From: Oopsacas minuta
Lineage: Eukaryota; Animalia; Porifera
Reading direction: 5' to 3'
Length of the DNA stretch: 64,000 nt
Assembly: GCA_024704765.1 (NCBI GenBank)
Contig: JAKMXF010000188.1
Location: 669,715 to 733,714, forward strand
The notes beneath the pieces were generated by a model, which made no database searches, was not told where the DNA came from, and was given only the letters and a program-made list of their open reading frames with translations. Of the stretch, positions 1 through 64,000 are shown one piece after another (position 1 is the first letter of the stretch; every line of letters begins with the position of its first letter). Made by a program: the position numbers and the translations under genes.

Positions 1-744
1 TTGTTTGATAAATTTCCCATTCAGATCAAATACCATCAAACAGCCAGCTTCTGTCTGACTAACAAATACTTTCTGATTAGTAATAGCTATACCAAGCGGA
101 GAGTTCATCTTACATTCTTCAGCTTCATCTCCGAATTTGAACAGATACTTACCATATTCATTAAATGTCTGTACTCGGTTGTTAGATTTATCAGCTACAT
201 AGATGTTATTAGTTCTGTAGTCAACTGCTACACCCCATGGACTACGAAATTGTCCTTCCTCACCACCTGATACACCTCCTACACTCACCACAGGTTCAGC
301 CTTACCCACATAATCTACAACTGGTTGACAACAGATATTTGAGTTTACCACACTAATCTTACCGATACATTTAATGCTATCCAACAATGTATTATCAAAC
401 TCAATTGAGATATTTAGTTTCGAAATATATTCTAACTCTATTTCTCTTAGTTCTTCCTCTAACAGTTTGATAGTTCTAGTTTGAGTTTTCTCTAATCTCA
501 AGGTGGTAAAATGTTCCCGATTAAATTTCAATGCTTTTTCAATTTCAGAGATAGATCGTCTTTGTTTCTCATTTTCTAGTTTGTATTTGTTGTGAATATC
601 TTCCAATTCTTTCAAGAGTTCTCTCTCCCTCTCTTTCACAAAATTTGACATCTCTAGAAAGTAAGTTTCAATCTGAGTTTTGATTTGAGCTGTTTGAAGT
701 TCAAAACTTAATTCTTCTCCTGAAGGGATATAGTTTGTTGCCAT
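1..744 (-). CDS. NHL-repeat protein with N-terminal coiled coil (TRIM/NHL-like), 3' end runs off the window
   Basis: Hand translation from ATG at 744 is open for 248 codons to base 1: MATNYIPSGEELSFELQ, then an E/K/L-rich coiled coil, then GEEGQFRSPWGVAVDYRTNNIYVADKSNNRVQTFNEYGKYLFKFG and NSPLGIAITNQKVFVS, which are NHL repeats. Absent from the ORF track because no stop lies in the window. Confidence 0.88.
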   Translation of the reverse strand, partial: MATNYIPSGEELSFELQTAQIKTQIETYFLEMSNFVKERERELLKELEDIHNKYKLENEKQRRSISEIEKALKFNREHFTTLRLEKTQTRTIKLLEEELREIELEYISKLNISIEFDNTLLDSIKCIGKISVVNSNICCQPVVDYVGKAEPVVSVGGVSGGEEGQFRSPWGVAVDYRTNNIYVADKSNNRVQTFNEYGKYLFKFGDEAEECKMNSPLGIAITNQKVFVSQTEAGCLMVFDLNGKFIKQ

Positions 745-1569
745 GCTACTAGTGAAAACAATATCCCATTAACTAAACTCCAAAATTTGAAATGTTGAGA
801 GCAAGCCTCTACGACTGAAGATTACGTATGTGAAAATATGGATATGATTATATGGATGAGCTGAAGGATAAGATTATTTGAAAACAAGAGCGCGAGCGGA
901 AGCGCAAAACTAGAGCTCTTGGTCAACACTGTAAGAGGCCAATTCCAATTCATAGAAATTTTCAGAAACTCTAATTCAAAATATGTTACTCCAGCGTGTT
1001 AATTGAGGTCTCAGTAAAGAGATAACCACTACTATTCATCCATTAGTTAGTAATAATATTAGGTACGGGGAATTGGACCCGAAACTTTCACGCGATATTG
1101 TGAGAGGTGAAGGAATTTTTATCGAGTTAGTTACTAGCATGGCGTTACGTGTTGTATGAGTGCATTTACATACTTTATTATACTAGAGGGTGAGAATTTT
1201 TCTTCGAATTAGTGTCAATATTGATCTGCTCTTTTGCGGGGAGCTTTTTGCTACCCCTGATTGTTGGATGGTGTATTTGAAGCGATCTTCTGGCAATGGA
1301 AATAATTTTGATCGAATTAGTTAAGGTTCATGTTTACGAATTTGGGTCTAAATATTTAATTTTGGGTCTAATTCCTACATTACGTACTTTGGGGTCAAAT
1401 TCCGATATTTTCTGAGTCTAACTCCAGCGTCTCAATATATTGTGTAGTTGAATTTCATTTGATAAAATGGAGAAATCCCAATAATGACAATATATTAATA
1501 CAGCAGAGCAGGTAAACTTGATACGGGCGGTGGAGTTGGAAAAGCAAGTTCCAACTAACAGTGCCGTAA

Positions 1570-2052
1570 TCTATATTATTAAATCTCAATTGTTGTTAGT
1601 CTGTCTGTTTGTTTGTATGTTTGTCTGTTGTCAAGGAAAGGATTTACGGTATGTAATTTTGAAATTGTCGCATAACTATGTATTTATCGTGTTTATCAAG
1701 GAAGTAAATAGAATTCAATAAAACTTCACTAAATATATCGAACATGCTGAATCCGAATTTCGCATTTTCAAGGTTCCCATATGTAAATTTATTGGGGGTT
1801 TTTATGAATATTAAGTAAACATATTTGCAAAATCTCAAAATTTACGTAGATACTTGCTCTTAACGGCTACCCAGGGGGTTGAACTTACAAAATAATTCAA
1901 TAATATATTTGCAATATATGTATATTTGTGAATTACATTGTTCTAAATATATCTATATTATAATACTCAAAGGGGTCGTCAATTAGGAGGATAATGGATA
2001 CCTCGAGGCACAATGCGCCGAGTTCATCGCGAAGCGACGAGCCAAAGGCTCG
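1570..2052 (+). mobile_element. Non-autonomous Helitron-like element
   Basis: Starts A|TCTATATTATTAAA and ends GCGAAGCGA-CGAGCC-AAA-GGCTCG|T (terminal hairpin, CTCG 3' end, inserted between A and T, no TSD). Internal sequence (CTGT/TTGT microsatellite, gtcaaggaaaggattt, catatgtaaattt) is shared with the copy at 32100-33781. Confidence 0.65.
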
Positions 2053-4454
2053 TATTTCTATAATTCTACATTTTTAGGAACAATGAACAATCATTCAGAA
2101 AAACAAAATCAACAAAAAGTATTGAGTATCAAGTTAAGTTTCTGTGATTATCAATACAATTCTCCCATTGACTAATACAACATTGTTGCCTGGACAAGCG
2201 AAAAAAATTTACAAATATAATTCATTATCATATAAATCCACTACAGCCAAGCAGGAACTTACATAATAATGAATTGTATTTCTAAATAGTGTCCACTTGT
2301 CCGGGTTAATAATGTTACGTTAGTCAAAAGGAGAATTGTAATAATAAATTCAAAAAAATTTCTACCAAATTTGTTGAAACACTGGTTAATTTTGTCTCAA
2401 TTAGATATCACAGTAACTGACGTCTCATGCAATATATATATATACAGTTAAACCTGCCTAACGGCCACCTATGTATAACGGTCACCTGCACATAACTGCC
2501 GCCTAAAACAGTCCCCTCCGATTTCCATTATAATGACCTCAGTGTAGCGGCATAAACATAGCCTCTCGGCCACCTGGTCATTGAAATTTTGGAATATGAA
2601 GCTAAAATGTAACATAATTACATAACATAAATACCTAGCAAAATTTGCTAATATTTCACTTTAAACCTCTCAAAACCCTAGGAGGAGTAATGAATAAATC
2701 GGTGAAAACGAATCTATTCTGTTAACCGAAATTTGTATATTCAGTTAGAAAGAGCACATTATGTGATTAGGGCATTAGCCCTTCTTCTAAAAATAAAGTC
2801 ATTCATTTTACTAATAACTGCACTCTCTGACATCTGATTCGTTATGTTCAAATTATCCAAGCTTACGAAATATAAAGATCGCAAATATTCATTCAATCTA
2901 TTCACCCAATTCCAATAATATTTATTCAGTGCTTCTAAATCAGTGAGACTCAGCACCGGTTCACTCACTAACTCTCAGCTCACTGCGGCTGTGGTCCGGT
3001 TGGGAACTGCTTGGTGCCTCAGAACGTGATTCAGAGGGACAATGTGTCATTGGCATATAACAAATTGAATTGATTTCATGGACTTAATTTATGACCTTCT
3101 GGTAGTTCTGGAAATGAAAATATTAAAAGTAAAGAAAAGACTGCTCCATAATTAACACCAATATTATATATATTATATGGCTAAGTCATAGGAATCCGTG
3201 GTTTTAATAAAGTAACCCTTTCCAAATGTTCATGAAATTTTCGATGAGATTAGTGTGGCGGAGTTCGAAAAAGGTTAACAAACACTGATTTAATCTATAC
3301 AAGGTTTACTATACTTCCTAACATTTATCCAATATACAAGATGCAAAATACAAAGAATTAGATCTTCATAAGATAGCATTCAAATTTCCGAGACTTGGTC
3401 GCACGCTTTTCGTATAAATGCAATTTTCCTATTAATACAAGTAGGATTGAATTTCTATTCTTTCACTTCAACTAAATCACGGTTATTAGTACAAGACGCA
3501 AACTGTGAAAACATTCGATTCGCTAATATAATGCATATCGACATTGCATTATGGAAGTACCTTTGAGCCGAGTTATTTCTAATATCAAGGCAATTTATAA
3601 ATTATGGCACCCTCTGGAGTCCTTAGGGTGCTGTCTTGTGAGCAGTCCCTGTATATATCACATGATTAATAATATTTTCACAAATTTGGGTAAAATTAAG
3701 TTCCAACGTTGATTAAGTCAGCCTAAAACAGCACCCCGGCACCCTGTACTCCAAACCCATAAAGAGTATGGTGAACATTGTCCAGGATTTTAATACACAA
3801 GTACAGGATTCTCGAGATTCTGAATAGAAGGATATACAATTATTTGATTAGAGATCAACGCCCACCCAAAGTACGATTGCTACACATCATAATTCATTTT
3901 AGCACCTGCATGCAGATAATACAACATTTGCTTTTTACCTTTCACTTTTTTAAAATATCCAGGAATTTCGTAAGCTGTCTATTAATACAAGCGGCAACCA
4001 TAATAAATGATGTTTCAAGCTATTTCTAATACAAAATTTAACATCCATTTATAGTGATATACATATAGTTGTCAAATAATATTGTGTCCAGGAAAATCAA
4101 GGACTTTTCGATAAAAAGTGATTCATTGACCAGGATAATTTGGACCAAAACAACGATTTTAACTTGCAACACATAAGAAGAAAAACAATATAAGGTAACT
4201 TCAATAAGTTATATTTATCTATAACAAACATAAACACCAATATAATATCACTAATATAATAAAGTCAGAAGCATCAACACAAACTACACATAGAAGTATA
4301 TAACTCATACAGTTTGGCCTAAACAGTCTCTTTAGTATAGAGCTACTATATATTTTTAGTGATTATTCACATTAGTAAAAATGCATACAAGTCAGGCCTA
4401 GAACAGCTACAGTACTAATTATATTGAGTATGTTTGAATTCAGACACATAGTGG

Positions 4455-7400
4455 TTATTGGGGGGGAGGCTGGTACCCGTAAGGAGGGTAATAGGCTCCG
4501 TACATTGGGTAGTAGGGCATTGGCTGAGCTCCGGGTTGTTGTGGTGGGTGTTGTCCGGGCATTACTCCTGGCTGTGGGGGACCCTGTTGAGGCTGAGCAT
4601 AGGGGTAATTAGGGGGAGGAGCTCCGTACACGGGATAGCCAGGGTAGTAGGGGGTAGGATTTGAAGGATGCGGTGTCACTATTGAGCTTGGAGCAGGCTG
4701 TTGAGGGGGAGGAGCTACAGCACGGGGAGGCATAGGCATCTGTTGAGGGGGAGGAGCAGTCGTTGCACCGGCTGGGACGTATGCAGCTGGACGACCTGGA
4801 CCAGAAGGTTTCTTAGAGCTCGACAAAACTTTATCTAAATCTTTACAGAGATCATCTTTCTCTGTCCGTCTGGCAAATGTCAGGTCCCCTACCCTCTGTT
4901 GACACTTGAGTAGCAGATTAGTCAGATCTCCGTAGAACTTAGCTCCCTCCTCTAGGTTTCCGATAAGCTCATTGAACGCTTCGTATCCACTCTGTAGATC
5001 TTTCAGAACCTTCTCTCTGGCAGCTGCACCATCTCCTTGCTGACACTCATTGACAAACTGAGCGTTGACCTGTTTGATCTGCTCAGTGAGAGCTGATCCT
5101 TTCGTCACAGACTCTTGTACTTGCTGTTGTAGCGAGGAATATGTCTCTTGTAGGTGAGTCATAGAGATAGTCTCTTCGTCTACTGAACCCTCAGTCTTGA
5201 GACACTCTAGGAATTTGTTCGCTGGACTAGGTAAGTTGTCTCTGAGAGAAGATTCGATTACCTCTCTCTCTGCCTTCAAGGTTTCAGACTATATAAGAGA
5301 TATTATGAAATATATACTAAGCATAAATACTAAAAAATAATATATTACCTGTTCATATAGCTGCTTTAAGTTTTGTACAACTTGAGCTGAAGAGCCAGAT
5401 CTGCTCGCCGCTCCGCTAGTAGGAATAGAAGCTACTACAGAAGCTTGATCTTGGCTGAGAATTCCAATAGCTTCTCGATTGGCTTGAAACTTGCTATTCA
5501 CAACCTATTACATTGTGACGTCATAAAATATTGGATAAAACATTCATGTGACGTTATGGAGGGATTTGAAATTTTTGGAACTTAAGAAATACATCCAACA
5601 GTACTCGCCGACTACTCGACATTGGAGAAATTTATAGTTGGTGCTTTCTAACGTCGCTTATCTAAACATTAACTAGCATCAAGGTGGATAACATCACAAA
5701 TATACTACTTGTAGATGCAACTCTAATAAGCTTAACCGATTACGACAGAAGTATTACGTTCGTAATGAAAAGGAACACTAAATTTTTACCACCATCTTCA
5801 TCCAATTCCAATACCAAAAACGATATTACAGCACTTTTTTTGGCGTCATAAAATCACACATTTTCCCGGCAGTATTCGGTTAATCCTAATTCAGTAAATC
5901 ACATTGAGTTAAACTTTAAGTAAAGTTAGCTAGGCACATGATATAACCATGGATGGTCCAGATCACGCGAGAATATATAGTATAATAGACAATTAATACA
6001 ATTATCTTGCCTTATCAGCTCCAGTCGCACTTGATAGAATGCCTTGATACTTAGAAATATCAGCTCTGACGTTAACTGTTAACTGAGCTGAGGGCATACG
6101 CGTCCATCTGTCTCCATACTTAGCTCTAACAATAAACAAATTAAAAGATTATGTACAGTAGTATATATCAACTCATATAATGACGTCACTGACCTACATT
6201 CCCCATCCTCTCTGTCTTCCTCGTTCAGAACTCTAACCGTCTCATCCAGGATCTCTTTGTTCCTAATCAGTAGCTCAGGTAGATTCAGTATCATTTCTTC
6301 TAACCTCACCAATCCTCCTTTGCCCCTGACCTCAGCTGATTTGTCTAGCACGGAGGGTGGGGCTCCAGTACCTGAGGTGTCCTCTAAAGCAGCTGGTAGA
6401 TTATATGACGTCAGCAGTGTAGTGAGTTCCTGTGTATTTGCACGCAGTCTTCCTATCTCAGAGTTTACAAGTCCCATCTTCCTCTGCTCATATATCAGTA
6501 GAGCTTCATTCACTTTCAATGGCATCAGCTGAGAGAATAGGTCTACGAAGTTGGATTGAGGGGCGTTGAATGGGAGAGGCTACAATAATGTTATATATCA
6601 AAATATGATATAGTCAAACTTGTCTATATCGAACAAGAAAAGGACTGACCAAAAGTGGCAATTATAGACAAATGTAGTAGTAATTTGAATATAATGGCAG
6701 TTACTATATTCCCTGCAGGATATTTAAGATAATATAGTGTGAGTAGTTAATGATGGGAACCTAACGGACTTGTCAAAGGTGGACTTAATAGAAAGTGACC
6801 GTTATAGACAGGTTTAACGCCATTTATGGACCAAAAAAATTGTGCCCACTGGCCGCGATAAAGAGGTAAATATAATGGGAGAACGGAGGGATTGCTTTTA
6901 AGTGGCCGATAAGTGCAGGTGACCGTTAAGCACGTTTGACTGTAGTAATATTAAATACTAATAAAATTATAGCCTATAAAGATACCTTAGCTAGTGCTGC
7001 CTTTCCTACTGGTTCTATTGTAGCATACTCAGGAACAGGATCACTATATATCATCTTATTATCCTTCAATTCCTTCTCTAGCTTAGTCTTAACTTTAGCC
7101 AGAACACCCTTGATATCATAGAAGCCCTCGCTTCGCTTGACAGCATCTTCTAGACAAGACACTGATTTCTTGAGTCTGGAAATGCTCTCTCCATAATTCT
7201 GATTCTCCAGTGCTACTTTAGCCTGGCTCTCTTCTGCTAGAGCAAGGAATAAACTCTGTTTTGCAGACACAATAGGAATCCATTCTTTCTCCCATTGAGC
7301 TTTGACTGAGCCCTGTTGGAAAGAGGAGAGAGTATCTGCGTAGAGATCACTGGCCTGGTGAGCTAGCTTAGCAATTATCTTCTCCTGCATCTTATCTTTA

Positions 7401-8997
7401 GTAGCCTGTAGGTATATTCAATATAATTTAGTTGTGTAAATTCACTTCCTTGGTCTCATGGTCTGGTGAATGTAAAACTAGTTCCCAAGTAACAATGGCC
7501 ATAATATCGAGATACAGCTGTGTTGGCCTACTAATGCGCCTATTAGCAAGTTCTTTCAAGGACTTATAGACCATTTTGAATAGGAAATAATTCCTCTCTG
7601 ATAGCAAGTTCGCGTATTAGCAGAGAAATTCGTGTAAATACGAATTGTTAGTAGACGAACTCCACTGTATCATTACCCGACAGATAATATACAGAGGAGG
7701 TGGAAGGTGCAAACCTATCATAAAGTATTTACCTTTAGAAAGAAAGCTTCCTGTGCTTGAGCTAACATAAGGTTACACATAGCAGTGGTAGATTCAGCAC
7801 CTAAGTCTGGAGTAGGAGCAATACTCAGGTGTTGATACACGTCATCTCTCAGACGAGTGAAAGTACCAGCTGCTCCCTGGAAGTGTTTACAGGCAGCTTT
7901 CAATCCCTCGTCAGAATCAAAGTTCTGAGCTTTAGCAATCTGGCACTGAAGAGCTCCAATATTGAATAGGAGGCAGCATCTCTCGAATGCTATGTCAACT
8001 GCTGCATGCTTCTTAGCTCCGGATAGAAACCCACCGATGTTGAAGGAATCTTGCCAAGTAAACTTTATTCGAATCTAAAAAATAGAATATAGAGAGTAAT
8101 GCATTAACATATTATAGATAAGTGTTGTTGCTCGTTTTTGAGTTAACTCAGTTAAGCTTGCCAATTAAGAATTGTTACGTAGAATTGGCTCGGCGGTATC
8201 AATCTAGCTGGGAAAATTTGGACCTATCTTCTACGTTTGGGAGTTTTTAAGAAAGACATTTGATGGATTAGCTCTATTTCTAATGAATATCTACGCCAGA
8301 GACTAGGTAGGACACGTTCTTAACCTGACCAAATCTATCCTTACATAACCAAGTTTACTACCGGATAGTTCGTTCTTCCATTCAACCGGATGTTATCAGT
8401 ATTTGACTATCCGCAGAGATGCCAACTCTCACGCCTTACCAGTGAGTCTCTCGCTTTTCAGAGGTCAAAAATGAATTTTCGCGGCATTTTATGATTCTTC
8501 ACTCCACATTTTGAAGCTAAAATGCCAAATCACACGGCTTGACGAGACGCCTGGTTGGCATCTATGTATTCGGTATTGCAGCTATTATCGGTTCGAGCGG
8601 TATAAAACATCATCCTAGCTGACCCCACATGTTGAAACTAATAATGAACAAAAAACTGTTGCATATGTCTAAAAGGACCCTCAGATATAGGTATACCTAT
8701 CCTGGTAAGTCATTAAGTATGGTCGTATATTACCTGACTCTCAGAAATTGGAAGTTTCGTATCTACCACTGTCAGTTGGTCAAAATAGCGAAGTAACACG
8801 TCTAAGCTAGCTTCGTGTTTGTCGGGTACTAGTACACAAGAAGCCTCTCGCAGCTGGTTGAACTCTTTGATCGCGTCTTTGAACTTTCCTGGCGCTTCAT
8901 CGTAGCTGTTGCGAATGAATTTGTTGAAATCTGAAGTGAAGTCAACAGAAGTAGACTTTTTCAGGATTGGAGAAAGGAACTGAAAACCTGTCGCCAT
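4455..8997 (-). CDS. PDCD6IP: ALIX / programmed cell death 6-interacting protein (Bro1 + V domain + Pro/Tyr-rich tail), about 838 aa
   Basis: Seven exons join in frame: 8997-8734, 8074-7733, 7405-6986, 6579-6194, 6125-6011, 5504-5349, 5288-4455 (2,517 nt). Bro1 motifs FTWQDSF, FERCCLLFNIGAL, AACKHFQGAAG, LMLAQAQE, IYSDPVP; V-domain LPAALED and EGAKFYGDLT; Pro/Tyr-rich C-terminus. Confidence 0.95.
6611..6942. mobile_element. pogo/Tc1-like MITE in ALIX intron 3
   Basis: TA|TAGTCAAAC at the left end and GTTTGACTG|TA at the right end: terminal inverted repeats with TA flanks. Confidence 0.6.
8414..8566. mobile_element. Small non-autonomous DNA element with a probable 6-bp TSD in ALIX intron 1
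   Basis: TIRs CAGAGATGCCAAC and GTTGGCATCTATG; flanks TATCCG and TATTCG (5/6 match). Confidence 0.6.
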
Positions 8998-10077
8998 TCT
9001 GTAATTCGGGAAAATAAATATCTAACTGGTATCATAACATAAATATATCAAATTGTACAAATCGAAGTCTCACAAGATCTTTATTATTACATTAATTAAA
9101 GGTAAACCCCCGATATGCGGCACTTTGGGAGCAGGGCTTGTGTCAGGTTGTCGTATTTCGGAGGCGCCGCTTTTATAGGTTTACTTGTGTTGATTAATCA
9201 ACGCATTCCTTTAGAATACCGATTCCTTCTTTGGATAAATTTATTTTATTTCCAAAAAAGTTTCAGAGTTATCTTTCTTCATTTTAGATCAATATAAAGG
9301 CCGTATTTTGAAATCGGGATATGTCTGATGAGAAAATGGATCCTTAGCGCTCTTTACCCAATTTTCCAATCGTAGATCGTCATTTCACAAAGAAAATGAC
9401 AATAGGTAGTTACGAAAATTACATGACTCTTAGATTACCTATTTTTACTTATTTCTGAGAAGTGAGAATGTAATCTGAGAATAGACTAGGAAATAAAAGA
9501 ATATTCGAATAGATAATTATTACAATATATATATAAGAAATTGTGGAGTTGATGAGCTGACTATAATGATTTAGAATATTATAATAAGGGTCATATTGTG
9601 TCAATACAGTAGCTAAATTAAGTAGCTACACTGATACATTACGTTGAAAGGAAATGGCTTCATTTTCGTTACACAATTGGAAGTAGAGCCATGTGACAGA
9701 ATTGGAGTAAAGCATCTATCTATAATAGGATGTATATTTAAGGAATATGGCTGTGCTATGGGTATGATGGAAAATGAAAGTATTCTAGAACACGTAATTA
9801 AAATGGATTGAAAAAATTCTTAATAATTAATACGTAGATATAAGTTCAACATAAAAAAGAGGTGTCAGCTTGGGGCCTTTGGCAGACTCAAACAAGTAAG
9901 CAAACGAAGAGCGTTTCAGCAACTCTCTAACAACTTAATGAAAATATATATGTGAAAACCTCAAAAACATGTATAAAAATCACTCAAAATATTACACAAA
10001 AGTATCTAAATATTAATAACAAACTGTAAGTGGGCTCGTGCCCTTTGAATCTGTATACAGCTGATGATCCTCTAATA

Positions 10078-10170
10078 CATTGGTTCTCAACCCTTTTTTC
10101 CCGCGGACCCCCTGCCAATAAACATAACGAAAACATTTTAGGCACGCGGACCCCAGGTTGAGAACCACTG
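10078..10170. mobile_element. hAT (Charlie-like) MITE, 93 bp
   Basis: TIRs CATTGGTTCTCAACC and GGTTGAGAACCACTG; perfect 8-bp TSD CTCTAATA at 10070-10077 and 10171-10178. Confidence 0.85.
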
Positions 10171-10553
10171 CTCTAATAGCTTTGTAAATAACTTTATACG
10201 GATAAACAGGGATGTAGAATTCGATTTTGACATTTCAAAATGTCTAACAAGATTAGTAATAATACATTTTTCTTTCTTTGCTAAAATCGATATACGGATA
10301 AACAGGGACGTAATGTTTACCAAGATTAGTAGTAATACATTTTTCTTTCTTTGTTAAAATGGATATTTAGTAGAATAATTAATATTCGTAGTTTCAATAA
10401 TCCACTATAATTAATTTGGTAAATTTAAGACAGACGATAATTTGAGATTTTTACTACTTTGAATTGTCCAATTTATCTTCTATTTTTATGTTTTTAGCAA
10501 ATATGTTTGTCATGTATATTTTGAATTTTTTAATAATCTTCCCTTTCATTTAA

Positions 10554-10739
10554 TCCTACCACTTAGTAAAACTGGAAGTTTCTAATAGTAATATTTCATT
10601 TTGATTTACCTAGTTTACTTATGTCGATTATTATTATTTCAGAAACAATCATTTGGTAAGAGTGTTCAATTTTCTACGGCTACTGTGCGAACACTTCGTA
10701 TACGCGACCCGAGCAGCGCAAGAAAGCGAAGCTTGCTTG
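10554..10739 (+). mobile_element. Short Helitron-like element
   Basis: A|TCCTAC 5' end and GCGAAGCTTGCTTG|T 3' end; shares acggctac...gaac with the 1570-2052 copy. Confidence 0.45.
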
Positions 10740-11356
10740 TTTCAATAATTTCTGATTGGTCCTTAGCTGTCTCTGGCATAGCTCAGTGTATTATTTAATA
10801 GCAATTGTAACTAGTCAATCGGGTCGAGTAGAGTTTCATGTTTGACCGGTGGAAAACATTCAATATTGTGTAAGTATAGAAGCTGTTGTAAATACTCCCT
10901 GCCTCTATCATATGTATTTCCTAAGATATTTGGTGACTAAGGTAAAGTTTTGCACCTATGTATCGAGCTGACCGCCACAGTCCTATATAAATCCTTGAAA
11001 TTGTTTCATATTTTGGCGGGCTAATTCTTGGTTTCATTCATTATAAAGATTTTCAAGACTGTTAATGCATAATACAAGTGTAATTTGATGTTTGTAGCAC
11101 AATTTCCCATTCTTTTTTATTTGTAGGACTAATTGCAATCATATTTAAGACTGCCAGAAATGCTCTAATAAATTTAAGATATATATATATATGTGAAAAT
11201 ATTCAAAATACATTTGGGTACCAATCATAAATCATATTTTTGGAATATATATATTTTCACACCTCTTCATGTCAAGCAGTTCCGTTTCATAGAATAGGGA
11301 AGTATGATTTAAATCCATTACCATATTTATAATTCGTCTTAGCTTTCACACAACAA

Positions 11357-14300
11357 ATGGCTTCAGGTGATGTGTTCACGAATATGTTCGGTAACACCTT
11401 ACTACGAATTGAAGGTGGAGTAACTAAGGAGATCGAAACATCTACTCTAATCAAAGACGGAGTAATCGCACTCTACTTTTCTGCTCATTGGTGTCCCCCC
11501 TGTCGTACCTTCACTCCTACTCTAGGTGATTGGTACAAAAAACTAACTTCTGGAAGTTTGAAAGATAAACTCGAGATTGTCTTTCTCAGCTCTGATCAGA
11601 GTGAAGAAGAGTTTAAAGACTACTACTCTAGCATGCCCTGGTGTGCTCTCCCCTATTCAGACAGGGAGAAGAAGGTTGATATTTATCTGTACTGTCATTA
11701 GCTTTATTGATTGATATATCTATTTATTTCTTAGGCTGAGCTTTCTAAGAAATTCGGTATCAAAGGTATTCCTTCTCTCATATTCCTGAACGCACAGAAC
11801 GGGAAAATAATAACACGTGAGGGGAGAGAGGTTGTGAATGAGGACCCAGAGGGGGAACAGTTCCCCTGGAAGCCAAAGTCAATTTCTGAAGTCCTCTCTT
11901 GCCTGGAAGACAAACTTGTCGACAATAAGGGAGGACAGTATAAGCTCTCTGAGATACGAAAAGATAAATATCTAGCTCTTTATATTTCAGCTCATTGGGT
12001 GGGTAGCTATATGAAATATACTGGATCCCAGTTATAAGAGACAGTAGGTCTCCGTCTAGAATACATATTCCCCTCCGGGTATGAACTTTTCGATGCCCTG
12101 ACGTCATATTCATTAGGTTCTACTGCAGTGGTTTTCCAAATGTCTTGAATTTATGATGAATATATGATGTTAGGACGGGACGCTAGGGGCGTTTGAAAAA
12201 TAAATAGGCTTAGAGACGGGTTGCGATCAAAAGCTCCGGAACACTATTCTATTGTATATTGAATTTTTGATACGTAATATAATTCTACAGTGTCCTCCTT
12301 GTAAAGTATTCACTCCTAAGCTAGTGGAGGCCTACCAGAAGCATCAGGACAAAGGTTTTGAAGTAATTTTCATATCGTTTGACAGAGATGAAGAAAGTTT
12401 TAAAGATTATTTCGAAACCATGCCATGGAAATCTGCCAATTACGCTGATGCGAACAAACTCGGACCAAAGATAGCAAGGAGATTTGGAGTGAAGGGTAAA
12501 TATTCTCTAATTTGCTTGTTTGTTGATTATTATGTGTTTATCTTTATTCATATATACATAGGTATTCCTACTCTTGTGTTAATGGATAAAAATCTTGAAG
12601 TAATTAACCAGAACGCGAGATCTTTCATAGAGCATGATGAGAAGTTTGAGGTAATAATTCGTATTTATTATATGCTGAATGATTAGCATTGATACTATGC
12701 TATATGACTTTCTAATTACAATTTATCATATATAGTGGGTATTACTTATAAGAACATATCGGTTATAAGAATATATCGGTTATAAGAATATACTTTGATA
12801 TTCCCAAGGGTGTTATCATCAGCGATAACCACTAGGCCGGATCGAGAAAAGTATACATCGTCGCTTCAACTTCTACCTAAGGCAAAAGTTGCCTTTACTC
12901 TTTTCCAGGAAAATGCGAGACATAAATTTGAAAATATTTCGAGTTGACCCTTGCAGTTTTATATTTTTGCTGTGTCACTTTCGCAAACTTGACTTTAAAT
13001 TGTCCGAATTTTCTAATTCCTTTGACTTAGCCCCTATAGATATATTATTTGGTAATAGTAAGTCGCATATTTGCTTTCGAATGATGTATTAGGCTAATTT
13101 CCATGTCCAAAGGTACTCAAGTTGTCAATATATCTTTTGCATATTCTATCATACCCTAATAATATTATCCACCCCCTTTTTTTCCGAAGATTTGCAAATG
13201 CATAATTCTTACAAAAAATAGCTATATCCTCACCAAACTTAGTATAATTCTGTATCTAGATCCAAATTCATCAATAGATTACCACAAAGAAATTTTACCA
13301 ACTTTCCTTATCTCTTGCTCTTAACTTAGTTGCCATTTATCTAGCATGGAATTTATGGTCAATTATTATATCTAAATAAAAACTCACTCAAATGACTCAT
13401 ATTATAGAGTGATTATATTCCTATAATTTATGTAATTTTGAATATGGTAGGATACACGCTTAGTATTGTAGTATTTCATCCTGTTTTTGGTTATCCTGGA
13501 CCCATCCCAGAAAATCTACTCCCGATAAAACTAGATCTATACAATCATTATAGTATGCTTAGAAATGAAGATTCTAAATCAACTAGAGATGATATAGCGA
13601 AAGAATTAACTGAGGTATTAGTGCGTATCTATAATTTGGCTTCCATACCCACAAAATCAGAGCTCCAAATATATCAGTACATCATTTCTGATATTATCGA
13701 GAGAGCTAAATATTACAGAAAAGTATCCAAAACAAGCAATATCCTGACGGTATCCAGCCTATAATTCCGAATTCAATGTCTTGTTCGACGTCTCAAGTTG
13801 CAAATGCCAAATACAAGAAGAAAAAAGTTTTGCTCTCTCGATAATATCAGAAATGATGTACTGATATATTTGGAGCTCTGATTTTGTGGGTATGGAAGCC
13901 AAATTATAGATACGCACTAATACCTCAGTTAATTCTTTCGCTATATCATCTCTAGTTGATTTAGAATCTTCATTTCTAAGCATACTATAATGATTGTATA
14001 GATCTAGTTTTATCGGGAGTAGATTTTCTGGGATGGGTCCAGGATAACCAAAAACAGGATGAAATACTACAATACTAAGCGTGTATCCTACCATATTCAA
14101 AATTACATAAATTATAGGAATATAATCACTCTATAATATGAGTCATTTGAGTGAGTTTTTATTTAGATATAATAATTGACCATAAATTCCATGCTAGATA
14201 AATGGCAACTAAGTTAAGAGCAAGAGATAAGGAAAGTTGGTAAAATTTCTTTGTGGTAATCTATTGATGAATTTGGATCTAGATACAGAATTATACTAAG

Positions 14301-16326
14301 TTTGGTGAGGATATAGCTATTTTTTGTAAGAATTATGCATTTGCAAATCTTCGGAAAAAAAGGGGGTGGATAATATTATTAGGGTATGATAGAATATGCA
14401 AAAGATATATTGACAACTTGAGTACCTTTGGACATGGAAATTAGCCTAATACATCATTCGAAAGCAAATATGCGACTTACTATTACCAAATAATATATCT
14501 ATAGGGGCTAAGTCAAAGGAATTAGAAAATTCGGACAATTTAAAGTCAAGTTTGCGAAAGTGACACAGCAAAAATATAAAACTGCAAGGGTCAACTCGAA
14601 ATATTTTCAAATTTATGTCTCGCATTTTCCTGGAAAAGAGTAAAGGCAACTTTTGCCTTAGGTAGAAGTTGAAGCGACGATGTATACTTTTCTCGATCCG
14701 GCCTAATAACCACTGTATTGTCATTTCACTTCAACACTGATCATGAATGAATTAACAAATCCGGATACGTATTATACGGTATTGCTTTGAATAAGTGCCG
14801 GGGGTAGCACTACACGAAATAAGTAACCGCCAGAGCGCTTATTCAGAGCAATACGAAGGGCATTAGGATCGTACGATCACGATCGCGATACTTTTTTGAC
14901 GATCTGGCGACGATCGGCAACCATTGTTTTATTAAGGATCGGATGTAAGATCGCAATCCTTTTTTGCACAAAAATTTTCGATCATATTTTCGATCATTTT
15001 TGTACTTTGAATGCTACTATCATTAGCGTTTTGTATACTTAGGTTATTGTTCCAAATTTGTGTTCAACAATCAGTAATATTCGTTCGTAGAATGCGTTGA
15101 TTCTCCACCTAAGTTTCTTTTGGCATAAGAAATGATGTAACTATCAAAAATATATGTCTTGAATATTACACAAACGATCGGAAAAATGATCGAGATCGGG
15201 ATCGCGATCGTTTTGAGATAAGGATCTTGATCGGGATCGCGATCTTGTTTAACACGATCGACTAATGCCTTAGTAATACGTTACACTAATAACGCTATTT
15301 GTAATATACAATTGACAACAGCTATCTCGAACACAAAGAGCAGTTCAACTGTAATCCAAATATTATAAGTATAGGATGCTGATTTCTCTTTAGAGTTCGA
15401 GTTAGGGAAGTACGTATATCTGAACCCTGCATAGCAGTATTCCTTAATTTTATTTACTTATAGAATTTTCCATGGAGTGCTAATATCTGTACTACTCTCA
15501 ATTCTGAAAAGGATTTTGCTTATCTAGTTAGTCACCCAGCTGTTCTCTACACAGTATCAGGTGAGTAGTAGCAATAGACCATTTGGATCGATTCAAAAAA
15601 GGTAAAGTGTAATCTCGTTTGAGTAATTCCATCTTTCCCCAAAGGTTAACGCATGTTACCTCTATATCCCTATTGTCATGTCTACCTACCTACCTCCACC
15701 TCCTCTGCATTTAAGAATACATAATATATTCTCCAATCTTTAAAATTATAACTTTATTGAGTATTGGGCTACTGTTATTTATAGAGATTCAGCTCCACCC
15801 CCGCATCTGATTTAGCCTACTAATAATCAATATACTCAGTGTAATTCAGCTATTGGGTGTATAAGCTAGTTAAGAATACAATAGAGATGACGTCTAGAAT
15901 ATTATAATATTAAAATTGACATTTATATATTTTATGAATGAACCAATTTTCCCGTTGATTGTCACAAAATAAATAATTTTGTAATTAATCCTTCCTACCT
16001 TTCATACACATATTTATCAAACAGATGAATCGAAGTTTAACGAAGCTATGCAAATCCTGGATGCTGTCAGTAAGAAATTCATTGCTAACAAACCTCGGGA
16101 CGCAATAATCAATTTCTTCTGCTATGTCGATGACGAAAAGGCTAACAGTGCATGTAAGGAGTTCTTCCACAAGGGGTGTGGTGGTGTAGCAAATCAGGTG
16201 TTTATAATAGACCCTCAAGAGCAGATGAAGAACAAAGAACCTATCACAAAACTAGATGTGGACTCAATCTACACTCAAGCAATGTCGTACATTGAGGGAG
16301 AGCTCGATATGGTTAAAGTCGACTAA
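11357..16326 (+). CDS. NXN: Nucleoredoxin-like thioredoxin-family protein (two WCPPC domains plus a third non-catalytic domain)
   Basis: Six exons join in frame: 11357-11674, 11735-11998, 12291-12495, 12562-12650, 15464-15560, 16025-16326. Motifs [42 protein letters not shown], then ALYISAHW|[28 protein letters not shown]. Confidence 0.9.
12833..14705. mobile_element. 1,873-bp palindromic hAT-derived element: 874-bp inverted arms with a 125-bp spacer, in NXN intron 4
   Basis: Arms 12833-13706 and 13832-14705 are symmetric (both coordinate pairs sum to 27,538) and I found no mismatch by eye. Termini TAGGCCGGATCG and CGATCCGGCCTA; perfect 8-bp TSD ATAACCAC at 12825-12832 and 14706-14713. The mirrored ORFs 12889/14446 and 13438/13759 in the track arise from this symmetry. 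Confidence 0.95.
13438..13830 (+). pseudogene. N-terminal fragment of a hATm-like transposase (frameshifted, truncated)
   Basis: [24 protein letters not shown]...[20 protein letters not shown] resembles, from recall, the hATm-type N-terminus (PxFGxP...LPTxxDV..YY...EV..IWxxASIPT). In the +1 frame, 13781-13807 reads LFDVSSCKC, resembling the LFDI(A/S)xCKC motif that follows it in those proteins. Family assignment needs a profile search. Confidence 0.65.
14856..15272. mobile_element. hAT-like MITE with CGATC-rich subterminal repeats in NXN intron 4
   Basis: Ends AAGGGCATTAGGATCGT and ACGATCGACTAATGCCTTA; flanks GCAATACG (14848-14855) and GTAATACG (15273-15280), a 7/8 TSD match. Dense GATC/CGATC motifs near both ends. 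Confidence 0.75.
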
Positions 16327-16655
16327 GTAAATTCTACCAAATATATATGTATGCGAGTGGTATTTCCTTTTAGTTAGCGGAGTGTATAGATATACTTTAT
16401 TTGAAGCTTATATTCTATCTAGTAGCTAGGCAACGTATAGTTTTTACCTAGCTTATATTTTCTGGAACTTTAATCATATATTAGACTTAGTGTTATCGTG
16501 TGTATTTAGGCCTTAATCTGTCTATTGATGAATTAGTTGAGAGTAGTTATGCATATATTTGGATATATTAGATTAAGGAAATTGTAGAAACTTCCAAATT
16601 GTATTGGAATTATAATATAAACAGTGGAAGTTATCAACTAATCATGTATTACCAC

Positions 16656-16717
16656 CAGGGTTGCTGTGGGAATGTGATGGGAATGGGAATTGAAATTCCT
16701 TTCCCACGGCAACCCTG
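16656..16717. mobile_element. Minimal hAT-like MITE, 62 bp
   Basis: TIRs CAGGGTTGC and GCAACCCTG; flanks ATTACCAC and ATTGCCAC (7/8). Confidence 0.65.
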
Positions 16718-18028
16718 ATTGCCACTTCTGTAGTATGTTCAAATATCATATGGTTTGTTTTCCGATAAATATATGACAAGCATTAAGTTAAACTGGATAT
16801 ACAGTGTTTTTGACTATTTCTTTACTAGCAACTCGTATTTTGATTTACGATATATTTGTGGCTTTGATTCATGTACTTTTTAGTAGTATGTATTTTTAAC
16901 AAAGTTTTTAAGCGATGCGACCTAATGTTGTGTTCAGAGGCTTAGCTAGGGTGCGACACATTAAATTACGTGTGCTCACCAAAATGAAATTGAAATGTAT
17001 TACGGATGCGGCCAGTAGCTCATATGACTGAGGTTGTTGTCAAAAATCCGGGAGGGGGCTTGTAAAATCAAAAGTGATAAATTCAGGCAAATATCCTGGA
17101 AATCGAGCATTTTCAGGGAAATTCTGGGGGAATACCCCCGGATTCCTTAGAGGGAACACTGGATGCGGAATTTCCGTACCTGCGCCACTTTGTTGCACCT
17201 ATTCCGCACTATCGTGTGGTCCTAGCTACGCCTCTGTCTCCACCTTCTGCTCCTAATTCCTAATATGTTACATAATTCTATAAATGAAAGACTCACAGCT
17301 TTATGTGGTATAGCGTGCCCTACGTAGAGCACAGATAGAGAAATTGAAGGTATAAATGATGCCACCAGTGACAATCTAGTATTAATTAGTATTGGAATAT
17401 CAATCAAACTGATAACTATTTTCTTATGAAAATATTCGAATTCAGATTCAATCGTGAGTTACTGGCTCCTAAACGTCCTTATTTACGTGTGTCTGCCTAA
17501 GTGAATTTCGGACCACAACAGTATTAAATGCTGAATTACAATTTTTACTGTACAGACTAATACAATTACATTGTATAGTGGCTCAGTTCAAAAATGGTTG
17601 ACTTAGTACAGCGGTTCCCAACCTGGGGTTCATGGACCCCTTGGTCTTTAGTGATCCACGGAAGATGCCAGGGGGTCCACAGAATGTGTTTGTTTTTACA
17701 ATTGGGCATAAATGCATAAAATTAGTTCTGGTGGAGTGTTTGTAATTTAATTAGAACTGGAATGTATTTGTATTTTCTTAGTTAAAATAGATATAGCATA
17801 ATTTCAATAATCCACTAAAATTAATTCGGTAAAATTTAAGTCGGCACCAGTCGGTGATTTTATGGTTCAAAATGATTCTTATTATTTTAGGCCAAAATCT
17901 ACCATATTTGGGTGTTTATGTGTTGGGATAACTACACTCATTATCCTTACATACAAATATCTATGTAATACTCTCCTGTGTTTGTTTATCACTTTATCAC
18001 TTGCCACTGAATTGTCACTCCACAAGTT

Positions 18029-20293
18029 TTGTTCAATTTATACCCAAAATTAAGATTGTTCTATCGCTCGTATATTAGCAAATTGACATTATTATCAATG
18101 TCTAGTACCTCACACGCGTATCCACAGAGCTCAAGTCCAGCTGATCTGAGTGATGTTCATATTCTGCATAATGCTCAGTTATTAGTAAAAGAACCATGGA
18201 CTGCAAACAATGAAGGTATATCTCGAGGTGCTAAAATAAAATGGCTTGCTCAAATATGTCGTGGTAGAAAATTACAAAAAGATGCATTTATATTGAATCC
18301 TAATTGGCAAGAGGATATTCTCGTAGAGGTGCGTATCCTTCAAAAGCTCCAGCACACTTCTCTCTGCCACTATTTAGGTTTATTCTTCCCACCTGGTTCT
18401 ACCAGTCAGAAGATGCCTTATTTTGTATACGAGAATATTGGGTATCCGTTAAATCTGTACTTATATGAGAACGGGGCCGAACTACAGCCCCGAGTAAAAT
18501 CCGGTATTGCACTTGATATTTGCTCTGGCTTATCTTTCCTACATAGTAGGCAGGTGGTGCATCGTGGTATGTGTCCGGAAGCAGTTAACATTTATCAGAG
18601 CGGAGATTTCATGCGAGCTAAGATTACAGATCTCGGTGTAGCACGGTGTATTTCTGTGACAGCTCAACTTATTGGGAGCAAACATCAACCTTATATACCC
18701 TTAGAAGGTAAGGATCCAGACTATACACTACAACCTTCATGGGATGTGTATTCGTTTGGTATACTAGTTCTAGAATTATTAACTCAAGAAAAACCGCTAG
18801 GAGTAGAGACATTTATCGTGGATCCACAAACAAAGCATCAAGATGAAAAGTTCATTAAAGTTAGTCCGACTGAGCACATCCATATGTTACTTAGAATTGT
18901 TATGAAGGTACCAATGTATGTGCAGTATGGTTATCTAATACAAGAGTGTGTAAAATCTGATTATCAAAATAGGCCACTTACGATGTTTATTTTAGAAAAA
19001 ATACAAGAGATGCCAATTCAACAAGAAATGTTAAAAAACCAACTCAATCAAAGAGGTCCTACCAAAACAAACACTTTACCCTCCCCCTTACAGATTGATA
19101 AACAAGATAACGTTCCTAAATATGACGATCATATGCAGTATACTCTTTTGCAGTCTCCTTCTACTAACGGAACTACCAGTTTTGTGAATCCTATGACAAT
19201 AACAGATAATTTGAATTTATCAATGAACCACAAAATAGCACAAGATAACTTATTGAAACGATCTCTTTCAGAAGATGTAAGTGAATCTGTTGATAAGAGT
19301 ATTGGTCAGATTAGAAGGATGTCTGCACATTCTCAGGAGCATGATCATGTAGTTAACGAAGCAGAAGATTTCATATATTTATCACAATATCTAAGAGATA
19401 ATAGACATAGAAAATTACCGACCACGTTTGGACGTTGTATAGCATTAATCCACGACAACAAATTAGTATTATATGAGATAACTCAGGGAGAAATGTATGT
19501 CCTGGAGCCGAAAACGCAACAATGGAATGTTTTAGCCGACAAAATGCCCGTACGTCTGGGCGGGATCTGTGTGTATGGATCTAGGTTATATGTATTAGGC
19601 GGGTTTATAAAATCTAAAGGTGGATATGAAAATGCTGAGCAAAACAAACATATTTTCTGGTGTAAAATGACTGATAAAGATAATAAAGTTGTTCGATCAG
19701 ACCTTCCTGATACGTTATACTGCCATAAAGTGCCCTCTGTTGCTGTCTATAATGACTTCATACTTGTTATAGGAGGTGATACAAAGCGCAATTCTATTGA
19801 GGTCTACGACCCTAGACATGACCATTGGTACTTAAACACGTATATACCAAGCGACTCCAGAGGCAGTTTGGTTATAATGTCAGCTTGTGTTCGCGAAAAT
19901 TTATTATATCTAGCTCTGACTGATGAAAGGTCTCCTCCTACGTATATGTACAGTAGTTGTCTAGACACACTGTCTCAAGTTAAGAATAACACTCTAACAT
20001 GGAACAGATTCAATTCGCGAATACCTACTTGTAGTCCTAGACTAATTAGTTCAAAGAGTAAGATGTATGCTGTGGGAGGTGGTGGAGATTTCTCACGAAC
20101 TTCCTATGCTAAAGATGTGTATGGTTGGGATGAAGATGAGGATACCTGGGTGAAGACGACCTCTCTGAAGCAGGAGAGGAAATGCTGTGGAGTGTGCACT
20201 TTATTTGATGGGTCTATCTATGTTGCAGGGGGGAATTCGTACATGGAAACTCCTGATTACTTAGATATACAAGAGCTAGCGTTAATTCATTAA
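18029..20293 (+). CDS. Single-exon protein-kinase-fold (probable pseudokinase) plus C-terminal Kelch beta-propeller; likely start at ATG 18098 (MSSTSH)
   Basis: Kinase subdomains EVRILQKLQHTSLCHYLGL, IALDICSGLSFLHSRQVVHRG, AKITDLG, WDVYSFGILVLELLT; Kelch repeats RLYVLGG, ILVIGG..NSIEVYDP..DHW, MYAVGG..DTW, IYVAGG. The 754-codon ORF is uninterrupted. Confidence 0.88.
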   Translation: MFNLYPKLRLFYRSYISKLTLLSMSSTSHAYPQSSSPADLSDVHILHNAQLLVKEPWTANNEGISRGAKIKWLAQICRGRKLQKDAFILNPNWQEDILVEVRILQKLQHTSLCHYLGLFFPPGSTSQKMPYFVYENIGYPLNLYLYENGAELQPRVKSGIALDICSGLSFLHSRQVVHRGMCPEAVNIYQSGDFMRAKITDLGVARCISVTAQLIGSKHQPYIPLEGKDPDYTLQPSWDVYSFGILVLELLTQEKPLGVETFIVDPQTKHQDEKFIKVSPTEHIHMLLRIVMKVPMYVQYGYLIQECVKSDYQNRPLTMFILEKIQEMPIQQEMLKNQLNQRGPTKTNTLPSPLQIDKQDNVPKYDDHMQYTLLQSPSTNGTTSFVNPMTITDNLNLSMNHKIAQDNLLKRSLSEDVSESVDKSIGQIRRMSAHSQEHDHVVNEAEDFIYLSQYLRDNRHRKLPTTFGRCIALIHDNKLVLYEITQGEMYVLEPKTQQWNVLADKMPVRLGGICVYGSRLYVLGGFIKSKGGYENAEQNKHIFWCKMTDKDNKVVRSDLPDTLYCHKVPSVAVYNDFILVIGGDTKRNSIEVYDPRHDHWYLNTYIPSDSRGSLVIMSACVRENLLYLALTDERSPPTYMYSSCLDTLSQVKNNTLTWNRFNSRIPTCSPRLISSKSKMYAVGGGGDFSRTSYAKDVYGWDEDEDTWVKTTSLKQERKCCGVCTLFDGSIYVAGGNSYMETPDYLDIQELALIH

Positions 20294-22407
20294 AAAGTTA
20301 AAGAATGAAGGAAAATTTCATTTGAATAGCTTTCATAAAATATATTAAATGGGAGGAATTTATTCTAGTAATTAATAAAGTAACAATGTATCATATCTAC
20401 ACCAAAACTCAACTCTCGATAAATATTAATCTCTACTACAATCCTATCTCTAAGTGGTGCTATATGTCAGATAGCTACTACTTGTGAACCCTAATGCATT
20501 GATATATACAGTTGTGTGTTTGTGCGTTTTGGGTAATGTTTGTAGTGATTTTATTTATTTTAGAACCATATATTGTTCGTATGTTTGTACGATTCATATT
20601 AAACACTCCCATTACTTGATTCCTGGGATGAGGATATATGTTATACCTTATCATGATTCCTAAAAAAATCAGTTTACCTTGACTAGCTGTTTGTGTTTAT
20701 GGACTTATTTACAACAAAACAAGTTTCGCATTCCGTTTTTTTTGGCGGGACGTGCCGATTTTCGAACTTGTATTGAGGGCCAATGAGGCTAATGTCCCGC
20801 TAAAACTTACAAAAGCCTAATTGTCTAGCTTTTTTGTAGTCCAGCCTCATACCCCTATATGCTACGTCTTACGATATCCCCCTATATTAGTAGTACACAA
20901 TGCGTCTCACTTTTTTCTTTATTCAGGCTGGCAAGTATGCACCCGATAACTTAGGGGAAATCCAATTTGTTCGAGATAACGAATGTACGAGTTAACGGGC
21001 ATTTGAGTTACCGGATGTTGACTGTATTAATCATCTCACATTTGTTTTCAAAATCAAACGAAATATCTCTGTGCCAACTTGGGTCCATTGCGTTTTCTTG
21101 ATATCTCCTAATCCGCTAAAGTTAAGACTACGAAAATGTATTAGTGTTTGATGGGAAGTTACATGTTGAGAGTCGATTGATCATACTGCCTTATCCAAAA
21201 TATTTGCGGAATGTGAATTATGTGGTTTTCACACCTTTCCACATTTATGTTGATTGTGTCGTAATATCTCTTCTAATTTGAGCGCTAGACATCATAAATG
21301 TGTAATTAGACAATGGAGATCCATAGGTAACGACTCCTTCAGTCAGATTTCCATATCTCAAAGCAAGGCCTGAATTTTGGACTAGGGATGTTGTTGTCGA
21401 CCGAGGTATTTATTTGATGTTTCTATATTGTAGAAACGGCGTTTGTTTGCCCGAATAAATGTATTGCACATTTGTAGTACAACAAATTATCAACCATTAT
21501 ATGCTAAAAAATCTCTGGAATGTGCCAAAATATTTGTCTAGTAATCATTTATTTGGTAATTATGTTATTGTTTAATAGCTTGTAATGGCCCGTATAAAGT
21601 TAAATATTGCATCTTTCATTTCGAATTGACTTATGAAAAGATCTTATAAACTATTATACAATATATGGAAAGGTTGTTATCATTGGTTCGTTATTGAGTT
21701 ATAGTAGGGATCGTTGATGATACACTCTCAGTCTCAGTATCCTCTAAATAAGGTTTCGACCCAATAAAATACTGATGCATTTCGCGATAACCTTATGTAA
21801 AGTGAAAAATACAAATTGACAAAATCCTTTATTGAGATTTCACCCACAACAATCATGGCTGATAATTTGAAATATGTGGCAGCTCAAATAAAACAAAAGA
21901 TTTCAGAATTTGTTAACATTATTACAAACTTCGTAGCAGATACAATGAATATTTGAGTTTGCGAAAACCAAACATTGGCACTGCCTCTTTCGTTAAATGT
22001 ACACAGATGTAAATCAAGAATCAAAGAGCTTATTAATATAAATACAATCTTTTTATCAGATTGTATTTTGGCAGTTTTGTATTTTACCTTGAAATGAATG
22101 ATAACATATTTAACATTATCCACAGCTGCAAAGTATCAAAGAAGGTGCTAATTACCAACTAAATTCTTTCTCTACGAAAATGGGCATATTCCTGTCATGT
22201 TTAATATGGACCAAAATTGTTCTACAAATATTTAATGGCATAATACACTGTTTCCGCAATATAGAAGCCACTAATAAAATACTTTCATCTTCCACTCCAC
22301 CCTTACTGAATTCCACTCGTTACTCTGAGGCCTTATATGTTTTGAATTAGTCCTTATTAATTGAATCCTGTATTTCATACACATTTAGTTATAGCCATTA
22401 AACAAGC

Positions 22408-23664
22408 ATGTTTGGTTCTACTACACAAACGATCTATTTTGATACTTCCAAGAAAGAACAATTTTCTCTGACTAATGGTTTGAAGATTCTATCTCAGAAA
22501 CTGAAATCTAAATGGAGACTTCTCTCTTGGAAAGATGATATCTCTATGCTCAGCTTAACCCCTGGACAGGTGTATATAATCCCTGGTCCGTGTGAGAAGT
22601 TCTCAGCTGGAGAGATCAAAGCAATCGCTCAGTTTTTAGAATCTGGAGGTAACCTGATAGTACTCCTGGGGGAGGGAGGGGAGAACAAGTATGACACCAA
22701 TATTAACTTCCTGCTGGAGGAGTATGGTATTATGGTAAATTCAGACTCTGTAATTCGTACTTCTTATTTCAAATATTTTCATCCTAAAGAAGTGTTGATA
22801 ACTGGTGGCCTGCTTAACCGCGAGATAACAAAGGCATCCCTATCACTTCACCATAGTAATGATGGTAACGAGCTCACAATGAATCTGCTATATCCGTTTG
22901 GTTCAACAGTGAGTATTAGAAAACCTGCTATACCTATAGTATCCACTGGAAACGCTTCTTACCCTCTCAACAGACCTGTGTGTGCATTTGCTAAGGCTGG
23001 TAAAGGAAAGATAGCAGTGCTAGGCTCAGTTGCATTTATTAGTGACAATTATATAGAGAAGGAAGATAACTTTCTTTTGCTAGAGATTATACTGGAATGG
23101 CTTACAGGGAATAGTATCAACATTAATCAGATTGATGCAGATGATCCTGATGTATCTGACTACTACTATCTCCCTTACACTTGTAAGCTAGCTAACAGAG
23201 TATACTTCTCATTGCAAGAGTGTGATGAGGTACCACGTGACTTCACTCGTCTCTACAATCACTCTCTATACACATTAGACTCTAGTGTCCTGCCGAATGT
23301 TTTAGAAGCTTACAAAGAGTTCCAAATCAAGCATGAGCCTCTCCAGCTCATCTCTCCTCAATTCGAAGCTCCCCTACCCTCTCTAAACGCAGCTGTATTC
23401 CTCCCTGAGCTGAATGAGAGTGCTCCTCCCCTGTTGGAGCTATACGACCTAGATGATCACTTCTCCTCTCCAAGGATACGATTAGCTCAGCTGACTAACA
23501 AATGTACTGATACAGACCTGGATTACTTTATCCATGAGGCTGCTAAGATATTGGGCGTGGACGATAAGGTATCCTCACAAGAACGGACTTCTAAGCTATA
23601 TCTGGAGTTAATTCTATCTCAGTTGATGGAGTTTAAGTTATCTTCTATTGATGAGCAGTATTAG
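22408..23664 (+). CDS. IFT52: Intraflagellar transport protein 52, single exon, 418 aa
   Basis: Near-diagnostic segments GPCEKFSAGE, LLGEGGENKYDTNINFLLEEYGIMVNSDSVIRTSYFKYFHPKEVLI, LYPFGSTV, STGNASYPLNRPVCAF, DADDPDVSDY, PQFEAPLP, LELYDLDDHFSS, RLAQLTNKC. Confidence 0.97.
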   Translation: MFGSTTQTIYFDTSKKEQFSLTNGLKILSQKLKSKWRLLSWKDDISMLSLTPGQVYIIPGPCEKFSAGEIKAIAQFLESGGNLIVLLGEGGENKYDTNINFLLEEYGIMVNSDSVIRTSYFKYFHPKEVLITGGLLNREITKASLSLHHSNDGNELTMNLLYPFGSTVSIRKPAIPIVSTGNASYPLNRPVCAFAKAGKGKIAVLGSVAFISDNYIEKEDNFLLLEIILEWLTGNSININQIDADDPDVSDYYYLPYTCKLANRVYFSLQECDEVPRDFTRLYNHSLYTLDSSVLPNVLEAYKEFQIKHEPLQLISPQFEAPLPSLNAAVFLPELNESAPPLLELYDLDDHFSSPRIRLAQLTNKCTDTDLDYFIHEAAKILGVDDKVSSQERTSKLYLELILSQLMEFKLSSIDEQY

Positions 23665-24246
23665 TACGAATTATATATTATGAGCATAAGCATTATCTGT
23701 ATGTAAGTCTTGTCCTAATCATGCTATTTGTGTTGTATATTTGATAACGGGATGATTCTTATGTAAGCCAGGTTGTCCCAAACTAATAGATCTAATTTCT
23801 CATCTAAATATATTTAGAGAACATCCCACTACTTAGATAGCTACAGTCTTTTAGCCTCGAATTTACTTATTTTGCCCTTATTTGAAAAGGTGTAACTGTA
23901 AATTTATTGTTTGTAGTTCTTGTTGTTGAATTCTTATTCTCTTAGATTTATTCGTCAAGTATTGTTTGAATACATAGTTTTAATCTAACGTCACTCACAG
24001 AGTTTCAGAATAAGAATAAATTATAGCTAGGAATAAGCTAGGGGATTAATAGATTGAGCTAAAGTAACGTATTTCCTCAATGATAGCCGATTAAAGAGGA
24101 ATTAATTATTGCTCGAGCAACCAGTTTAGTGAATACAATATTTGTCAGCGGCGAAGTTGAGAATATTCAAGATTAAAATTTCAAACGCATTATTCTCAAT
24201 TTCATCTTCTTCTCGGTCTTGGGGTGAGCCTTTCTGTTACAGTCAT

Positions 24247-24713
24247 CAGTGGCGGCAAAGGGCTGAGTTATCTTTATGGAGCGGACAATATTCAATACCT
24301 GAGTGGGCTTCGCTTACTCGCGCTATGTGGCTTGCGAACATTAAGTGTCCGGGTATGCTCGGCACTTAGCACCTCGAATTGAGTAAATTATATCTATCAT
24401 TAAAATCCAAAAAATTTACATAGTATCAAACTTGGAATGCGATATATGGAATCAGCCTACTGTGTTACCACTGTGTTGTGATTAGAGCAAGTCTATATCT
24501 ATATTATGAGATTTATATGATTTGTTTATTTTATCTTCTTTAAAACAACAAATTTACACATGATTACCTTAATTATTATTATTGATTAATAATTCGTAAA
24601 TTTCATATTGTTATTGTGCGGTCCTAATTAGATACAAGTCCTATACCCACTCTTAACTGATGGGGCGCTAGCCCAATCTAGCCCCATCTAGCCCCATGCT
24701 TGCGCCGCCACTG
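24247..24713. mobile_element. hAT-like non-autonomous element containing a Helitron-like fragment
   Basis: TIRs CAGTGGCGGC and GCCGCCACTG; flanks ACAGTCAT and ACAGTCAC (7/8). The interior at about 24300-24560 resembles 32101-32280. Confidence 0.7.
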
Positions 24714-25727
24714 ACAGTCACCAATATGCTTTAATAATTCTTGTTGGATAACCAAATTTAACGTATATAACCTACACGCATGGTTTGTGTACAACCTTTT
24801 TGTATAATTTACATACGATTGTTAGCTATAGCTATAGAACGATCATGGCTTTATTAATATTTAGATAATATGAGGATGTAATGTATCAATACAGTGATTA
24901 TACACCTCATTCAATGCAGATGTATATATGTTATGCTAGTTGATCGTGTCATTTAATGGTATTAGAATTCCTATATTAACTCTATCAGCAAATTAATACA
25001 GATTCTTACTCAGTATAATAGTCAATGTATAGAATATTAAATTGTATGATAAAACACTCACATTGGCGTATTTCTAGACATGAGATATCTATAATCATTG
25101 TTGTGTTAGAACTTCGTATCGTTATCTAATTTCTCGTGACAACATTGTTACGATTTTATCTCAGATTGAGTAATCTAACCTCATTCACCTTTGCTACTTC
25201 TTACCACCTATAAATATGGATGAATTATATCCAATATTCCATAATTAGTTAAGCTTAGTACCTGGGGTAGTAATATAAAAAATTACGATTTTGTGAATAC
25301 AGATTTCCCATGCTGTTCTAACTGAAATTTATTATAATATTACAAGAGAATAATTGTCTGTCTGTCTGTCACGTCATTTTCGGGTATACCAGTTCTCGTA
25401 GAAGTTAAGGTTCATACGAAACTAAGCGTAATGGTCTAAAACCTTGGGAAACAGAATTACAATCATTCCATCTCTTTGAGATTTAGTGACAAATGTCTAT
25501 GCAAATCAGATCAACATTAGTAAGCTATACTAAGTTGAATATTTCTTGTCTGAGAGCGTTCTTAGGATTGAAATTCTGTAGTGGGAGTTTACTTTGAGTT
25601 TAGGAAACTTTTTGAAACAATTATACTGCCTGTATATATTTGTTTTGAATAAATAAGCATTTTGTGCTTGTGTGTGTGTCTTATCTGAGTACGTATATTT
25701 TATAATTTCCTTCACTAGATAGCTAAA

Positions 25728-28700
25728 ATGCAACTCTACTATCGCTTCCTGTTGATATCATGTCTACTGGGTACAACCTTTGGCATGCAGTTGTTGGGAG
25801 CTAACCGCTGCACCTGGGGTCCCAGCTGGTGGTGTATTAACGAAACTACTGCTAATGACTGCGGCGCAACACAACATTGTATTGATAATGTATGGCAGAT
25901 TCCAGCAACTAAGAAACAACAATCCAAGGCAATGGAAAACTTCCTTAAAAATCCTTTAGGTTTGCTACCAATCGGAATCATACCACAGCCCGAACATAGC
26001 GTAAGGTTAACTCAGGACGCGTGTGACACCTGTTTGAATCGAGTACTAGAAATTAAAATTCTTATCAAGGATAATGCTACTAGTGAGGGATTCGAGAAAC
26101 TTCTTATAAATGAATGCATTAAATGGTTTAACAACGAGGACTCTTGTTACGAAATAATATCACATTCCAGTGAAGCTATATTCAGCATTATCAAACGCTC
26201 ATCTCCTGAACAGGTGTGTGACTTGGTATTACAATGTGGCAACACATGTAGTGAATGTAAGAGCGGCGTAGTTGTTGTTGAGAAGGCTCTTAGTCAGAAT
26301 TTAACTGATCAGGAAATAGTATACTTATTTATTGAGTTTTGTGCTAAGCTAGGTCCATACTCAGGTGAGTGTAAAGCCGCGGTTACTTCACGAATGGATC
26401 TTGTTATTGACGATTTGATTGACTTCCTGCAAAATGATCCTTGTGGTAGCCTAGGTGCTTGTGACTCATCTCTTCAACTAGTTTCTTCTGATGTTGAATG
26501 TACACTTTGTCTGTTTATTTGGGAATATGTTGTACACGAAGTTTCTCTGAACTCAACTGAAGAAGAGATCAAGAATGCATTGAAAGAGATATGCCAATAT
26601 CTAGGCAAGTTGAAGGATATCTGCAGTAACTTTGTCGATACTAACGTAGGTGATATAATTGTTGACATATTGAATAATGAATCACCACACAAATTCTGCA
26701 CACAAATTAAAGCTTGTAATAGCTCCAGTACTTTCGCATTATCTCCTCTACCTAAGCAAACTACATCAGCTCTACTCTGCAGTGCTCTAGCTAGCATATT
26801 CCAATCATTATTCAGCACAGATCTAATTGTACGATCTTTAGTTCAGGTGTTCTATATGACATGTAACATGCTGCCTGATGACACAGCTGTGGAGAATTGT
26901 CAGTCCTTCGTTATGCTCTACGTAGCTGGTATCTTACAGATAATCAATGCTGCTCTCCCCGTATCATATCTATGTATTGCCTTCCTGGGGAATAACCCTA
27001 ACGCTATTTCCAATATATATGATAATTCCATAGAATTCAGCCCAGCAGTTCACGGAGAAATAGAATGCGCTATTTGTGAGCTAGTACTAGAAATAGTGAG
27101 AATGGATATAGATACTAACAAATCTGTTAAGGACATACAAAATGACGTCAACATGACATGTCAGTTGCTTCCTGAAGGGACAATCAGAAAGGATTGTGAA
27201 TCAGGTGTTCTATTAGTCCCAGTTGTGTTAGATCTGCTAGCTCATAATTGTGTTCCGCATGAAATTTGCTATGTCCTTACTGCATGTCCAAATAACTCCT
27301 CTATAGAGACAACAACACTTGCTAAGCATGCCACACAGGTTGAGAGTTTTGATGTAACTTGTTTCGCCTGTAAAACGGGTGTTCAGCTGACGTTCTCATT
27401 CCTCGCCAGCAACCACACTGTGCAAGAAATGATATATATTATAAACGGTCTCTGTACTATAGTTAGTCCTAATTATGGATGTGAGGGGTTTCTCCAGGAT
27501 CTACTACCTCCACTATTGAATTATCTGCAGCAACAGTTCTCTCCTGAAGAGGTGTGTATAGGTATTGGGATGTGTCAGAATGATGAGGTAGGAGGCTACA
27601 CCGTGGATAAGAATGCTCCTATTGAAGAGAGTGAAGATATAGGATGTCTTGTATGTAGTGCATTAGCTACTTTACTTGATGATTACACTGGGTCTTATAG
27701 TGAAAATACAATAATTAGCGTTGCTAGTGCTTTGTGTAATCAGTTCGGTGAGTTTAGTGATGAGTGTAAAACTATCGTAGCGAATAACTTACCTAATATT
27801 ATCGAAAAACTGAGAGCTGGAGAATCTCCACAACAACTATGTGCTGAGGTTAAACTATGTCAGGCTGTTACATCTCGTGTCTCTGCCTCGCTAATGAAGG
27901 TTATAGCTGATAAAGATGAGGATCAGTGTGACACGTGTTTGGATGGTATTGACAGTATAAAGAGCATGTTAGCTAATAAGGGAGAAGATTATACTAAAGA
28001 CTATCTAATACAACAATGTATTGCTGCGTATTCTAAGATTATCTGTAATGAAGCTATTTCTCATTTGATTAAGATTATTCAGACCGGAGAGGATCCTTCT
28101 GATATCTGCTCTCAGCTAAATTTATGCAGTCTTGAGCCTGGATTGGAAAGTTATATTGATTGTGATACTTGTTTGAAATACGGGAAAGAATTAGAAAACA
28201 GAATAACTGATGAGACTTCTCAAGACGATTTTGATGATATTTTGTTCAATGTTTGCAGGCAGAATGCGAGTAAAACGATTTGTAAAATAGTTGTTAAACG
28301 GTTCTCTCAAGAACTCTTCAAACTAATGGTTACTCAGGGACAGAGCTACGAGCAAATATGTAAAGAAATGGCTGATTGTTCTGTTAGCTCTCCCTCTTTT
28401 GAAGTGAGTAGTAATACTATGTACTGTGCCGAATGCAAGTTTATTATAATGATAACTAAGCAAGCTATTTCTAAAACCAGTGAAGAAGATATTGAAAAGT
28501 ATTTAGATACCCTTTGTAATATGCTTGGAGAAAATCAGTATGAACAATGTAAGTATTTACTCGACTCTTTTATCAGCAAACTTTACGAAATTCTCAATGG
28601 TGATATGAGTGTTACTGAATTATGTGAAGAAATCAATGCTTGTTCCTCGCAACAGGTTACTTTACAGAAAACCTACTTACAACTCTGGGAGGAGTTGCAG

Positions 28701-28976
28701 CAGTCTCCCAGCACTGATTGTATCCTCTGCACTTGGATTAGTCAGTCTATACATCCACAGCTAATTGATATGTATTCGCATGAATCTTTGAAGTACAAAC
28801 TAGCTTCCAAATGCGCTAAACTACCTTTACATAATCAAGCTAGTTGCGAGGAGTTTGTTGAGAACAATTATTTCATTTCTGCTCTTAAGTCCAACTCCAA
28901 TTCTCCTATCTGTCAAGCTATTAATATCTGTCAGGGCAAGTCTAGAACTCCGGCTGGGTTTTCTCTTTTCATTTAA
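25728..28976 (+). CDS. Prosaposin-like precursor: signal peptide, one saposin-A module and 11 saposin-B domains, single exon, 1,082 aa
   Basis: Hydrophobic leader MQLYYRFLLISCLLGTTFG; SapA-type CTWGPSWWC..A..CGATQHC..VW; then eleven C-x2-C...C...C...C-x5-C units counted by hand. Confidence 0.93.
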   Translation: MQLYYRFLLISCLLGTTFGMQLLGANRCTWGPSWWCINETTANDCGATQHCIDNVWQIPATKKQQSKAMENFLKNPLGLLPIGIIPQPEHSVRLTQDACDTCLNRVLEIKILIKDNATSEGFEKLLINECIKWFNNEDSCYEIISHSSEAIFSIIKRSSPEQVCDLVLQCGNTCSECKSGVVVVEKALSQNLTDQEIVYLFIEFCAKLGPYSGECKAAVTSRMDLVIDDLIDFLQNDPCGSLGACDSSLQLVSSDVECTLCLFIWEYVVHEVSLNSTEEEIKNALKEICQYLGKLKDICSNFVDTNVGDIIVDILNNESPHKFCTQIKACNSSSTFALSPLPKQTTSALLCSALASIFQSLFSTDLIVRSLVQVFYMTCNMLPDDTAVENCQSFVMLYVAGILQIINAALPVSYLCIAFLGNNPNAISNIYDNSIEFSPAVHGEIECAICELVLEIVRMDIDTNKSVKDIQNDVNMTCQLLPEGTIRKDCESGVLLVPVVLDLLAHNCVPHEICYVLTACPNNSSIETTTLAKHATQVESFDVTCFACKTGVQLTFSFLASNHTVQEMIYIINGLCTIVSPNYGCEGFLQDLLPPLLNYLQQQFSPEEVCIGIGMCQNDEVGGYTVDKNAPIEESEDIGCLVCSALATLLDDYTGSYSENTIISVASALCNQFGEFSDECKTIVANNLPNIIEKLRAGESPQQLCAEVKLCQAVTSRVSASLMKVIADKDEDQCDTCLDGIDSIKSMLANKGEDYTKDYLIQQCIAAYSKIICNEAISHLIKIIQTGEDPSDICSQLNLCSLEPGLESYIDCDTCLKYGKELENRITDETSQDDFDDILFNVCRQNASKTICKIVVKRFSQELFKLMVTQGQSYEQICKEMADCSVSSPSFEVSSNTMYCAECKFIIMITKQAISKTSEEDIEKYLDTLCNMLGENQYEQCKYLLDSFISKLYEILNGDMSVTELCEEINACSSQQVTLQKTYLQLWEELQQSPSTDCILCTWISQSIHPQLIDMYSHESLKYKLASKCAKLPLHNQASCEEFVENNYFISALKSNSNSPICQAINICQGKSRTPAGFSLFI

Positions 28977-29288
28977 CAGCACTATTTGCCTACCTTTATT
29001 GTATTTATAGATTTGATTCTGCATGTCAACCCCTTGTTATTTACCTTTGTATTTTAGCGGCAGTATATTGTACTATTCACTGTTTGTAAGTATTTACTGC
29101 ACATTATTGTATGTACTAAAAAGATATACGATTTAGGACTTCTTTGTACTGTATTATCTTCTTTTTAATAAAATCATTTATTCTTTCTTTAATTAATTAT
29201 AGATTTGTGAATTTATTCGACGTAATGATATGAGGGTATTGTATCTAGCTGTAAATATGTAAAATGAAATTGTTTTCATATTTCGGTA

Positions 29289-29505
29289 CCGTAATATGGG
29301 GCTACTTTTGTCCAAATATTGAAGTTTTCTTAAAATATCGATATTATCTGGAAATAAACTTCAAAATGATAATGTATATTTTAACATTTCCTTAAATTTG
29401 TCTAGTCATTTTCAGGTTTACCACAGAATCATCTCGACATTTCTTAAAAGTTCAATATTTTGGGGTAAAATAAACCTAGTGGGCCAAAGTAGCCCCATTT
29501 TACGT
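29289..29505. mobile_element. pogo-like MITE
   Basis: TA|CCGTAATATGGGGCTACTTTTG at the left end and CAAAGTAGCCCCATTTTACGT|TA at the right end. Confidence 0.6.
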
Positions 29506-30187
29506 TATACACGTTATTAATTTATGTACTGTTTCAGCAAATATATTGCAACGTCATAAAGTGCTCGACAATATCAAAATTTGTTGATTATTAGCCAACA
29601 TCTTCGATTTCGATTCCTGAAACAGAGGCATAGCCTCTATAAAGAAGGTAATGTTTAGGTGGCTTACTAAGTCATTAGGCTTGGGATTTGGTTACCACTG
29701 AGCCACCTAATTTGTCGAGAACTGCAAATTGAATCAGAATTTCGCATTTTCCAGTTTCTCATATGTAAATTTATTTTTGCTTTAATGAATACAAGTAAGC
29801 AAATATTTGAAATCTTGAAATAATCATATAGACTTGCTTAACGCTTATACATAGGTAATCAAGTACGCTCACTACCGCCTCACTAAGCTGAATCCAAATT
29901 TTGCATTTTCAAGTTTCTTATATGTAAATAGTTGTTGTTCTTATAGTTGTTGTTTTTATGAATGTAAAGTGAACAAATGTCTAAATTGCCACAACAACTC
30001 CGTGTTCAATGGTTATCCTAGTGTAAGGGGTACGCAGTTTTCAATTACGATGATTGATTGTCAACAACGTCTTGTGAATATTAGTGTATCTATTATTTCT
30101 AGATGCCTACTTCTAGTGCAACTGGAGAAGTTGAATTTGAGCTTCAAATCAGACAATTAATACATAAAATTGAAATTCAGTTTTGTG

Positions 30188-30757
30188 AAACAAACGTAAT
30201 CCAATATACTGTAAACAAACGTAATCCAATATACTGTAAACAAACGTAATCCAATATACTGTAAACAAACGTAATCCAATATACTGTAAACAAACGTAAT
30301 CCAATATACTGTAAACAAACGTAATCCAATATACTGTAAACAAACGTAATCCAATATACTGTATACAAACGTAATCCAATATACTGTAAACAAACGTAAT
30401 CCAATATACTGTAAACAAACGTAATCCAATATACTGTAAACAAACGTAATCCAATATACTGTAAACAAACGTAATCCAATATACTGTATACAAACGTAAT
30501 CCAATATACTGTAAACAAACGTAATCCAATATACTGTAAACAAACGTAATCCAATATACTGTAAACAAACGTAATCCAATATACTGTAAACAAACGTAAT
30601 CCAATATACTGTAAACAAACGTAATCCAATATACTGTAAACAAACGTAATCCAATATACTGTAAACAAACGTAATCCAATATACTGTAAACAAACGTAAT
30701 CCAATATACTGTAAACAAACGTAATCCAATATACTGTATACAAACGTAATCCAATAT
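30188..30757. repeat. Minisatellite with a 25-bp unit (GTAAACAAACGTAATCCAATATACT), about 22.8 copies
   Basis: Direct reading of the array. The only variant seen is A>T (GTATACA) at 30364, 30489 and 30739. Confidence 0.97.
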
Positions 30758-31066
30758 GAAATATAGTAACTGAAGTCAACGTTAGTTGAGGAGAATTATA
30801 TAAAATGGTGAATTCTTTTGGATTGATATAAAATAAGGGTGCCCGTATCTTGGAGGTCCGGATCTCGGAGGTTCGACTGTATTACATTTATCTTAGAATA
30901 ACTTGAATAACTTGACATTAACCTCCTTCTCACAGGGTCCCATTGAACTGGCTCATGTGTCTACTCATCTTCTATATATTTCAATCTACACATTTTCCAT
31001 CAAATGTCTCAATATAATTATACTTAATGTCTTTTATTCTATCCTAATAAGCTCCATCTACACAGC

Positions 31067-31863
31067 ATGGTATCTGTTGGTGCTGATCCACTTTCTGTTT
31101 TTCTTCGCATACGGCCATTCTCAGCTAAAGAGAGTTCTGATGATGGAAATAATATATCTTGTATCAAAGTTCTAAATAATTCAGAGTTGATAACCATCCC
31201 TCCTCTGTGCTCTCACGCACACAAGGGCCTCCAGAAGGTAACTGTTGACAAGGAGATATGAATATACTCTTATACCATTTTGTTTAATTTACAAGCTGTT
31301 TTTCTTATTAATTAGGGAGTGAGTGATATTCAAACTTTGTTCAGCTTCACTAGAATATTCGATGATAATACTGGACAGAAAGATTTTTATGATTCAGCTA
31401 TTCTGGATTATATTCAGGACTTTCTGAAAGGTAAACTTTCTTATTATTCAATTAGGTAATTATTAGGATGTAGTATACTCCGCTTATAGGGTTACACACT
31501 CTATTTGCATGGTTCTGTCTCTGACCAGGTTACCCTATTATTCTGGACTCAAAGCTTCACCAGTGACTCTACAAATAGAGTCTATTGTATGGAGAATTTG
31601 TTAAAACTTTGGTAGAGGAGTCTTAATATAAGTTTGTTAAGTATTCTGGTACTACACATTTTGTCAAAACAACACAATACGGATTATATCATATCCATAA
31701 AGCCTCGTACCACTTAAATTTTCTTTTCCACATCTTTGAATAACCCCAAAGTGGAGTATTGGAATCTCAGAATTCAGAGCCATACAACACCTCTACTACT
31801 TTACAGCTGAGCGAACACAATTGCACAATACTACTATATTTGTGTTGTGTTATGTTGCTTTTG

Positions 31864-31896
<33 letters not shown>

Positions 31897-34800
31897 GCTC
31901 TTTTAGGTCACAATGTATTAATATTCGCTTACGGTGTAACTAATGCTGGTAAGACCTACACTATGGCTGGTACTCGATCTAATCCAGGAGTTCTTCCACG
32001 AGCTCTCGACAGTATCTTCCAAGCAATAGAGCACCAACAACCTACTAACATATTTTACAAACCTAGAGGTGAGGCTATACATACTTATTTATTATTATAC
32101 GAGCCGCTTCGCTTATTTGCGGTTTGCGAACATTTTGTGTCCACATGGGACTCGGCAATTCATGCCTCGAAGTTAGCAAAGTAGTAAATTGCAAAATTGA
32201 ATTGATGAATTAATATTCCTATTTGTTTTACTTTATATTCATAAAAACAACCAAAAATTTACATATGATTAATTCAAAAGTGTTAAAATCAGATTCAGCA
32301 CTTTCGATATATTTTTGCCAAGTTTTATTCAATTTTGTATACTTTCTTGGTATACAGCCATAGTTGGGCGACATCTCAGTATTGAGAAATCAGAATTCAA
32401 TACAATATTGCATAAATCCTTTCCTTGACAACAGACAAATAGACAAACAAACAAGCAAATATGGCAATTTAATAATATACAGGGTACCTCAAAAGTTCTG
32501 CAACAAATTTTTACACCAATTTTTTATATCAAACCATAATTCAACTGCTGTTAAATTCATACTTATGGACAAAGGCTATATAATATATTCAATAAACTGT
32601 GATAGTTCAATTCTGGTCTTTTGTTATGTCAGGTATATCTGAACTACAGAAGAGGTCTCCTATTATTCATTTATTTCTAAATGGTAAGAAGCAGAATCAA
32701 ATTCTAAAAGCCCTTGGTTCACCGAAATTTTCACCATCGTTGATATCCCACACGATAAAACGATATATTGAGACAGGCGATATCGTAGATAAGCAACGAT
32801 CAGGTCGGCCAAGAACAATTAGGACTCCTGCTAACAAGAAAAAGGTTCGTCAGATTTTAACTCGTCGGCCCACGATGTCGGAATAGATAAGGAATCTGCT
32901 CGACGAATAATCAAGAAAGACTTAGGTATGAAATGTTTCAAACGAAGTAGAGTAGAGTCTCTTAATGGCCAGGGAATTAATAAGAGAATCCAAAGATGTC
33001 GTAGACTGCTGGATCGACTCAAAAATGTCAACAGTGATTCAATTGTATTTTCGGATGAGAAGATCTTCTGTATTGAGGAGAAGTGGAACTCTCAAAAATT
33101 CGCGGGTTTATTCCTTAACACGTAATGACATCCCAGAAAACTTAAGAAGTGTCCAGAAATTACAACACCCAAAAGTATTATGGTGGGCGGGAATTTCAGT
33201 TTTTGGGAAAACTCCGTTAGTATTCATACCCAAAGGTACAAAAATTAATGCTCAGGTATACAAAGATATTATACTGGAGAAACATGTCTTAGCAATTGGT
33301 TTGACCTTCATGAAAAACAAGGCATGGCTATTTCAACAGGATGGTGCACCGGCTCATACCGCTAAAATATCTCAAGATTGGTTGTCAAGTAAGATCCCAG
33401 CGTGTTTGAACCGTGACGAATGGCCCCCTTCAAGTCCTGACCTAAACCCTTGTGATTATTATTTGTGGGGAAGACTAGAGACACTAGTAAACAATAGATC
33501 CCACAACAGTATTCCAGCACTAAAACGAGCGTTAGAGAAAGCTTGATGCGAATTAGATCAGGATGAGGTCGCTCGGGCATGCAAATTATTTCTATCCAGA
33601 CTTAAAGATTGTCTGAAGGCCGGAGGGAATAGATTTGAAAACAAGTAGAGCCAAATATTTTCGTATATGATAGTTAGACATAATAGCATTTTCTTAACAA
33701 AATATTAGTCTGGTTATATGCTTTACATGTATAAGAATTACATTTAAATTTTGTTGCAAAACTTTTGAGACCCCCTGTAGATTATTGATTATGCTTTAAT
33801 CGTTGCGAATCTTACGATATTGCCCCACTCTGTTATCCCTGGCCTTCTAAAAGTAAACCTGTGAACTATGCTTCAATTCAGAGAAATTAATATAATATAC
33901 GGTGTACCTGCATAAACCGATACTCGTTTGGGACATGAAAATTTTGTCGGATTATGCAGGTGAATTTGTATTGTCGAATGCTGTTTCAGATCCGAAACTC
34001 TGTGTCGGATTATAAGGTGTTCTGGATTATAAGGTGTTCTGGATTATAAAGGTGTCGGTTTATGCAGGTTCCACTGTAGTCATAATATATAGGGGCTCAT
34101 AGATTTGCATCGCTAAAATAATCGATTTTGATGCTTCCTGAAATAACGAATTGTAGATTTGGCTAATCATATCAAATAGTTCGATTTTTTAGAGTAAAAT
34201 ATATACATTAACTCTGCCCGCTACTGATATAACATTACCTTATATTAAACATAAAGCAGCTGTGTTGCATGTGTTTTAGAAGTCACAATATGAACTATTT
34301 CTGTAGCTTTAATGCTTTATATACATACATGCATTATTATCCCTAATTCATACTTTTCCGTGATTTTTGATATTTAATGGCTCTCTTACAATTATATAGG
34401 GTTCGCTAATACAGTACGACTAGATAGAGAGAGTGCAGATCATGAAGCAGTTAAAAAGCGCAAGTTCTTGTCCAGAAAACTAACTAGACATAATCTTATT
34501 TCTGATCTAAGCAAGCTGTCAGATGGCACTGATTCTCAGACCTCCACTATATTCTCTACTCACCCTAGTGACCAGGAAATGGGAGAATCCTTAAAAAGCT
34601 CTAGAATTAATCCAGATCCCTTAGACTGTAGGTAGGTATATCTCTTAATATAAATTGCTGTAATTCGGCATAACATTCCATAATTAATTGGATTCATTAT
34701 ATATTGTAGTGCTCTGGAGATGGAGCACAATGAAGCTAGCTATTCAATATGGGTATCCTTTGTGGAGATACATAACGAATCGATATACGACCTGCTAGAT

Positions 34801-37800
34801 GGTGTTAATACTCACAAGACAGGATCTATCAGTAAAGTACCTCTGAAGCTGGCAGATGATCAGGATGGAAATGTGTACATTAAGGATATAATTGAGGTTA
34901 TTATTCATGTGAAGTTTTATAATTCTATCCCTTCCCCTTTCTTTAGCATTACGCAGGGGCGTTGGAATCTGGGGGTCATTGTGAGTATATCATGAAAAGT
35001 GTAGCGAATTAGCATCCTTCTCGCCATAAGACTAGCATTGTTTATGTACAAAGTGGCCAGGCCACGCTTCCAACACCACTGTTACTACTTCGATGTTATA
35101 CAATGCACAGTAATTCTATAAAACATTAGATTAGTTGCGCTCCTTCGTGTCTGCTTCACCAAAATGGAGCACGCTCCTCCTATCCACTCTTGATTCATAA
35201 ATTGAGCTGCGTTCCAGGTTTCGCTCCTCATAATTGGAGTTTTAACCTGGAGCGCTGCTCTTGAAGCGCGATCCTTTAATGCTCTGATAATATGAAATTT
35301 AAAAATATTTGGAAGTAATTTGTGAATTGATGATAATTGAAAAGGTATTGCAACTTGTAATATTATTTCCGCTTATCCTACACTTTCCTATCTTTCTTGA
35401 TTATTTAATTAAAGAAGATTTTTTCAAATTTTGAACTACGACACACTTATTTGATTCAATAGTTCATGTACACCTGTCATAAATATTTTAAGGAATAATT
35501 ACGATTTGTTAGTGCCAGTGAAAATTTAGTGTTAAATTAACACCGTCATAAGGTACCCAAAAGTGCAACGGCACATGGTTGAGAACCTTGAATAAGGTAT
35601 ACGTAGGTCATATTATCTTTATTACAATTCAGATAGGATGTAATACAGCTATGGAAGCACTACACTTATTCCTGCTAGGAGAACAGCAGAGAAGAGTTGG
35701 AGAAACTAAGTTGAATCTTAATTCTTCTCGCAGTCATATCATCTTCTCTCTCAGATGTATAAGGATAGATGAGAGTGGAACTCCTACTCGTGTTAATACA
35801 CTCAGTCTTGTAGACTTAGCTGGATCTGAGAGACAGGTTCATATTATTAATCATGTTACTTTGTGTTATGCCATAGGCTATGGTTATACATATTTCCGCT
35901 ACTTGTAAGTCACTACGTCACAAATTTCCCATATTCTCATCGTAATGATTAGATTTTTAGGAAATTGGAAACTTATTTAGGTTCTATGTATCTACAAAAT
36001 ATAATCCCGAAAATCCGAACATTTTTGAAATAATTTCAGGTCATTAATTATGAATTATCGTGTATGTTAGGCTTTACAGTTTTCATCCAGGGCAGGGACA
36101 GATAAAACCTTCATAATTCATATCATAAATTTCAGAAATTTAGTCTTCTCCTCACTCATATTTAGTAGCCAATACGGTAATTGACCCCTTAGATTTTCAA
36201 CTTGCATATTAAGCAGCTACTATTGTAATTATAATTATTAGTTTATTCTGTGATTGTTGTATCAGACCTCTCGATTATTTCACTCCCTCGCTATTTACCT
36301 ATATCACCCCTGATTTATACTTGGCTACGACCTTTCCCAGACTATTGTATATCATATCTCTTCTATTCATTTAGATTGGAACAAAGGCTGAGGGAGAGCG
36401 TCTGAAGGAAGCTGGTAATATAAATAAATCCCTCCTTACTCTTGGGAGATGTATAGAGATTATGAGATATAATCAGAACAAGACTACTAGTCTGAAAATT
36501 GTTCCTTTTAGGGAAACAAAACTCACTCGTCTATTTCAATCATATCTAGTTGGTAGGAGTGAGCTAGGCTATGAGGGAAAGCTTACAATGATTGTAAATA
36601 TCTCACAGGTAATCTTATAATATTTCTCCAAATGTAGAAGGGGATATAATTTATTTTTCACAATTACTTACTTGGGTGGGTGATGCACGAAATATACTAT
36701 TGTATGCATACGTATTTGCAGGGATAAATGAGAAGATGAAGTTACATAGTTTTTACAAGTATTAGCTAATTAATGGGATTGTTGTCTAGGATTTAGTGCA
36801 TGGTTCTCAACCTGTGATCATCGAATGATCAAACATGACCAAATAGGTTGGGCCCAGGGTGTCGCCATGATATACATTTTCAAAAAAATTGTGTTCATAA
36901 CCCATGAGAGTTTGAGATACCCTGACCTAGGGTGAGGGTACCAATTTGGGTAATATGAGATTTCCTGTTTTTCTCTCTTATAAATCAAAACTCTCAATAA
37001 TTTTACTGTTTCCCTGACACAATATCTTCCATAAGTAATTCTACGTTATATATTAACTAGCATAAGCAAATTTATATTATTTAGACTGCTAATACATTCG
37101 ATGAGACTTGTCACGCTCTTAAATTTTCCGCGGTTGCTCGTGAGGTAATCCCAGTAACAATTGAGGTTCCTAGACCCACATTCCAATCAGCCAGTGAAAC
37201 TACTGGGTTTACTAGCATGTTAGAAAAGACATTGAATGAGTACAGTAATAATACTACAAAGGATATAGAAGAGATGAATGGAGATGAGATTAAGAATTAT
37301 TGTGGTGACCTTGAGAAGCAGAATAATAATCTTATTGAGTTGGTTAGTTTGTTGTATTATATTGAGCTACTTTCGTTTTGATGTGAAATTTAACAGACTA
37401 TAATCTGTATATACTGACCGCTGTTGCTTCGTAAACAATCAGAACATTATCACAATGTGTCAAATATACATACATTTATGCTAATTTTATAATATACTAA
37501 CAAGAATCATTCACAATTAACTAACGAACTACGGGTAACTAGCAAACAAACTAAACAACATTTATTATTGAAAGGATATTCCTGTCTATGTATTATATAG
37601 ATATAGACAATATGATTATTATCTATACAAATGTATAGGTGCTTAAATCGAAGGAAGAGTGTCTAGAAATTGAAAATAGATTAAGAAAAGAATTGTGTTT
37701 ACAATTCGCGAATGAACTCAATGCAATAAAGCAAAGAGAAGCTAACAAGCAATTGAAAGCAAAGGAAAATCTCAACCTTTATCACGAGGCTAGAATGGAT

Positions 37801-40800
37801 ATTGTTCAGCGTTCTATTCAGAAGGACAGAAGGCTTAGGATGAGACGTTCCCATTCCGTAGACTCTATTGAACCAATTAAAACCTGTATTAACTATAGCG
37901 ATGCAATGGATACTACTATCACTGGATCTGTCAGGTAAGTATTTAACTTTTATATCTAATCATACAGTTAACTGAATTCTAGAATATTCTATGTTTCTTG
38001 TTCAGCGAATATGTGGATACGTTTAGTTCTACTCTACATACAATGAAAAAACTTGATTTTGATGACACAGACCTGAGACTTAAATATGAAGAAAATGTTA
38101 AGGAGCTAGCTCGTCTTCAGAGGGAGAAATCTAAAATCAGTCAAGATTTCGAATCTGCACAAGATCTTCTCGAGGATATGCAGCGTGATATGCGAGTAAT
38201 GAGATCAGAGTATGAGAACAAGTTAATGGATTCAATGCAATCTGCTGAAGATAAGGTATTTGTATGTATATTGTATGTAGAAGTATTTACAATGGTGTTT
38301 GGCTTTAACAAATCGTATTTTCCGCAATATTGTTGATAAATATTTTTCGATAATTTGGTAGAGATTGAATACCATACTTATGTATTACATTGACAACACC
38401 GTATATTTATTCACTGTATTCTTCCTACTAGGTTGAGGTCAGGAGAGAGATTGCTCGTTTGTCAGGAGAGCTTAAGATGACTCTTGCACAAAAAGAGGAG
38501 CTTTACACATTTGTGAGTATCCACTATATAAATCTAATATTACACAGTGATGTGAAGGGATAATGGCTTATATTCCACCATCGAAATTCAACATATAATT
38601 TGATTAATTCTATTTTCCATACATATTTGGTTGTTTAATTCGAAACAGTGAAATCTTCCTGTTTCTTATATAATTCTTATGAATGTCTTCTTCAGGTGAA
38701 AGAATTAGAAAAACAGTTAGCAGATTTACAGGAACAGTTATTGATAAAAAATTCTAGCAAAGAAGATGGAGATCAAGAGAGAATACAGAAGATGAATAAT
38801 TTAAATTTTGCTGACTCTGCGGAAAACTCTAACATGATAGTTAGATTGAAGGAATTAGAGTCAGAAAACTCTCGTTAGTAGCATCGCCTGCTAATATATG
38901 TATTGTTATACCTTATACGGTATGCCGTGTATAAGAACATTATAAGACATTCCCGAAGTTGTTCTTATAACCGGCATCCGCTGTAATTTATTTGTTCTGT
39001 TCTATCCGTCTGTCTGTCTGAAGCAATTCTGTATTAACCAGCGTTCATAGATATTTGTCCCACTTCTATATCTATACCACTAAATATACTATGTTCCTAT
39101 TTCATTGGATAGGTCCACTAAAGCGGTGAAATGTTGGAACATTTGATGTCATATTGGATTTTGTAGTTAGCAAATTACAACTGATACACAAGTCAGATAT
39201 ACTGAATACTCACTAATTAGCACATAGTACTAAAATGTAGGCATCTGGATTTGGATATTTGTAGTTCTCATCTTTTTGGCTCAATTTTACATGATTCTAT
39301 GTAGAGTATACAGTGGGTGGTACTTCCTTAAGGGCCGCCAATTTTCAATAGAAATCGACCACTATATAGCGTCCACCTGTACATAACGGCCACTTTTGGC
39401 CAGTCCCTTAGGTGGCCTTAATTTAGTCTTTAATTCTTAGAAATTTTTTTTCTAGGAATGAAAGACCAAATTAAGGATTATTCTATACAAATCTCTGAGA
39501 AATGCACTGAACTAGTCAGTATGCAGACAAAACTTTTGGAACTAGAGGAAAGTAAGCTTTTGACAATTGAATCTTATCAGACTGATATCAAGAGACTTGG
39601 TGAAGAAACCCGATCGCTTAACGATAATTTAGAATCAACTCAGAAACAGAATGATACATTTGTAACTAAAAACACCAAATTGACTAATCAATTAAATAAG
39701 TTGAAAGATAAAAATATACAAAATGAAGAATTAAAGGATACGAAAATTTCTGAGCTAGAAAATAAGATCACAGAACACAAGGTCACAATATCTGACCTTA
39801 AAGAACAGGCTTCAAGGTTGTTTATATGTGTACCTTCAATTAATTTGTAATATAATAAATATATTTTGTAAACATGAACGTAATATTTGGTACTTTAGTG
39901 CAGAAGAGAGACTAACTGAACTACAGGCTGAACAGGCAGCGCGGGACGGAGAAGCTGTTTACTATCAATCTAAAATACGACAGTTAGAGGAGAAATACAG
40001 TCCATATGAAAAACAGGAGGATCACATCAATCAGCTTAAGTCTGAGCTTATTCATACTAAGAAACAATTGTTTGAAGATAGGATTAGTTATGAGAAGAAA
40101 ATTGGACAATTGGAAGGAGAAGTCAAACATTTGAGGTTTATTCCTGCAAGCATGCGATCTAATGATTTACCGAATTATGAAAGTATTGCTCCGAAATCAA
40201 CTCGTTCTTCTGACCGCACATACATCTCAATGAAGGACAGTGACTCCCCGCATTATGAAAGCATACACTCTTCTATGTTACAAGTATGTTTCATTTTAAC
40301 TATGAATATCTTAAGCATATCAATAGAACTTCGTTAGTATTAACACTACGTATTTGGCATTAGTCCAGTTAGTGAGTATAGTTTATATTCGCTATTACAC
40401 ATAAATGTATTACCGTGTTAAGCAATGCTACTGGCAAGACCATGACGTTACCAGGATCTGGCATATGCTTTAATCTTGTAGGACGTATCACATGTAACTG
40501 TGTTAGCTCCTGTTACTGCACAAGTTCCTGATGTGGAAGATACCGTTCGCTTATCTGAGCATAAATTGAATCAAAATCTCTCTCCTACTAATTCAGTTAA
40601 ACATACACCTAATCGTACTACTGTATCAGGAAGAGATGATTCATTCGACAGCTATGCTTCTTGGCTACCAGGTTTGCTAAATATTATTTTGTATTTAATA
40701 TTCGAGTGATAAACCCAACCAGATGCTTATTACAAATTGTAAATCCATTTTTCAATTATTCTACTCCTGAATATTAATTTGTCTTAATCAATATTCAATA

Positions 40801-41779
40801 CTTCTATACAGTAGTATCTGTCTTTGACGACCCCTACCACCAGCGATCACCTACCTTTACGATCGCTTTCCCCAACAACACGAATAGATTAGATACCTAC
40901 TAATTGACCTGCGGTGAGCCATCACCTGCCTTTTACAACCGCATATTTCGGAGCAGCTGGTGGCCGCAAATTCCAAGTTTACTGTATCTGTATTTATAAT
41001 ATTATATTCTTGTTAAGCCAGCTACTTTTCTAATGAAATTGGTACGTAACCAATAGAGTGTTTAACCAGTGGTTTAGCAATTCCCATGGGTGTACATTCT
41101 AACCTCTAACAACAGACCTCAATGATCCGTTCATGATATATTGAATCTGTTTAAATGTTTTAGGCGTTGTCTTACGGAAGAGTACTAGTACTTAAGTCCT
41201 CTTAAATTTTTATTTTCCTTATTTCTAGCTATCTCATCTGAACCTATTTATGAAAATTTCGGTAGCCTGCAAGACAATTCCCCAGATTTAGTAGATCCCA
41301 GTTTCTCCACAGATGACAGAGTTACTCACATTGTAAATATCATACAACCTTCATGCAAAGGTAAGAGAAAATCTTTACAAGACGATACATCCAACCCTCC
41401 GTCTAAAAAACGTAGTAAGACTGGTAAATTAATGAAGAGTAGTATAACTAAGAAACGAACCTCTGCGAGAAATGCTAAGAAAGAAATTAAACAAGAAGCA
41501 TCTACACAAGTTAAACTATCTCCTATTCCCGAAGGGGATACACCTAGAAAAGGGTTTCAGTTCTTCGGTACTCCTTCTTTCAAGAAATCGAAAAAGGGAA
41601 GTACTCCTGAAGAGCGAACGACAGCTACTACCCCACTATCTATATTCTCGAGAGATAAATCCAAGCTTAAATCCAAAAAGAAGTTGCCTAAGAAATCAGA
41701 AATATCTGCTCCCATCGAATTATTACAACCTGCCTTACCTGCAGAAAATCCCCTCAGAAGATTGCGTCCTAGAAAATAA
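31067..41779 (+). CDS. KIF20: Kinesin-6 family motor, KIF20A/B-like, with a long coiled-coil stalk
   Basis: Sixteen exons join in frame: 31067-31237, 31316-31430, 31907-32068, 34400-34631, 34710-34896, 35633-35836, 36375-36608, 37085-37342, 37639-37934, 38006-38255, 38432-38512, 38696-38873, 39456-39816, 39899-40283, 40482-40671, 41229-41779. Motifs [17 protein letters not shown] (KIF20-type P-loop), long L6 insert, [79 protein letters not shown]; C-terminal RRLRPRK. Confidence 0.9.
31864..31896. repeat. (ATT)11 microsatellite just upstream of the KIF20 exon 3 acceptor
   Basis: Direct reading; it produces the poly-Ile run in track ORF 31759-32184. Confidence 0.95.
32480..33777 (+). mobile_element. 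Tc1/mariner superfamily transposon of the DD37D (maT) type, 1,298 bp, in KIF20 intron 3
   Basis: TA flanks at 32478-32479 and 33778-33779. TIRs CAGGGTACCTCAAAAGTTCTGCAACAAATTT versus CAGGGGGTCTCAAAAGTTTTGCAACAAAATTT (reverse complement of the right end). Confidence 0.93.
32626..33648 (+). pseudogene. DD37D transposase pseudogene
   Basis: HTH region with RSGRPRT; FSDEK; WAGIS; FQQDGAPAH followed by 37 residues and SPDLNPCD. Split over three frames (two frameshifts) with an in-frame TGA at 33544-33546 where W is expected; the frame continues to GGNRFENK and a stop. Confidence 0.92.
33900..34076. mobile_element. pogo-like MITE in KIF20 intron 3
   Basis: TA|CGGTGTACCTGCATAAACCGA and TCGGTTTATGCAGGTTCCACTG|TA. 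Confidence 0.75.
40809..40984. mobile_element. pogo-like MITE in KIF20 intron 15
   Basis: TA|CAGTA at the left end and TACTG|TA at the right end with short, degenerate TIRs; the interior resembles the accacc/cggcc-rich MITE at 2447-2580. Confidence 0.45.
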
Positions 41780-41939
41780 TCTCTCACTAAATACAGAATT
41801 TAGAATTTTGACTAGAACTCATTTCTTTTCTCTATAGTGATTCTTATGCACAAAGTACAAGTACATGTAGTAATCAGTGTACATCTTTGTATTCTGTTGA
41901 ACGAATGAATTCAAATAAGGTTATTCTGTGATATTAATA

Positions 41940-42081
41940 TAGTGGAACCTCCAAAAGCGGGGTAAGTAAACTTCAACTAACATCAATTTTTATCCAAATG
42001 GACTTCTGAACAAGGAAGCAGGGAAAGATATTTGGTACCCAATCAGGCTATCTACAGTACCCGCTTCGGAAGGTCCCACTG
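41940..42081. mobile_element. pogo-like MITE
   Basis: TA|TAGTGGAACCTCCAAAAGCGGG and CCCGCTTCGGAAGGTCCCACTG|TA. Confidence 0.65.
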
Positions 42082-43309
42082 TATTTATTTTTATCGGTTA
42101 ATTCATGAAATGATGTACGTACACACTTTGGAGTTCCATAACTTAAATCATGTACCCTGCTAGTGGTAATAGGCCCAGAGCAGTGGCGGATACTTTTGAA
42201 TTATTGGGGGTGCTCAACAAATTAACCAAAATTGATTTCCTATGAGAGCACTAAATTGTATTTATCGAGAATACCTATAGCTATCTTTTCAACTTGATCA
42301 CAAATGTATACTTTGTGCACAATTATCAAACTTAAATAAAACTTTTCTTCGCCCACACTTTCACCGAAAATATTGGCCAGTGGCACTAGGGGGTGGTCAA
42401 GCACCCCCTAGTGCCACTGGCCATGACGTAGGAAATTAAACGGGTATTTTGGTCACATGTTTGTTCTTGGTTTGTGTCAGTGTTACTATACAACCATCAG
42501 TGCATCTTGCTACTCAACCATAAGAGTAGCAGACATTATGTATTATTATATCCCTTTTAAACATCCTTTTCCAAACAATTTTTGCTTACATGCGATAATT
42601 GCTTCTTGAGGGATGGAAATGTGCAGTTAATCGCTTTTGATCACTAAATTCTGGTGATTATTTTGGACATTACTGCAATATTCATTCATATCTATCAATC
42701 AATGTATTGTCAATTCATACATTCAGTAATTAGTTATGGGATTACTTATATGTCGGCTAGTTGACAAATAAGTAATTATGGCCGACTTATAAGGATTTAG
42801 CCGCATATAAGTAATCCCATTAGTTATTAGTTTTCTTCTTTTGAAACATGCTGAGTGGAGCTGACTTAACAACAGAAGAACACCTTGTCTTTCATTTGCT
42901 CCTGGTAAGCCAGATCCTGGACCTCTCCTGCTCTTAGCTCGGCGAGATTAAAATACACATATAAGTACAGTACTCCCGTCTGACTATTTATCCTCAATTC
43001 TTGAGGTTTTGTGCATGATGAAGTGTTGCATTTATGGGAATTTAGTATTAACTGTTTCCATGCAACATGCTTTGTTGAGAAGCACCCAAACCTTTTATAA
43101 CAATACCTATTAACTTTTGATGTAACAAAGCAACTAAATGATCGAAAGTGACCAGTTTAACCTTCCACGCTTAGTTGTATAAATTAGTTGATTAAATTAT
43201 CTAAGATAAGTAAGATTGCTTTGTGAATTTGTGAAAGCATCAAGTTACCATAAGGGATGATACCAAGGGATTGTGAATAAACTGATTGTACCTTATTTGT
43301 TTGTAGTAT

Positions 43310-44623
43310 TTGTGTTTTAAAATGGTCCCAGACAACTCAAATGATTTTTTGTATATCAAGAAAGTTAAAGAAACCCAAGATCTGTATTATGGGTACAATA
43401 GGGAATATTTAGCTCAGAACTTAACAGAAATGGAAGAAGAATTTATTGTTTGTAAGAAGTGTACAGGAATAATGCGAGAAGCTTCTATTTGTAGAGGAGA
43501 TATAACTTGTTTGATTTGTAGTGAAACTCCCGACAAACTCAATCCAGTTAAAGCTGTGCAAAGTTCTATCTCAAAATTAGTGATAAAATGTCCTCTCCTC
43601 AGAGACTGTCATTGGAAGGGACAACTGTCTGAAGCTGAAGAACATATGGAAAATTGTATACATATATTAATTCAATGTAAATATTGTAAAGAAATATTTG
43701 CCAGAAAAGAGAGTGACGAGCATAACGTTAACATATGTCCAATGCGGTTAATCAATTGTCGAAACTGCAATAAAAGGGGCAAAGCTGAGCACCTGGAGGA
43801 ACATTATGAAGTTTGCTTACATTTGTCAATTTCTTGTCCTAATAATTGTGGAGGAAAGCTCCTCAGAAGTGAATTATCTATACACAAAAGGAAATGTGAA
43901 TTAGAAACGATTAGCTGTCCCTATACAGAGTATGGCTGTGAAACAGGCTTAATGATGAGAAAAGATCTCATAGCTCACAAGAAGCAGTATATGGTGGAAC
44001 ATACCGACATGAGTTTATTGAAGATTGAAAAACTTAGCTCTCAAGTGGATAAACTCCAAATTGAAAACACGGATTTACAGAGAGAAAAGAAAGAGATGGA
44101 ATGGGCAGGAAAGGCAATGAAGCAACTTGATGGAGTTGAGTGGAAAATAGAGAATTTGGATGAATTAACTGAGAAACAGACATTTATAGAAGGACCAACA
44201 TTTTATGTCAACAATTACAGACTGAGAATATATTGTAAATATATTGTTGGTGGATTTGGTGAGAAAATCTTACAATTCTATCTCAAGAGGATTGAAGGAG
44301 AATTTGATGACGATTTAGGACAAGCTTGTATATGCCATTACAGAGTGATTATTGTGAATACACAAAATTACACTAAATCACATTATAAAGAAGGAAGAAT
44401 GAATTTTCAGCTCACCTTTAAAATGAAGAGTTCTAACATATTTACTGCATCACCTCTGTCGCACAATAGCTATCTTATAGCTAATAATTCTTTGCTTCTA
44501 CGATTCTACTTTGACATCAACACTACTGAACCTTTGACAAGTTTGACACCTAAAAAGTCTGCAAATTCACAGGATTATGCTACAAAGGTACATCCTACTG
44601 AGAAGAAGGATCCTTTTCTTTAA
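43310..44623 (+). CDS. TRAF-like protein: degenerate RING, TRAF-type zinc fingers, coiled coil, MATH-like domain; first ATG at 43322
   Basis: CKKCTGIMREA (RING-like start), IKCPLLRDCHWKGQL..AEEHMENC, IQCKYC..EHNVNICPMRLINCRNC, ISCPNNC..IHKRKCELETISCPYTEYGC (TRAF zinc fingers), GVEWKIEN..GPTFYVNNYRLRI..YLKRIEGEFDD (MATH). Confidence 0.88.
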   Translation: MCFKMVPDNSNDFLYIKKVKETQDLYYGYNREYLAQNLTEMEEEFIVCKKCTGIMREASICRGDITCLICSETPDKLNPVKAVQSSISKLVIKCPLLRDCHWKGQLSEAEEHMENCIHILIQCKYCKEIFARKESDEHNVNICPMRLINCRNCNKRGKAEHLEEHYEVCLHLSISCPNNCGGKLLRSELSIHKRKCELETISCPYTEYGCETGLMMRKDLIAHKKQYMVEHTDMSLLKIEKLSSQVDKLQIENTDLQREKKEMEWAGKAMKQLDGVEWKIENLDELTEKQTFIEGPTFYVNNYRLRIYCKYIVGGFGEKILQFYLKRIEGEFDDDLGQACICHYRVIIVNTQNYTKSHYKEGRMNFQLTFKMKSSNIFTASPLSHNSYLIANNSLLLRFYFDINTTEPLTSLTPKKSANSQDYATKVHPTEKKDPFL

Positions 44624-44786
44624 CTAATTGGACTTGATTATTTTGTAATTAAGTTTTTTACTATGCAGACTAAACTATACCCAGTATAGTGGCTCAGTAC
44701 TAAAAGGTTGACTTTTCTTAGCATATATGTGTGTGTTCACTCTCCACTTCACACCTTTTGAGATTAACACACAAAATTGGCATGTA

Positions 44787-45054
44787 CAGTACACCCTCGC
44801 TAATCCGAACACCACTGTTACGATTGCAAAATAATACGTCGGATTAACAAATGCATTGAAAAATACTATAGAATCTGGGAGGACTTTTTTCGAAAGTGTA
44901 CAAACGATGGAATGGGGCCTAACATGCGTAATATCGTATTAGATATTGATTTGTTGTAGAATTGGATATATATCGGCTATGTTTTTACGTTTGAAACAAT
45001 TTTCAAAAAGATTGTATAAGCTTAGGCCCTTTTCAGATTAGCGAGGGTCTGCTG
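44787..45054. mobile_element. pogo/Tigger-like MITE
   Basis: TA|CAGTACACCCTCGCTAATCCGAA and TTCAGATTAGCGAGGGTCTGCTG|TA; a second left end of the same family starts at 48057. Confidence 0.8.
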
Positions 45055-45411
45055 TATATTCGTAGTGACATCTAATAGAGCATCTGACATTTGAAATTTT
45101 TGTAATATGTAGATATTTTCACAACTTTTAGGTGATTAATCATATTTTCATACATGTCTCGCTAAATTTGTACCTTCCAGCGTTTTCCTTCACTCAGGTT
45201 GGCAAGTATACAAATGTCAAAATAGTATAAGTGTGAATATAATTATATATTGCCAAAACGCATCAGATCTATTTTAATTCCGAATACAATTTGACAATGA
45301 TACTCAAAATTATTTACTGTCAATCAAAGTATAAACACCGTCATCAGTAATTACTATAATTGGGTAATAACCACCATTAGAATACAAAAGATAAATAATG
45401 AGATAGAGAAT

Positions 45412-47469
45412 TTAGAATATTTGTAGACAGTTGTCGACCTTCATGTCACCATATGTGATAATGCCAGTTTTTTCTATGAATATGCAAGAGGGACGGAATG
45501 TTTGACACAGCCCATGTCCTGTCTCACAAACTGTTTCTATGAATTTCCCATCCAAGTCGAAAACTTTGATGGAATTGTCCCAGAAATCACATATGTAGAT
45601 TCTCACTTCATCTGTGTTAGGATTTTGGAACAGGTTGAAGTTATATGCTCCTGCTATCTGATCCTCCGTGAGTATGGACTTTATGAGTTTTCCTTGTAGA
45701 GAGAACATTTGGAGAGGAGAGGGAGATCCTGTGAAGAGACATATGACGTAATCATTAGTAGTCTTCATGTCCTGTAGCCATGGATACCTGTTCGTTATCT
45801 TTGTATGCAGGATTGGTTTTAGTGGATATTCTTGATCTTTACCGAGAGGATCTAGTTGCATTCGTATTAGACTCGGCTTGAGAGTCCCCACATACAAATG
45901 CTTACTGTTAGAGGTTGTGCAACAAGCCTGTGGTATTTGGAAAGTATGTTCAAGTTTCATGTCAGATATAAGCTGACTATCTTTCCATGTGAAGCTGAAT
46001 CGTGATAGCGAACTACTTGTAGAATAGCACACGAATACAAACTGATTGAAGTTGGCCAATGAGGCTGGAGTAACCAGTGAATGAGGATGATGATACCATT
46101 CTGTAGCTGCAAGATCAATTGCTCTGTAGCGTGAGACTGTATCCCCGTATCTATCCCCTACTATTACGTTTTCTTTAATAACGATTACACTAGTGGGCGT
46201 GTCTAATTGGTGACCCTCAACTCCACCTCTATCAACACCAGATGCTACAGGAATGTTTCTCTCTGCTTTGGGTGGAGCTACTTGCATGGGCTTGTTATCA
46301 GTGTCGATCACAATTGAAGGAATGTTTATCCTGTTGGTGTAATAGTGACGGATCTTTCTAAGTACTATATCATATATTTGCTTTAATTCCTTATCGTCTT
46401 CATTCTTCCTGACAAGATATTCTAGCGACCTAGCGTCTCTGTACAGGAAAGAAAGTTCCTTGAATGTGAAAATCACATCCTTTTCAATTCTTTCCTGTAC
46501 AGTCTCTATCACTCTGCATTTCCTTTCTATATCATCTGCATTCCTAGTTTCCAATTCGTCTCTAGCTATCGCATACTCCATCTTAAGTCTGTTAAGCCTC
46601 AGGTCATACTCCTGACGTGTGATACCCCCGGGAAGTAGGTCTCTCTTGGACGGTTTTATAGGTTTCATGTCTTTCTCTATTTCAGGATCTACATAGAAAA
46701 TGAATTCACCCTCTATTACGTGTGTCAATCCCTCTTTCATAACTTTTGAACACCAATGCTCTGGAATGGGATAATTTCTCATCTTTAAGATCTCTTTCTT
46801 CAGTCTCAGTCTTAAAGATTCGTATCTGTTTACAATTATACTCTCGATTTGTTTGGGAAGTTCAATGCTTAGTTGGTTCTGAATTTTATAAATCTTTTTC
46901 TCAGCTGTCACCTTCCACATAATGAGACCGTTTAGGGAGTACAGAGAAGGTTCTGCTAGAGTTCTCTCTATATAGAAGAGGCTCTCTTTGTATTCGATAG
47001 GGAGCCAATTATTGATAACTAGTAGAGTTATTTTCTTTAAATGATGGTTGTATCGCTCCGTGAGGGAATTTCTGGATGGGACAGGGACTATTTTACTTTT
47101 TATTTTAGTATCAAATTCATTGTAAAAATGTGGTAGCTTGTTTAGAATCTTTTCGCCTAACTTTTGGTTGAATGGGACTATCATCCGTTCCATCTTCATG
47201 ACAACAGTTGATATCCATTCAATCATTTTGTACTCCTTGATTATGACGCAGAAGCGATCCTTTACAGAGTCACGCATTTCTGTGGACAGTATTGAAGCCT
47301 CTTTGGAGTATAGCGTTTCCATTTCCAACTCAAATCCTTTAATCAATTTTCGAATTTCGCTAACTTCGATTGCTTCCAAGTCAATGGACCTAATTTCCTT
47401 CAACCTATCCTCATACCTTTTGAACATCTCAGAATTTGATGGTGTTACCTGGTTCAGGTTTGTTGCCAT
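45412..47469 (-). CDS. Single-exon protein with an unrecognised helical N-terminal region and a C-terminal NHL/YVTN-like beta-propeller, 685 aa
   Basis: Long open ORF starting MATNLNQ. The C-terminal 260 aa carry propeller-blade motifs (HLYVGT, PLQMFSLQGKLIKS, IYICDFWDNSIKVFDLDGKFIET, FRPSCIFIE). The N-terminal 400 aa are E/K/R/L-rich. Confidence 0.8.
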   Translation of the reverse strand: MATNLNQVTPSNSEMFKRYEDRLKEIRSIDLEAIEVSEIRKLIKGFELEMETLYSKEASILSTEMRDSVKDRFCVIIKEYKMIEWISTVVMKMERMIVPFNQKLGEKILNKLPHFYNEFDTKIKSKIVPVPSRNSLTERYNHHLKKITLLVINNWLPIEYKESLFYIERTLAEPSLYSLNGLIMWKVTAEKKIYKIQNQLSIELPKQIESIIVNRYESLRLRLKKEILKMRNYPIPEHWCSKVMKEGLTHVIEGEFIFYVDPEIEKDMKPIKPSKRDLLPGGITRQEYDLRLNRLKMEYAIARDELETRNADDIERKCRVIETVQERIEKDVIFTFKELSFLYRDARSLEYLVRKNEDDKELKQIYDIVLRKIRHYYTNRINIPSIVIDTDNKPMQVAPPKAERNIPVASGVDRGGVEGHQLDTPTSVIVIKENVIVGDRYGDTVSRYRAIDLAATEWYHHPHSLVTPASLANFNQFVFVCYSTSSSLSRFSFTWKDSQLISDMKLEHTFQIPQACCTTSNSKHLYVGTLKPSLIRMQLDPLGKDQEYPLKPILHTKITNRYPWLQDMKTTNDYVICLFTGSPSPLQMFSLQGKLIKSILTEDQIAGAYNFNLFQNPNTDEVRIYICDFWDNSIKVFDLDGKFIETVCETGHGLCQTFRPSCIFIEKTGIITYGDMKVDNCLQIF

Positions 47470-49082
47470 TTCAAATATACTTTTAAGTCAGTTTAGATTT
47501 TCGTTAATAGAAATATTGTAGCAATTCTTTTTATAGAAATATTTCTTCTTCATAATTTGAAGATAAATTAAGTTATACTTTTAATGTGAAGTAATGTGTT
47601 TCAGAATGTGGCTTACTCGAAACAATTGATTACACAATTGTTTATTCTGAAAATCATACATTTCTGAAACTGAAATGATTAGAAATGTTGTTTGTAAGAA
47701 TTTATTCATTTCCGAGATCACTTCATGTACGTACATACATACATTAACCAGAAACGTAAAGTTTAGGGCATAGAGAATAAATACCTGTAACTCCAAAACT
47801 GATGGAGTTATACTATGTTAGGCCGGTTTTAATTTGGATGGTGGACAAATGTTCACTGTCGACCAACTTTGAACCGTTAAAACCTTAAAATCCATCAGTT
47901 TGGTAAGTATAGGTTCATGTTCAGATTCTATCAAATACCCTGCCGAATTTTTGCTGTGACCTCCGATTAGTTTTCCAATTAAGCGAAGTGGAATATAATG
48001 TTCGTATAAAAATGCGAAATGCCATATATTTATTTCTACGAAAGTCAAATTCAATACAGAACACCCTCGCTAATCCGAACAACACTATTCCAGTTACAAA
48101 ATAAATCTTTCGAATTAGTGAATTGCATTGAGTCCAGCGGCGTTGGAAGCGAATTTCAAGTGAGGGGGGCCGATTTCTGAATTCAAATAAGTGTTAATAA
48201 ACAATGTATTTATGTAAAGAAAATACATTTTTTGGGTCTCCTGAGATAAGAGACGCTATTTGGTAATTACATTAAAAATATTGTCTAGGTCAAGGCTTTT
48301 GATATGGCGGATCAACCCCATTTTTGACACACCGGACATTTGCCAATACACCCGTGCAACTGTTCCAGCTTTGCAATCCACTACAAGTGGCGCTCCTACC
48401 TAACTAACAAGTAACAACACCGGTCTATGTTATGTGATTCTCTATCTTTGATAGAAATCTGATGATATTGTATTAGCATTTTATAATTAGATGCAAAGAT
48501 ATTTCAAGTACTGTGTCTATTCCCGTTGTCAGGGTAACATTTGATTATCGATTCTCTCTCAAAATTATAATTTTAGTTACAGGTATAATAGAATTCATCA
48601 ATTTGTAATGCAATCTAAATTTAGATTCTTTGGAAAAGTGATAGGTATCAGGTTCTGGTAGCAGTAGGTATTCTGTTTCACTAGCTGGAGTATCTCTTAT
48701 TATTATAAATCACTTTTACAAGAGAATGCCTTTTTATTTATCTTTGTTATCTGTCTTACCTCCCATCTCTATTCATTCTATTCTGCACTCAACCAACATC
48801 AGAAAAATATTGACAGTAGTCCTGATTCTAGATTTCTAATATTAGCATACCTCTTCTAATAATTTTTTGGGATCTTCGAAAAATCCCCTGAAATTATTAT
48901 CCAATCCAGGGATCCCGAGTGGGTTATCAAGTATGTTTAGGTATAAATTTCTACTGTCTAGCTGTCCCTTGATATTCTAATCCAGAGTCTACTATACTCA
49001 CTGGTATTGAAGACAATAATCTCTGTATACAATTAGTAGGGCTTATTTAGTTTGTATTCAGTTTATTGATTTAGTGTGTAGA

Positions 49083-52000
49083 ATGCAGAAGGTTGGTGAT
49101 AAGGTTATAGGGATACGTCCTCTACACTATGTCCACATACTCAACAGAAACAATAATGTAACATCTCTTGACCTTGGTCCAAAGAACTTAGTCCTGAAGG
49201 AACACGAGTCTCTGATCAAAGGACCCTTCGCTCACGTTATTCTACACCCAGGACAGTATTGTGTGATATCTGACCCTGTTATTAGGGAAGCGGAGGATAG
49301 AACTGTTGAAGGTATTCCCTATGCTCAGAGGTTCGGAGAGCATGAAGTCAAACTTTATGGTGAACCATTTCCTCTGTACCCTGGAGAGACAATGAAAGTA
49401 GCACCAAAGTCTCTTCCTATAGTACTAGCTAATCACGCTATCAAGCTAGAGGCCAAGAAGGATTTTATCGTGAGTCTTAGCTTATTAGAATACTATAATA
49501 TTAATCATCTTTATTATATTTAAAACCCGTTAAATTCACACTGCATTAATTCCTACTTTCCTTGCGCCGTGTAAGAATATTTGTCTATAGAATATATTAC
49601 TACCTGGCGGGGAACATATCCTGATTAGTGCTTTCAATTACGTACCATTATTGTACATGATAACTTAAATATAGAAAATATCAGATCAGAAGTTTCCTTC
49701 ATAACCGTCCTGTACAGTCAACTCGTATTGACTCTATACCAAGTTAGGCCAGTGTGTTATAGTTCATACCTCGAGAACCTTTAGTTCTTTTGGTATTAAT
49801 TAAATGTATTATTATTATTGGATAGGAAGTCATGTTTGTGGTTTGTGAGTTTTTTCGGATTCACACCTTGAGTCATAATAAACATAGGATATTTATTAGT
49901 AGCGACAATATTAAATAATACCCTTTTTTGGATGGAATAAATATGGTATTGATATTTAGCAATACACATAATCTATCTCTGCAAACTATTCCATGTCGAA
50001 ATGACGTAATCTGATTACTTACTTAGCAGATTTGTCAACAAATGCTCTTATTAATTGATTATTTATTGAGTTTAAAACCTCAGCCGAAGTGACAATTAAT
50101 ACATTTACGATGGCATAATTCATTCAATAGGATCTAAGGCTATTTTCATGCAAAATTTCAAAATTTTATTTGATAATGTTTGCACATTCCAGAGTTATAG
50201 ATGCAACCATGGATGCCACATTTTTGCTGATATTCATCTATAACTCAACAACCTTCAATGTTATGCCAAGCTAAATTATCTTACTTACATACACCCTGAT
50301 TATACATTTTGAAATGACATCTCTGATGATTATGATGTAATCTTGAAAATGACCATATACGATATTATTCATGACTGCACTATATTCTGAAACTCTTACT
50401 ACGAATATCACAATAACCACCTTTACAACATGTGCACGTTTAAGATTACCTCATCAATTTATAAATACTTCATAAATTCACAATTCTAATATATTATTAC
50501 CTAAGTTGGATATTGTGTGATTTGTGTCCTACACACAACGCTTAGTTCTCACCCTATAGTTATGCAAATGCACGGCTAAACACATATAATTGCTAGTGTA
50601 ATATTACCAGCGAGTAGGCTGTGTAGACTAATTAATCTTACTTGGCATGAAATGCAAATATTTGTAATATTCTAATTTGACTGTTAATAAGTAATGAAAT
50701 ATTTAATCTTAATAATCATTAGAATTCTTAAATATAATTAGTATTACACTTTGAAATTGCTGGGTGTATTTTACCGTCTTTTACTTTTACAAATGCCTTA
50801 ACTTGTTCTGTTTAGGATGGAGAGATAGAACGAAAAGCTGGAGACATCTGGCAACTGAAAGGTCCTCTTACCTACACTCCTCAGCCTGAAGTAGATATAA
50901 AGGGTAATGTATCCCCTATCGTGATAAAACCAGACCATGGACTAAAGGTAGTCGCTACAAGGGACTTCGTCGATGAAGAAGGAGTAGATCGTCTGACTGG
51001 ACATATGTGGATGGTCACGAAGACTGGGGCTTATCTGCTGGGTGTGTTTGAGAATTTGGTTGAGCGGATTGAACCTCACACAATTACAGAGAATAATTGT
51101 CTGCATATGAAGTAAGTATGTGTAAATTTAGTATTAATTTACCTGAATTAGGTGGATATTGAAATATCAGTTCGATATCTATAAAGTTAGAATTTAGTGT
51201 TGTTTGCCAGTAAAGACATCGGCTATGCAGCTTTACACATTTGCAATTGTCGATTTCAACTTTTAGCTTATTCTACAACGAATAAGTTATTGTAACTAAT
51301 TTCTAGAGCTATAGTGAGATTCACAGATGTGTTTGGGAGAGATCACGCTGCTGGAGAAGAGTGGCTAGTGACGCTAGAACAAACTGAGACATATCTCCCT
51401 TGTGTGGAGGAGGAACTGGTACAAGTAGTAGATAAGACAATACTGGGCCCTCACCAGTTTTGTGTCATCTTAAACCCAATTGGGGAAGACGGACACAACA
51501 AGCTAGGGAGGCGACTGGTAGTGAAGGGACGTATCAGTTTCTTTTTAAGACCAGGAGAGAGACTAGAGAATGGGATACAGCAGGATTATCTATTGGAAGC
51601 TGATCAGTCTCTGCTGGTACAGGCAACAGAAGAGTTCACTGAGGAAGGTTATTATCTTATTGACTATACAGTCAACTCCCCGTTATATCGAACACAGATA
51701 TATCGAAGTAATTATCGCGGTCACTTGAGCCTCGATATAACAGGAGTTGACTGTAGATTAATATGAATACCAACAGACCGTAGGAATTTATACTCTTTCT
51801 CTGGAGTATTATTAACAGAAGTTGATTTTCAGCAATTTTGGGTGAGGGAACTTTGAAGAGAACAATTTGCCAGTTGGTGTAACGAGTATATTATGTGGAC
51901 AGCTCATTTACGTTGAAATCTTATAGGAGAGGAGAGACGTGTACGTCAATCAGGAGAGAAATGGCTTATCCTTGGTCCCTGTGAATACATACCTGATCAG

Positions 52001-55000
52001 TCTACTAGCGTTATTGCTAAGAGGAAAGCTCTCTCTCTCAATCAGAATGAAGGAGTTTATGTCAGAAATGTAACAGACGGTAAGATACGTTCTGTGCTAG
52101 GCCCACAGTGTTACATTTTAAAGGCAGATGAAGAACTCTACGAGAAGCCCCTCTCTCCAGAATGTGAGAAGATCCTGAAACAAGGTGGATACTCCTCAAC
52201 ATCTGATGATGTCAGGAAGATAGCTTATTTTGAGAATTCTATCGATCCTATTCTTAGCTCAGGGAAGAGAGATAGAACTAAGGTTATCACGTACAGGTGA
52301 GGGATATTTTGAAAGTTATAATGTTTTGATAATATAATTTATCTTAAAATATATATCAAATGAGACTCGCTGAAATATCAGATAACAGGTTTCTTATACT
52401 AGTTATATCTTCAATTACGGTGTTTGATTCTACCGACGATATATTAACCGTTAGAAATTTCGCTAGAATTATTCTCCATTGATATAATTTCTTTCATAAG
52501 AGCGTTTAAATCGTCAATCTTAATATACTCTATCTCTATCTATGTCATAGAAACCTCTGATTGTAGTTTAGTTTATGTCTGTCTTACTTTATCTCTTCCG
52601 CTTTTATGTTTGTTATTGTTATTAATACGCGGAAATAACGTTATTAATAGCAATGTTTCTACTCAAGTACTATCGCTATATTACAATTATTCATGTATGG
52701 TTACTGTATTGAAATATGAGAAGTACTTATCAGTTGTAATAAATTCCATTTATTCGGTACATATCTACTCCTAATGTTATTGCTTTATTTACTAGTACAA
52801 GCAGTGGCTACCTGCACAAGCAGGTAAGCTGTGTGTTATTCAAATATAGATGTTAGCACAAATTATCTTCGGTGTTACACAGATTAATATATGGCCACAG
52901 TTTGTACGTTAATGCACATTCTTTAAGTAGTTTGTAGACGTGAGGAAGTTCGCGGTTTTGCTCACTGGCACGGCAAAATGTATATTTTATGTGCTTAAGT
53001 GCGGGTTATTTAATTACATGCATGCTGAATACTTTAGTTTTACCTAGACCTGTCGGTACTACTTTATTAACCTGATTTGTTCCAGCTCCCTTAATTTCAT
53101 GAGGCTACTGGATCGATAGGATATCTATCATTTAGATTAGGAGCTTATTATGGGAGGAATTCATAGTCAATGAAATTGATAATCTTCATGATGGGACAGA
53201 TGGGTTTTAGAAAAATATATATTTTCTAATATTTACTCGTGATAAATTACGTAATTAAATCTTTGTGCTCCAAATCGCGTTAATAAGAGCATATCATATA
53301 ACTTCCGAGAAATAGCGAGATTAAGAGTTGTATTTTCCTCTGTGTTTTAGACGGGACGTGACATAATATTCAAAGCTATAACCTGAATAATTCCGCATTT
53401 TGGCATTTTTTTAAATTAAAAATCCTTCTAATCAGTAGTATATTTAGTCTATTTCTCCAAATATAATTACTCCAGGTAATGAAACTGATGATAAAGTACT
53501 TATAAAATTGCGACTGTCCGGTGTTAGTGCTAGTGAGTATATCATAATTATAATTAGGTATAATAATCTTAATATATTATCTATCTGATAATATACACTT
53601 GCAAAACTGCAATTAGGCAATATTATCTGACATTCAATTATAAATCCATTAGTTATATTGTTGTTTATAGCATCCCTGCGTCTGCTGCACCTTACTTCTT
53701 CCTTATTATAGCTATTATCTTCTTATTTATGTAAATCTGATCAATATTCACTTTTTAAACTACATAATTAAACAGTTTACCTACATTTTGTAGATAAGTT
53801 TGTTAGTAGTTGAGTCTACTGCTAGTTAATATGATATATATTATTCCATAACTTGCAAACGAATAGTTCAATATTCGGTTCAATCAACTCCGGTTATAAC
53901 TAATGCTCAGAACCATTATTTCATTTCAACTCAACTACTTGCAAGCAATGTATATGTTTATTATATTATAATGCCCGTGATACATGGCTATTATATATAT
54001 ATGGAAGTTTGTAAGGCATTCTAAACCATTGTCATCAGCAAGGAGTATAAAGTATTATATGATATTCTATTAAATCTGCAGGTAGCGTAGTGTGTCAGTT
54101 GTGTTTGTAATAGTATTACTTTTATGCCATTAAAATGACTAGTTTTGTATATATTCTGTCCAATCTCTGTACAACTAGTCTACTAGCTTATTTCTAGAGA
54201 ATAGATGTTACTATTTTCCACCCTTATCATGACTTGTATATAAATTCCCAAAAGCCAGAATAAATCGGGTTATTACCAGGTTTAGCCATCAATTGAGAGT
54301 TAGAGATCTCACCTATAAACACAGCTGTTATCTCGAGTAGTAGTCAAGAGACAATACTAAGGTGTTGCTGAATAACATTCTAGAATTAACTATATATTGC
54401 CATAGTAATTCATAAATTTTGCTATCTTCTTAACATCTCTCCTAGATATTCCATGTTTGGTTAATACATTTGAAATATATTGATATTAGTATACTTGACG
54501 ATCCCATGAAATATTTCTTTCAGGTGTTCACAATTCATATTTGTAGCTATGAGATCATACCGAGATTAGTGTTAATTGTAAGTGCAAATTTGGAAAGAAT
54601 GTGTATAAGTTAATATCATTATTCTTGACTAAGTTTATTCCTATTACAGAGCGTCTTCAACTTGGTAATCTTGCTTGTAGCATTTGTTATGTTAGCATGT
54701 TTGTTGACGTGAGAATGCCAATTACGTTTCTTAGTCACCACAAATTCGTTTTGTGTAAGCTACAAAGATACAAAACATGAAATAGATAACAGAAATCTTG
54801 ATTCTGTATGCGTGTATATGGGCATATGCACGTGTAATTTTCGTGGGTACTGGAGACACTTAATAATGTATGCGATACTGTAAAACATTATTGCATTTGG
54901 TGTGCGGTTACGTTCCTCAATACTTGGAAGTCATACCGATTTCTTCCACCATTCTGTTTTTTTGCATTGAATATTTTCAACTAAATTCCGAGAATACTAT

Positions 55001-56767
55001 ACACATACAGTCAACTCCCGATATGTATCAAAACTCAAGGGACGGGGCGGCGATAATTATAATCAATATCCAACATCCAGTAACGCGATCCCTCAGGGGA
55101 ATTAAAAATCCGTTCGAAATAGCGAATGTTTGAGTTAACTGTTTACAAAAGTACTAAAGTTACAACCAAGGGAAAAATATTGTTTCGAGTTAAAGAATGT
55201 TAACTGTACTTCGATATTAGCAGAGTTCGATATAACCGATGAAACATGGTATTTGGACGGTTTGGGACCATATTTGTACAATTTTAGACTTGGATATATC
55301 AGTGTTCGATATAGCGGGAGTTGACAATATGTGTACATATCTTAAATGCATTGATAAACACTGATACTGCTTATTTCATTATACGTGGTACGCTTATGAT
55401 TGTGTTGCACTAATCAGCTGTGCAATTACTATTTACATTGGACTCTCGTTAAATATCATGGATTGTTAAAAACCGTACTCCTTATACAGAGTAGTAACAA
55501 CCAAATTAATATTCATTGTAAAAGCATTGATAAACTTGAGAATGTAAGTATTACCCATCTAATATTTACAAGAGTTCAATGTAATTGGCTTACTTTCTGT
55601 CAGTATTATCATCTGGTATTATCATGTAGATGTCCACACAACACAGCAATACAAGTGTATGACTATGTGAACAAGACATCTCGCGTGTTATTCGGGCCTG
55701 ATCTGGTAATGCTACAACCACACGAGAACTTCAACGTACTCAGTCTAAGTGCAGGTAAACCTAAGATGGAAGGTGCTCTCAAGTCTCTCTGTCTAATGCT
55801 AGGACCTGATTACATTACTGATAGTATTATCGTAGAGACATCTGATCACGCTAGACTATCTATATTCTACTCAGTTAATAATCACTTCGAGTACGATAGG
55901 AATAACCCAGAACAAGTCGAGAGTCTGTTTGCACTGCCAGACTTCATTGGATTTGCAGCTAGACACATTGCATCTAGGGTACGAGCGTCTGTGTCTCAAA
56001 TTAATTTTGATAACTTCCACAAACACTCAGCTGCAATTGTGAGTCGTTCTGTGTTTGGAGTAGACGCAGAAGGAAATATCGGACAGTATTACAAGTTCCC
56101 AGCTAATAACTTGGTTATAACAAACATTGATATTCGTAATATTGAGCCAGAGGACAAACACATGAGAGACAGTTTATTCAAATCTGTTACCATGGCTATT
56201 GAAATAGCGATTAACTCTACAGAAGCAGCTGCTCAACATGACGCAGAGCGACTGGAGCAGAAAGCAAGAGGTTTGTTAGAGAGGCAGAAACTAACGAATG
56301 AGCAGGAGAAGGAGAAGGCACGTAAACAGCTGTTACTGTTACAAGCAGAATGTGCTGCTATTGAATCATCAGGGATGGCTAAGGCTGAAGCACAAGCTCT
56401 GGCCGAGAAGATGCTTATTGAGTGCAAGAGCGAGATCGAGGTTAGTAAGCTCAAAGCTGAAGCTAATGAGATAGAGCTAGATTCTAAAATTAGCTTTATC
56501 AAGAAGAGTCAAGCTGCTGAGATTAAATACCAGACTGAGTTATTTGTCCTAGACCGTGATAAGACTAAATCTATGGCTGAGATAGAAATTAACAAATTTG
56601 GCTGTATGGTGGATTCGTTAGGCTCTGGTACTTTAAGGGCTATTGGACAGGCAGGCCCCACTACTCAGAAAATGCTCGAAAACACTCTTGGTTACAAGAA
56701 ACTACTCTCTAGTGGTACTACAAACCCTCTTACTTTGTTCTCTGAAGGGAAAGCTGCCTTTTCGTAA
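49083..56767 (+). CDS. MVP: Major vault protein homolog (divergent MVP-like), about 843 aa
   Basis: Five exons join in frame: 49083-49469, 50816-51111, 51307-51647, 51927-52296, 55630-56767 (2,532 nt). Vault repeats IRPLHYVHILNRNNNVT, EPFPLYPGE, RKAGDIWQLKGP, AGEEWLVT, SFFLRPGERLE, GEKWLILGPCEY; shoulder domain ETSDHARL..FALPDFIG; cap helix AAQHDAERLEQKARGLLERQK. Confidence 0.93.
51669..51753. mobile_element. 85-bp hairpin MITE in MVP intron 3
   Basis: TA|CAGTCAACTCCCCGTTATATCGA and TCGATATAACAGGAGTTGACTG|TA. Confidence 0.85.
55008..55327. mobile_element. pogo-like MITE in MVP intron 4 (same terminal family as 51669-51753)
   Basis: TA|CAGTCAACTCCCGATAT at the left end and ATATAGCGGGAGTTGAC near 55310-55325. 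Confidence 0.65.
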
Positions 56768-57520
56768 CGTTGCTACCCTCTCTGCATGAAAATTACCCTT
56801 TACGTGTGTATGTGTGTGTGTGGTTCTATAGTTTTTATCTTAGTAACTAGCTAACTAATTAACGGTTGTGAATATACTTTTAGATATATTCGAATTTTGT
56901 TAGATTTAGATCTACCATTCTGCCTGTTTGAAATCTTAGTTTTGTTTGAGACGAAGTGTTATTTTGTAGATATTATGTTACTATATTTATGTATTATATT
57001 AAATCAAATGTTATTTATATCTACGTGTAATGTCAGTACATTTTACAGACTGATCTCATGATATGGAACAGTTCAAAATGATTAAAATAGGCTCAAATTT
57101 ATTGAACTTTCCAAGGAAACATTATTGTAATAAGTAAATTGAAATATTAGCTCTGTTATGAACTGAGACTGTCACGAAAATTGGTCGGGACCAGTTTTGG
57201 CAGACAAAATGGGCCTGCATAGATTTTTTTGAGCTAATCCATTGAATATATTTGTCAATCCAAAACGCGGAAAGAGACGCTGTCACAACATATTGAGCCT
57301 AGCTTTCTAGGCTAATCTATTAAAAGCTAGACACTGGATGAGAATCATAGAATTTTGTTTCTAGACAGGTCCAAAAATTTATACCTGGACGAATTTTATC
57401 GGTCATGATTGGTCCGCCAGAGCCAAATTTAGCCTAACAAAAATTGGTCAGAGGATAAATTGTTAAAACTGGTCCCGGATTTTAATTTGGATCATGGTAA
57501 CCAAAATTGGGAGCTAAAGT

Positions 57521-58174
57521 CATACTTAACACCCTTATAACCAGGGGTGTAGTGTAGGGGGAGCGGCGCTCCCCTAAGACAAATTCAAGAGGGAGAGACG
57601 CTCCCTCACTTTAACTTTATTATTGTTATTATATTATAATAAAGGTAGAATAAGTTTTCCGGAGTTGTCCTTCTTTCGTACTCTAGCCAACTCCTCTTAA
57701 TGGGGTAACATTAGCTCCAGGCCATTTCCAAACAATTAAGTGGATTAAACGTGTTGGCTCGGTCTCCGGAAGTATTTAACATCGCACTGCACTGTTTGGC
57801 CAAGTGATCCTATCAACATTGTGGCAATTTTGCATATTCTTGACCATTATAACAATGGTGCAATTGGTTTATATTACTTGTAGATTACAAAATGTTTTGT
57901 TGATTGAAAAATAACTTTGCTTTACCAATTTTGCGTAATATATTCTTGTATAAGCGCTCCCCCACTAGAAATTTGAGCACTACACCCCTGCTTATAATTG
58001 TTTCCCTGGCTATTTTTCTCCAAATCCCTGGATTTCTAATTATATATACAAATAATATGAATTTTCCCTCTATTATGAGAAAAAATCCAGGAATATTCAA
58101 TTTTTTCCTTCGATCATAAATGATAACTCAAATCCTTGGATAAGTCAGGGTACTCTGGATAGTTGGCAAGTATG
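57521..58174. mobile_element. Non-autonomous element with a 6-bp TSD, carrying a nested hAT element
   Basis: Left end CATACTT (degenerate after 7 bp), right end GTTGGCAAGTATG; TAAAGT immediately flanks both ends. Confidence 0.55.
57542..57990. mobile_element. hAT-like non-autonomous element, 449 bp
   Basis: TIRs CAGGGGTGTAGTG and CACTACACCCCTG; flanks CTTATAAC and CTTATAAT (7/8). Confidence 0.8.
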
Positions 58175-58633
58175 TAAAGTTGTTCCGGCCAGACCAATGT
58201 GACAGGACATTATCCGATGCTATTATCTTATTAGAGAATGCTATACAACTACAATGTTCATATGGAACAGTAACCTGTAAGTTTAGTCCTATTAGATTAA
58301 CTAATTTGTTAGAAGCTTGTAAGTGAAGCTGCCATATTTTTATCTCATCAAACGAATAATGTACAAATTACCAGCTCTTTCTTGTATTCGGGAACATTCG
58401 TTACTTCAATTCTCAATTCTACCTTGGTTATACACGATTGAAGTCCCATCAATACTTCTAGGACTTGTTACGTATATTACATATAATTCTATTATAAGGT
58501 TGCGAATTAATTTGACTTACACTCGATATGCTATTTATTCAAACCTAGTATTCACAAACTTGATGCGAACACTTAATATAACTACCTCTCTAACTGTGAC
58601 AGCTACCCTATACTCCAAACACTCGTAAACTAA

Positions 58634-60442
58634 ATGGACACCCCAAGAATGAGCAGTCTCCTGGCATGGTTATGCACATTCCCACACTGTAACAATATTA
58701 CCAAATTTGAATCTCTAACTGATGGGAGAATTCTAGCATTAAGTTTGCATAGAATAGATCCTGCATTTTTCACTAAAGAATGGTTGGTTCAAATTGCTGA
58801 GGTAGGTGAAAGTAACACTCAATTGAAACAGAGAAACATCGGAAAGATTGTGAAATCAGTGGTTGATTATAATCGTGAAGTGTTACAGGTATCTAACACA
58901 TCTATTGGGAACTTGAATGTAGTTGAAATCGTGAATGGTAGCAATCATCAGGATCTCTGCCAGCTTATTCTGGCTCTGCTTAACATAGCTGTAAACTGTG
59001 AGAAGAAGGAAGAACACGTGAGTAGAATAATGCAGCTAGACAGTGCTGTACAGAAGGACATTATGGAGATCTTACAGGAGGGAATGGAGGTACAGGAAAT
59101 CGTGCGTGAGGCGAATAATCATGTAGATATACACTGGGATCTGGAGATGGTGACGAAGGAGAGAGATATCCTATTTCAGGAATCTACTCATAAGGAAACT
59201 GCATTGAAATCTATGGAGGAGGAGAAAGATGCTTTGCAATGTGAACTGGACCGCTTCAGAGAGCAGGTGAGCTCTCTGGAGGAGAAATCTCACAGATGTG
59301 TAGAGTTAGAAATACAGGTGGAACAGCTGCAGGATGATCTGACAAGTTTACACCGTAGTAGGGTAGAGCTAGAAACTTCTGTTGAAGAATTGAAAATAAA
59401 GAACGAGAACTTAGAACATGATTTAGGTATCAGTCAAGATAAGAACATCGATTATCATAACAAGCAATCGGAAATGGAACACATGCGAGATAAGCTGGAT
59501 GAAATGCCTCAGTTGGAGCTAAAACTTGCCAATTACGAGAAAAAATTATTGAGACTAGAAAATGACAATAGGAATGTTCTACTTCTGAAGGAAAACTTGG
59601 TTTTTCTCCAAAATAAGAACAAAAAATTAATTCAAGAAAAGTTGAATATGGAAAAGGGTATGAAAGAGCTTGAGGAGAAGAGATTTCATTCTCTGCAACA
59701 AAACGAACAGCTACAGTTAATGCAATCTGAGATTAACGAATATAAAACTAGTTTAACACAAGCCGAGAGGCAACTGATCAACTCAGAAGAACAAGCATCT
59801 TCTCTACAGAATGACCTTAGGAAAATAACTGAGGAGAGAGATAACTTGTTATGTGCTTTAACAAGCACACCTGAAGATCCTAACTTACTATCTCTAGAAG
59901 CTTCTCTCCTGCCTGGTGACAGACTAGACTCAATTACAGAAGTATTCACGCCTGAGATGAAAGAACGACTGGCTAGATTGGAATCAGATAACTCAGAATT
60001 GAGAAGGAAAATACAGCTCACTAGCTCAAGTAGTAAAGTTGAAGGAGGAGATGAAATAGAAGCGGAAAGATCACTCTCTCCTGGAAATATTGAAGTGTTT
60101 GAGAAAGAACTTCAAATTGACGAACTCAAAAACGAGTTAAGTTCTCGTAACAAAGAAGTTAGCAAACTTAAGAACTATCTCGTAAAGATGAAGAAAATAA
60201 AGATAAAACCTGAAAAAGATGAAGTGATGCCACCTCGTATGGATCATGAAGATAGACTAGTTATGGCTTCATGGTATAGAATGGGTCTGGAGGTACACAA
60301 TAGAGCAGATCTATATAAGGCACCTGCAGCTGGTAATAATACGCGAGTCGGTCAGGATGTAGCTAATATGAAATATGATTCTACCCCAAAGAAAGATATT
60401 GAACTACCCCCACTTAAACCACAGGAACCTAATGACCAATAA
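58634..60442 (+). CDS. HOOK: Hook microtubule-tethering / dynein adaptor protein, single exon, 602 aa
   Basis: N-terminal Hook domain SLLAWLCTF..LTDGRILALSLHRIDPAFF..WL, LILALLNIAVNCEKKEEHVSRIMQLD..VQ..IM; long coiled coil; TPEMKERLARLESDN; C-terminal EDRLVMASWYRMG. Confidence 0.92.
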   Translation: MDTPRMSSLLAWLCTFPHCNNITKFESLTDGRILALSLHRIDPAFFTKEWLVQIAEVGESNTQLKQRNIGKIVKSVVDYNREVLQVSNTSIGNLNVVEIVNGSNHQDLCQLILALLNIAVNCEKKEEHVSRIMQLDSAVQKDIMEILQEGMEVQEIVREANNHVDIHWDLEMVTKERDILFQESTHKETALKSMEEEKDALQCELDRFREQVSSLEEKSHRCVELEIQVEQLQDDLTSLHRSRVELETSVEELKIKNENLEHDLGISQDKNIDYHNKQSEMEHMRDKLDEMPQLELKLANYEKKLLRLENDNRNVLLLKENLVFLQNKNKKLIQEKLNMEKGMKELEEKRFHSLQQNEQLQLMQSEINEYKTSLTQAERQLINSEEQASSLQNDLRKITEERDNLLCALTSTPEDPNLLSLEASLLPGDRLDSITEVFTPEMKERLARLESDNSELRRKIQLTSSSSKVEGGDEIEAERSLSPGNIEVFEKELQIDELKNELSSRNKEVSKLKNYLVKMKKIKIKPEKDEVMPPRMDHEDRLVMASWYRMGLEVHNRADLYKAPAAGNNTRVGQDVANMKYDSTPKKDIELPPLKPQEPNDQ

Positions 60443-61104
60443 TATTCATTTTAGCAAATTCTTAAAGAGTAAAATCTGTCTAATCATAATATATTGTGGT
60501 CTAACACATACTAGACTGACAATTGATACAATAAAATTTCTATAACATTTTGTAAATGCTTTGAATTACTGTGCATTATTAACTTATTTATCCTCTTAAG
60601 AATGATATATTACATCTCATTATCGAGATGTTTAGGATTATTCTTTGTAAGATAGCATCTTTAATACACTACATATACACGATAGCCTTCTTTAAAGTTA
60701 TATACAGTGGGCATTGCTTATAAGATCAGCGTTTATTAATAATATCGGTTATAAGTATATGTTCTAATAAGCGATAATAACTTATCTGGTTTTATTTATA
60801 GGGAAGTAGGGAGCACAAAATTATTGCTGCTATAGGATATTATTCTGAATTTCTTAAGAGGTACTTTCGGTTAGTACGTACTAATTATTGTTCCCAAAGG
60901 GTACGGTACGTCTTATCCGAGTTGGAGAGCTCTACAGTATAATAAATATTCTGCAAATGAGCAAAATTAATTTCGTGATGTCATAACTTGTAAGTTGTAA
61001 TGTATATTATAGCAGGCGTAGAAAACATCACGATTCATAGAGGAAACAAATAATTAATGTGTTCCTTGAACTTATCTGTAATCTATGTGTGCTTTCCAAT
61101 TATG

Positions 61105-62324
61105 TTCGGATTAGTTAATTAATCTAATTAATTAAGTGAGGTTTTTAGGTTATGAAATAAACAGGGGGCTAACGAATCAGCTGGTAATTCCTATCTTGGA
61201 TTGTAGGTAGCATCCTTTATAGGTTTGTTTACTATTGACAATTATTGTAGTTTTCTAGTTCTGTGGAATACTTTATCATATTCTCGTTTATGAAGGAAAT
61301 TATCGAACTCATTAATTCCCAATTAATAAATATAATTATACATATACTACTTTCCCGTTAAGTCTTTTGATAAGGTAGAAAGAATTGTCACATCAGCGAG
61401 TATAAAGTAATGCCAGTAAAATGTTAACCTTATTTCACATATGAGTGTGAGGTTTATTACAGACATAGATTAAGAGAATAATCTGATATTTTTCTAACAA
61501 CGATCGAGTTACACAGGTCTAATTTACATTACTCGACTATCTTTAAATTGTCGGATTTTGAAATAGCAAGGTTCCGGATTAATGAGGTTGTTTTCTGTAC
61601 AAAAACGATCCGTGAACAGAAATAATGTCGGTTTAGGGAAATTCCGGATTACACAGGTGTCGGATTACGGAGGTTCCACTGTATCTATAATATCATTTTC
61701 GCAGGTAAATTCCGCAGGCACGCTATAAGTAGCTGCAGGCCCAGCCTGGGGGGGATGAGCTGGCGCTGGCAAAGCCATTTGATAGGATTATATCTTCTAA
61801 ATTTCCACGGGAAATAAGTGTGTTGATTACTGCTACAAAGTTAAACTCATAATGATCCAGAATAATATCTGATAGATGAGTTTACTGATAATTAATACAT
61901 TAGAAAGCCAGAAATATGTTGAATATAAAAGATCAAATTTAATCTATGTCTGTAATAAACCTCACACTCATATGTGAAATAAGGTTAACATTTTACTGGC
62001 ATTACTTTATACTCGCTGATGTGACAATTCTTTCTACCTTATCAAAAGACTTAACGGGAAAGTAGTATATGTATAATCACATAATTAGAATTTATAATTA
62101 CTCTAATATGTATAATTATATTTATTAATTGGGAATTAATGAGTTCGATAATTTCCTTCATAAACGAGAATATGATAAAGTATTCCACAAAACTAGAAAA
62201 CTACAATAATTGCCAATAGTAAACAAACCTATAAAGGATGATACCTACAATCCAAGATAGGAATTACCAGCTGATTCGTTAGCCCCCTGTTAGTTTCATA
62301 ACCTAAAATCTCACTTAATCCGAA
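61105..62324. repeat. Long inverted repeat (foldback-like): arms 61105-61473 and 61939-62324 around a 465-bp spacer
   Basis: About 348 alignable bp at high identity by eye; each arm has one private insertion (21 nt left, 39 nt right). No convincing TSD. Confidence 0.9.
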
Positions 62325-64000
62325 TTATAGTTTACTAGTATGTTGAAAATTTTGTTTACTTACAAGTGTGTTGAATCTAGTACACTGCTAGTATAATATT
62401 ACACAACCATAAGGCTTGCATTAACTTTTAACAACTTTTTCGTTTTCTAATAATGTTGAATTATTGAGCTTCCGACGGGCAAGGGCCTGTGCCTGCCAGG
62501 ACTTGCTGGCAGGCACAGTTAAATTTTCCGCAGGCCCGGTATGACCTGCGGATTGTTAGACTTTGTGCCAAAAATTAATTAATTAATTGATACTCCAGCA
62601 TATTACTATGCATACCTTCTCCGTATTTGAGAAATAAGAATGTACTTAGATTGTGAATACAGTGGATCCTGATCCTATCAAAATATGGTCAAGTGACCCA
62701 TCAAATTGCTGGAATTTTCATGTTGAGTATGAATATGGTTGTTAAAATTGGTGTTTACATTGATTCGATGCGATTTGAAGAATTTACAGCCTGGGAGATG
62801 TTCCGGCGATTAGCTGACCGCCCGCCCAGAAAAATAAATAATTCGCGATACCTCCATACAATACCCATATATTTTTACAATATATTTAGCTATCTCTGTG
62901 TCATTTTCATACTAGTTACTTGTATCAAATGAACAATTTTATTGCTATGCTGCCCAACTATATATGGTATATGTAGAGGAACATAATATTTACCAGTATA
63001 ATGCAATCTGTAATATACATCTGGATCAATAATTATGATATACGTACTATGCACTATTGTACATCCATTAGAATACTTATCTCTTAGGCTCTATCTCCCT
63101 CCATACATGGAAAAGTTTAGATAAATGAGAGAAGATTGAAATTCAATAATATATAACTACTGTCTTCTCAGAGTAAGCCGCGAGATCTCGTCTGTACAAT
63201 AATAAGCACCCAAGTGCTGTTCAGGGACTTTTTGTATAGGCATAGGCATCACCTCACGCTTTATCTGGCCTCGACATAACTGGTTCTGAGATATATTGGT
63301 TAAAACTCCTAAAATACCACTGGAGTAACAAGAAGGTTACATACTATAGTCTAGTTAATACACTGACTCTATGAGTCAGGGATAGAGCCATCGATGGGCC
63401 GGAAGGAACAACTGAAGAGGACCATTTATAGGGTACAGTTTCACTTAATTTTGCTATACACCTCGCTCGAGCGAAGTTATGCATATTCATTGACCTTCCT
63501 TTAATAGTATATTATAAATATTGTAATCGATAGTATCACATATTTAATTCGTAGTAAAGAATCTGATTAACAATTATTATCTGACTTCGAGGTAAAATCT
63601 GCTGAGTCCATCCACTTCTTCTGTACTTTGCACCAAGTGTTTTGTGAGCACGATGGCTAATTACAATATCATTTCGACTGGTTTCTATGGAACTAATTTT
63701 GTCCTTTAGTAATGTATTTATTCTCCTGTATTTGCAACGCTTATTTTAGCTGAATTATTCATTTACTTCACTTCTGTAAAGGATTAAATCACCCAATAAA
63801 CACTTAACAGTCTAGCTCTAACTCCTCGATTACATTACATATACGCCAATTCGTAATTTGATCAGTGGCGTAGCCACGGGGGGGCAAGGGGGGGCACTTG
63901 CCCCCCCTTCCTATTGTGAACTAACGTTTTTGTCCGGCCTTTAGTAGTGTTCCTATTTCAACCAAGTACTGGGAACTGGAATAAATTATGATTTACCATT

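Follow-up and report, generated by a model that had tools for sequence, protein, structure and literature searches.

The DNA analysed corresponds to a 64,000-nt window of contig JAKMXF010000188.1 from the Oopsacas minuta assembly GCA_024704765.1 (positions 669,715–733,714, forward strand), and all coordinates below refer to this whole stretch. A nucleoredoxin-like gene is encoded in it, whose protein showed two matches to the Pfam family Thioredoxin_8 (E 7e-21 and 1e-18) and whose six-exon model gave a product of the same length as the annotated one. Two thirds of its fourth intron consist of an insertion, a palindrome of about 1.9 kb bordered at both edges by 8-bp duplications (Table 1). The location within nucleoredoxin intron 4, proposed earlier from the letters of the window, was borne out by spliced RNA joints, the splice sites and the 424-aa model. 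Besides the structure at 12825–14713, no further copy was detected in the 64,000 nt.

Table 1. Features of the nucleoredoxin locus and of the palindromic element inserted in it (window coordinates).
Feature	Coordinates	Strand	Basis or remarks
Host gene, nucleoredoxin-like, 424 aa	11357–16326	+	Two WCPPC thioredoxin-like domains
Host exons (n = 6)	11357–11674, 11735–11998, 12291–12495, 12562–12650, 15464–15560, 16025–16326	+	Exon model and depth in run X4
Nucleoredoxin intron 4, 2,813 bp	12651–15463	+	Spliced RNA joints, exon depth, splice sites
Left target-site duplication ATAACCAC	12825–12832	.	8 bp; matches the hAT (Ac-type) consensus nTnnnnAn
Left arm, 5' end of hAT element, 874 bp	12833–13706	+	Perfect pairing; colinear with full-length copies L003–L005
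Truncated transposase N-terminal ORF, ATG at 13444	13444–13764	+	ORF list; homologues P0001, P0002
Native short inverted repeat, left half	13694–13710	+	13-bp core 13694–13706; in all full-length relatives
Spacer or loop, native element sequence	13707–13831	+	125 nt (117 nt counting 3 extra pairs); colinear with L001, L003–L005
Native short inverted repeat, right half	13828–13844	+	Right after 13844, native sequence gives way to the left-arm reverse complement
Right arm, 874 bp	13832–14705	-	Exact reverse complement of left arm
Right target-site duplication ATAACCAC	14706–14713	.	8 bp

A base-by-base comparison of the arms revealed perfect pairing over 874 positions (12833–13706 with 13832–14705), followed by a single mismatch and then by three matches, whereas an inverted-repeat search delimited arms of 878 nt (12833–13710 and 13828–14705) separated by a spacer of 117 nt. 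The sequence-only reading, which had described arms of 874 bp free of mismatches, a 125-bp spacer and a perfect 8-bp duplication, was exact on all three points, the duplication being ATAACCAC on both sides. A chance origin was rejected, as a perfect inverted repeat of 874 bp is beyond chance and the odds of an 8/8 duplication are 1 in 65,536.

Positions 1–367 of the left arm are the equivalent of the native terminal inverted repeat of the element, positions 368–611 correspond to 5' internal or leader sequence, and the first codons of the transposase follow from 13444, with 88 codons inside the perfect arm when counted from the ATG, or 91 (to 13710) from a TTG start at 13438. This ORF matched the homologues P0001 and P0002 at 75–78% and distant relatives at about 32%, and its frame shifts after "..ERAKYY" relative to intact relatives, with a 1-nt difference from L003, L005 and P0120. 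As had been claimed, both arms are the end that leads into the transposase N-terminus, of which the first 91 codons lie in the arm. The related description of the locus as two inverted 5' ends holds for arm positions 368–874 but not for positions 1–367: the native terminal inverted repeats measured 362–368 bp, with 95–97% identity, in the three full-length copies tested, so that this part was already inverted in the parent element and only positions 368–874 are newly so.

The junctions were compared with Logan contigs of four public runs (X1 to X4), all filed under one sample, over the stretch 10800–13870, which covers one arm and the spacer. The junction between left flank and terminus was spanned in X2 (10800–12858, with 0 differences) and in X3. 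The fold-back junction from spacer to right arm appeared in X1 as a joint between opposite strands (13710 to 13825), with a depth of 108.7 vs. 85.3 in the flank, and a similar one was present in the RNA-like run X4. Loose ends at 13844 carried the native continuation, belonging to other copies. At several arm positions the window base was without contig support, and such gaps were attributed to the contigs dropping rare variants in high-copy repeats. The flank alleles of X1, X3, and X4 differ from those of the assembly; thus, the support probably comes from more than one individual.

With regard to the identity of the element, all the target duplications (6/6) fitted nTnnnnAn, the target consensus of Ac-type hAT elements, their second base being T and their seventh A. 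The 8-bp duplications were perfect in the window copy and in the copies L003, L009, and L010, and matched at 7/8 positions in L004 and L005. The consensus of hAT termini is (T/C)A(A/G)NG, and the termini found here (TAGGC...GCCTA) fit it at positions 1–4, position 5 being C instead of G. Among PDB structures, the 11 best matches of an AlphaFold model of the family member P0112 (pLDDT 85.5; the family protein has about 700 aa) were all Hermes transposase (E 1.7e-6, probability 1.00), and its top 26 matches in Swiss-Prot were all hAT transposases or hAT-derived proteins, with the Ac transposase, ZBED, RICESLEEPER, and FAM200 at the top. A shorter first model, P0024, gave Hermes as the best among 48,161 chains in a search independent of Foldseek (Z 6.5), but matched nothing significantly in PDB or Swiss-Prot by Foldseek; P0024 is a C-terminal fragment, and only P0112, which is near full-length, resolved the fold. 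In addition, invariant D, D, C..H and E-containing motifs follow the hAT order in the family proteins. The predicted RNase H-like DDE core with a helical insertion domain, as in Hermes, was thus found for the family through P0112 and not for this truncated copy.

Neither the arm ORF nor the family proteins of 177–586 aa matched any Pfam family significantly, Dimer_Tnp_hAT (PF05699), DUF4371, and the BED finger included, and a family-profile sequence search of solved structures gave no match. Judged by its predicted fold, duplications and termini, the element belongs to the hAT superfamily, in agreement with the first assignment, and its membership rests on these three features because the lineage is divergent and falls outside the current Pfam profiles.

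Five full-length relatives of 3.1–3.2 kb were found, four in O. minuta and one in a related assembly, whereas copy L002 is a plain internal-deletion derivative. The depth of the arms was about 50–170 times that of the flank and 14–19 different flanks were detected at the element terminus, so the homologous family whose absence would have spoken against a silencing role is present elsewhere in the genome. It includes a young, abundant O. minuta subfamily about 89% identical to the arms; between 10 and 13% of the arm 21-mers, including 40–56 in the coding part, matched each young copy perfectly. The arm has 53 private substitutions by which this locus can be told apart from the family. Autonomous copies, for which a search had been proposed, did not appear among the full-length ones checked, as the reading frames were broken in the four from O. 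minuta and also in that of the related assembly; an unbroken frame would have about 725 codons.

The left arm and spacer are matched colinearly by the native copies up to 13844, beyond which these diverge. Furthermore, the arm ends coincide exactly with the halves of a short inverted repeat native to the element, and the lone mismatch of the arms is that of this native repeat. The fold-back junction thus lies inside a native inverted repeat of 13–17 bp, which is the signature of snap-back priming, and its single-copy depth, together with the native continuation at 13844 in other copies, points to a one-off event. Following this model, a DNA 3' end that ended some 1,010 nt inside the element, at the native 13–17-bp internal inverted repeat whose halves are 117 nt apart, would have folded back and annealed to the upstream half of the same strand; its extension back to the left terminus of the element would have put a mirror image of the first 874 bp in place of the remaining 2.2 kb. 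This palindrome could have been sealed in place by annealing within the 367-bp terminal repeat of the family or, alternatively, could have arisen at another site in the course of gap repair, with a transposase later carrying it here as a unit. No sites that distinguish left from right terminal repeats were found inside the repeat, so both orders fit the data equally. The earlier argument that the target-site duplication implies transposition of the palindrome as a unit does not hold, since in-place snap-back repair followed by annealing of the long terminal repeats gives an identical product. In the birth of MITEs and in abortive gap repair, internal sequence is lost with breakpoints at short repeats of the parent element, as in Tc1/mariner elements (PMC3814204). 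The O. minuta element resembles such microhomology or template-switch derivatives in the loss of its internal part and in a breakpoint at a short repeat, but here the repeat was inverted and not direct, which accounts for a palindrome instead of a simple deletion.

The orthologous intron 4 has only about 320–420 bp in two related assemblies, from which the insertion appears to be lineage-specific. No paralogous empty site was found in the window, and the orthologous introns of these two assemblies were too diverged to align. Neither the arm ORFs nor two exon ORFs of nucleoredoxin had an entry in exact-sequence look-ups.

Regarding expression, the nucleoredoxin exons reached depths of 5e4–1.2e5 in the RNA-like run X4, as expected from a very highly expressed gene, and an RNA contig of this run spanned the loop junction with a depth of 16.8 vs. 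9.2 in the adjacent intron, a signal to which genomic DNA contamination could contribute. From the high expression of the host gene and from this contig at intron-level depth, a hairpin RNA is probably made from the locus; its predicted structure is an unbroken stem of 874 bp with a minimum free energy of -1555 kcal/mol. Each nucleoredoxin pre-mRNA would carry this perfect hairpin, which extends from the terminal repeat through the leader to the first 88–91 transposase codons, and would therefore be an incidental source of dsRNA and a potential substrate of Dicer or ADAR. The X4/X1 depth ratio was 0.11–0.45 in the arms, not above that of the non-exonic flank (0.09–0.38), so there was no sign of special accumulation or depletion of RNA. 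Counts of A-to-G and T-to-C differences were 15 and 19 in the RNA-like run, only a little above the 11–12 and 10–12 of the DNA-like runs; as exon variants confound these figures, they are no evidence of RNA editing.

Several explanations were weighed against a one-off snap-back. The hybrid SPAdes assembly could have made a palindrome out of an ordinary 3.2-kb element or out of a PacBio read that was a fold-back chimera; a de Bruijn assembler was used on the PacBio and Illumina data of this genome (PMC10280926), and without long reads such an assembler cannot resolve a perfect palindrome of 874 bp. The window bases absent from the contigs at some arm positions and the single sample record shared by all the runs also speak for an artefact. 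Nevertheless, we regard it as very unlikely, as the joint in X1 has the depth of a single-copy sequence and not that of a rare chimera and recurs in X4, the flank alleles of three runs point to more than one individual, both termini adjoin perfect duplications, and the junction falls within a native inverted repeat. Still harder to sustain is the idea of a subfamily that is normally built as a palindrome. The unusually long terminal repeats of the family speak for such an inherited design, but the fold-back is missing from the five full-length copies and from two deletion derivatives, its joint has single-copy depth, and other copies continue natively past 13844; a family-wide design was rejected.

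The initial comparison of the locus with Mu killer of maize deserves separate consideration. By that analogy, the hairpin, transcribed within the nucleoredoxin pre-mRNA or from inward-facing promoters of the element itself, might be diced to siRNAs that repress transposase mRNA or terminal repeats in trans, which we consider unlikely; equally doubtful is the corresponding claim that this locus would be the first of the Mu killer type in animals, with an intronic, perfectly paired hairpin of a hAT 5' end giving rise to siRNAs that silence the transposase. The very highly expressed host gene, the RNA contig over the loop junction, the large homologous family and the fraction of arm 21-mers perfectly conserved in each young copy are consistent with such a role. 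Against it, the RNA/DNA depth of the arms is no higher than that of the non-exonic flank, the arms share only about 89% identity with the young abundant subfamily, and all five full-length copies checked are broken, so maybe nothing active is left to silence. Moreover, the locus is not a unique source of dsRNA, because the native 367-bp terminal repeats form hairpins in any read-through transcript, and intronic hairpins of animals are more usually ADAR substrates. The structure itself argues in favour, since Mu killer and the maize Ac/Ds silencing loci are defined by an inverted duplication of this kind, with the terminal repeat and 5' transposase sequence (PMC3440606; bioRxiv 10.1101/2020.01.07.897926), as does the presence in the demosponge Amphimedon of multi-mapping endo-siRNA clusters on transposons, with secondary structure (PMC6211395). 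On balance, the element is probably a single-copy, non-autonomous palindromic hAT derivative originated by snap-back, a one-off rearranged relic; that it is a neutral by-product of repair and not a selected silencing locus is the most likely reading, as a default judgement. The perfect identity of the arms would also be maintained by selection or gene conversion, and an insertion site within so highly expressed a gene is likewise compatible with selection.

In Mu killer (Muk), a host promoter reads through an inverted duplication that covers the terminal inverted repeat plus 5' transposase sequence (PMC3440606), and the O. minuta locus is similar in having an inverted terminal repeat and 5' transposase gene placed in a host transcription unit, from which a long hairpin RNA is expected. 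The two differ in superfamily (MuDR/Mutator vs. hAT), in kingdom (plant vs. animal) and in the length of the hairpin (about 4 kb vs. 874 bp), and about 11% divergence separates the O. minuta arms from the main resident subfamily. In addition, siRNAs and heritable silencing of MuDR were demonstrated for Muk, whereas the O. minuta locus is known from its structure and would have a silencing role by analogy. Closer in superfamily are the composite Ac/Ds insertions of maize, also hAT, in which inverted duplications of fractured ends yield dsRNA and then siRNAs that silence Ac (Wang et al. 2020; bioRxiv 10.1101/2020.01.07.897926). These insertions, of demonstrated function in a plant host, arose by alternative transposition and re-replication and include flanking DNA; in contrast, the O. 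minuta locus is a clean snap-back confined to the element, at a short inverted repeat native to it, and has precise termini flanked by a target duplication. Among animals, endo-siRNA sources include Drosophila hpRNA genes, the Tc1 read-through dsRNA of C. elegans and inverted repeats of mouse oocytes. Like these, the O. minuta hairpin would pair with itself over a long stretch, perfectly or almost so, lies in a host transcription unit and would be a Dicer substrate, but it is a single intronic locus of a hexactinellid, known from sequence.

If siRNAs come from the arms, the locus would give Mu killer and the Ac/Ds silencing loci of maize their first counterpart among animals, and in one that branched early, and transposon-made silencers would predate the plant–animal split in logic, if not in descent; otherwise, it would be an ordinary rearranged relic. 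In either case, it provides a clean natural example of the conversion of a DNA transposon into a perfect palindrome, with a breakpoint readable to the base in the shared 13–17-bp inverted repeat, and it defines a hAT lineage, missed by Pfam profiles, with 367-bp terminal repeats in a sponge. Relatives of this lineage were found in many arthropods.

A repeat search detected inverted arms at 12833-13710 and 13828-14705, and their base-by-base comparison revealed 874 perfectly paired positions, followed by one mismatch and three further matches, leaving a loop of 125 nt, or of 117 nt when the three extra matching bases are counted. The inverted repeat with flanking 8-bp duplications reported by the sequence-only reading is thus real and exact. 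No arm-like sequence was found elsewhere in the 64-kb window. Folded as RNA, the 1,873 nt are predicted to form one unbroken stem of 874 bp (minimum free energy -1555 kcal/mol). The structure is a palindromic transposon derivative and a potential hairpin locus, of a kind already known.

Coordinates of the palindrome, its host gene (both in the window) and the full-length copies of the element
Feature	Coordinates	Strand	Remark
Host gene exons	11357-11674, 11735-11998, 12291-12495, 12562-12650, 15464-15560, 16025-16326	+	six-exon model
Nucleoredoxin intron 4	12651-15463, 2,813 bp	+	two thirds taken up by insertion
Left arm	12833-13706	+	874 bp
Spacer	13707-13831		125 nt
Right arm	13832-14705	-	874 bp
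8-bp duplications	12825-12832, 14706-14713		ATAACCAC at both palindrome ends
Full-length copies, O. minuta	L003:3312-6509, L004:3919-7114, L009:3391-6480, L010:2913-6109		
Full-length copy, ENA assembly	L005:3583-6772		

The placement of the palindrome in intron 4 of a nucleoredoxin-like gene was borne out by a six-exon model, whose 424-aa product equals the annotated one in length and contains two WCPPC thioredoxin-like domains (Pfam Thioredoxin_8, E 7e-21 and 1e-18), with GT..AG joints in the RNA-like public run X4 confirming introns 2 and 3. In two related sponge assemblies, in which the kinase-Kelch protein beside nucleoredoxin shows 87% (L006) and 83% (L007) identity, the orthologous intron spans only about 320-420 bp (L006:8078-8495, L007:3383-3705); thus, the insertion is lineage-specific, and the O. 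minuta intron is enlarged about seven-fold via transposon insertions. In addition, this intron holds at 14850-15260 a GATCG-rich block, probably the remnant of another small transposon, in which GATCGGGATCGCGATCG motifs recur alongside short inverted repeats. Exon depth in X4 (5e4-1.2e5, versus 9-32 for non-exonic flank) shows very high expression of the host gene. Within 11357-12650, X4 word depth over the exons was thousands of times that of the flank, and nucleoredoxin is among the most highly expressed genes of that sample.

The ORF of the arm (ATG at 13444) had no Pfam match, and its homologues included two proteins at 75-78% identity (P0001, P0002) and a further set at about 32%, sharing a common N-terminal domain. 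Five full-length copies of the element, 3.1-3.2 kb long, were found, with termini TAGGCCGGATCG...CGATCCGGCCTA and 8-bp duplications (ATGTTAAC; CTATTTAG/CAATTTAG; ATACATAT/ATATATAT; ATCTATAT; TTAACTAC) that, together with the window's own, all six conform to nTnnnnAn, the target consensus of Ac-type hAT elements. In L003, L004 and L005, the three copies examined for them, terminal inverted repeats are 362-368 bp long and 95-97% identical. The family protein, of about 700 aa, lies in pieces in L001 and L003-L005; natural homologues reach 585 aa, its Atlas clusters about 716 aa, and it had no Pfam match either. With the predicted model of the homologue P0112 (pLDDT 85.5), the top 11 PDB matches were all Hermes transposase (E 1.7e-6), and the top Swiss-Prot matches were KIAA1586, ZBED4, maize Ac transposase, RICESLEEPER, ZBED1, FAM200, and DAYSLEEPER; a Foldseek-independent search with the shorter P0024 model put Hermes at the head of 48,161 chains (Z 6.5). 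The fold is settled by this P0112 model. Given these matches and the hAT-type duplications, the element is a divergent member of the hAT superfamily, its terminal repeats being unusually long, and the assignment of the arm ORF to a hAT transposase N-terminus held. A conserved N-terminal domain (..FG.P..LP..LPT...ASIPT..) replaces the BED finger in this lineage, which is missed by every Pfam profile and whose relatives are common in arthropods (one Atlas cluster, about 716 aa, counts 2,216 members). The public O. minuta gene models P0021 (LOD99_9496), P0153 (LOD99_11205), and P0074 (LOD99_9515) are chimeras, in which pieces of the transposase of this hAT are fused to a Tc1-like DDE domain or a GPCR/NHL gene.

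Comparison with native copies, those lacking the fold-back, located its origin. All of them are colinear with the left arm and spacer (+ strand) up to 13844 and then continue into different sequence, whereas in the window the left arm itself follows from there, reverse-complemented. A short inverted repeat native to the family spans this switch point, with halves at 13694-13710 and 13828-13844 spaced 117 nt apart and a 13-bp core (17/18 with the flanking A/T run); its native mismatch is the sole mismatch of the arms (index 874). Judged from sequence, the junction is the signature of snap-back priming, which would explain the palindrome to the base: a 3' end stopping in the downstream half would anneal to the upstream half, lying on its own strand, and be extended back as far as the left terminus of the element. 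In a related assembly, L002:9415-10400 is a plain internal-deletion derivative, in which a short 3' coding piece is joined to about 810 bp from the 5' end, so non-autonomous derivatives arise in this family in more than one way.

That the palindrome is an assembly artefact is very improbable, as, in a comparison of public-run contigs with a stretch that included one arm, error-free contigs of two DNA-like runs (X2, X3) cross the left junction, the fold-back joint is present in X4 and, at single-copy depth, in the DNA-like run X1, and X1, X3, and X4 carry flank alleles differing from the assembly. Eight single-base differences in the left flank (10913-12581) are common to these three runs, with none in X2; the four runs are filed under one sample but probably represent different individuals or haplotypes. 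The 8-bp duplication had also been taken to imply that the palindrome transposed as a unit, a conclusion that does not follow, since in-place repair through the 367-bp repeat would give the same product. The end of the snap-back strand would be a copy of this terminal repeat, able to anneal to the resident right-hand repeat, and break repair within a resident element would yield exactly this palindrome and duplication without any transposase. The other route, in which gap repair took place elsewhere and the palindrome then transposed, is not favoured over the in-place one. No sites separating left from right terminal repeats were found, because both repeats of one copy have copy-specific variants in common. 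The joint is single-copy (depth 108.7 versus 85.3 for the flank), and its depth indicates no second locus.

A homologous family for the hairpin to target does exist: contigs with at least 80% likeness gave the arm a depth about 50-170 times that of the flank in three DNA-like runs, and the element terminus had 14-19 different flanks in contigs, in keeping with a DNA-transposon content of 15% in the genome (PMC10280926). Among themselves, the four full-length O. minuta copies are 96.7-98.5% alike and thus form a young subfamily. Their identity to the arm is only about 89%, with 53 substitutions in about 985 bp being private to the arm; of the arm's 21-mers, about 10-13% occur unchanged in each copy. 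The mutually identical arms therefore come from a diverged lineage, and either the fold-back is recent or gene conversion maintains their identity. Reading frames were broken in all four full-length copies checked (L003, L004, L005, L010).

The sequence able to form the hairpin is intronic, in a gene with very high expression. One contig of the RNA-like run spans the loop junction, its depth (16.8 versus 9.2) resembling that of the intron, and the RNA/DNA depth ratio is the same over the arms (0.11-0.45) as over non-exonic flank (0.09-0.38). The structural parallels with Mu killer (PMC3440606) and the maize Ac/Ds silencing loci (bioRxiv 10.1101/2020.01.07.897926) are genuine, and a sponge precedent, transposon-mapping endo-siRNAs with secondary structure in Amphimedon (PMC6211395), speaks for a silencer; a silencing interpretation is plausible. 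However, any read-through transcript would already form hairpins from the native 367-bp repeats, the arms differ by 11% from the main subfamily, and the full-length copies with checked frames are dead. For these reasons, a functional "hAT killer" silencing the family appears unlikely, and the palindrome is most likely a neutral repair by-product, any dsRNA being incidental. In X4, 15 A>G and 19 T>C places were counted within 12833-13870, against 11-12 and 10-12 in the DNA-like runs; this slight excess has the sense that ADAR editing of a hairpin would produce, but exon variants and contig artefacts confound it.
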